Below are positions 1-34,813 of a stretch of DNA of 34,813 nucleotides, one piece after another; the first letter of the stretch is position 1, and the number at the start of each line of letters is the position of its first letter. Position numbers and translations under genes: made by a program. The stretch is from an uncultured Ignavibacteriales bacterium. GTDB taxonomy: Bacteria > Zixibacteria > MSB-5A5 > GN15 > FEB-12. The notes below the pieces were generated by a model. It searched no databases. It was not told the DNA's origin and was given only the letters and a program-made list of their open reading frames with translations. The stretch covers positions 12,268-47,080 of the forward strand of contig CAZXRO010000001.1 in assembly GCA_964642435.1 (NCBI GenBank), read 5' to 3'.

Positions 1-188
1 TTGTTGGTGAAGGTCACGGCGAGGACCTGGTGCGGCTGGGCGAGACGCTGGCGGATGATATGGGCCAGACGGCGGGTGAGCACGCGTGTTTTGCCCGATC
101 CGGCGCCGGCGATTACCAGCAGGGGTCCCTCGGTTGTGGTGACGGCCTCGAGTTGCGCGTCGTTGAGGTCTTTGAGCAGTCTATCCAT
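1..188 (-). CDS. ATP-dependent DNA helicase, UvrD/PcrA/Rep family (N-terminal 62 codons; rest lies outside the window)
   Basis: The reverse complement from ATG at 188 reads [62 protein letters not shown]. This is the canonical UvrD-family N-terminus with Walker A GAGSGKT. It is absent from the ORF track (short, window-edge fragment). Confidence 0.8.
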
Positions 189-218
189 GACCCCCTATAA
201 TAGGTGTGAGGGCGCGAT

Positions 219-1508
219 ATGCAATCATTATCCGGCTTGGAACCGGGTGCCGGGGGCAGTATATTGTTTGCAGGTCGTGATCAAAGGAGGCTGTCTACGA
301 TTTCAAGGCAAGATGAGAGATATGTTCGCCACGCCTGGTTGGTAGCGTTACTGTGTTTGATGGTGTTGGTGAGTTGCTCCGAGGACAACCTATCGGGGTC
401 GGCAGCGGATGGTCGGAGTTGGGTGCGTTGTTTCGGCGGCGATGGTGAGGAGTACGGCGAGGGGGTAGCGGTCTCGCCGGGCGGGGATGTGTATGTGACG
501 GGGTATGACGTCATCGATTACCACTGGCACAGCCAGTTGCTAATCAAGTACGACGCCAGGGGACAGATCAACTGGTCTCAAACTGCAACGCTGTTCAACA
601 GGCGCACGTCGGGACGAAGCGTGACTTGCCTGTCAGATGATGAGATACTGGTCGCCGGCGACTGCAGCACTGATAACGGCGGGTTGAGCTTCTGCGTGGT
701 CAAGTATACGTCTGACGGCGATACGTTGTTTGCCAAGGAGATTGCGAATCCGCATCGACTCGACTATCTCCACGCGTTGCACCAAACGAGTGACATGCAC
801 CTGGTATTGGTGGGGCGTACGGACTATCGCGGCATCTCGCATCACCAGATAGTGAAGATTGATGAGAGTGGAGATGTTCTCTGGCGACGAACCTTTGGGG
901 GCTACTTCGTGGATCCAATGTGCCATGCGTACCCGTTCGGTTGTACCTCCCTGCAGAACGGGGATATTATCATCGCGGGATCTCAAGCGCTTGTGTTGGA
1001 CACGGCCCTGGCTGCTCCTCATACCTGGGTGATTTGCCTCAATGCGGAAGGCACGATGCGGTGGCAGCATAGTGACAGCGGTGTTGACAGTGTTGTCGCT
1101 ACCGACATCATCGCGCTCGCCGATGGGGCACTCGCTTACTGCTATAATTCCCGGGATACATTGACCGGCTACTGGGACACCCACGTCAGAGTCCTCGATG
1201 CCGACGGCAATGAGCTGTGGGGTATGGATATGCCGACTGCCGATCGCAGCGATTACGCCACCACTATACTCGAGCCCTCCCCCGGCGTCTTCTGGTTGTT
1301 CGGTTGGACAATCGATCACGGCGTGCATATGCCGCTGATGGTACAAGTGAATCGCAACACTAATGAGTGGTGGGTGAAGTCACTGACCGAACCGCCGCCG
1401 CCAAGCGGGGCGACCGACGCCGTGTTGCATCCCGATGGTGGGGTAGTGATGACCGGCACCTGTGTGAGCTATAGCGGGGGGGTGCAGATGTGGGTACGTC
1501 GGTTCTGA
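219..1508 (+). CDS. Secreted lipoprotein with SBBP-like beta-propeller repeats (function unknown)
   Basis: Signal peptide and lipobox (WLVALLCLMVLVSC). Repeated motifs resemble SBBP repeats, e.g. GGDGEEYGEGVAVSPGGDVYVTGY. The start is uncertain: ATG 219 gives a long charged leader, and TTG 339 is an alternative. Confidence 0.6.
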   Translation: MQSLSGLEPGAGGSILFAGRDQRRLSTISRQDERYVRHAWLVALLCLMVLVSCSEDNLSGSAADGRSWVRCFGGDGEEYGEGVAVSPGGDVYVTGYDVIDYHWHSQLLIKYDARGQINWSQTATLFNRRTSGRSVTCLSDDEILVAGDCSTDNGGLSFCVVKYTSDGDTLFAKEIANPHRLDYLHALHQTSDMHLVLVGRTDYRGISHHQIVKIDESGDVLWRRTFGGYFVDPMCHAYPFGCTSLQNGDIIIAGSQALVLDTALAAPHTWVICLNAEGTMRWQHSDSGVDSVVATDIIALADGALAYCYNSRDTLTGYWDTHVRVLDADGNELWGMDMPTADRSDYATTILEPSPGVFWLFGWTIDHGVHMPLMVQVNRNTNEWWVKSLTEPPPPSGATDAVLHPDGGVVMTGTCVSYSGGVQMWVRRF

Positions 1509-1540
1509 GTTGTGGTTTGTGGCCGGTTATCTGGAGAAAC

Positions 1541-1576
1541 AAAAGCGCCGCCCGTATTTGAGCGGCGCCTTTTTTT
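1541..1576. terminator. Bidirectional rho-independent terminator between convergent genes
   Basis: AAAA-GCGCCGC (1545-1551), loop, GCGGCGC (1562-1568), then C and a T-run (1570-1576). An A-tract on one side and a T-tract on the other let it serve both the lipoprotein gene and rpmA. Confidence 0.7.
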
Positions 1577-1597
1577 GCGAAAGCTTGTGGTCGGGTC

Positions 1598-1864
1598 TCA
1601 GGCCTGCGCCTCCGGACCGTAAACAGACACCCGCTTGCCGCTCTTGCCGACACGTTCGAACTTGACGATACCATCGACTTTGGCAAACAGGGTGTTATCG
1701 CGGCCGATACCGACATTCTGGCCGGGGTGGATTTTCGTGCCGCACTGGCGGACGATAATCGATCCGGCCGGGACGGCCTCGCCGCCGTAGACCTTGGTGC
1801 CTCGTCGCTGGGCATTTGAGTCACGCCCGTTCTTCGAGGAACCGACACCTTTCTTGTGAGCCAT
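1598..1864 (-). CDS. rpmA: 50S ribosomal protein L27
   Basis: [28 protein letters not shown]...[25 protein letters not shown] is a near-consensus L27 sequence. Confidence 0.97.
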
Positions 1865-2060
1865 GATAAACCTCTATGGTTCAACGTTCGTTCTTTTCGA
1901 GTCTATAGATAACATATCGCCCTCGTGGGCGATTGCTACAGCCCTGTATAATAGTCAATTTCGCCGCGCGCGCAAGCGATTTTGACAAATGCCTGCGGCA
2001 TTTACAGTTATAGTCGTGTGTTGGGTGTCGGGTTCGCCTTAAGGCAGCAGCTTCGTCAGG

Positions 2061-4211
2061 TCAGGAGGTCGCCTCTTCGCCTTCGCGGCGGTTTTCATCG
2101 AGCAGACGGCAGCCTTCCATGAGAATGGACTCGTTGGAAAGTTCGTTGTTCGGTTCGGGCAGCTCCTCGCGGCCGACCGGTTCGACGAGCCAATGTCCTT
2201 GTGACCACGCGATGGCGTCGTAGACGGCCTCGGGGCCGGTTACCTCGCCGCATCGGGCATAGTGGATTTGTCCCTTGGAGAGGAACATGATCAGTTCACC
2301 GGTGCGATCGTGGTTGCTGAGGGTGAGCTTGGCGGTCTTGCGGCTTGGTCCGAGGGCCTGCAGCAGATCGATCAGGTTCATGTCGGAGAGGCGGCCGCGG
2401 GATCCGGACTGGTTTTCGACTGTCTGGCGCTGGACGCGAGCCTGCTCCTCGGCCTGGGCGCGGATTTTTTGCATTTTGATCAGCAGGAAGTCGATATTGA
2501 CATCGTGCGCAATGATATCCTCGATTCCGCGGTCGAACAATTCGGTCAGGCGCGAGGTGGCGGCGCTGGGGACCAGAAGGAAAGTGGGGACATTGCGGAA
2601 GTTGACATTGTCGGCGGCGAGTTTGTCGACGAATTCGACGATACTATCGGGGGCGCCATCAAGCATGAGCACGAGCATATCGGGCTGGCTGCGCAGCCAG
2701 AGGTCGACGAGAGCCTCTGGGGAGTCCTCGCAGATGACATTGTATCCCTCGTTCTTGAGACGCATCTCGACCGAGCCGAGTTTTTGCTGCACGTTGCCGA
2801 AGAGCATGATCTGGCCGAACTTGTCGGAGGCGTGGACCTTGAGGATGTCATCCTGGATCATACCGATGAAGGCCTCGACTACCTCGGTCAGGAACAGCTT
2901 GCCGGCGAGGTCACGGAATTTGCGCTTGATGGCATCGAACTTGTCCAGTGACAGCCTCTGATCCAGGGGGACATTGTCGCAGAACAAATCGACGATGGTG
3001 AGGATATTGCCGCCGAGGACTTCAATCGGCAGGCGCTTGCGGTATTTGCCACCGAGGTTAATGTACATGGAGCGCAGCATCTCGATGGCGACCGGGGAGT
3101 AATTCAGCGAGGTCAGCAGCTTGATGGTAAGGTTGATCACGGCCCGGTAGTCCTGGCTTTCATCGGTCTGGTAATAGAACTTGGCGAGATCGTGCAGGTA
3201 GCCGGCATTGGCGATCATGAGGCGTTCTTTTTCCGGGATTTTGAGTTTCTGGCAGAGCCGATCGACATACTCGCCGACCGTCCCGGAGTGGTTAACCTCC
3301 ATATTGGAGCGCGTGGAGAGCAGCGAGGTGAACAGCTCCAGGTTCTGGAGGAGCAGTTCGCGCTCGGTGCTGACGGCGTCTTCATGGAGGATCAGCGACG
3401 AGGAGGACTCATAGTAGCGGACGACGGTCCCGGGCGAGATTTTGCGGACGCGATCGATGAGGTCGATATAGTCGCCGCTGACGGTGTCCTTGATGAACAC
3501 GGTGTGGAAGCGGGTATCGCCGATCAGGTCGATGGCGTCATCGGCGGAATCTGTCACGGTGACGAGGTATTCATCGCGTTCGAGCAGGGACTGCAGCAGC
3601 GGCCCGGAGAATTCTTCATCGGTAACCAACAGGATATGGCCTTTGCCGGTGACCTTGATAGATCCGGTATCGGAGTTATCGGGGTCCCAGACAGGTATCC
3701 GGCCGGTGTCGGTGGCCTCGTTAGGGATTTCCAGCGCGAGCAGTTCTTCGAGGCTGATCTTCTTGCCCTGGTAGTGGCGAGCGATGGAGGCCCTCAGGGC
3801 GATCTCGGCGGCGACATACAGTTTAACCTGTTTTCCGCGGGCGACGAAATTGAGCTCGTTGATCAGGTCCTGGTCTGAGGGATCCTCGCAGGCGACCTTG
3901 AGTTCGTTGGACTCAGGGTTATAATCAAAGGGGAGCACTTTGCGGGCGATGGCAACCTTGGCGGGGAGGAATTTCAGGATGAGGTCGGGGATTTCGAGGT
4001 TGGCCAGCACGACCCCCTCGCAGCCGAACTGTTTGGCGAGGACCTTGACCAGGTCGGCCTCGGTCAGGTAGCGGTGGTACAGCAACTGCGAGCCGACCTT
4101 GCCACCCTGGGCCTTCTGGCGCATGAGCGCTTCCTTGAGTTGATCCTCAGAGACCAGTCCCTCGCGCAGGAGGATCTGGTCGAGCCGTAGTTTTTGTGTT
4201 CCCTCGCCCAC
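2061..4211 (-). CDS. Multidomain signalling protein: MshEN/T2SSE_N-like c-di-GMP-binding N-domain, receiver-like domain, degenerate HD(-GYP)-like domain, second pseudo-receiver, C-terminal DUF4388/PATAN-like domain
   Basis: N-terminus RLDQILLREGLVSEDQLKEALMRQ-KAQGG-KVGSQLLYHRYLTEADLVKVLAKQ. Receiver-like block HILLVTDEE...TVFIKD. HD motif AGYLHDLAK. Second receiver-like block lacks the acidic pair (MLFGNVQQ...LVLMLDG). C-terminus GRLSDMNLIDLLQALGPSRKTAKLTL...GQIHYARCGEVTGPEAVYDAIAWSQGHW is typical of DUF4388. The GTG start shares one nucleotide with the pilT stop (TAGTG). Confidence 0.8.
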   Translation of the reverse strand: MGEGTQKLRLDQILLREGLVSEDQLKEALMRQKAQGGKVGSQLLYHRYLTEADLVKVLAKQFGCEGVVLANLEIPDLILKFLPAKVAIARKVLPFDYNPESNELKVACEDPSDQDLINELNFVARGKQVKLYVAAEIALRASIARHYQGKKISLEELLALEIPNEATDTGRIPVWDPDNSDTGSIKVTGKGHILLVTDEEFSGPLLQSLLERDEYLVTVTDSADDAIDLIGDTRFHTVFIKDTVSGDYIDLIDRVRKISPGTVVRYYESSSSLILHEDAVSTERELLLQNLELFTSLLSTRSNMEVNHSGTVGEYVDRLCQKLKIPEKERLMIANAGYLHDLAKFYYQTDESQDYRAVINLTIKLLTSLNYSPVAIEMLRSMYINLGGKYRKRLPIEVLGGNILTIVDLFCDNVPLDQRLSLDKFDAIKRKFRDLAGKLFLTEVVEAFIGMIQDDILKVHASDKFGQIMLFGNVQQKLGSVEMRLKNEGYNVICEDSPEALVDLWLRSQPDMLVLMLDGAPDSIVEFVDKLAADNVNFRNVPTFLLVPSAATSRLTELFDRGIEDIIAHDVNIDFLLIKMQKIRAQAEEQARVQRQTVENQSGSRGRLSDMNLIDLLQALGPSRKTAKLTLSNHDRTGELIMFLSKGQIHYARCGEVTGPEAVYDAIAWSQGHWLVEPVGREELPEPNNELSNESILMEGCRLLDENRREGEEATS

Positions 4212-5293
4212 TATGCATCTGCCATTTCAGGTTCGTGTTCGCTCGTGCGCGCCAGGAAGGAGTCGGGGTTATTGGCGACACGGATAGCTTCGGCGGAGTC
4301 GATCTGGCCGGAGTCCAACAGCGCCTTGAGGTGATTGTCGAGCAGGCGCATGCCTTTCTTGCGTCCGGTCTGGATCTGGTTGGGGATCTGGTAGGACTTG
4401 TGCTCGCGGATGAGATTAGTGATGGAGGTTGTCCGCAGCATGAGTTCATAGGCCATGACCCGTCCGTGACCATCGGTGCGCCGCACCAGTTGCTGCGACA
4501 CGACTCCCTGGAGGGAATCGGCCAGCATGACACGGACCTGCTGTTGTTGATCGGGCGGGAAGACATCGACGACGCGGTCAACCGTTGCTGATGCGGAGCA
4601 CGTGTGGAGGGTGCCCATGACCAACAAACCGACCTCGGCGGCGGTGATAGCCAGTTGGATGGTTTCGGTGTCTCGCATCTCCCCCACCATGATAACATCG
4701 GGATCCTCGCGCAGGGCCGCTCTGAGGGCGGCGCCGAATGTTTGCGAATGGACGCCTATCTGGCGCTGGGAGATAAGCGAGTTGTGGCTTTCGTGCACGT
4801 ATTCAATGGGATCCTCAAGGGTTACCACATGGCGACAGCAGTTGGTGTTGATATGGTCGACCATCGCGGCGAGGGTCGTCGTCTTGCCGGAATTGGTCGG
4901 GCCGGTAACCAGTACCAGACCGGATTTGAGCTGGGCCAGACCGGTGACATGTTCGCAGAAGCCGAGATCTGCCAACGATGGCGGGTTGTCGGGGATGAGC
5001 CTGACGGCGACGGCCGGGCCGAGGTGCATCATGTACAAGTTAATTCGGAAGCGGGCCACTTTGGGTACGCCGTAGGCGAAATCCAGATCGCCGGTTGATT
5101 CGAATCGTCGAATCTGTTCATCGGTGAGGATCTCGAAGACCAACTGGCGAATATTATCGGCCGAGAGCCGTTTGTGGCGGGTCTTTTCGAGTTGACCGTT
5201 GATTCTGACGACCGGAACGCTTCCGGCTGCCAGGTGGAGGTCGGAAGCGTTGGCTGTCTTTACGATCTCCAATATCTCATCTATGCGTGGCAT
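4211..5293 (-). CDS. pilT: Type IV pilus retraction (twitching motility) ATPase PilT
   Basis: ASDLHL..G..P..RI.G motif, Walker A GPTNSGKTTT, EDPIEY, Asp-box/Walker B DPDVIMVGEMRD and His-box GTLHT. The 360-aa length is typical of PilT/PilU. Confidence 0.95.
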   Translation of the reverse strand: MPRIDEILEIVKTANASDLHLAAGSVPVVRINGQLEKTRHKRLSADNIRQLVFEILTDEQIRRFESTGDLDFAYGVPKVARFRINLYMMHLGPAVAVRLIPDNPPSLADLGFCEHVTGLAQLKSGLVLVTGPTNSGKTTTLAAMVDHINTNCCRHVVTLEDPIEYVHESHNSLISQRQIGVHSQTFGAALRAALREDPDVIMVGEMRDTETIQLAITAAEVGLLVMGTLHTCSASATVDRVVDVFPPDQQQQVRVMLADSLQGVVSQQLVRRTDGHGRVMAYELMLRTTSITNLIREHKSYQIPNQIQTGRKKGMRLLDNHLKALLDSGQIDSAEAIRVANNPDSFLARTSEHEPEMADA

Positions 5294-5516
5294 ATCTGTC
5301 CCAAATATCCGGTTAGGGAGGTAGACTGCTGTCTATTGAGTTATCGGCCAAATGCAACATGCCTTGACAGTTGTGCGCAAAACTCTTCGGTGGAAGGTGA
5401 CGGGGCTGGTGCTGTTCAATTTTTGCACAGCGGTCATGAAGCGGCAAAGCCGATTGGATTGGCCGGTCGGCTGTTTTTAGTTGCCGCCGGGTCGGTGGCG
5501 GGGCGATACTCAAACC

Positions 5517-5882
5517 ATGTCGCGGCGAGTGAAAAAGAAGGCCTCATTGTTTGCGCCACTGGCAGAGAACCTGGCGGGACGACTGGCGAAGACGAATACA
5601 CAGACGCGTCGCCGGCTGACCCGTTGGGGCGCGTGGATATTCGCGGTGTTGTTCATTTATTCGCTGATGATTGGCACGTTTTCGATCCCGCGCATCGTGA
5701 GGCTGGAGGCGGAGCGCCGGCACCTGTTGACAGCCAACAGGTTACAGGCGGCAGCGTTGATCGATGCCTGCCGGGTGCGGGATATGCTCAGGCACGACGA
5801 GTTGTATATCGAGCAGATTGCCCGCCAGAAGTTCCATTTGGTCTATCCCGATGAAACCCTCTACCGTTACAGCGATCAATAG
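5517..5882 (+). CDS. ftsB: Septum formation initiator family protein (FtsB/DivIC)
   Basis: Single TM segment (WGAWIFAVLFIYSLMIGTF), then a coiled coil, then the C-terminal motif YIEQIARQKFHLVYPDETLYRY. Start chosen at ATG 5517 (MSRRVKKK) inside the 5481 ORF. Confidence 0.8.
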   Translation: MSRRVKKKASLFAPLAENLAGRLAKTNTQTRRRLTRWGAWIFAVLFIYSLMIGTFSIPRIVRLEAERRHLLTANRLQAAALIDACRVRDMLRHDELYIEQIARQKFHLVYPDETLYRYSDQ

Positions 5883-5888
5883 CGCGTT

Positions 5889-6689
5889 ATGGCTCTTCAG
5901 AAATCGGATGCTATTGTCCTGAAAGCCTACAACTGGTCTGAGTCTTCGCGGACGATAGTCTTTTTCACGCGTGATTTTGGGCGGCTGGCCTTGATTGACA
6001 AGGGGGGGCGGTCATTGAAATCGCGGCGGGGGCGAATGCTGGCCTTCTCGAAGCTGGAGGTGACGTTTTACCAGTCGCACAAGGAGTCCAGCGGGTATAT
6101 CTCGGATATTCTTGTGGAGCAGTCCTTTGAGTTTGGCCGCGAGGGCATGCTGGGGAGGCTCGGCTATGGGTCGGCGGCGTGTGAACTGCTGCTTTTGCTG
6201 CTGGCCGATGAAGAGCCACAGCCGGAGTTGTTCGACTATACGGTGCACTACCTCGGCTGGCTGGACCGGGCCGACAAGCGGTACCTTCCGGCGTTGTTTG
6301 TGGCCTTCTTTTTGCGGTTGCTGTCAAGCCTGGGGTATCATCCCTCGCTGACACATTGTGCGGTGAGCGGCCAGCCGATTGCAGATGAGGCTGAGGCGCG
6401 GGGTGAGGTGGGCTTTTCGCCGGAACAGGGCGGAGTGGTAAGCGCTGCTTGCCAAAAGGCCGGGGATTATTATATTCGTCTGACTTATCAGAGTTTGAAA
6501 CTGCTGGTGACGCTGCAGACGGCCTCGTTGAATGAGGCGGCAACGCTGCCGATCGGATTTGTTGAGGCCGGGTTGCTGGTCGAGGCGCTGCGTCGGTTCA
6601 TGAGTTACCAGGCGGATGTTCGGGCCGATGTGAAGTCGCTCGAGTTTCTGGAAAAACTGAAAAACAGCCAAGGCGGAAACGGAAACTGA
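5889..6689 (+). CDS. recO: DNA repair protein RecO
   Basis: N-terminal OB-fold signature SDAIVLKAYNWSESSRTIVFFTRDFGRLALIDKGGRS with typical length. The start lies 6 nt after the ftsB stop. Confidence 0.9.
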   Translation: MALQKSDAIVLKAYNWSESSRTIVFFTRDFGRLALIDKGGRSLKSRRGRMLAFSKLEVTFYQSHKESSGYISDILVEQSFEFGREGMLGRLGYGSAACELLLLLLADEEPQPELFDYTVHYLGWLDRADKRYLPALFVAFFLRLLSSLGYHPSLTHCAVSGQPIADEAEARGEVGFSPEQGGVVSAACQKAGDYYIRLTYQSLKLLVTLQTASLNEAATLPIGFVEAGLLVEALRRFMSYQADVRADVKSLEFLEKLKNSQGGNGN

Positions 6690-6692
6690 AGT

Positions 6693-8030
6693 ATGTGTGC
6701 CAAGAAAGCCTCCGATGACCTGATGGACAAGCTCGTCTCACTGTGTAAACGTCGCGGATACATCTTCCCTTCTTCCGAGATTTATGGCGGCCTGAGTTCC
6801 TGCTACGACTACGGGCCCTTAGGCTCGGAGCTCAAGCGCAATTTGAAGACGTTCTGGTGGGAGGAGATGACGACCCGCCGGGATGATATCGAGGGACTCG
6901 ATGCGTCCATTTTGATGCATCCGCAGGTGTGGCATACGTCAGGGCACGTGACAGAGTTTTCCGATCCGATGGTAGATTGCCGGACGTGCAAGGCGCGTTT
7001 CCGGGCGGATCAACTGGACCAGGCGCGTTGTCCCAACAAGCCATCGAAGAGCCCGATCGAGAACGGGTGCGATTTGACGGAGGTCAAGCAGTTCAATCTG
7101 ATGTTCAAGACACACATGGGCCCGGTAGAAAACGAGGCGGCTGTCACGTACATGCGGCCGGAGACAGCCCAGGGTATTTATGTGAACTTCCTGAATGTGA
7201 AGAATTCCTCGCGCCAGAAGATACCATTTGGTATCGCCCAGATCGGCAAGGCGTTCCGCAACGAGATCACGCCGGGGAACTTCATATTCCGTACGCGCGA
7301 GTTCGAGCAGATGGAGATGCAGTATTTCGTGCACCCCTCGGAGGACGAGAAGTGGTTTGAGTACTGGCGCGAGCAGCGCTGGGAGTTCTATTTGAAGCTG
7401 GGGATTCGTCCGGAGAAACTGCGCTGGCATGAGCATGCGGAGGATGAGCTGGCTCACTACGCCAAGGCGGCATACGATGTTGAGTACGAGTATCCGTTTG
7501 GCTGGCAGGAGCTTGAGGGTGTTCACAACCGCACGGATTTTGATCTCACGCGGCATATGGAAGCAACCAAGAAGGACCTTCGGTATCAGGACGAGCGATT
7601 CGACGAGAAATTCCTGCCGTATATCATCGAGACCTCGGCCGGCTGTGACCGGACGATCCTGACGCTGCTGGTGGATGCCTACGATGAGGTTGAGGTCAAG
7701 GGCGAGAAGCGGGTGTTTTTGCGATTGTCACCGAAGATATCGCCAATCAAAGCGGCGGTGTTCCCGCTTGTGAAGAAGGACGGCATGCCTGAGTACGCCG
7801 AGAAGGTGTACCAGGAACTGAAGCGGCATTTCAAGGTGTTTTATGATGTTTCCGGGGCGGTGGGTCGGCGTTATGCCCGGATGGACGAGGCGGGGTGTCC
7901 GTTCTGCATAACCGTTGATGGCCAGACGATCGAGGATGATACGATGACGCTTCGTGACCGCGATACGATGGAACAGAGGCGGATGACGACTGCCGAGGTT
8001 ATAGCGTTCCTTGCCGAGAAGGTGCGTTGA
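6693..8030 (+). CDS. glyQS: Glycine--tRNA ligase (dimeric class II GlyQS type)
   Basis: LVSLCKRRGYIFPSSEIYGGLSSCYDYGPLGSELKRNLKTFWW, plus RPETAQG and FRNEITP class II motifs. An alternative start at ATG 6723 is possible. Confidence 0.95.
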   Translation: MCAKKASDDLMDKLVSLCKRRGYIFPSSEIYGGLSSCYDYGPLGSELKRNLKTFWWEEMTTRRDDIEGLDASILMHPQVWHTSGHVTEFSDPMVDCRTCKARFRADQLDQARCPNKPSKSPIENGCDLTEVKQFNLMFKTHMGPVENEAAVTYMRPETAQGIYVNFLNVKNSSRQKIPFGIAQIGKAFRNEITPGNFIFRTREFEQMEMQYFVHPSEDEKWFEYWREQRWEFYLKLGIRPEKLRWHEHAEDELAHYAKAAYDVEYEYPFGWQELEGVHNRTDFDLTRHMEATKKDLRYQDERFDEKFLPYIIETSAGCDRTILTLLVDAYDEVEVKGEKRVFLRLSPKISPIKAAVFPLVKKDGMPEYAEKVYQELKRHFKVFYDVSGAVGRRYARMDEAGCPFCITVDGQTIEDDTMTLRDRDTMEQRRMTTAEVIAFLAEKVR

Positions 8031-8159
8031 TTAAGCTAACTGGTTAGTGGCAGAGGTCTTGCGGGTTGGGCCGTGATTTTGGATAGAAGCTTCCCTTGCT
8101 CGCCGTTGTGGGGCCGGCGAGGACGAAGCCACCTTGGGCGGGCGGCTATCGGCCAGAGA

Positions 8160-8432
8160 CTACAAGGTCCAGAGGTGGTGTTCGAGCGCCCGGGCGATGG
8201 CTGAGATATCCGGGTACATCGGGTCATTCGGCTTTCGCGGCCGCTGTCGCTTGTCGGCAAGCTCGTGACCGTTGATGATCACTGTCGGCGACTTGACCGG
8301 CTTGACCTGCTCGACCACCTTGGCCAGGACTCCGCGGTCCTGGATGAAGCGCTTGATGAAGCGGGTAGCTTTGACCTGCCTCGGGTCTTGTGATGAATAG
8401 ATCAGACCAATTTCCATATCAGTCTCACACAA
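8160..8432 (-). CDS. Small hypothetical protein, possibly thioredoxin-fold-like but lacking a CxxC motif
   Basis: 90-aa ORF. The layout MEIGLIYSS....(alpha)...SPTVIINGHEL resembles small Thioredoxin_3-type proteins, but the redox Cys pair is replaced (SSQDPRQ). A possible promoter TTGACT-18-TTAAAT lies upstream on the minus strand. Both coding status and function are uncertain. Confidence 0.4.
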   Translation of the reverse strand: MCETDMEIGLIYSSQDPRQVKATRFIKRFIQDRGVLAKVVEQVKPVKSPTVIINGHELADKRQRPRKPNDPMYPDISAIARALEHHLWTL

Positions 8433-8768
8433 ACTCCATATTGTTGATCACATCGTATTTAAGGCTGTGGGAAGCGAGGGAGTCAAACAAAAACCCCGGT
8501 GTCGGTTTCGCGGCCCCGCATTGAGGTGTTAAGATTCCTACAACCTCGTTGCATCTTTTGTAACGCATTCGGGCAAGCGATTGTTCCGCAATAATTTGCG
8601 AGGAGCGGTGCGAAGTTGTTATGTCATTCGCTAACAAAAAGATAGCATTGCGGTGGAACTTTCGTAAGATTGGATCATTCTATCCACAAAGGAGGTGAAG
8701 GTGCCGCGATTGGTGTAGTGAAGCCTCCGGTTGCATGCTGGGACTTGATACAATGAAAGGATAGGTAT

Positions 8769-9347
8769 ATGGAACACAAATTACCGGATCTGCCCTTTGA
8801 CAAGAAGGCGCTTGAGCCTCACATTTCGGCTGAGACGTTTGAGTTTCACCATGGCAAGCATCACCAGGCGTATGTGAGCAAGCTCAATGGGATGATCGGG
8901 GGCACGGAGTTTGAGGATGCCTCGCTGGAGGAGATTATCAAGAAGGCTGATGGCGGCATATTCAACAACGGCGCCCAGGTGTTCAATCATACGTTCTTCT
9001 GGAATTGCCTGAGTCCCGATGGTGGTGGCAAGCCGACCGGTGCACTGGCGGAGGCTATCGAGAAGAAGTGGGGATCATTTGAGAAGTTCAAGGAGGACTT
9101 TGCCAATACCGCGGCGGGGCTGTTTGGTTCGGGCTGGACGTGGCTGGTGAAGTCCGGCGATGGTTCGCTTGAGATCGTCCCGATGGGCAACGCGGGCAAC
9201 CCGATTCGCGATGGTAAGACGCCTCTGCTGACACTGGATGTGTGGGAGCATGCGTATTATATTGACTATCGCAATGCGCGCCCGAAGTTTGTCGATGCTT
9301 TTTGGAATGTGGTCAACTGGGATTTTGTGAGTAAGAATTTCGGATAG
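8769..9347 (+). CDS. sodB: Iron/manganese superoxide dismutase (Fe-type by sequence feel)
   Basis: [32 protein letters not shown]...[14 protein letters not shown]...[16 protein letters not shown] shows canonical Fe/Mn-SOD ligands and motifs. An extended -10 element TGATACAAT lies upstream. Confidence 0.95.
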
Positions 9348-9404
9348 ATGGCCAGAGCGCAGGCGGCATCGGAGAAGCTGCCTGTGACAGCAAGGACGCT
9401 ATGG

Positions 9405-9438
9405 GAGCCGGTCTGAGAGGGTCGGCTCTCTTTGTTTG
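9405..9438 (+). terminator. Rho-independent terminator after sodB
   Basis: GAGCCGG (9405-9411) pairs with TCGGCTC (9422-9428), including one G.U pair, followed by TCTTTGTTTG. Confidence 0.6.
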
Positions 9439-9455
9439 TGCAGGAGGTCGACTGG

Positions 9456-11567
9456 TTATGGGTTCTGGGGCCGTGAGTACTGCTGCATGGTCTGCTGGAA
9501 GAGTTGATTGGCGTAGGTTGCCTTGAAGCGGTTGACCTCGGTGCCGCGCTGATAGAACATGCCCGATTGCTGAAGCAAGCTCTGGTTCTGGGTCATGAGG
9601 GCGACAATCTGCATGGTTCGACCGGTCTGTATCTGGATGTAGTAGTCGGTCGGAAAGCGTTCGGCCAGAGCGATCATATGGTTGATTCCCTGCTGAAATC
9701 GGTTGGCTGCGAACAGGAGTTCGCCATAGAGAATACCGATTGCCTTGGAGTCCGGGTGCTGGTTATACAACGGTTCCAGGATGGCCATGGCGCTGTCGAG
9801 TTGTTTGGCGTGGTAATGCCGGACGGCGCGCTCATAAGCGGTCAATTCGTACTGGTCGGCCTGAGCGTTGCCGGTTTTTTCGGCAATTCGGATGATGTTG
9901 ACATCGTAATCGCGAATGTGATAGGTGGCGATTACCGGGGCTTGGGCCAGATGCGGATAGTCGTTGACGGCCAGTTGCCAGTTGGAGTTGTCAACCGCGA
10001 GGTGGGTGATCGGGTAACGCTCGAAGAGTGTGGAATCGACTTGGGCCACGCCGAACAGGTGGATAAACGCTTTGAGGTCGGTTTCCAGCACAAGCCCGGC
10101 GGCGTAGGGACCGGAGAGGACCGAGGCGGGGCCAATGATATTGGGCAGGTCGCGGCTGGCCTCGATAGTGTTGAGATTTTGGGTCATGAAGTGGGTGCGA
10201 CGGATACGGGCTGTATTGGTGACAGCGGACAGCAGCAGCAGCGCGGCCAGGGCGATCATGAAGGCTCGTGGCGGGACCGCCGGTTGTTTCTGGTTGACGA
10301 TTATGTGCAGTGCCCATACGGCGGCTATCGCTATCGGCAACGAGACCCAGACGACCGTGTTTGCGGGCGAGGGAAGCGTGTTGAAGAAGACCAGATTCAT
10401 GATCATGTGGAAGGCGAGCAGCCAGAAGGCCAGGCCGAGCACGATTCGCTCGGGCCAGCCGAGAACGGGCACCGGGCGGTGTTTGGTGTTGATCAGCAGG
10501 TGGTCGAACAGGGTGAAGGCCAGCGCAGCGATCATCGGCAGCATGAACAGTGTATACCGGATCGGTGAGTAGTTGAGGGGCATCAGCCCGAGAAAGATGA
10601 ATGCGGTGACAAACAGGGCCAGCCGGCTGGAGCGAGTGAGATTCGGCACGGAGCGCAGGCCGCGAGGGAGCAGAGTCAGCATAGCCAGTGAGGCTACGAG
10701 CATGGCGAAGGTATCGGGGTTCAGGTAGAACAGGCGGTTGTCGAAGCCATAGGAGATCAGGTGTTGCACGAAGCCCCAGGGCGAGCTGAGTCCCTCGGGG
10801 AAGCCGCGCAGGCCGTAGGATTGCTCACCCACATAGCCAAAGGCGGCGGTGAGATTGGTGCCATAGAGCGCGAAGGCCAGCGCCAACATGGCGATAACGA
10901 AGGAACCGCCGGCAATGAGAGTTTGCCGGACACGGGGACCTGATTTACCGAGCAGGATAGCGGCCAGGAGGCCGGGCAGCAATAACGCGCCGAAGAGCTT
11001 GCCCGTGAGCATGGCAATAGCGACCAAGACGCCGGAGAGGATAATACCCCAGGGGCGATCGCCCCACCAGCTATAGACCCAGAAGAGCAGTCCGGTGATC
11101 AACAGCAGGCCGTTTTCCAGGTACGACAGGCGGCCATAGGTATAGAGGGTGACACCAATCACGAAAGTGAACATGAGCGCGGCGCTGGTCCAGGCCCGGT
11201 GCTGACGAATGAGGCCGAGAGCGAAGAAGAAGGCACCGGCCAGGGTAAGCAGCAGACCGACCATATTGGACTGGCGCATATTGACTTTGGTAATCGCGAA
11301 CCAGGCCTGAGCAACGTATGAGGTCAGCGAGTGCTCATAGACAGTCCATCGTTGGTAATCAAACGGCGTGGGATCATCGAAGAGTTGGGCGTTGCGGGCA
11401 TGGTAGGTGTACTGGGCGGGATCAGTAGAGAGCGACTGGCCGAGCCCGGAGAAGTACATGGGCGGATCATAGGTTAGTCCCTGCTGCCAGAAAATGGCCC
11501 CGCCGATCAGGATGAGCATGGCCAGAGCGAAGAACACGGTGTTGTTGGTGCGAATGAAGCGTGGCAT
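9456..11567 (-). CDS. Polytopic membrane protein, GT-C-fold (PMT_2/ArnT-like) glycosyltransferase candidate with C-terminal TPR-like region
   Basis: At least 10 hydrophobic helices. The first periplasmic loop, STDPAQYTYHARN, resembles the GT-C DxxxY/R loop. The soluble C-terminal ~200 aa contains TPR-like helices (YERAVRHYHAKQLDSAMAILEPLY...). The ATG lies 3 nt after the selD stop. Confidence 0.65.
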   Translation of the reverse strand: MPRFIRTNNTVFFALAMLILIGGAIFWQQGLTYDPPMYFSGLGQSLSTDPAQYTYHARNAQLFDDPTPFDYQRWTVYEHSLTSYVAQAWFAITKVNMRQSNMVGLLLTLAGAFFFALGLIRQHRAWTSAALMFTFVIGVTLYTYGRLSYLENGLLLITGLLFWVYSWWGDRPWGIILSGVLVAIAMLTGKLFGALLLPGLLAAILLGKSGPRVRQTLIAGGSFVIAMLALAFALYGTNLTAAFGYVGEQSYGLRGFPEGLSSPWGFVQHLISYGFDNRLFYLNPDTFAMLVASLAMLTLLPRGLRSVPNLTRSSRLALFVTAFIFLGLMPLNYSPIRYTLFMLPMIAALAFTLFDHLLINTKHRPVPVLGWPERIVLGLAFWLLAFHMIMNLVFFNTLPSPANTVVWVSLPIAIAAVWALHIIVNQKQPAVPPRAFMIALAALLLLSAVTNTARIRRTHFMTQNLNTIEASRDLPNIIGPASVLSGPYAAGLVLETDLKAFIHLFGVAQVDSTLFERYPITHLAVDNSNWQLAVNDYPHLAQAPVIATYHIRDYDVNIIRIAEKTGNAQADQYELTAYERAVRHYHAKQLDSAMAILEPLYNQHPDSKAIGILYGELLFAANRFQQGINHMIALAERFPTDYYIQIQTGRTMQIVALMTQNQSLLQQSGMFYQRGTEVNRFKATYANQLFQQTMQQYSRPQNP

Positions 11568-11570
11568 GGT

Positions 11571-12626
11571 TTAGTCCACCATGACGACAATATCCACGCG
11601 TTCGAGAACCTCGCCGATTTGCACGGCTGGCAGCGAACGCGAGTTACAGGCGCTGATGAAGGAATCGGCCTGGTCAGCCGGCAGGGCGATGAGCAGGCCG
11701 CCGGAGGTCTGGGGGTCATAGAGGACCTTGTCGAGGTTGGGGTGGACGGAGTCGGCAACGCGGATGCGGCCGGTCATGAAATCGCGGTTGGCGTTGGCGC
11801 CGCCGGGGATCATGCCCAGCTCGGCCAGTTCCAGTGCATGCGGCAACAGTGGCAATGAGGCGGAGTCGATACGCACGGTAACACGTGAGCCCTCGGCCAT
11901 CTCATAGGCGTGTCCGGCCAGACCGTAGCCGGTGATATCGGTAGCGGCGTGGGCGTTGTGTTCGAGCATGAGTTCGGCAGCATCCTGGTTGAGCTGCGCC
12001 ATCTGGCGTGTGACCAGATTTTCGAGGTCAGCCTCTACCCTGCCCCGCTTAATGCCGGTAGTGATCAGGCCAGTACCGAGTGGCTTGGTGAGAAACAGGC
12101 GATCGCCCGGTTTGGCGCCGGAGTTGGTTACAATCTTGGCCGGGTGGATCACACCGGTGACGGCGACGCCGTACTTCAGCTCGCTGTCTTTGATAGAGTG
12201 ACCGCCGACGATTACGGCGCCGGATTCGATAATCTTATCCTGGCCGCCGCGGAGAATTTCCGTGAAGACGGAGTCTGCCATTTTGCCGGCGGGGAAGCCA
12301 ATAATATTGAGGGCCGTGATTGGCCTGCCGCCCATAGCGTAGACATCCGAGAGGGCATTGGCAGCGGCGATTTGTCCGAACCAGTAGGGGTCATCGACGA
12401 TCGGCGGAAAGAAATCGACTGTCTGTACCAGTGCGAGGTCATCGGAAATGCGATAGACGCCGGCATCATCGGCAGTATTTATCCCGACCAGCAGACTTTG
12501 GTGGCTGGGAACGGGCAGCGATGAAAGTGCCTGGGCCAAGAACTTTGGCGCAAGTTTGGAGGCTCACCCGGCGCAGCTCACCTCGGCGGTGAGCTTAATA
12601 GTGGCCTGTTTTCTCAGATCGTCCAT
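11571..12626 (-). CDS. selD: Selenide, water dikinase SelD, selenocysteine-containing (in-frame TGA at 12566..12564)
   Basis: The body matches SelD (LLVGINTADDAGVY...VDFFPPIVDDPYWFGQIAAANALSDVYAMGG). The tracked ORF starts at TTG 12539 and lacks the catalytic N-loop. Reading in frame from ATG 12626 gives MDDLRKQATIKLTAEVSCAG-U-ASKLAPKFLAQAL. The TGA aligns with E. coli Cys17 and Lys sits at +3, as in GAGCGCK. Confidence 0.88.
12529..12563 (-). promoter_or_regulatory. Candidate bacterial SECIS hairpin immediately 3' of the selD UGA
   Basis: mRNA GCCUCCAAACUU-GCGCCA-AAGU(UC)UUGG(CCC)AGGC forms roughly 12 bp with two 3'-side bulges and a 6-nt apical loop, starting at the codon after UGA. Folded by eye only. 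Confidence 0.45.
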
Positions 12627-12679
12627 GCGGCCAAGGTAAGCAAAAGCTCAGTGCAGTGCAACTGCTTGTATGTGGTCTC

Positions 12680-12708
12680 TTTACGATGGCAAGGCAAATG
12701 CGTATAAT
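12680..12708 (+). promoter_or_regulatory. Candidate sigma70-type promoter for the Cys-rich gene
   Basis: TTTACG (12680-12685), 17-nt spacer, TATAAT (12703-12708). Confidence 0.5.
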
Positions 12709-12715
12709 AGGATAG

Positions 12716-12732
12716 ACATTCATACTGAATGT
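12716..12732. promoter_or_regulatory. Perfect inverted repeat ACATTCA-tac-TGAATGT just downstream of the -10 (candidate operator)
   Basis: 7-bp arms with a 3-nt spacer, read directly from the sequence, positioned around the expected transcription start. Confidence 0.3.
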
Positions 12733-12763
12733 TGTTTGGTACCTTCCCGAGTGAGGATGCAAC

Positions 12764-13075
12764 ATGGCTGACGATGGATTACTGTGCTGGAATTGTGGCA
12801 AGCCGACCGGAATTGTCGATCGCGTGATGCGGAGTGATTCGTGTCCGAATTGCCTGGCTGATTTGCGGTGTTGTCGTGGGTGTCGTTTCTTTGACCCGTT
12901 TGCGCCACGACAGTGTCGGGAGCATATTGACCGACCGGTCCATCCCAAGGACAAGGCCAATTTGTGCGATTTCTTCCAGATGCGCCTGGCGGTGAAGGGT
13001 CCCGGCGGATTGCGCGGAGGAGGAGACAGCAAGGACGAGCGCAAGAAGCGTTTCGATGATCTATTTGAGGATTAG
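12764..13075 (+). CDS. Small cysteine-rich (zinc-ribbon-like) protein, function unknown
   Basis: 103 aa with CWNC...CPNC...CCRGC...C..H...C, followed by a Gly/charged tail. Divergent from selD. Confidence 0.6.
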   Translation: MADDGLLCWNCGKPTGIVDRVMRSDSCPNCLADLRCCRGCRFFDPFAPRQCREHIDRPVHPKDKANLCDFFQMRLAVKGPGGLRGGGDSKDERKKRFDDLFED

Positions 13076-13087
13076 CGCCTTTCAGTC

Positions 13088-13113
13088 GGGCCGGAAGGCA
13101 GGTCTTCCGGCCC
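13088..13113. terminator. Strong GC hairpin between convergent genes (terminator candidate without a U-tract)
   Basis: GGGCCGGAAG-gcaggt-CTTCCGGCCC is a 10-bp perfect stem. No T-run follows on either strand. Confidence 0.45.
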
Positions 13114-13125
13114 GTCAGGTATTGT

Positions 13126-14067
13126 CTACTTCAGGCCGAGCACCCACACGAATCCCAGCCACTGTAACCGCGAGTATTCCCAGCCGACGATTCCCACGAG
13201 TTTCTTGCGAACCATGCCGGCGACAATCGGTCCGTGGGCGGGATCATCGTATTCGAGAGAAAGCTCAGGTTCGGGGAAATTGAGCGTGTCCGGGGCGGGG
13301 CTGACGGTGCCCACCTCGCGGGCGTGATCCCTGAGCGTGATGAAGCTCTCGCCGGTGGTATCGAAAATCATGAAGAAGATGACGGTATCGCCATCGATAT
13401 CATAGAGAGTGCTGTAGGCTTCATCGAGTCCCTGGATATCCAGAAAGTCTCGCGGGTGATAGTGAGTGGAGCTGAGGATACGGTCCCTGTCGGGGAACAT
13501 CTTGATGAAGATGGGCAGCGGGTCGGTGTCCTCGATGTTGGCTTCGATTTCGCGGGCGAGGATGGACTGAGCGCCGAGGTCGTCGGCTTGCCGGGTTTCT
13601 GAGGAGATGGTGACGACGCAGTGATCTTTGATGAACCAGGTATGTGGTCCCTCGGCCCAGGAATCCTTGCCCAGACCAACCGGTGGTGAGGCGAGTGGTC
13701 GCTGGTGGGCGAAATAGCCGTAGGCATCGGGCACGGTAGCGAACTGGCTGATCTCGCTTGAGAGCGTATCATCCTCGACGGTATACGTCGCGCGCGTCTG
13801 GCCGACGAAGCTGTAATATCGCAGGATCTTCAGGCTATGGTCGAGCGCGGTATCTTTGGCTGTTTCTCTCGCGGTGACGGTCTTGAGCGGGTCAAGGCGT
13901 TTTAGTTCGTAGGTAGGGTTATCATCGGGCAGATACTGATCTGCGAAGTATGGCGTCTCGACCGGGGGTGGCAGTTGGTCGGCGTTATCGGTTTTTGGGG
14001 TGTCATCGGAACAGGCACTCAGCAGTGCCAGTGTAAGAAGCACAGGTAGTGGATAGAGTCGTTTCAT
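13126..14067 (-). CDS. Lipoprotein of unknown function
   Basis: MKRLYPLPVLLTLALLSAC has a signal peptide and lipobox. The ATG overlaps the stop of the upstream UbiA-family gene (ATGA). The longer 444-aa tracked ORF is an artefactual 5' extension through that gene. Confidence 0.75.
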   Translation of the reverse strand: MKRLYPLPVLLTLALLSACSDDTPKTDNADQLPPPVETPYFADQYLPDDNPTYELKRLDPLKTVTARETAKDTALDHSLKILRYYSFVGQTRATYTVEDDTLSSEISQFATVPDAYGYFAHQRPLASPPVGLGKDSWAEGPHTWFIKDHCVVTISSETRQADDLGAQSILAREIEANIEDTDPLPIFIKMFPDRDRILSSTHYHPRDFLDIQGLDEAYSTLYDIDGDTVIFFMIFDTTGESFITLRDHAREVGTVSPAPDTLNFPEPELSLEYDDPAHGPIVAGMVRKKLVGIVGWEYSRLQWLGFVWVLGLK

Positions 14068-14933
14068 AGTATATACAACACGATTACAACGGTTAGCAGC
14101 CACAGGCTGACATCGAGGAGGATGGGGCGATCGGTAATGAGCACGCGGGTAGGCGAGCCGCCTTTTTCCTCCTTGTGGATGAGATATAAGTAACGAAAGA
14201 TACCATAGAGAACGAACGGGATAGTAATGAACAGGTAGTCGGTGTTGAGCTTTTCGCGGACTTCGGCGGAGAAGGTATAGAGCATATAGACGACTACGAC
14301 GGAGGCGGTCACAATCCCGATGAGTTGGTCGAGCAGGTATGGGGAGTATTTGGAGAGAATGGTGCGGTGGGACGCGGCACCGTCGATATAAACCAGCTCG
14401 TGGCGGCGTTTTCCGAATCCGAGGAAGAGGGCCAGGAGCATAGTATTGATAATGAGCCATTTTGAGGCGGGGACCTCGATGGCCACGGCTCCGGCATAGG
14501 CTCGCAGGACGAAGCCGATGGCGATTGTCATGACATCGAGAATGACGATGTTCTTCAGTGAGAAGCTGTAGAGTACGTTCAGGGCAACGTAGGCAACGGC
14601 GAGATACAGCAGTGACCAGTTTATGAAGAAGGCCACGGCGAAGCCGACCCCCCAGAGAAGGAGAATCATCGCTATCGCGGTAGTTGGCGAGACCGTTTTG
14701 GCGGCGAGGGGGCGGTTTTTTTTGATGGGGTGAAGGCGATCGCGTCTTCGGTCAATCAGATCATTGAAGGTATAGACGCCGCTGGAGACAAGGCAGAAGA
14801 CGGCTACGGCGGCGAAGGCGACCCCGACCATCCGGACATGGGCCAGTTCCCCGGCGAAGACGAGAGCGGCCAAGACGACACCGTTCTTGAGCCAGTGGGT
14901 TGGTCGGGCCAGTTTTAGGATCGCGCGAAGCAT
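14064..14933 (-). CDS. UbiA-family prenyltransferase, decaprenyl-phosphate phosphoribosyltransferase (DPPR synthase)-like
   Basis: ARPTHWLKNGVVLAALVF, the Asp-rich motif NDLIDRRRDRLHPIKKNRPLA, about 8 TM helices and a second motif region KRRHEL. The pattern matches the Rv3806c-like subfamily as recalled. Confidence 0.85.
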   Translation of the reverse strand: MLRAILKLARPTHWLKNGVVLAALVFAGELAHVRMVGVAFAAVAVFCLVSSGVYTFNDLIDRRRDRLHPIKKNRPLAAKTVSPTTAIAMILLLWGVGFAVAFFINWSLLYLAVAYVALNVLYSFSLKNIVILDVMTIAIGFVLRAYAGAVAIEVPASKWLIINTMLLALFLGFGKRRHELVYIDGAASHRTILSKYSPYLLDQLIGIVTASVVVVYMLYTFSAEVREKLNTDYLFITIPFVLYGIFRYLYLIHKEEKGGSPTRVLITDRPILLDVSLWLLTVVIVLYIL

Positions 14934-15040
14934 CAGTATAACATAGGTCGGATGAGGCGTTAATTCAAGTGTATAAACGAGAGGGGCTCGAAGGTGAAGT
15001 TTTGTTTTTTTCTGAGGTCATTATCGACTATACTTGACGC

Positions 15041-15988
15041 ATGCCAGGATCTCGCCGACAGAAAGAGCGGCAGGCTCATTATTGCCTGCTGGTAAACACC
15101 GCCGCGACTCGATATTCCGCGGCGGCGGTGAAGCGATTGACGGACCGCATTCGTTCAGAGGGCAAGTACTTCTCGGTGCTGGAGCCGGAGACAGCTTTGG
15201 CGATGTCTGAAGAGGCCGAGAAGGTCGCGGGGTTGGCGCCGGGAGGCCAGAAGGCGTTACCGCAGTTCATTTCCCGTCGCGGCAAGGTGACAGCGCTGGT
15301 GGCCTGCGGCGGTGACGGCACTGTTAACCTGGTGGCACGGGCGGCGGCGCGGTCGGGTCTGCCGGTGGGGATCCTGCCGATGGGCCGATACAACAACATC
15401 GCCCGTTCGATCCTTGGGGCAGTTGACAATGAGCGAGCGATTGAGATCATCCTTAACCGTGAGTACACGAAGGTTGACTACGGCTTAGCTGCGGGGCTGC
15501 CGGTGTTTGGATCGCTGGGGCTGGGATTCGTGCCTGAGCTGGCGAAGGTTCTTGAGGGGCGCAAGCCTCCGCGGCTCGCCTGGGGTTGGAATCAGTTGGG
15601 AACGAAGGTAGCTGAAGCGACCGAGCGGCGCTCCTACTCAATCCAGCTTGACTCTTACCGGTTTGAGGTCACCTCGCGCATGTTCATGGTCAATCTGTTG
15701 CCACTGGTACTGGGGGTGAACCTGAGTCCGGTTTCACTGATGGATGACAAGCAGCTTGAGGTACAGTTCGATGTAATCGACTCACCGAAGATACTGGGCA
15801 ATTATCTGCGTTTGACCGCGCGAAGCCGTTATCTGTACCGCAGTGAGATCAGGCAGTACCGGGGCAGTCAGGTCACGATCTCCCCTGTCCAGGATCAAAC
15901 TATGTATCTCGATGGAGAGATACTCAACTTGCCGACGAACATCCTGGAGGTTCGGTTTCCCGATGAGCAGCTTCGCATCTTCCGTTAG
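15041..15988 (+). CDS. Diacylglycerol/lipid kinase catalytic-domain protein (YegS/BmrU-like)
   Basis: LVACGGDGTVNLVARAA...GILPMGRYNNIARS matches the DAGK_cat GGDGT and G(T/R).N motifs. Confidence 0.85.
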   Translation: MPGSRRQKERQAHYCLLVNTAATRYSAAAVKRLTDRIRSEGKYFSVLEPETALAMSEEAEKVAGLAPGGQKALPQFISRRGKVTALVACGGDGTVNLVARAAARSGLPVGILPMGRYNNIARSILGAVDNERAIEIILNREYTKVDYGLAAGLPVFGSLGLGFVPELAKVLEGRKPPRLAWGWNQLGTKVAEATERRSYSIQLDSYRFEVTSRMFMVNLLPLVLGVNLSPVSLMDDKQLEVQFDVIDSPKILGNYLRLTARSRYLYRSEIRQYRGSQVTISPVQDQTMYLDGEILNLPTNILEVRFPDEQLRIFR

Positions 15989-16661
15989 GATTATCCTGTG
16001 GGCAGCGTTGTGCGTACTGGCGTGCAGCGTGTGTGAGGTCGGGGCCTCTGCGGACGCCCCAGCGGATAGTTCTGATGTGGCGCCCTCGGCCGTGGTTGAC
16101 TCGCCGGTGGTTGTGGACAGTGCGGTAACGATCCCTGTTGTGGACAGTTCCGATGCCCTTCCTCCTTCAGCTGATACAATGCGTTTCGAATCGACGGTAC
16201 GTCTGGACAATGCGGCACCGGTGACGGACTCGACGAATTTTGAGTTGTACCGGCGACAGAATCCGACAGTGGCCCTGTTCAAGTCGATGGCGGTGCCCGG
16301 GTGGGGTCAGGCGGCCAATGGCAGGTATTACAAAGCAGTGTTGTTTTTCGGTATGGATGCGTTCTTCATTGCCTCGGCGCTGCATCACGGGAGCAAGGCT
16401 TCCGATTACCGCAGCCAGTACGAACAGGCGGAGCTTGTCGACACGCGCAACGCGTATTATGACTTGTACGAAGACAGCCGCTCCGACCGGAACAAGTTCA
16501 CATGGTATGCTGTCATAACAACGTTCATAGCCATGTTTGATGCTTATGTCGATGCACACCTGTCGGGGTTTCCGGCAGAGCGAGCGCCTGATCGCCTGAG
16601 TATTGAGATGGGGCCGACCCCGGAGGGTGAGACGCGGGTGTTGGTATCGTTCCGTTTCTAA
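15963..16661 (+). CDS. DUF5683-like membrane protein with signal peptide and Ser/Val/Asp-rich linker
   Basis: Start chosen at ATG 15963 (MSSFASSVRIILWAALCVLACSV). Core KSMAVPGWGQAANGRYYKAVLFFGMDAFFI...WYAVITTFIAMFDAYVDAHL resembles DUF5683. Overlaps the kinase gene by 26 nt. Confidence 0.65.
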   Translation: MSSFASSVRIILWAALCVLACSVCEVGASADAPADSSDVAPSAVVDSPVVVDSAVTIPVVDSSDALPPSADTMRFESTVRLDNAAPVTDSTNFELYRRQNPTVALFKSMAVPGWGQAANGRYYKAVLFFGMDAFFIASALHHGSKASDYRSQYEQAELVDTRNAYYDLYEDSRSDRNKFTWYAVITTFIAMFDAYVDAHLSGFPAERAPDRLSIEMGPTPEGETRVLVSFRF

Positions 16662-16667
16662 CGGGGA

Positions 16668-18131
16668 CTAATCCGAGAGAATGTAATCGCTGGCGCGCAG
16701 TCCGTATTTGCGCGGGTCGATGAGGCGCACGATCTTTCGCCTGGCGTGCTCCTCTTCAGACAGGTCGGCCCACTGGGGGATTTCGAGCAGTCCGCGATCG
16801 TTGCCGATAATGCGGACAAACGGGCGTGACGGCTGGTGCCGGTTGTAGCCGACGACGAGTGCGACCTCGCGGGTGGACAGCAACACCATGGAGCCGGGCG
16901 GATAGACTCCGACCATATCGATGAACAGCTTGAGAAGGAGCGAGTCGTATTTCTGGCCCTCTTGACCGTGCATGCGTCGCATGGCTTCGGCCGGAGTCAC
17001 TTTCTCTTTCATGTAGACGCGGCCGGAGGTAAGAGCATCGAAGGTATCGGCAATACTGATGATTCGCGTGAACAGGTTGGGGGCACGTTGGTCGCACGCG
17101 AGTTTGGGATAGCCGCTGAGATCGACGGCGATGTGGTGTTCGAAGGCACACCGGGCGGCCCGGGCGGCATAGACATCGTGATGGATGTGACGCAGGATGG
17201 TCTTGGCGCCGAGCAAGGGGTGCTGTTTCATCTGGAGCCAGTCGTTCTCGTTGAAGCGTTCGGGCTTGCGTATGAGATCCTCGGGCAGTTTCACTTTGCC
17301 AACATCGTGGAAGAGGGCTGAAAAGCCGAGTTGTGATAAGCGAGAGCGATCGAGTCCGAGCTGGACACCGAGTGTCAGGGAATAGACACAGACGTTGGTG
17401 GAGTGGGCATAGGTGTAATCGTCGTAGTCACGGATGGCAGTGAGTTCAATGAGCGAGGAGTCGTCTTTGAGGATGTGTTCGATCAGGCCCTGCACGACTC
17501 GTCGGGTCTTGGACATGCTGATTTCGCGGTCTTTGGCGGTGCCGGAGATGATGTCTTCGGCCACAGCCATAGCGCGGAAGAATGTTTCGCGGGCGGAGCG
17601 ACGGAATCGTGCCCGGACAGCATCGGAAAACGCCGGAAGCTCCTCCTCGATCTGCTGAATACTGAGCAGTTGGATGCCCTCGAGTTTGCAGTTCTTGACG
17701 CGTTCGGAGAGTTGCTCGACATTGTCCTCGTCGACTTTCAGCCCGGCCAGGAAGACCACGAAATTGATCAGGTGTTCCCGTCGCAGTTGGGATGAGAATT
17801 TGACTCCGGCCAGTCCGAGCATTTTCCACTCGGCCAGGATGGTATCGGCACCCACGTTACCGGCCTCATTGAAGCGGACCATGCGGTCGTTGACGAAGAA
17901 CCTGCGGGAAATCCTCTTGATGGAAATATCGCGGCGATCGATCCGAAGGGCCTGGAGACGTTCGATGAAGGCATCGGCCTGACGGGCAAACATGGCATTG
18001 GTGGCATCGATAATACGCGCTGTTTTGTACATGACGAAAAACGCGCTGACGAGTCGCTCTTCCTCGGGTCCGCCGAGGACGCGCATGAGATCAATGGAAG
18101 CATCAGCCGACATTACCTTATTCATCGCCAT
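16668..18131 (-). CDS. HD-GYP domain cyclic-di-nucleotide phosphodiesterase with uncharacterised ~230-aa N-terminal domain
   Basis: HSTNVCVYSL...ALFHDVGKVKLP...HPLLGA...HHIAVDLSGYPK...ADTFDALTSGRVY is a complete HD...GYP signature. Confidence 0.92.
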   Translation of the reverse strand: MAMNKVMSADASIDLMRVLGGPEEERLVSAFFVMYKTARIIDATNAMFARQADAFIERLQALRIDRRDISIKRISRRFFVNDRMVRFNEAGNVGADTILAEWKMLGLAGVKFSSQLRREHLINFVVFLAGLKVDEDNVEQLSERVKNCKLEGIQLLSIQQIEEELPAFSDAVRARFRRSARETFFRAMAVAEDIISGTAKDREISMSKTRRVVQGLIEHILKDDSSLIELTAIRDYDDYTYAHSTNVCVYSLTLGVQLGLDRSRLSQLGFSALFHDVGKVKLPEDLIRKPERFNENDWLQMKQHPLLGAKTILRHIHHDVYAARAARCAFEHHIAVDLSGYPKLACDQRAPNLFTRIISIADTFDALTSGRVYMKEKVTPAEAMRRMHGQEGQKYDSLLLKLFIDMVGVYPPGSMVLLSTREVALVVGYNRHQPSRPFVRIIGNDRGLLEIPQWADLSEEEHARRKIVRLIDPRKYGLRASDYILSD

Positions 18132-20010
18132 ACCTCCGTTGCCGATAGGCGGTCAGGGCGAGCCGAGCCTGCCGCCGGATATCCTGACGCCAGAATTTTG
18201 CGAGTCGTTCCAGTAGTTCTTCTGCCTCCTCGCTTGGGTTCTCGGCCAGGGCCAGGAAGGCGGAAGTGCGTCTTTCTTTCATGACGTTATTGCCCATCAG
18301 GTTCAGCGGGGTGATCATGGCCTGGAGGTAGTCCAGAACGTCTTTGCCACCGAGGGCGGAGTATGCTACCAGTATCTGGCGCAGTTGACCGGGGCTGAGC
18401 AAGGCTCCGCTTCGGGGATCATCGAGGATTTCCGCCAGGGCCTCGAATGCCGAGTCGCTGCGGCGGGACAGCAAGGCCTTGATGGCATCAGTACGAAGCC
18501 GTTCATCCGGGTCGAAGACGAGCTCGTAGAGCATAGCGGTAGCGTTCTTGCTGATGTTGTTTCGGACCGCGTCGAGCAATTCGCGTCTGACGCGGAACTC
18601 CTCGTGGTTCAGGGCGCGCTTGATATTGGCGAGCGCCTTTTCGTTTCCGATACGGCCGAGAATCATCACGGAATTGCGAACCACGAACCATCGTTTGTCA
18701 TACATGGTCCTGGCGATGATATCGATGTTGTCTTTGCCGACAACGGCCAGATAGTCGCAGAGTGTCTCGCGATGATGGCGGTGGTTGAAATCGCCCAGGA
18801 GGTCGGTGATGGCGCTGAGTGCTTGCCAGCCGAAATTGCTGAGGTAGCGCTTGAGTTCCTCGGCACCGATTCGAGGGTGGTCGTTCAGGGCGCCGGCCAG
18901 GTGCTGCATGCGCTCCCGTGTTCCGAAAGCCTCGCGAGTCTCGGCTGCCTTGTCGGCCCAGAGTTGTCGTGATTCGGCGAGAGCTGAGCGGATCTCATCG
19001 AGATAGGCAATCAGGCGTGTGGCCTGGATCAGATCGCCATTGTCAATCAGGCTGGAGGTTATCTTCTCCACGATCTGCAGGGTTTCGCAGAAGCCACCGA
19101 ACTCGATCTCCTGGTTGAGCATTTCCTGTAACAGGGCAACGGTGGATTCATCGGGATCGAAACCGGCATCGTCTGCGATCAGCTCGGCGATACGTTTGCG
19201 CTCGGATTGGGTCAGATTGACCTGGTCGTTGAAAATGAGTGTGGTATCATGTGCCGCTGACGGCTTTTGAGAACTGACTGACCGATCGTGCGGACCTGTG
19301 ACGGAGGGGATATTGGACAGTGAGAGGCTTTCGCCACCACCGCTGACGTCCCCGAACTTATCCTGCTCGTCGCTGTCATCGACAATATCGAGCGTCTTTA
19401 TCTCGCCGCACTCGTTGAGGTCTACCTCATTGCGGGCCAGCTCTTCCCTGAAGATATCAAGGTACTTCTGCACATCCTCATCGACGATGTGCGGATCTGA
19501 GGCGTCGACATTCCGGCTCAGATAGGCCTGGATATCGAACTCGTCATCGTAGACAGACAGCGAGATGTCCTCCACCGTCTCGATCTCGAAGCCGCCGATA
19601 TTGGCTTCCCAGATTTCGGCAGCGAGATCACCGACTTGACTGCCGCTGTTGAGATAGTCGCGGAAGACATCGATCAGCCGTGAGAGGTCCGATGCCGTCA
19701 TCATGGGGGTAAATGTAAAGCCGGTGATACCGGTGTGGAAGAACAGGGCAGCGAGCGCCTCGTCACGCGAGCGGTCGAAGTAGACGACCTCGTGTTCCCA
19801 GTTCAGCTTGTCTGCCTCGACGGTGATGTGGATGTCATCGTACTCATCGAGCATGGTGAGCAAGTCCGCGGCCAGGCGCTTCTTCTGCGCATGAGGCAGG
19901 GGATTGTCAGCCGGGTAGGTTGCGACCACCTTGATGACTTTCAGGAAGTCCTTGAGAAGGTGGCCAACCGCCAGGCGTCGTGCGGTATGGGTCTTTGGGC
20001 CGTCTGTCAT
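18118..20010 (-). CDS. HEAT-repeat protein with uncharacterised N-terminal domain and acidic linker
   Basis: C-terminal HEAT/PBS-lyase-like repeats (WFVVRNSVMILGRIGNEKALANIKRALNHEEFRVRRELLDAV...DPDERLRTDAIKALL). The stop overlaps the HD-GYP start by 14 nt. Confidence 0.8.
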   Translation of the reverse strand: MTDGPKTHTARRLAVGHLLKDFLKVIKVVATYPADNPLPHAQKKRLAADLLTMLDEYDDIHITVEADKLNWEHEVVYFDRSRDEALAALFFHTGITGFTFTPMMTASDLSRLIDVFRDYLNSGSQVGDLAAEIWEANIGGFEIETVEDISLSVYDDEFDIQAYLSRNVDASDPHIVDEDVQKYLDIFREELARNEVDLNECGEIKTLDIVDDSDEQDKFGDVSGGGESLSLSNIPSVTGPHDRSVSSQKPSAAHDTTLIFNDQVNLTQSERKRIAELIADDAGFDPDESTVALLQEMLNQEIEFGGFCETLQIVEKITSSLIDNGDLIQATRLIAYLDEIRSALAESRQLWADKAAETREAFGTRERMQHLAGALNDHPRIGAEELKRYLSNFGWQALSAITDLLGDFNHRHHRETLCDYLAVVGKDNIDIIARTMYDKRWFVVRNSVMILGRIGNEKALANIKRALNHEEFRVRRELLDAVRNNISKNATAMLYELVFDPDERLRTDAIKALLSRRSDSAFEALAEILDDPRSGALLSPGQLRQILVAYSALGGKDVLDYLQAMITPLNLMGNNVMKERRTSAFLALAENPSEEAEELLERLAKFWRQDIRRQARLALTAYRQRRYGDE

Positions 20011-20072
20011 AGCATAATTTCCGTATTCACTACTAAAATCGGCATATTTTCCAAGCTACTGAGCCCATGACC

Positions 20073-20104
20073 AAAAAAAGAGGGCCTGCCGTCGGGCAGG
20101 CCCT
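20073..20104 (-). terminator. Rho-independent terminator after the nucleotide-sugar dehydrogenase gene
   Basis: Minus strand: AGGGCCTGCC-cgac-GGCAGGCCCT followed by CTTTTTTT. Confidence 0.8.
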
Positions 20105-20128
20105 GTGTATAGCTATTGGAGGATTTCC

Positions 20129-21469
20129 CTACAGGAGTTCCACTTTGGAACGATTACGCCCGATTCCCTTGGTAGCGTTGCGGGTATCGAATACAACCTT
20201 GGCGTTGTCGACGATCCATTGATAGTCATACGACGAGTGATTGGTCAGGATGATGGTAGCATCGGCCTTAGCCAGCACAGCCGTAGACAGCTTCTGTGAA
20301 CGGTGTCGGGAGGCGTTCCAGGCGATCTGCGGCACATGGGGGTCATTGTATTTGACCCTGGCTCCTCGCTTTTCCAGAAGCTGGATAACATCGAGGGCGG
20401 GTGATTCGCGCACGTCCTTGATGTCTTTTTTGTAGGCGACGCCAAGGACAAACAGATTGGCCTTGTTGAGGGCCTTGCTGCTGCGCTCGTTGAGCATACG
20501 GGCGATGCGCTCGACCACATACTCGGGCATATGGCTGTTGATGTCGCCGGCAAGCTCGATAAAGCGAGCGTAGTAATTCAATGACTTGAGTTTCCATGAC
20601 AGATAGTGGGGGTCGATCGGGATACAGTGTCCGCCGAGGCCGGGGCCGGGATAGAAGGGCATGAAACCGAAGGGCTTGGTGGCGGCAGCATCGATGATCT
20701 CCCAGACATCGAGTCCCAGGCGATCACACATCACGGCGACTTCGTTAACGAGGCCGATATTGACCGCACGGAAGGTGTTCTCCAGGAGCTTGACCATTTC
20801 GGCGGCCCTGGTGGAAGAGACGCCATGGATGTTGGGGATGGTCTGCTCATAGAAGAGCTTCCCAACCTCGGTGCAGGCGGCGGTGATTCCGCCGACCACG
20901 CGCGGCGTGTTCTTGGTCGTGAAGGTGGGATTTCCGGGATCAACACGTTCGGGAGAGAAGCACAGGAAGAAATCCTCGCCCGCTTTCATCCCTTTCCCTT
21001 CCAGCATGGGCAGGATCAAGTCCTCGGTGGTGCCAGGATAGGTGGTGGACTCCAGGACCACCAGTGTTCCCTTCGAGATATGTTTCTTGACCCAGTCCAT
21101 CGCAGCCAGGATGTAGCTGACATCGGGATCCTTGGTCTTCGAGAGCGGTGTCGGGACGCAGATTGAGATGGTGTCCATCTTGGCGAGGTGCTTGGGGTCG
21201 GTGGTGGCCCTGAACTTGCCGGATTTGACGGCTGTGGCCACGGCGGAATCGGGGACATCATCGATGTCCGACTTGCCTCGATTGAGCAGCTTGACTTTCT
21301 GGTCGGAGATGTCGAAGCCGGTCACGCGGTATCCGGCATGTACGAGTTCGATTGACAGCGGCAGTCCCACATAGCCGAGTCCAATGACACCGGCATTGGC
21401 CTTTCCGCCGATGATCTTGCTTTCCAGGTCGCGATATGATTTGCTCTTTTTGAATCGCTGCTTGGCCAT
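20129..21469 (-). CDS. Nucleotide-sugar 6-dehydrogenase (UDP-N-acetyl-D-glucosamine/mannosamine dehydrogenase type, WbpA/WecC-like)
   Basis: Rossmann motif GVIGLGYVGLPLS, catalytic GGHCIPID, and the C-terminal UDPG_MGDP_dh_C pattern VLGVAYKKDIKDVRESPA. Confidence 0.92.
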   Translation of the reverse strand: MAKQRFKKSKSYRDLESKIIGGKANAGVIGLGYVGLPLSIELVHAGYRVTGFDISDQKVKLLNRGKSDIDDVPDSAVATAVKSGKFRATTDPKHLAKMDTISICVPTPLSKTKDPDVSYILAAMDWVKKHISKGTLVVLESTTYPGTTEDLILPMLEGKGMKAGEDFFLCFSPERVDPGNPTFTTKNTPRVVGGITAACTEVGKLFYEQTIPNIHGVSSTRAAEMVKLLENTFRAVNIGLVNEVAVMCDRLGLDVWEIIDAAATKPFGFMPFYPGPGLGGHCIPIDPHYLSWKLKSLNYYARFIELAGDINSHMPEYVVERIARMLNERSSKALNKANLFVLGVAYKKDIKDVRESPALDVIQLLEKRGARVKYNDPHVPQIAWNASRHRSQKLSTAVLAKADATIILTNHSSYDYQWIVDNAKVVFDTRNATKGIGRNRSKVELL

Positions 21470-21710
21470 ATAATGTCCTCAGATTGATTTCAGCCGGCAT
21501 AACCCCGGGCGCGCCGGATTTGGCGGGTGGCATCGGGTTGAGTCGATGCTGTCGGCGGGGTTGTTGTCCGGATTATGTGCTTTCATAGATGGTCGACAAA
21601 TTCCCTGTTTTTATTGAGGGGACAGCGTACCACCGGCACCTGTCAAGGGCGAATATAGACGACGGTTCAGGGCAGGTCAATTGCTTTGAGGTATCGGGAC
21701 TTAGAATCTT

Positions 21711-21739
21711 TTGGCTATTTGCGAGTGTCGCCCTATATT
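21711..21739 (+). promoter_or_regulatory. Candidate sigma70-type promoter for the TPR gene
   Basis: TTGGCT (21711-21716), 17-nt spacer, TATATT (21734-21739). SD AAAGGAG lies ahead of ATG 21770. Confidence 0.55.
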
Positions 21740-21769
21740 GGCGCGAGTAACCATACAAAGGAGTAACGG

Positions 21770-22738
21770 ATGAGAGCATTCTGGCTTGCCCTGCTGCCGG
21801 TGCTGTTGGTGGTATCGGCCCATGCAATAGACATGGAGCCCAGGGATGACAATCAAGTTGAGGCAGGTACGGTTCTTGAGGTGGCCGACAGCCTGTTTCG
21901 CTCGCGCGACTATGACAGCGCCCTGACCCGGTACTCGCAGGCGGCTGAGATGGCCGAGCGCCAGGCGGACCCCTCGGTCCGGGTCGAGGCGATCTCACAA
22001 ATGGCGCGGGTGAGTTTACTGACGGGGAATGCCGAGAAGGGGCGGGTGTTGCTTGACCAGGCTCGGGAGTACGGCAGTGAATCTGAGCCCATGGGCTGGT
22101 CGCGCTATTTGGGGGTACGCGGGCGATTCGAGTGGCAGGCCGGCGATCTGGCCACTGCGACCGCGACGTTTGAGCAGATGTACCGTTACTGCGATATCAA
22201 CGGGCTGTGGGATCGGGCGGTTGATGCTGCCCACATGCTGGCTATCGTGAGCGAGACGCCACAGGGGCAGATAGAGTGGGGCCGAAAGGGGATTGAGATG
22301 GCGGAGGATTACGAGGTACATTCGTGGCTGGGGTCGTTGTGGAATAACCTGGCCGCGACTTACTATGATATGGAACGCTACGATTCTGCCCTGACAGCGT
22401 ATTTGCAGGCGAGGGAGTATCACTGGCGGTTTTCCGGGGAAATGGGGAAACTCTGGGCCGACTACAGCGTAGGCATGACTTACCGTCGCCTGGGAGAGAA
22501 TGAGAGAGCGGCCAGTTGGCTTCGGCCGGTGCTGGCGTGGGCGGAGCGACTCGAGGACCATGGAGCGATTGGCCAGTCCTGTGAGGATCTGGGTGAAGTC
22601 GCTCTGGCTCAAGGCAACAAGGACGAGGCTGTACGATTGCTCCAGCGCGCCCGACAAGAGTATCAGAAGGCCGGTTACGACAAATCGTGGCCCGAAGTCT
22701 GGGAGCACATCAACACTCGGTTAGCTGAGGTACAGTAA
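21770..22738 (+). CDS. Secreted TPR-repeat protein
   Basis: Signal peptide MRAFWLALLPVLLVVSAHA followed by multiple TPR-like helical pairs (A..Y..A...A........A). Confidence 0.8.
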   Translation: MRAFWLALLPVLLVVSAHAIDMEPRDDNQVEAGTVLEVADSLFRSRDYDSALTRYSQAAEMAERQADPSVRVEAISQMARVSLLTGNAEKGRVLLDQAREYGSESEPMGWSRYLGVRGRFEWQAGDLATATATFEQMYRYCDINGLWDRAVDAAHMLAIVSETPQGQIEWGRKGIEMAEDYEVHSWLGSLWNNLAATYYDMERYDSALTAYLQAREYHWRFSGEMGKLWADYSVGMTYRRLGENERAASWLRPVLAWAERLEDHGAIGQSCEDLGEVALAQGNKDEAVRLLQRARQEYQKAGYDKSWPEVWEHINTRLAEVQ

Positions 22739-22809
22739 CGGGGGTGCGGTCGCAACCGGTAACAGACTGCGGCGACGGCCTCAGGAAACGACAAGCTGTT
22801 TGACAATTT

Positions 22810-24558
22810 ATGAGTGAACATTCCGAACATACTCGCCTTGAGAAGCTGCTTTTGGAGGCGGCGCGGGTTTTCAATTCCACCCTTGATTATGAGGTTCTGA
22901 TCGAGCATGTGTTGCGGCTGGTGCTGACAGCAGCCGACTGCGAGGTAGCGTTGATATTCCGGGTAGATCATGAGCGGACCGACATGAAGATCCGTTACAT
23001 GAAGGCCGATGTGGGCCGGGTGGCGACGTATCGTCGGGAGCTGGGCCAGGGTGTCCTGGACTGGGTAGCGCAGTTCAGGGAGCCGGTAGTGATCAACAAT
23101 GGTTCGAATGATCCGCGTGTGGAATACGAGAATGCCGAGCGGATGCAGATTCAGATTCGGTCGTTGATGAGCGTGCCGCTGATTGCCAAGGGGCACATGA
23201 TCGGGGTAGTGGAGGCATTCAACAAGAACAATGGTGGGTTCTCGGCGGCCGATTTGGACACGATGATAGGGTTGAACAATCAGATAGCGGTGGCTATCGA
23301 CAATGCCCATTTGTACCGCCTGGCCCAGCGGGAGGCCCTGGAAAAGGACCTGCTGTATGAGGTTGGCAAGATGCTGTCCGGCAGTCTTGATTTGGATGAG
23401 TTGCTCGAAGCGATCATGGACTCGTTGAAGCGGGTGGTCAGGTATGATGGTGGCGGTGTCTTCCTGCTGAACCCGGAGAAGAATGAGATCGATTCGATTT
23501 ATGCGCGTGGCTATGATTCCGAGGTCGACCCGCATTTGCAGCTCAAGGTAGGTCAGGGGTTGATCGGGCACGTGGCGCGCGACGGCCAGCCGGTGATTGT
23601 TCCGGACGTATCGAAGGATGACCGTTATTTCAATTCGCGGCCGGAGACAAACAGTGAGATCGTGGTGCCGATGCGGTTGGATGATCGGATAATCGGGGTA
23701 TTGAACCTGGAATCGAATCATTTGGGTGCGTTTGGTCAGCACGACCTGCTGCTGATCGAGGCGTTTGCGAGCCAGGCGGCAGTGTCGGTTGAGCGGGCTC
23801 GCAATCACACGCGGTTGATTCAGAGCAAGAAGATCGAGGAGCAGCTCAATATCGCAAGGGAGATTCAGCGCAGTTTCCTGCCGATCCGGGATCCGAAGAT
23901 CACGGGCTACGATGTCGCGGGGCGCAATGTTTCCTCGGGGGAGGTTGGAGGAGATTACTATGGGTTTATCGACATTGTCGAGGGGCAAACCGGTGTGGCG
24001 ATTGCGGATGTATCCGGCAAGGGTATCCCGGCGGCGCTGATCATGGCCTCATATCGGGCATCGCTGATCGCGGAGATACGCAACAATTACTCGATTCGCA
24101 CGATTTGCGAGAAGGTGAACCGCCTGATGTGTGAGTCGATCAAGCCGGGGAATTTCGTGACCTCTGTGTACGGTGTGCTCGACTCAGTCAATCACGTGCT
24201 GACTTTCGCCAACTGTGGTCACAATTTGCCGTTTGTGCTGCGGGTGTCGGATGAAGTGACCTATCTGCGTGAGGGCGGACCTGTTATGGGAGTTGATCCC
24301 ACCGGGACGTATCGGGAGCAGCCGATTTATCTGAGGGCGGGAGATGTGGCAGTGCTATACACGGATGGGGTGACCGAAGTCTTCGATGATGACGGAGTGG
24401 AGTTTGGGCTGGAACGGCTGATTGAGGTAGTTCGATCAAACCGCGACAGAAGTTCAGCGGAGATTGAGGACGCAATCTATCACACGGTCCGCAGTTACGC
24501 CGGTCCGGATCATATGTTCGATGATCTGACGATGGTGGTTGTCAAGCGCCTGGTTTAA
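22810..24558 (+). CDS. GAF-GAF-PP2C (SpoIIE/RsbU-type) serine phosphatase
   Basis: Two GAF blocks (...GQGVLDWVAQFREPVVIN...MSVPLIAKGHMIGVVEAFN; ...GQGLIGHVARDGQPVIVPDV...VVPMRLDDRIIGVLNLES). SpoIIE core: REIQRSFLP, GGDYYGF, ADVSGKGIPAALIMA, YTDGVTE, DDLTMVVVK. Confidence 0.92.
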   Translation: MSEHSEHTRLEKLLLEAARVFNSTLDYEVLIEHVLRLVLTAADCEVALIFRVDHERTDMKIRYMKADVGRVATYRRELGQGVLDWVAQFREPVVINNGSNDPRVEYENAERMQIQIRSLMSVPLIAKGHMIGVVEAFNKNNGGFSAADLDTMIGLNNQIAVAIDNAHLYRLAQREALEKDLLYEVGKMLSGSLDLDELLEAIMDSLKRVVRYDGGGVFLLNPEKNEIDSIYARGYDSEVDPHLQLKVGQGLIGHVARDGQPVIVPDVSKDDRYFNSRPETNSEIVVPMRLDDRIIGVLNLESNHLGAFGQHDLLLIEAFASQAAVSVERARNHTRLIQSKKIEEQLNIAREIQRSFLPIRDPKITGYDVAGRNVSSGEVGGDYYGFIDIVEGQTGVAIADVSGKGIPAALIMASYRASLIAEIRNNYSIRTICEKVNRLMCESIKPGNFVTSVYGVLDSVNHVLTFANCGHNLPFVLRVSDEVTYLREGGPVMGVDPTGTYREQPIYLRAGDVAVLYTDGVTEVFDDDGVEFGLERLIEVVRSNRDRSSAEIEDAIYHTVRSYAGPDHMFDDLTMVVVKRLV

Positions 24559-24637
24559 AAAGATCTTCAAAACCGGCGGTGAATTGCTTATCATATGGGG
24601 GCTAAGTCTTACAACAAGAAACGTGGAGATTTTGTAT

Positions 24638-25624
24638 ATGTGGCGTTTAATCCAGCTTTGTGCAATTGCGGCTCTTGTCCTTGTGGTGGCCTGTTCCAGC
24701 AGTGATGATGACAGCGGTCCTACCGGCCCCAGTGATACTCGTCAGCGAGTGGCGGCCTATGTAACGACCAGCGCTCCTGCAACCGATGATCCGTTTGATC
24801 CGTTGTGGGATTCGGTCGATGTGGACACGGTTCCGATACGCCGGTCTGGAGCCATCATCAATTCGATGAAAGCGCTGCCGACGCATTTCGAGTTGCAGAT
24901 AATCAGGAGTACCGAGCGCTTGTTTGTCCGCTGCGCGTGGGCTGATCCTGAATCGAATCTCAGGATATCGCCCTGCCGGTGTATCTCCAATGATGGGACC
25001 GCGTTGTTCATCAAGGACTCCTCTGAGTTTGACTTCGGCGAGGATCAATTGCTGGTGATGTTCGATGGTGCCGCCAATGATGGTTGGGATACCTGGCGCT
25101 GGCTGTCATACCGGACGGGCACGGTCGGGCTGGCAGAAGGTATGATCTACCGTAACGGAGCACTTATAGCCGATGCGTCTTCGATCGAGGTGTACACGAA
25201 CAACGTTGTCGATGCCGGCTTGCCGACCTACCTCTCGGTGGAGGGTCCGGATTTCACCGGTGACACGCTGTATATGTCGGAGGCAACCACCGACTGGACG
25301 GGATTCCAGTTGAGCGGGTGGACGAACGGCCAGACGATTCCCGGGTACCTGATTGACAGCGCCGCGGCGCGGCAGGTCAAGGCCAGTCCGCAGAGCCGCT
25401 GGGATATTCTGTCGGCGTGGGACTACGATGAGAGCAGTGGTATCCACACGGTGGTGCTGTCCCGGAAGCTGAATACGGGCTTTTTCTCCGGTGACGATGT
25501 CGATCTGACGCCCCTCGATTCAGTTGCCGTGCGGATCGGGATGCTGGATGACTTGCCGGACCTGCTGGACAATAACTCGAGTCAACAAGCCTTTACAAGC
25601 GAGTTGATCGTGAAGTTTGAGTAG
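24638..25624 (+). CDS. Lipoprotein with EB_dh/DOMON-like (ethylbenzene-dehydrogenase-type heme-binding fold) domain
   Basis: Start at ATG 24638 (MWRLIQLCAIAALVLVVAC) with SD GTGGAG upstream. Landmarks DDPFDPLWDSV, RCAWADP, DQLLVMFDG, WDTWRWLSYRT and HTVVLSRKLNTG..DDVDL fit the EB_dh family pattern as recalled. Confidence 0.55.
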   Translation: MWRLIQLCAIAALVLVVACSSSDDDSGPTGPSDTRQRVAAYVTTSAPATDDPFDPLWDSVDVDTVPIRRSGAIINSMKALPTHFELQIIRSTERLFVRCAWADPESNLRISPCRCISNDGTALFIKDSSEFDFGEDQLLVMFDGAANDGWDTWRWLSYRTGTVGLAEGMIYRNGALIADASSIEVYTNNVVDAGLPTYLSVEGPDFTGDTLYMSEATTDWTGFQLSGWTNGQTIPGYLIDSAAARQVKASPQSRWDILSAWDYDESSGIHTVVLSRKLNTGFFSGDDVDLTPLDSVAVRIGMLDDLPDLLDNNSSQQAFTSELIVKFE

Positions 25625-25653
25625 CGACGAGTAGGAATGTACAATAGGATTAT

Positions 25654-25683
25654 GGCGCGTCCTTGTGGGCGCGCCTTTTTTTT
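25654..25683 (+). terminator. Rho-independent terminator
   Basis: GGCGCG...CGCGCC stem followed by eight T residues. Confidence 0.8.
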
Positions 25684-25707
25684 GTGCAATGTGGACCTGT
25701 CTCGTAC

Positions 25708-25736
25708 TTGTGGAAGAGCAGCAGTCGGTCTATATT
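25708..25736 (+). promoter_or_regulatory. Candidate promoter for the AbfD/HpaB-family gene
   Basis: TTGTGG, 17-nt spacer, TATATT. SD GAGGTGA lies 7 nt before ATG 25781. Confidence 0.5.
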
Positions 25737-25780
25737 CTGAACAATGACATCAATCACAGTTCTAACGAGGTGATGCAATT

Positions 25781-27244
25781 ATGGCGCTGAGAACCTATGA
25801 TGAGTATGTGAAGTCCCTGCAGGCGATGCGACCGAATATCTACAAGTTCGACCGCCTGATCGAGGACGTGACGACCGATCCGGCCACCAGTCGTACGGTA
25901 CGCGGCCATGGCTGGAGCTACAAACATTACGATGACGAGAAGTTTCGCGATCTGTTGGTGACCAAGTCGCACCTGACCGGCGAACCGATCAGCCGCTACC
26001 TGTCACTGATTGAGTCAGCCGAGGACATGTGGAAGAACTCGAGGATGAAGCGGGCAGCCTTCCAGATGACCGGTACCTGCACTGGCGGACGATGTGTGGG
26101 ATGGACCTCGCTGAACGCGATGTTTATCACGACTTATGACATCGACCAGGAGTTTGGCACCAACTATCACCAGCGATTGACAGACTGGCTGAAGAAGGCC
26201 CAGGAGCGTGATATCACGGTTGCCGGGGCGCTCACCGATGCCAAGGGCGATCGGACGAAGTCCCCCTCGCAGCAGGATGATGCTGACGCCTTCGTGCACA
26301 TTGTCGAACGTCGCGATGACGGGATCGTGGTACGTGGCGCCAAGGTGATGATTTGCGGTGTCGCTGCGGCTAATGAGATTTTCGTGCTGCCCGGAAGTGG
26401 CTACAAGGAGCCGGATGCAGATTATGCGGTCAGCTTTGTCATTCCGCGCGATATCGAGGGACTGACGATCGTGGAGACGCGGCATCCCTCGGACACGCGA
26501 GATGAAGAGGACGGATTCGACAACCCGGTGGCCGATGGCGGGATTACGCAGTCGTTTCTGTTGTTTGAGGATGTCTTCATTCCCAATGAACGGGTGTTCA
26601 TGGCCGGTGAGTACAAGCACTCGCTGAGCGCGGTGTTGAACTTCATTGGCCCATACCGTTCGGCGATTGGCGGATGTGTGGCTGGTCAGGGGGATGTGAA
26701 GATTGGCGCGGCAGTGCTGACGGCGCGCACCAATGGACTGTCGGCGAAGGTGTTCCAGGACAAGATCACGCAGATGACGATCAACAACGAAACCACTTTC
26801 GGTATGGGTATCGCGGCGGCGGCGATGGGGCGCAAGCACGCCTCAGGCGGCTGGCAGTGCGACACCATGTTGTCCAATGTGAACAAGATCCATGTGGCGA
26901 CGCTGCCGTACCAGACCAATGTGCTCGCGCAGGATATCGCGGGCGGCATCGCCGAGACGGGGTGTATGCCGTCGTACAAGGACTTCACGAGCGAGAAATA
27001 CGGACACTTGATCCAGAAGTACATGAAGGCGAAAGCCTCGGCCGAATCGCGGGCGCGGGCGGCGCGATTGGTGGAATGGGCCACGATCGGCGGCGGTGTG
27101 CCGGGATGCATGCACGGGGGCGGTTCGCCCGATGGAGCCAAGCTGGTAATCCGCGCGGCCTCGAATCTCGAGGAGAAGGTTGCCTATGCCAAGCGCCTGG
27201 CGGGGATTACTGAGGATATCGAGGAGCCGGTGAAGAAGAAATAG
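25781..27244 (+). CDS. 4-hydroxybutyryl-CoA dehydratase / 4-hydroxyphenylacetate 3-hydroxylase (AbfD/HpaB) family protein
   Basis: 487 aa. N-terminus MALRTYDEYVKSLQAMRPNIYKFDRLIEDVT, plus DRTKSPSQQDD.DAFVHIVERRDDGIVVRGAK and GGC motifs, typical of this family. The subfamily is unresolved. Confidence 0.8.
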   Translation: MALRTYDEYVKSLQAMRPNIYKFDRLIEDVTTDPATSRTVRGHGWSYKHYDDEKFRDLLVTKSHLTGEPISRYLSLIESAEDMWKNSRMKRAAFQMTGTCTGGRCVGWTSLNAMFITTYDIDQEFGTNYHQRLTDWLKKAQERDITVAGALTDAKGDRTKSPSQQDDADAFVHIVERRDDGIVVRGAKVMICGVAAANEIFVLPGSGYKEPDADYAVSFVIPRDIEGLTIVETRHPSDTRDEEDGFDNPVADGGITQSFLLFEDVFIPNERVFMAGEYKHSLSAVLNFIGPYRSAIGGCVAGQGDVKIGAAVLTARTNGLSAKVFQDKITQMTINNETTFGMGIAAAAMGRKHASGGWQCDTMLSNVNKIHVATLPYQTNVLAQDIAGGIAETGCMPSYKDFTSEKYGHLIQKYMKAKASAESRARAARLVEWATIGGGVPGCMHGGGSPDGAKLVIRAASNLEEKVAYAKRLAGITEDIEEPVKKK

Positions 27245-27273
27245 CTGGCGAGTAGATATGGTTGTTCTTGTAG

Positions 27274-27310
27274 CGCCATCGGGTCAGAGCAGGCCCGGTG
27301 GCGTTCCTGT
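27274..27310 (+). terminator. Terminator candidate after the AbfD-like gene
   Basis: CGCCATCGGG (27274-27283) pairs with CCCGGTGGCG (27294-27303), one G.U pair, followed by a T-rich but interrupted tract. Confidence 0.4.
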
Positions 27311-27324
27311 GTGATGTTCAGTGA

Positions 27325-28095
27325 GTGTTAGATGAGGGTTCGTGCAATGGAGGCGGAAACAAGCCTGCCGAAGAGATTGTTGAGAGAGCGAATGGAGGCT
27401 TTTCGGTGGGTGTAACAACGAGTCGAGATTTCAGATCAGCGCGCGCAGGAAGACGCCAGGGAGTGCGCCTCTATTATCTTGCAGCGGAAGCTCTGGCATT
27501 GTTCGTGCTTCTGCCGAGTGTTGTGGCCCTGCGGATGGTGCAGGTTAATGTTATCGTGCTTCTTCTGGCCTTCACTGTAGTATGTCTGGCAGTACTGCTT
27601 CGTGACAGGGACTTCGATCGCCACCAGTTGTGGAATCTTAGTGCAATCAAGAAACACTGGCGCCCCATACTTCTGATCTACCTGGTGGGGATACTGCTGA
27701 TCTCTCTGGGGGTGTGGTTGCTCAGGCCGGATTTGTTGTTCAGCTTTGTTGAGCGTGCTCCGAGGATGTGGGCACTGGTGATGGTGCTGTATCCGCTGTT
27801 GTCAGTCTATCCGCAGGAGTTGATCTATCGGGCGTTCTTCTTCCACCGGTACAAAGTGCTGTTCCCCACGCGAGGCATGATGATCCTTACCAACGCGGTC
27901 GCGTTTGGGTTCATGCATATTGTCTTCCAGAACTGGATAGCGGTGGTCATGACCTTTGTCGGGGGCTTGCTGTTTGCGCGGACCTATGAGAAGACCCGTT
28001 CGCTGGCGGTTGTCTCGGTTGAGCACGCCCTGTACGGCTGCTTTATCTTTACGATTGGCCTGGGAATCTACTTCTACCACGGGGCAGTGCGTTGA
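27325..28095 (+). CDS. CPBP-family intramembrane glutamic endopeptidase (CAAX protease/Abi family)
   Basis: Motifs QELIYRAFFF (EExxxR-like), FGFMH and EHALYG within a polytopic membrane protein. The start is uncertain: GTG 27325 or GTG 27463. Confidence 0.8.
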   Translation: MLDEGSCNGGGNKPAEEIVERANGGFSVGVTTSRDFRSARAGRRQGVRLYYLAAEALALFVLLPSVVALRMVQVNVIVLLLAFTVVCLAVLLRDRDFDRHQLWNLSAIKKHWRPILLIYLVGILLISLGVWLLRPDLLFSFVERAPRMWALVMVLYPLLSVYPQELIYRAFFFHRYKVLFPTRGMMILTNAVAFGFMHIVFQNWIAVVMTFVGGLLFARTYEKTRSLAVVSVEHALYGCFIFTIGLGIYFYHGAVR

Positions 28096-28190
28096 GCGGG
28101 TTCGGGAACCGCAGAGAGCCGGACTTGGTTGAGATGAGTATTACGCCATTTGTCAGTTCACCCCTTCGACACCGGAACCCGGGAGGTATA

Positions 28191-29003
28191 ATGACGACGC
28201 ATCGATTCAACAGCGCCATGAGTATTTTGTTAGCCCTGGCGGTACTGGGGATCGGGTTGCTGGCCAACGGTTGTGGCGAGCAGGCCGAAGAGCCGCAAAC
28301 TGAGCCGACAGAGGTCAAGAAGACGTATCAGGAACCTGCATCATTGCAGGCACAACTCGATGAGCGCAAGGCGAAGTTTGCCGAGCAGGCACCAGCGCAA
28401 ATGACTAAAGATTTCGAATCCGGAATTGCTCAGCTTCGCGCTTCGGGCATTCTGGAGCAGGCCTTGAATGTGGGCGACACTGCCGTTGATTTCGTGTTGC
28501 CCTCAGCTGATGGTGACAGCGTTTCCCTGTCGGAATTGCTGGCCGATGGACCAGTGGTGCTGGCATGGTACCGTGGCAGTTGGTGTCCGTACTGCAATCT
28601 GGAGTTGGCGGCGCTGAATGATGTCCTGCCGCAGATTGAGCAGTATGATGCCTCCCTGGTGGCAATCAGCCCGGAGGTGCCTGACTCTGCGGCGAGTATG
28701 GTGGAGCGGGACACGATCGACTTTGTGGTGTTGTCCGATGTCGGCAATAAGGTAGCTGACAAGTATGGTCTGGTGTATGAGTTGCCGCAGTCAGTGCTGC
28801 AGTATTTTGAGGGGCGGATTGATTTGTCGGCTTACAATGCGGATAATGAGAACAAGTTGCCGCTGGCAGTAACGTATGTGGTCGATACCGATAGGGTGAT
28901 TCGGTATGCCTTCATCGACGCCGACTACAAGCGTCGTGGCGAACCAGCGGATATACTGAAGACACTCAGGGAACTGAACGCGCAGGCTCAGGCCTCACGC
29001 TGA
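28191..29003 (+). CDS. Peroxiredoxin-like (AhpC/TSA, PRX_like2-type) thiol-disulfide oxidoreductase lipoprotein
   Basis: SD GGGAGG lies ahead of ATG 28191. Signal peptide and lipobox ILLALAVLGIGLLANGC. Redox motif AWYRGSWCPYCNLEL. Confidence 0.85.
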   Translation: MTTHRFNSAMSILLALAVLGIGLLANGCGEQAEEPQTEPTEVKKTYQEPASLQAQLDERKAKFAEQAPAQMTKDFESGIAQLRASGILEQALNVGDTAVDFVLPSADGDSVSLSELLADGPVVLAWYRGSWCPYCNLELAALNDVLPQIEQYDASLVAISPEVPDSAASMVERDTIDFVVLSDVGNKVADKYGLVYELPQSVLQYFEGRIDLSAYNADNENKLPLAVTYVVDTDRVIRYAFIDADYKRRGEPADILKTLRELNAQAQASR

Positions 29004-29987
29004 GAAGCCTCGAAAATACTGACCGTAGAAATCAAGCAGTTCTTCATCGGAAAGAACTGCTTGTTCTTTTTCTATCTGTCGGAGTTGCGAAACCTCTTTT
29101 CTGTTCTTCAGGGCTTGTAGCAGTGCTCGCCATTCGACAGTATCTATCAACAGCAACCGCAGCACAAGGAAGCTCAGGTGCGAGCGAAACAGTCGCGGCG
29201 AGTGGATGTTTTTCCATGTGAAGAAGAGTCGGTTACGTGCGGAGAGGATGTCGCGCTGTCGCTGTTTGGCTTTTGAGGCGACCGAGGCGCTGACCTGGTG
29301 CCAGCCACGGCAGCGGGGTTCATAGATGATCTTCCAGCCACGTTTCAGGGCGCGGTAGCCAAGGTCGGTCTCTTCGAGGAAGAACGGCGAGAACAGCTCG
29401 TCGAACCCGCCCAGCTCGTTGGTGCGATCGGCACGGGCAAAGAAATACGCGCCCTGCATACCAAACGACCGATACGGCGGTTCGATATCTGCGTGCATGA
29501 TATGGTGATCGAAGATGTTGTCGGTTACCCTGAGGAACCCCTTGCGCCAGTGTGCTCTCTTGATGCCGTCGATTTGCTCATCGGTACCATAGCGGTAACC
29601 ACAGCAGGTGACGGCAAAGACTTCGGGGTCCTCGAAGTGCTGGTTGAAGTGGTCGAAGTAATCCTCGGCCAATTCAACATCGGTGTTGAGCAGGAAAAGG
29701 ATTTCTCCCTTGGCAGCTCGTATGCCAAGGTTGCACGTTCGTGAGAAGCCGCTGTTGACCCTGGCGGTAATCAGGCGAATACGGGCTTCGGCGTTCATGT
29801 GGTTCTGGATGATTCGGACGCTGCGGTCAGTGGAACGGTCATCGACGAAAATGATCTCCCAGTCACCGGAGTAATTGCCGGCAGCTTCGAGCACCGAAGG
29901 GAAGAATCTGGGGATGAGCTTCTGCCCGTTGTAGTTTGGGAGAATGATGCTGAGTGAGCGCGGGGATGATCTCACGGAATCAGCCAC
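28995..29987 (-). CDS. Family 2 glycosyltransferase
   Basis: LSIILPNYNG...EIIFVDDRSTDRS...LNTDVE matches GT2 DxD-type motifs. The 3' end overlaps the convergent peroxiredoxin-like gene by 9 nt. Confidence 0.9.
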   Translation of the reverse strand: MADSVRSSPRSLSIILPNYNGQKLIPRFFPSVLEAAGNYSGDWEIIFVDDRSTDRSVRIIQNHMNAEARIRLITARVNSGFSRTCNLGIRAAKGEILFLLNTDVELAEDYFDHFNQHFEDPEVFAVTCCGYRYGTDEQIDGIKRAHWRKGFLRVTDNIFDHHIMHADIEPPYRSFGMQGAYFFARADRTNELGGFDELFSPFFLEETDLGYRALKRGWKIIYEPRCRGWHQVSASVASKAKQRQRDILSARNRLFFTWKNIHSPRLFRSHLSFLVLRLLLIDTVEWRALLQALKNRKEVSQLRQIEKEQAVLSDEELLDFYGQYFRGFSA

Positions 29988-30004
29988 GATGGACTACATT
30001 GGGT

Positions 30005-30643
30005 TTACTTGAGGCCGGCAGACTCAAGCGCCCGGGCGAACTTGGTTTGGTTCTGGCGAATGAAAGGCACATCGAGCGACAAAAACAGCCGCCTGAGGCC
30101 CTGCTCCACGGTGTCGACTTCATCGAGATGTGACAGTTCAAGCTCCAGTTCATAGTTGACGGAACCATTGGCGAAACGAGTAGTGTCAATCTGGAGTTGG
30201 TGCTCATAGTCGCCGATACGGAACATCTTGCACTGGCGCGTATTGTCGAACTGCACGAGCCGAGTCAGGGACACATCGCCGATAGTATCGCGGACGAAGT
30301 GGACGGGCGCAACATCGAGCGACATGACATCGCGGCGCAGTTCAATGAGTTCGGTGGCGTCATCGCGAGAGATGTCGGTTTCGATCTCCTTGCGAACGAC
30401 AGCCAGCCCCGGTTCGGTGGTCTTGCCCTTAACGGTGATCAGGCCGCGATCGTTTTCGGTACGCACGCGGAAGGCCCAGTCGCTTTTGGACAACTGGCGA
30501 TCCTCGGTATCGAAGTAGCAGTTGCGCTGCTGTATTTCTTCATCAATCTGTCCGAGGAACCCAATCAGTTTGAGGTAATTGGCGAAAGAGCTCAGGTCCA
30601 GCTTGATTTCGATTTCATCCGATATCTTAGTGTGATCAGTCAT
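30005..30643 (-). CDS. CYTH-domain protein (CyaB/ThTPase-like triphosphate tunnel metalloenzyme)
   Basis: Start at ATG 30643. EIEIKL (ExExK signature), followed by beta-rich repeats with conserved R/K/E positions (WAFRVR...ITVKG...EIE...NYELELE). Confidence 0.85.
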   Translation of the reverse strand: MTDHTKISDEIEIKLDLSSFANYLKLIGFLGQIDEEIQQRNCYFDTEDRQLSKSDWAFRVRTENDRGLITVKGKTTEPGLAVVRKEIETDISRDDATELIELRRDVMSLDVAPVHFVRDTIGDVSLTRLVQFDNTRQCKMFRIGDYEHQLQIDTTRFANGSVNYELELELSHLDEVDTVEQGLRRLFLSLDVPFIRQNQTKFARALESAGLK

Positions 30644-30737
30644 AACATGTTCAATATAAAGGGTTGTGCGACGATCGCACAACCCTCTTTCGAAGATTTG
30701 TCCATTTTGTCCGGGAAAATGTCTTTTCCTGACAGGT

Positions 30738-32294
30738 TCATGCCGACTGTTTGGCGCTGGCCCGGTACTGCTCTGTGATTTCCTCGTTGTTCTCGGCGTT
30801 GTAGACCTGGAATTCCTGGATCGGCACGGAGGCATCGCGGACTAAGTTGATCTTGAATCGATGTGCTTTCATGAGGCGCTCGAGCCGATCGGTGCCATTG
30901 TCGCTCATCATCTCGGCGAGAGCCGGGTTGACGACCAGGTGGAAATCCTTGAAGCGGCGATCGGCCTTGGCTCTCTGGAACCATCGTTCTATCTTGACCG
31001 CCATCGTCTCCGCCGACAGCACACGGCCGGTTCCGTTGCAATAGGGGCAGGCCTGTGACAAGGTGTGCAGGTGCGACTCACGAACCCTCTCGCGGGTCAG
31101 CTCGATCAGTCCGAAGTCACTGACGGGGTTGATGGCTCGCTTGGCGCGGTCGTACCTGAAGCAGTTCTTGAATTCCTCGTAGAGCTTGCGGCGGTTCTCC
31201 CGGGAGTACATGTCGATGAAGTCGCAGACGATGAGGCCACCGATATCCCGCAGTCGAATCTGGCGTGCGGTTTCCCGGGCAGCCTCGAGATTTGTTTGAA
31301 AGATCGTCTGTTCCTGATCGCGACCGCCGACAAAGCGGCCGGTGTTGACATCGATCGTCACCATCGCCTCGGTCTGGTCGATAATCAGATAGGCGCCCTT
31401 CTTGATCCAGACCTTCCGCTCGAGCATCTTCTCGATTTCGGGTTCCAGTTTGAACTGGTCGAACAGGGGCTGTTCTCCCTTGTACAGCTCGATACGGTTC
31501 TTCAGGTGGGGCGTGATCTGTCGCGTGAAGCGCATGATTTTCTTGTAGTCGGAGCGATTGTCCACCAGTAGCTTCTCGCATTCGTCGGTAAAGACGTCGC
31601 GGATCATGGAGACGATCATTTCGGCTTCTTTGTGGATCATCGAGGGCGCGTTCTGGCTGTCGGCCTTGCGTTGCAGTTTCCCCCAGAGGCGCTGCAGTCG
31701 TTTGATGTCGGCCTTGAATTCGTTCTCGCCCTGGCCTTCGGCCTCAGTCCTTACGATCAGCCCGAACCCTTCCGGTCTCAGTGGCGTGAGCAGTTTGCGC
31801 AGTCGCTTTTTCTCGGCCCAACTGGCGATACGCTTGGAAATCCGCACGTGGTCGTCATTGGGGACCATCACTACAAAGCGACCGGGAATCGACACCTCGG
31901 TGGCGACACGGGGTCCTTTGGTAGAGATAGGCTCCTTGATGACCTGGACGAGGATTTCCTGGTTTCGTTTGACGACCGTCTCGATACCGGCTCGGCGCTT
32001 TTTTCGAATGATATCGACCGGTGAATCTTCCTCATCATCTTCGGCACTGGAGCCGTGTCGGTCGTAGACCTTGCCGACATCGGAGGCGTGCAGATAGGCG
32101 GCCTTTGGCAGTCCGATATCGATGAAGGCGGCCTGCATGCCGGGCAGCACAGTCTTGACAATACCCTTATAGATATCGCCGACCATGCGATCGTGATCGG
32201 GTCGTTCTACCTGTAGTTCGACCAGGGTGCCGTTTTCAAGAATAGCGACACGTGTTTCGTACTCGGTAGAGTTTACTAAGATAGTTTTTTTCAA
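30738..32294 (-). CDS. rng: Ribonuclease G / RNase E-family endoribonuclease
   Basis: S1 domain GDIYKGIVKTVLPGMQAAFIDIG; catalytic core LIIDQTEAMVTIDVNTG, GGLIVCDFIDM, and a CPYCNGTG Zn-link. Confidence 0.93.
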   Translation of the reverse strand: MKKTILVNSTEYETRVAILENGTLVELQVERPDHDRMVGDIYKGIVKTVLPGMQAAFIDIGLPKAAYLHASDVGKVYDRHGSSAEDDEEDSPVDIIRKKRRAGIETVVKRNQEILVQVIKEPISTKGPRVATEVSIPGRFVVMVPNDDHVRISKRIASWAEKKRLRKLLTPLRPEGFGLIVRTEAEGQGENEFKADIKRLQRLWGKLQRKADSQNAPSMIHKEAEMIVSMIRDVFTDECEKLLVDNRSDYKKIMRFTRQITPHLKNRIELYKGEQPLFDQFKLEPEIEKMLERKVWIKKGAYLIIDQTEAMVTIDVNTGRFVGGRDQEQTIFQTNLEAARETARQIRLRDIGGLIVCDFIDMYSRENRRKLYEEFKNCFRYDRAKRAINPVSDFGLIELTRERVRESHLHTLSQACPYCNGTGRVLSAETMAVKIERWFQRAKADRRFKDFHLVVNPALAEMMSDNGTDRLERLMKAHRFKINLVRDASVPIQEFQVYNAENNEEITEQYRASAKQSA

Positions 32295-33253
32295 TGCTTC
32301 CTCTCAGCGGTTGCGGTGTATTCCCCGAATATTTCTCCCGGTTCTGGCCGGAAGCCATTGAGGAACGACACTCCATCCATCGCTCGTTTTCCCTCAGGGA
32401 CAATAGAGGTGATTTCGATCGCCGATTTGGCACAGGCGACAACCAGCCGCTTGCGACTGACCAGAACCGACCCGGGTCTGGTGCCGGCGGGCGGGGTGGT
32501 ATCATCCAGCTTGCATGCCAGGATCTTGACCTTGTCGCCACGGAACCAGGTATAGGCACCCGGCACGGTGGACAATCCGCGCACGAAGTTGCGGACATTG
32601 GTGGCGGGAAAGCCAAAGTCGATCATGGCATCCTCGGCTGTGATCCGGGGAGCCGGTGTTGCCAGGGAGTCTTCCTGGGGCACCGGCCTGAAGGTGCCGG
32701 ATTCGAGGCGATCGATCGTTTCGAGGAGGAACGGTCCAGATTCCAGTGACAGCCGTTCATAGAGGCTGTCGAAGTTGTCGTTGTCGAAAATGGGGTAGCG
32801 CCGTTGCAGGATGATATCGCCGGTATCGACCTTCTTCTTCAAAAGGAAGCTGGTCAGACCGGTCTGGGTTTCACCGTTAATCAGCGCCCAGTTGATGGGG
32901 GCTGCTCCACGGTATTTCGGCAGCAACGAGGCATGGATATTGATGGCGCCATAGCGGGGCAACTTGTAGATCCGCGGCGGAAGGATTTTGTAGGCGACGA
33001 CTACGATCAGATCGGGAGCAAGCTCCCTGAGGGCATGGTAGACCTCGTCATCCTTCGGTGATTGCGAACGGATTACAGGCAGTCCCAGGTCTGCCGCTTT
33101 GGCACATACGGCTGTGGGTTGCGTTTTGCCACCCCGGCCGCATCGGCTGTCACGGCCGGTCACTACCCCGATAACCTGGTGTTTGTCGCTGGCGCAGAGA
33201 TGCCGGAGCGGTTCACAGGCAAACTCCGGCGTCCCCATGAAGACAACATTCAT
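32291..33253 (-). CDS. fmt: Methionyl-tRNA formyltransferase
   Basis: MNVVFMGTPEFA...INIHASLLPKYRGAAPINWALINGE. Start at ATG 33253. The stop overlaps the rng start (ATGA). Confidence 0.95.
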   Translation of the reverse strand: MNVVFMGTPEFACEPLRHLCASDKHQVIGVVTGRDSRCGRGGKTQPTAVCAKAADLGLPVIRSQSPKDDEVYHALRELAPDLIVVVAYKILPPRIYKLPRYGAINIHASLLPKYRGAAPINWALINGETQTGLTSFLLKKKVDTGDIILQRRYPIFDNDNFDSLYERLSLESGPFLLETIDRLESGTFRPVPQEDSLATPAPRITAEDAMIDFGFPATNVRNFVRGLSTVPGAYTWFRGDKVKILACKLDDTTPPAGTRPGSVLVSRKRLVVACAKSAIEITSIVPEGKRAMDGVSFLNGFRPEPGEIFGEYTATAERKH

Positions 33254-33359
33254 TTGGACGCGTTTGTTGACAGCTGAGAGGCGATGCCACAATGGCAGCG
33301 CCGAGCAATAGCGGAAGCGGAAAAGTGCGTATCAGTCCAGTTTGCTAACAAAGAAACTT

Positions 33360-33866
33360 TTAGGAGGCCATCGACAACTTTTTCAGTCTTCCCCGCAGCA
33401 TGGTTCTACTCAGAGGCGACATTCGATCAATAAACAACTTACCTTCAAGGTGATCGAACTCATGCAGCAATGCCCTGGCGACCATTCCTGTCGCCTCGAT
33501 ATCAAACTGCTCGCCCTTAAGGTTGTAGGCCCGCATGACGATGCGTGATGGCCTGACAATCTTCTGATAGATCCCCGGAAACGACAGGCAACCTTCTTCA
33601 TATTCGATCTGCCCATCGGTCTCTACAATTTCCGGATTGATGAATGCCATCGGGGACTGGTCAGCATCAAGAGCCGACAGATCTACAACAAACACCCTTT
33701 TGGTGATACCGATCTGTACAGCTGCCAGACCAAGGCCTTTAGCTTTTTTCATGGTATCAATCAGGTCTGATACCAGATCCACGGTCTCCTGGTCGGTCGG
33801 ATTGACCGGAGTGGATACTTCCCGCAAAACCGGGTCGCCGTATATGACGATCGGCCGCTCAGCCAC
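33360..33866 (-). CDS. def: Peptide deformylase
   Basis: GLAAVQIG, EGCLSFPG and HEFDHLEG are the three canonical PDF motifs. Confidence 0.96.
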   Translation of the reverse strand: MAERPIVIYGDPVLREVSTPVNPTDQETVDLVSDLIDTMKKAKGLGLAAVQIGITKRVFVVDLSALDADQSPMAFINPEIVETDGQIEYEEGCLSFPGIYQKIVRPSRIVMRAYNLKGEQFDIEATGMVARALLHEFDHLEGKLFIDRMSPLSRTMLRGRLKKLSMAS

Positions 33867-33884
33867 AACAATTCCTCACTTCAT

Positions 33885-34205
33885 TTAGCTGTCGACCTTG
33901 CCGGCGATAGATGACTTGAGAAATTCCATCTTCGTATCGTCTCCAAGCTTGAGGACAACACGATTACGGTCTTCATCTATAGCGAAGATGGTAGCAAACA
34001 TACCGCCGGAAGTGACAACTCTGTCACCCTTCTTGAGCTCCTGAAGGAGCTTCTCATGTTCTTTCTGTTTCTTGCGCTGAGGACGGATCAACAGCAGGTA
34101 CATAATGACGAAGATCAACCCAAACCAAATCAGGGTAAACATCCCGCCGCCGCCGGAGTCCTGTCCGCCAGCCATCAGAATCGGCCAATACAAATCCAAT
34201 TTCAC
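33885..34205 (-). CDS. yajC: Preprotein translocase subunit YajC
   Basis: IWFGLIFVIMYLLLIRPQRKKQKEH...LKKGDRVVTSGGMFATI. The start is uncertain (GTG 34205, nearby TTG, or internal ATG). Confidence 0.9.
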   Translation of the reverse strand: MKLDLYWPILMAGGQDSGGGGMFTLIWFGLIFVIMYLLLIRPQRKKQKEHEKLLQELKKGDRVVTSGGMFATIFAIDEDRNRVVLKLGDDTKMEFLKSSIAGKVDS

Positions 34206-34248
34206 TCCCTTGAGTTATCGGCACCCTGTCCAGAAACTGCACAGGGGC

Positions 34249-34273
34249 ACGGGTTAAATCGCTGTTAACCCGT
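34249..34273. promoter_or_regulatory. 9-bp perfect inverted repeat abutting the yajC -10 element (operator or leader hairpin)
   Basis: ACGGGTTAA-7 nt-TTAACCCGT, starting 2 nt downstream of the TATAAT. Confidence 0.35.
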
Positions 34274-34274
34274 A

Positions 34275-34303
34275 ATTATACATTTCAAGCCAATACAAGC
34301 CAA
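34275..34303 (-). promoter_or_regulatory. Candidate sigma70-type promoter upstream of yajC
   Basis: Minus strand: TTGGCT (34303-34298), 17-nt spacer, TATAAT (34280-34275). Confidence 0.55.
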
Positions 34304-34380
34304 GAATTTATTTCTGTAATCGGAACAGTATCGAGACGACACTGGTTCCACTCCAACGGTGTCTTATGAAGCTGCTGACG

Positions 34381-34812
34381 TTAGTGCGCGTGCCCATGTT
34401 CGGCATAATACAGATTCTTGAACTCGGTCAACAGAGACTCCAGCCGCTCGGAATGGGCCATATCCACGGTCTGCTTGCATTTCATGGCTGAAACAATCAT
34501 CTGGTGGCACAGCAACACCTTACGCTGATACTCCTGGTACGCAGCGGTCTCATTAGCGTCTACCACGGGAATGCGCTGGGCGAGGAAGTACTCCGAAATT
34601 GTTGTCTGAAACTTCTGGGCGTGATCTTCTTTGTTCATTATCCAGCGTACCAGTTGATTCTGGTTCTGTGCTCCTTCGGGTGAGAGGCTGTCAATCAGTC
34701 GCATGCTCTTGTTGATGGTCTCGATATGCTGATACAACTCATCGAAGACGATGGAATCACCGTATATCCCGCAGGGTATCTGGCAGTGACTGCGGCCCTG
34801 GTTCGGCAGCAC
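34381..34812 (-). CDS. sodN: Nickel superoxide dismutase (NiSOD) precursor; 5' end at or beyond the window edge
   Basis: Ni-hook HCQIPCGIYGD (consensus HCxxPCGxY) preceded by a short leader. The remainder has a four-helix-bundle character and appropriate length. Confidence 0.88.
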   Translation of the reverse strand: MLPNQGRSHCQIPCGIYGDSIVFDELYQHIETINKSMRLIDSLSPEGAQNQNQLVRWIMNKEDHAQKFQTTISEYFLAQRIPVVDANETAAYQEYQRKVLLCHQMIVSAMKCKQTVDMAHSERLESLLTEFKNLYYAEHGHAH

Positions 34813-34813
34813 G

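Follow-up and report, generated by a model that had tools for sequence, protein, structure and literature searches.

We suggest that the pilT-family gene on the minus strand of this 34.8-kb window (the whole stretch of DNA that was analysed) and the gene that follows it form an ancient two-gene module, in which the second gene product, referred to here as the partner, would act as a signalling adaptor for its own PilT; taken as a whole, we give this explanation about an even chance. The source organism is a relative of Zixibacteria/GN15. The pairing, as read from related loci, is old and widespread in uncultured Zixibacteria, and for this reason the partner probably serves to regulate the paired PilT motor in particular. 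In the literature searched, control by second messengers or PATAN domains is directed at extension, with PilB/MshE as the motor concerned and with c-di-GMP bound by MshEN, FimX-PilZ or PATAN regulators as the means, and no dedicated PilT-bound receptor was found described. The locus is a compact, conserved two-gene system, in which a specialised PilT is genetically tied to a sensory domain like that of PilB and to a PATAN output, and contains the following features:

4211..5293, minus strand: pilT-family ATPase gene, 360 aa, ATG start; 440 bits on TIGR01420
4209..4213, minus strand: TAGTG junction, pilT stop TAG and partner start GTG with one common base
2061..4211, minus strand: partner gene (MshEN, short receiver, HD-GYP-like, pseudo-receiver, PATAN), 716 aa, GTG start
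4029..4187, minus strand: MshEN N-subdomain, residues 9-61; from NF053729 (49.1 bits), motif conservation and co-variation
3762..4028, minus strand: MshEN C-subdomain (alpha/beta), residues 62-150; from PF05157 (46.6 bits), PilF/PilB matches and Foldseek to 5htl
3702..3752, minus strand: linker motif LEELLALEIPNEATDTG, residues 154-170; opens a low-confidence linker
3384..3641, minus strand: receiver-like domain 1, residues 191-276; from profiles, AF2 model, residue counts and co-variation
2826..3383, minus strand: HD-GYP-like helical domain, residues 277-462; from Foldseek, residue counts and the P0222 alignment
2415..2816, minus strand: pseudo-receiver domain 2, residues 466-599; from profiles, AF2 model and residue counts; P0222 counterpart canonical
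2067..2405, minus strand: PATAN (DUF4388) and C-terminal helix, residues 603-715; from PF14332, invariant columns and AF2

On the minus strand pilT (5293..4211) runs into the partner gene (4211..2061), and the single G at 4211 belongs both to the pilT stop and to the partner start (...GAT GCA TAG / GTG GGC GAG). The first-pass annotation had taken this overlap as a sign of co-expression; the geometry is real, with 1 nt in common, and by their arrangement the two genes are translationally coupled. Among 38 related loci the spacing between the two is -4 in nine, -1 in 11, 0 in six and +1 to +24 in 12, i.e. tight (-4, -1 or 0) in 26. All homologues of the partner start approximately eight residues ahead of a conserved RLD, so the GTG start fits the family, and with this start R9, Q32, K38 and Q61 are numbered as in V. 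cholerae MshE.

Pairing was assessed in 67 informative related loci: pilT lies directly upstream of the partner in 39, is present as a decayed remnant beside an intact partner in six, and is lacking in 22. Adjacency is kept in distant relatives, with pilT upstream in loci L082-L086 (and in L092, found separately) though the partner there is only 24-28% identical (26-28% in a deep clade), and it stays while the genes flanking the pair differ and are unrelated between loci; a genome scan with a single protein returned just two near-identical loci, which are uninformative on distant synteny. The module would date back at least to the divergence of the main Zixibacteria clade from a deep sister clade. 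Adjacency is lost or decayed in ~40% of the informative loci, and on this comparison the pairing, though ancestral, is not found at every locus. The relatives that do without an adjacent pilT (~1/3), together with the six decayed copies, weigh against the adaptor model and indicate that the partner also has a PilT-independent role.

R31, R47 and R212 of the partner are Arg in 31/31 pilT-adjacent and 6/6 remnant loci, R47 being Arg in only 2/15 non-adjacent loci, while the linker motif LxxLLLEIPD is present where pilT is adjacent or was so recently, and clades that have long been without adjacency have it deleted or scrambled; this co-variation is phylogenetically structured, with about five independent losses, which counts against the model. 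Conservation of PATAN is about equal in the pilT-adjacent and non-adjacent groups (0.58 vs 0.52). Since the three arginines and the linker decay with loss of pilT while PATAN stays, the PilT link maps to the N-terminal region. The same data bear on the view that the partner regulates extension only, PATAN acting on PilB/PilC and pilT being merely co-transcribed, with no direct PilT contact. Many relatives indeed lack an adjacent pilT, and PATAN is among the best-conserved partner domains, bears most of the family-invariant residues (G647, W669, G672 and N688 among them) and is still conserved after pilT loss. In the only experimental PATAN study, moreover, the Synechocystis domain bound the N-terminal domains of PilB1 and PilC, and neither PilT1 nor PilT2 (Han et al., bioRxiv 10.1101/2021.06.11.447907). 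We nonetheless consider an extension-only role unlikely, as it leaves R31, R47, R212 and the linker motif, fixed only beside pilT, unexplained, and gives no reason why the linked PilT should be a separate orthogroup or why the stop/start overlap should be kept across ~25% partner identity.

The pilT product scores 439.9 bits on TIGR01420 (cut-off 319.1), matches the P. aeruginosa PilT structure 3jvu at 7.7e-97, and is predicted to be a pilus-retraction-type motor. It keeps the Walker A Lys (GPTNSGKT), the Walker B/catalytic Glu region and Asp box (DPDVIMVGEMRD, LEDPIEY), the gamma-phosphate His of the His box (TLH230) and a SITNLIRE motif of the AIRNLIRE type. Two positions deviate: Walker A reads GPT-N134-SGK vs the canonical GPTGSGK, and L223 replaces the first His-box His (ETGH in P. 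aeruginosa PilT); across the superfamily just one His-box His is highly conserved (McCallum 2017). N134 and L223 are found in 39/39 partner-linked PilTs, and the two signature positions are present in 116 and 112, respectively, of the 120 nearest clusters. In this comparison the partner-linked PilTs are a distinct orthogroup of their own.

The non-canonical Walker A and His-box residues could also indicate that ATPase and partner work in something other than type IVa pilus retraction, such as DNA uptake, secretion or a different type IV filament, with pilT no more than a family label. Many bacteria have PilT paralogues without a known role, and the surroundings of the pair are compatible with this: none of the long ORFs in the window is pilB, pilC or pilM-Q, as noted earlier, and no other pilus genes occur in the window or in any fetched flank of the relatives. 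However, the TIGR01420 score, nearest structures that are bona fide PilT, the retained AIRNLIRE-like motif and the type IV pilus association of both MshEN and PATAN all argue for a pilus function, and we regard a non-retraction process as quite unlikely.

Profiles and AlphaFold2 give the domain order of the partner as MshEN, short receiver, HD-GYP-like, pseudo-receiver and PATAN (DUF4388), in a confident model (pLDDT 91.4). The five domains listed in the first-pass annotation are thus borne out by profiles, model and Foldseek, including MshEN (PF05157) and DUF4388 (PF14332), both above cut-off. Its suggestion of a combination not yet characterised holds in that our literature searches found no characterised protein with this architecture, but the architecture is not rare: it occurs in at least 221 clusters (50% identity, E<1e-30), all annotated merely as DUF4388 proteins. 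A search of a viral structure library gave generic receiver and kinase matches only. Short MshEN-REC-PATAN forms were seen as well, on contigs that are too short or lack pilT.

The same order of domains (MshEN-REC-HD_5-REC-PATAN) is found in P0222, a metagenomic protein of 840 aa with 26% identity to the partner over 538 residues, on a short contig without usable gene context. Unlike the partner, P0222 has a canonical K-I-G motif, its HD_5 domain scores 94 bits, and it has a true receiver (86 bits) in which both Asp and Lys are present; relative to this near-canonical type the partner is a degenerate derivative.

The N1/MshEN domain is carried by the extension ATPases PilB, MshE and PilF, and is lacking in PilT. 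In the partner it is recognised by NF053729 (c-di-GMP motif, residues 9-61, 49.1 bits vs cut-off 38) and PF05157 (residues 62-150, 46.6 bits vs cut-off 23.1), by PilF and PilB N1 domains matching at 1e-26 to 1e-17, and by Foldseek to 5htl at 1.8e-7; the AF2 model has the four-helix bundle (helices 10-17, 22-35, 39-45 and 51-62) and, beyond the C-subdomain, a linker with pLDDT <50 at residues 160-186. As in V. cholerae MshE, T. thermophilus PilF GSPII and Geobacter/Myxococcus PilB, the fold has two subdomains and two motifs of 24 residues each, set five residues apart and in register with V. cholerae MshE: R9-L-D11...G18...Q32 and K38-V-G40...R47...L54...L58...Q61. In contrast to these proteins, the partner domain is detached from any ATPase and adjoins one of the retraction type, its motif I reads R-L-D rather than R-L-G, and pilT-linked members have Arg for the turn Gly of motif II.

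These substitutions bear on the ligand. The partner departs from the consensus MshEN pattern, with D11 at a Gly position and R47 at the [GAS] turn position of motif II, and even the relaxed search pattern of its authors demands Gly where motif I has D11. Asp occupies position 11 in 68/84 homologues and Gly in 1/84, and in every partner group R9, L10, D11, Q32, K/R38, G40 and Q61 vary little or not at all. In PilF GSPII-A, Gly to Ala at the third position of motif II cut the affinity for c-di-GMP 10-30 fold. Since motif I is RLD at a Gly position that matters experimentally, the partner may not sense c-di-GMP, and binding is not assured; of the c-di-GMP control module proposed at first, the above-cut-off MshEN and NF053729 matches stand, while D11 and R47 depart from the motif consensus. 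One could then view the domain as a ligand-free decoy or mimic of PilB N1, which competes with PilB for the platform site or is held by its own PATAN, regulation coming from receiver 1, the HD site or expression level alone. PilF GSPII-A exemplifies an MshEN fold that is a non-binder, and Synechocystis PATAN binds the PilB N-terminal domain, the two kinds of domain here being on one chain. For a pure scaffold, however, it is hard to explain that the ligand-contacting positions R9, L10, L25, L29, Q32, K38, G40, L54, L58 and Q61 are kept across ~25% identity and that the partner scores above the cut-off of the NCBIfam c-di-GMP motif model, which leaves the decoy a slim prospect.

Receiver 1 has four strands and keeps D198/E199, S269 and, as had been noticed at the outset, the acceptor Asp (D242); it lacks beta5 and the Lys, and the Response_reg profile scores 18.8 bits vs a cut-off of 30.2. 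These phospho-site residues are conserved in the main clade, and R212, which co-varies with pilT, sits on helix 1. Receiver 2 has the full (beta-alpha)5 fold without acidic pair (G472/N473 in its place, in agreement with the first reading), acceptor Asp (Asp in 7/84 at that column) or Lys (variable column); its G562 and D565 are nearly invariant.

The domain between the receivers matches HD-GYP structures in Foldseek (9rc0 at 3.8e-5, 4mcw at 4.4e-5 and 4r8z at 3.3e-4), as the partner also matches receiver structures. The HD and HD_5 profiles stay below their cut-offs (17.3 bits, and 13.5 vs 27.2 bits), and a PDB sequence search with the region gave chance-level matches only, so it is structure and the P0222 alignment that relate the domain to HD-GYP proteins. 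The domain had been described as a degenerate HD(-GYP), which is apt insofar as the HD is kept (H340-D341) and HHE and GYP are replaced by S381-M382-Y383 and G388-K389-Y390. A wholly degenerate domain is ruled out, however: in the main clade selection maintains the H..HD..D tetrad (H308, H340-D341, D408). The deep pilT-linked clade lacks the signature of receiver 1 and HD domain, which is hence dispensable there, and neither the receiver-1 Asp pocket nor the H..HD..D site is needed for the PilT link.

The succession of receiver and HD-GYP fold is that of the RpfG family, and a homologue with 93% identity is named "response regulator RpfG family c-di-GMP phosphodiesterase" by JGI; a NosR-family match at 1.2e-7 points in the same direction. 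A plain RpfG-type response regulator, active as a c-di-GMP phosphodiesterase, is nevertheless a highly improbable identity for the partner given the replaced HHE and GYP motifs and the HD_5 score, a receiver 1 without beta5 and Lys, and a receiver 2 without any phospho-site residue. Compared with this family only the H..HD..D tetrad is left, the receiver is truncated, and MshEN and REC-PATAN flank the unit on its two sides. The altered catalytic motifs are rather reminiscent of the inactive HnoD and ECA3548, and suggest a role in protein interaction or sensing.

PATAN is matched by PF14332 at residues 606-707 (57.8 bits vs cut-off 25), over only 102 residues of the 122-position model, and has a pLDDT of 95.3. 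A PDB fold search with PATAN gave a best E of 0.27, so there is no solved structure with this fold. The PatA-type regulators PixE, PixG, LsiR and TaxP likewise have PATAN (PF14332), their output domain, beside a receiver fold and are linked to type IV pilus motors; the order there is PATAN-REC, whereas the partner has REC-PATAN, with a pseudo-receiver adjacent and three additional N-terminal domains. The suggested tie of PATAN to motility regulation thus has experimental backing in cyanobacteria, but towards PilB and PilC: the binding partners of PixE and related proteins are PilB1 and PilC, not PilT, whereas the 716-aa protein is genetically tied to pilT.

Returning to the adaptor model, we propose that the partner N-terminus is the N1/MshEN domain of PilB, MshE and PilF in a stand-alone version, and that MshEN, the LxxLLLEIPD linker and helix 1 of receiver 1 form a PilT-specific interface or switch. 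PATAN would be a generic output docking on the pilus base (the N-terminal domains of PilB and PilC), as in cyanobacterial PatA-type regulators. A small ligand in the MshEN four-helix bundle, possibly c-di-GMP or a related nucleotide in this variant site, would determine if PilT reaches the pilus platform or is excluded from it, thereby setting the balance of extension and retraction. A second input may come, in main-clade partners, from the receiver-1 Asp pocket and the H..HD..D site. More specifically, the RLD-type MshEN might be a working receptor, for c-di-GMP in an altered mode or for another nucleotide read by Asp11, that directly clamps or releases the dedicated PilT hexamer via R31, R47, the linker and R212; we put this forward tentatively and consider it doubtful.

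If true, this receptor reading would be the first direct second-messenger control of the retraction rather than the extension motor, and the partner would provide in trans, for PilT, the kind of N1 domain found in cis in PilB. As a natural Gly to Asp motif variant, the partner MshEN bears on ligand choice at that position, and comparative genomics singles out R31, R47, R212, the linker motif and D11 as residues of interest; because the hosts are uncultured, tests must be heterologous. The FimX-PilZ-PilB system of Xanthomonas and Pseudomonas resembles the proposed one in that a type IV pilus ATPase is controlled, by way of the ATPase N-terminal domain, by a c-di-GMP receptor made of turnover domains that have degenerated; it differs in its unrelated domains (GGDEF/EAL, PilZ) and in its target, the extension motor PilB.

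In a promoter and terminator scan, sites were no more numerous than in shuffled sequence, and the sole feature 3' of the partner gene was a hairpin at 1916-1933, a weak one. The window gave zero matches in Rfam and tRNA scans, so no c-di-GMP riboswitch lies ahead of pilT. An HD-GYP candidate is encoded elsewhere in the window, and the organism thus plausibly uses c-di-GMP.

The first-pass annotation had read the pilT stop codon and the start codon of the following gene, which encodes a 716-residue protein (hereafter the partner), as sharing one nucleotide (TAGTG), and the junction sequence (GCA TAG / GTG GGC, one base common to stop and start) bears this out. PilT scores 440 bits against TIGR01420 (cut-off 319), and the solved structures nearest to it are bona fide PilT proteins. 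A survey of the window's long ORFs turned up no further pilus genes, in agreement with the earlier statement that pilB, pilC and pilM-Q are absent nearby. The finding of pilT with its partner is real, and more structured than a reading of the sequence alone could show; we rate the pair as a new version of type IV pilus motor regulation, which is itself known, with a putative function.

The gene pair and two PilT codons (window coordinates)
5293..4211, minus strand: pilT, 360 aa
4211..2061, minus strand: partner gene, 716 aa, GTG start
4892-4894, minus strand: N134 codon, Walker A of PilT
4625-4627, minus strand: L223 codon, first His-box position of PilT

We fetched 92 related loci and scored adjacency on 87, of which 67 had enough upstream sequence to be informative. 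Conservation of the adjacency in relatives, which had been put forward as a test, holds in part: a full pilT lies directly upstream on the same strand at 39/67 informative loci, while 6/67 have a pilT remnant of approximately 80 codons and 22/67 no pilT upstream, counts that overstate independence given the near-duplicates among the scored loci. Mapped on a neighbour-joining tree, pilT-adjacent loci fall into almost all subclades and into the deepest clade, whose partners are 26-28% and PilTs 56-58% identical (L092, a further deep-clade member, was found separately); we conclude that the arrangement was present in the ancestor and was later lost several times. The genes flanking the pair vary from locus to locus, and the spacing between pilT stop and partner start is -4, -1 or 0 in 26/38 loci. 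In one relative, a divergent methyl-accepting chemotaxis protein gene (4HB_MCP-HAMP-MCPsignal; L005:4437-6368) lies just upstream of the pair.

In the remnant ORF, PilT residues 1-32 run straight into about 68-98. The ORF sits about 100 nt ahead of an intact partner gene, in a subclade whose partner is 60-63% identical to that of the window, and can be read as a recent pseudogene or as a conserved micro-ORF. Such remnants were seen at L011:3716-3960, L013:3716-3960 and L017:3381-3625, and also at L010, L012, L016, L019, L054 and L065.

The linked PilTs have a signature of their orthogroup: in 39/39, deep clade included, Walker A contains Asn (GPT-N-SGK), the first His of the His box is replaced by Leu, and the gamma-phosphate His is retained. 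Among the 120 nearest PilT clusters, Asn is present in 116/120, Leu in 112/120 and His at the first His-box position in 0/120. The corresponding His of PilB contributes to sandwiching a Thr at the interface between subunits (McCallum 2017).

Three models passed curated thresholds on the partner, namely PATAN/DUF4388 (606-707), MshEN (62-150) and the NCBIfam c-di-GMP motif model (9-61), so that both domains whose recovery had been proposed as a check were found; Response_reg and HD/HD_5 matches were sub-threshold. A confident AlphaFold2 model built from 84 homologues (mean pLDDT 91.4) was searched with Foldseek, which matched it to the MshE-c-di-GMP structure, to PilF GSPII domains, to three structures of the HD-GYP type and to receiver proteins; the five-domain description given from sequence is therefore correct.

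Partner domains and sites (domain limits from the AlphaFold2 model)
Residues 9-150: MshEN
Residues 160-186: disordered linker
Residues 192-275: receiver-like domain, four-stranded (receiver 1)
Residues 198-199 and 242 (window 3615-3620 and 3486-3488, minus strand): receiver-1 Asp pocket
Residues 277-462: helical domain (HD-GYP-like)
Residues 308, 340-341 and 408 (window 3288-3290, 3189-3194 and 2988-2990, minus strand): H..HD..D tetrad
Residues 467-599: complete receiver fold (receiver 2)
Residues 604-715: PATAN

As had been noticed, receiver 1 keeps its acceptor Asp: D198/E199, D242 and S269 are kept in the main clade of Zixibacteria, without beta5 and without the Lys. Receiver 2, described as lacking the acidic pair, is in fact without any phospho-site residue. 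The HD-GYP-like domain is degenerate in that S-M-Y replaces HHE and G-K-Y replaces GYP, but its H308/H340/D341/D408 tetrad is kept in 54-77 of 84 homologues; HD-GYP-type phosphodiesterase activity is unlikely, and a mononuclear metal site is still conceivable. Within the main clade the Asp pocket and the tetrad are strongly kept whether or not pilT is adjacent, whereas both are entirely gone from the deep pilT-linked clade. Because that clade lacks both, the PilT connection does not depend on them; they may add input specific to the main clade, and the contrast between the two clades speaks for an additional input, particular to one clade, which none of the explanations offered here covers.

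Full-length homologues of the partner form >120 clusters (about 712 aa, 50-64% identity); those that are named come from candidate division Zixibacteria or GN15 and bear the label 'DUF4388 domain-containing protein'. At E<1e-30, an exhaustive profile search gave 221 clusters (50% identity); its full-length alignments reach as low as about 24% identity, and it also recovered shorter MshEN-REC-PATAN forms. A further find, P0222 (L090:205-2727), is an 840-aa metagenomic protein with the partner's domain order and near-canonical parts (K-I-G motif, HD_5 94 bits, true receiver 86 bits, PATAN 85 bits) on a contig too short to reach its upstream neighbours; the active ancestral form was probably similar to it. 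Given this protein and the short forms, the window partner is thus a degenerate derivative of an MshEN-REC-HD-GYP-REC-PATAN architecture, of which our literature search found no published description.

The c-di-GMP control module remains a candidate. Both 24-residue motifs align position for position with those of V. cholerae MshE, and R9, L10, Q32, K/R38, G40, L54, L58 and Q61 are kept family-wide, non-adjacent members included. D11 and R47 depart from the consensus: motif I has Asp (68/84) for consensus Gly at its third position, and in pilT-linked members Arg replaces the turn Gly of motif II; neither fits even the relaxed pattern of Wang et al. PilF GSPII-A has Ala instead of Gly at the third position of motif II, where the side chain projects into the pocket and thereby lowers affinity 10-30 fold; an MshEN fold can thus be a non-binder. 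Together with this precedent, the consensus breaks leave canonical c-di-GMP binding by the partner at about an even chance, while the strict conservation of the remaining site residues argues for some ligand. In a P0151-P0198-type sister clade, motif I is degenerate and pilT is not alongside. The window also encodes a candidate HD-GYP phosphodiesterase, whose first 14 nt overlap the end of the gene upstream and which makes c-di-GMP turnover in this organism plausible.

16668-18131, minus strand: candidate active HD-GYP phosphodiesterase, 487 aa (HD_5 73 bits; HD, EHH and GYP motifs)
18118-20010, minus strand: HEAT-repeat protein, 630 aa

Partners with and without adjacent pilT were compared over 31 adjacent, 6 remnant and 15 non-adjacent loci. 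Positions R31, R47 and R212 hold Arg throughout the adjacent loci (31/31, deep clade included) and the remnant loci (6/6), whereas the R47 position in the 15 non-adjacent loci is Arg in 2, Gly in 11, Lys in 1 and Gln in 1; this co-variation is phylogenetically structured, and by our count on the tree about five separate non-adjacent lineages, but no adjacent one, have lost R47. Residues 154-170 form a linker motif, L-(D/E)(D/E)-x-LLL-(E/D)-IP-(D/E/N)-xxT(D/E)TG, which is present in every adjacent locus (as a recognisable variant in the deep clade), still present in the remnant loci, and deleted or scrambled in long-standing non-adjacent clades. The largest falls in conservation from adjacent to non-adjacent loci are those of the MshEN N-subdomain, 0.73 to 0.56, and of the linker, 0.34 to 0.13; PATAN falls little (0.58 to 0.52). 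This comparative evidence suggests that what is specific to PilT resides in the N-terminal region, with PATAN as a general output.

Beyond the observed coupling, synteny, signature and co-variation, we infer a series of binding steps. The pair would act as PilT combined with a PilB-like N1 sensory domain on a separate chain; through its N-terminal region the partner would engage its cognate PilT, PATAN would dock on the pilus base, and ligand occupancy of the MshEN bundle would decide the access of PilT to the platform. Docking of this kind is known for cyanobacterial PATAN, which binds PilB1 and PilC (Han et al., bioRxiv 10.1101/2021.06.11.447907).

Elsewhere in the window, a GAF-GAF-SpoIIE (PP2C-type phosphatase) signalling protein is encoded at 22810-24558 on the plus strand, followed with a 20-nt overlap by a 361-aa ORF without a family match. 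This one 35-kb stretch also holds two different superoxide dismutases.

8769-9347, plus strand: Fe/Mn-type superoxide dismutase
34381-34812, minus strand: Ni-type superoxide dismutase, ORF extending to within one base of the window end

As mechanically listed, a DUF6599 ORF (13126-14460, minus strand) and a UbiA prenyltransferase ORF (14064-14933, minus strand) overlap by about 400 nt; the downstream gene probably starts further on than its first in-frame start codon.

Follow-up and report, generated by a model that had tools for sequence, protein, structure and literature searches.

Our analysis indicates that the selD gene of this window, a 34,813-nucleotide stretch (C1:12268-47080) of a draft genome assembled from a metagenome (3.23 Mb, 489 contigs, 95% complete), almost certainly encodes a selenide,water dikinase (selenophosphate synthetase) that is itself a selenoprotein, with selenocysteine (Sec) predicted from sequence at residue 21. 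On the minus strand, the frame starts at ATG 12626..12624 and ends at TAA 11573..11571, and the sole in-frame stop inside it is TGA 12566..12564, at codon 21. The read-through product of 351 amino acids reads MDDLRKQATIKLTAEVSCAG-U-ASKLAPKFLAQAL..., with EVSCAG-U-ASKL around the UGA. Under translation table 11, the open reading frame (ORF) list shows only a 322-amino-acid ORF from TTG 12539, which is an artefact of UGA being treated as a stop. An earlier note on this DNA had placed the ATG at 12626, the TGA at 12566..12564 and the TTG at 12539 and had given EVSCAG-U-ASKL across the UGA; re-reading the minus strand returned the same coordinates, and translating the read-through frame returned the same residues. 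The features of the locus are as follows.

11571..12626, minus strand: full-length selD coding sequence, 351 codons plus TAA stop, with one UGA read through
12564..12566, minus strand: UGA of the predicted Sec21, the catalytic selenocysteine, equivalent to E. coli Cys17
12555..12557, minus strand: Lys24 codon, equivalent to E. coli Lys20, which completes the UxxK motif
12550..12534, minus strand: conserved bacterial SECIS hairpin, beginning 13-14 nt after the UGA, with comparative support
12530..12554, minus strand: extended hairpin, whose lower stem (CUUG 12554-12551 with CAGG 12533-12530) is genus-specific
12537..12539, minus strand: TTG, the false start of the tracked 322-amino-acid ORF, inside the 3' arm of the SECIS stem

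The extended 351-residue protein scores above the cut-offs of the SelD families against which the earlier note had proposed to align it. TIGR00476 (NCBIfam selD) gives 387.9 bits, the cut-off being 125. The match spans residues 11-319; it begins upstream of the UGA and so includes the N-terminal loop. NF002098 (NCBIfam) gives 343.7 bits against a cut-off of 299. Pfam finds the AIR-synthase-related N- and C-terminal domains of the PurM-like fold, AIRS (PF00586, 95.3 bits) and AIRS_C (PF02769, 78.2 bits). UxxK is the motif given for TIGR00476, an experimentally verified selenoprotein family, in a recent review (PMC13188914). The best match among solved structures is E. coli SelD (PDB 3u0o, E = 1.3e-70), aligned almost end to end, with query residues 8-340 against chain residues 4-334. 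In the segment IKLTAEVSCAGUASKLAPKFL, U21 falls on Cys17 and K24 on Lys20, so that U21-A-S-K24 stands against C17-G-C-K20, and the 20 codons 5' of the TGA align to the N-terminal loop. The loop therefore has a Sec or Cys with Lys at +3 (UxxK/CxxK), and the alignment bears out the previous placement of the UGA at the Cys17 position. Both proteins possess the two AIRS domains, N- and C-terminal, as well as the loop Lys, whereas E. coli SelD, in which UGC specifies Cys17 (GAGCGCK), requires neither recoding nor a SECIS.

In comparison with Sec-containing bacterial SelD proteins (TIGR00476, UxxK), such as that of Aquifex aeolicus, the present gene belongs to the same family and has Sec at the same position of the glycine-rich N-loop, Lys at +3 and, likewise, a SECIS within the coding sequence directly after the UGA. 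It differs in its uncultured FCB-group host, its N-loop (SCAG-U-ASKL) and an unusually small hairpin. Haemophilus influenzae SelD is another Sec-containing form, and the crystallised A. aeolicus SelD (chain 2yye), which we take to be a Sec-to-Cys variant, aligns as SSGCAAK against SCAGUASK of the present protein.

The UGA is widely conserved in the order. A six-frame SelD search of 40 genomes of the same order yielded 39 orthologues, down to 53% identity, and 38 of these have exactly one in-frame TGA; the copy of one genome, G022, has none. We inspected the UGA column in 30 retrieved loci, comprising 29 Sec-form loci and that of G022. All 29 Sec-form loci carry the TGA in the same column, between KLTAEVSCAG and ASKL, with all three bases invariant. 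The G022 orthologue (L033) reads SCAGCAAKL, with TGT (Cys) at the column, and thus forms a Sec/Cys pair with the others. The closest SelD loci of other phyla come mostly from Desulfobacterota. In 75 of these closest loci, TGA lies between G and ASKL, three Brevibacillus loci have TGC in GGCGCK at the UGA column, and five further loci were not scorable. Orthologues at this column show Sec (TGA) or Cys, and never a frameshift or an unrelated stop.

Among the genomes sampled in the order, a change of selD from Sec to Cys (TGT) is seen in G022 alone; its downstream hairpin is lost too, and the residues encoded there are AANAL versus APKFL. Separately, two genomes of the order contain second SelD-like copies (G014:C1:1517094-1518110 and G020:C20:19339-20340) that are 47-50% identical, have no stop and sit in long open frames of 750 amino acids (G014) and 553 amino acids (G020). 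These are probably Cys-type SelD fusion proteins present beside the Sec form.

A second line of evidence comes from a small conserved hairpin downstream of the UGA. We aligned the Sec-form orthologues without gaps from -6 to +39 around the UGA, and RNAalifold, unaided, returned a 7-bp stem at columns 23-39. Compensatory changes are seen at four of the seven pairs, namely 23/39 (GC/CG/AU), 24/38 (GC/CG/UA/AU), 28/34 (AU/GC) and 29/33 (AU/CG/GC), and the loop positions G30 and U32 are invariant. An 11-pair version of the hairpin, with poor conservation of its four outer pairs, has a covariation score of 0.304. None of 500 shuffles attained this score (their mean is 0.164), and controls with a slid register score 0.045-0.121. 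In the 75 TGA-carrying loci from other phyla, a hairpin occupies the same register, with CCAGG-GGA-CCUGG in the Sec forms of Desulfobacterota. The Cys-form orthologue L033 has no hairpin at the equivalent site.

In the present copy, the SECIS is weak, with only five contiguous pairs (GCCAA 12549-12545 with UUGGC 12539-12535, closing the loop AGUUC 12544-12540). Two column pairs that are paired in most relatives are mismatched here: 23/39 as C.C (12550/12534) and 29/33 as A.C (12544/12540). The lower stem of the extended hairpin also occurs in L016 and L018, and in part in L017; in other genera, its column pairs 21/41 and 22/40 mostly do not pair. The earlier note had described an imperfect hairpin of about 12 bp starting at the codon after the UGA. 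A hairpin does lie downstream, but its conserved part is shorter and starts 13-14 nt on, and the outer part of the proposed stem is not conserved outside the genus. The single-sequence fold of 12575..12505 has an energy of -19.1 kcal/mol, no better than shuffled sequences (z = 0.06); it is thus covariation, and not stability, that supports the SECIS. A search of 12300-12800 against Rfam, with E up to 10, gave no match. In E. coli fdhF, the minimal upper stem-loop of the SECIS lies about 11 nt after the UGA, and a G and a U of the apical loop contact SelB. The present element resembles it in being a stem-loop within the coding sequence, here 13-14 nt after the UGA, and in its invariant apical G and U, but its stem is shorter (5-7 bp, with a loop of 3-5 nt), it has no evident bulged U and it has no Rfam match.

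The genome also contains the genes needed to decode UGA as Sec. As the earlier note had expected of an organism with a Sec-containing SelD, all three of selA, selB and selC (tRNA-Sec) were found, the first two being adjacent, with selB directly after selA.

C82:6636-7967: selA, 517.1 bits, cut-off 268
C82:8007-9866: selB, 329 bits, cut-off 242, covering 1-576 of 581 profile positions
C259:3398-3490: tRNA-Sec, 67.9 bits, gathering score 47; called by ARAGORN as tRNA-SeC, anticodon TCA (UCA)

No selU/ybbB was found in the genome, and therefore selenophosphate is used here to make Sec. The only Fdh-alpha-like match in the genome ends at a contig edge before the Sec region.

The earlier note had further suggested that other ORFs of this genome are cut at UGA, and this suggestion holds for at least four more genes. 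We scanned the genome de novo for TGA codons flanked on either side by coding sequence. The scan picked up selD and returned 250 raw candidates, the majority of which are probably neighbouring genes in a common frame. Ten candidates were translated through the TGA and six were run against Pfam. In the read-through translations of four genes, the family domains span the TGA.

C193:474-1013, minus strand: AhpD-like, CHYU82; TIGR01926 at 125 bits versus 81.8; 8-bp hairpin with loop GUU after the UGA
C220:4245-4718, plus strand: AhpC/TSA peroxiredoxin, FYLKDNTPGU55; 106 bits
C233:3628-3960, minus strand: IscA/HesB_Se-like, GYGU35GG; below cut-off
C9:22828-23640, minus strand: DUF1573 / OS_HP2 (seleno)protein, PGU70GC; the domain spans the TGA

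About 25 orthologues across the order retain the TGA of the DUF1573 gene, and Cys paralogues without a stop also occur. AhpD-like, peroxiredoxin, HesB-like and DUF1573 proteins are all catalogued selenoprotein families (PMC9312934, PMC13188914). A further candidate on C309 (DUF362) has no Pfam domain spanning the TGA.

A fifth candidate is a gene at C131:3860-5146 on the plus strand (L129). Its product is secreted and tail-fibre-like, carries a Peptidase_S74 chaperone domain at the C terminus and has the motif CVTU240G. An 8-bp hairpin with a GGU loop lies 10 nt after its UGA, and both TGA and hairpin are kept in the orthologue (L130) of a genome of the same genus (G001). A homologue in G026 (L131), 50% identical, has TGT (CESC) and no hairpin. 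A keyword search did not find this protein in the 2026 selenoprotein catalogue and review, and it may represent a selenoprotein family not yet catalogued.

Other explanations of the selD frame have to be weighed against these data. One is that the UGA is decoded as a standard amino acid, either under a reassigned code (Trp or Gly) or by near-cognate read-through. The frame would be equally open under such codes, and the inserted residue is not readable from sequence alone. We nevertheless consider this very unlikely. TGA ends 760 of the 1642 long ORFs in the genome and is its commonest ordinary stop; therefore, the genetic code is not reassigned, and stop-codon usage rules out that variant. 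Moreover, the Sec machinery of the genome is complete and intact, the UGA column alternates with Cys only, the covarying hairpin follows the UGA in TGA forms only, and the other TGA-interrupted genes have their UGA at known redox Cys positions.

Still less probable is that the TGA is a true stop, so that translation from TTG 12539 yields a truncated SelD and the 20 upstream codons are an untranslated leader or a short peptide. The 322-amino-acid ORF is indeed open under table 11 and TGA is the genome's most frequent stop, but several observations argue against such a product. As the earlier note had pointed out, the tracked ORF lacks the glycine-rich N-terminal loop; the alignment to E. coli SelD agrees, leaving the truncated form without the catalytic Sec/Cys and Lys loop. 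The upstream codons match the selD HMM from position 1 onward and are under the same third-position-biased purifying selection as those downstream. In the 29 Sec-form sequences, mean entropy at the three codon positions is 0.37/0.20/1.22 for the 12 codons that precede the TGA and 0.48/0.39/1.12 for the 12 that follow it, and pairwise upstream codon differences comprise 2218 synonymous against 620 non-synonymous changes. Since this variation falls mostly at third codon positions, the upstream segment is translated in the same frame as the rest. Finally, all 29 Sec-form orthologues have the TGA in a single column, at which the thirtieth orthologue has Cys, and TTG 12539 lies inside the conserved hairpin.

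Although the genome is a metagenome draft in 489 contigs, a TGC or TGT misread in sequencing or assembly, or else a recent pseudogene, is the least probable explanation of all, given the same codon in 38 independently assembled genomes of the order and in 75 loci of other phyla. The three alternatives together retain only a very small probability, and the proposal of the earlier note that selD is read through its UGA as Sec is supported by the selenocysteine genes, the alignment of the upstream codons and the codons of the orthologues.

With selD read as a Sec-encoding gene, a mechanism can be proposed by analogy with established bacterial Sec decoding (PMC13188914, PMC4561486). Translation would start at ATG 12626, and SelB, with GTP and Sec-tRNA(Sec), would bind the stem-loop 12550..12534, so that Sec would be inserted at UGA 12566..12564 as residue 21. 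Sec21 would then act in the flexible N-terminal loop (SCAG-U-ASK), taking the role of E. coli Cys17 beside the ATP-binding Lys24. The protein is predicted from its sequence to catalyse the conversion of ATP and selenide to selenophosphate, AMP and Pi. The selenophosphate would serve SelA, which would turn Ser-tRNA(Sec) into Sec-tRNA(Sec), and SelD synthesis would thus depend on SelD's own product.

In this respect, a six-frame search found no second SelD in the genome, and so no Cys-type backup; therefore, synthesis of SelD depends on pre-existing SelD activity. This self-dependent arrangement appears to be fixed across an entire order of uncultured bacteria. Any regulatory effects of the dependence are something we infer. 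It is tempting to speculate that synthesis of SelD is a deliberately inefficient, selenium-gated step, acting as a positive-feedback and possibly bistable on/off switch for the selenoproteome, because the genus has no Cys-type selD backup and its SECIS is degraded relative to those of relatives, although we regard this reading as doubtful. The two mismatches of the SECIS in the present genus are partly offset by the genus-specific lower stem.

The nearest named relatives of this organism are metagenome-assembled genomes labelled Candidatus Zixiibacteriota or "uncultured Ignavibacteriales". We found no paper describing Sec use specifically in this lineage, and the literature retrieved on Zixibacteria and selenocysteine consists of passing mentions. 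Our results correct the annotation of selD, which has 351 amino acids with Sec21 and not 322, and indicate that a Zixibacteria-related lineage uses selenocysteine, so that gene callers that stop at UGA truncate or split several redox genes, at least four more in this genome. Selenoprotein genes are usually misannotated, UGA being normally read as a stop (PMC4561486). The understanding of Sec decoding itself is unchanged, as the position of Sec, the motif and the placement of the SECIS are all canonical. SelD is among the most widespread bacterial selenoprotein families, and its Sec-containing form, which the earlier note had mentioned as known from other bacteria, is already well documented (PMC4561486, PMC13188914); roughly 19% of the SelD genes of prokaryotes have a Sec codon, invariably at the same position as here (PMC4561486).

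The surroundings of selD in the window also deserve comment. Immediately downstream, starting 3 nt after the selD stop, lies a gene that is probably co-transcribed with selD and that directly adjoins it in at least 15 of the 29 relatives' loci.

9456..11567, minus strand: 703-amino-acid membrane protein with C-terminal TPR repeats (Pfam TPR_19)

On the other side and divergent from selD, an ORF of 103 amino acids at 12764..13075 on the plus strand encodes 11 Cys residues (CWNC, CPNC, CCRGC). It is kept near selD in five relatives at 54-90% identity and has no Pfam or NCBIfam match. The 149-amino-acid minus-strand ORF that overlaps it (12595..13044) is less well conserved and probably spurious. 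Further along, two long minus-strand ORFs of the DUF6599 (13126..14460) and UbiA prenyltransferase (14064..14933) families share about 400 nt of sequence. For the DUF6599 ORF, the start has probably been called too far upstream, because its first approximately 110 residues are of low complexity and not conserved.
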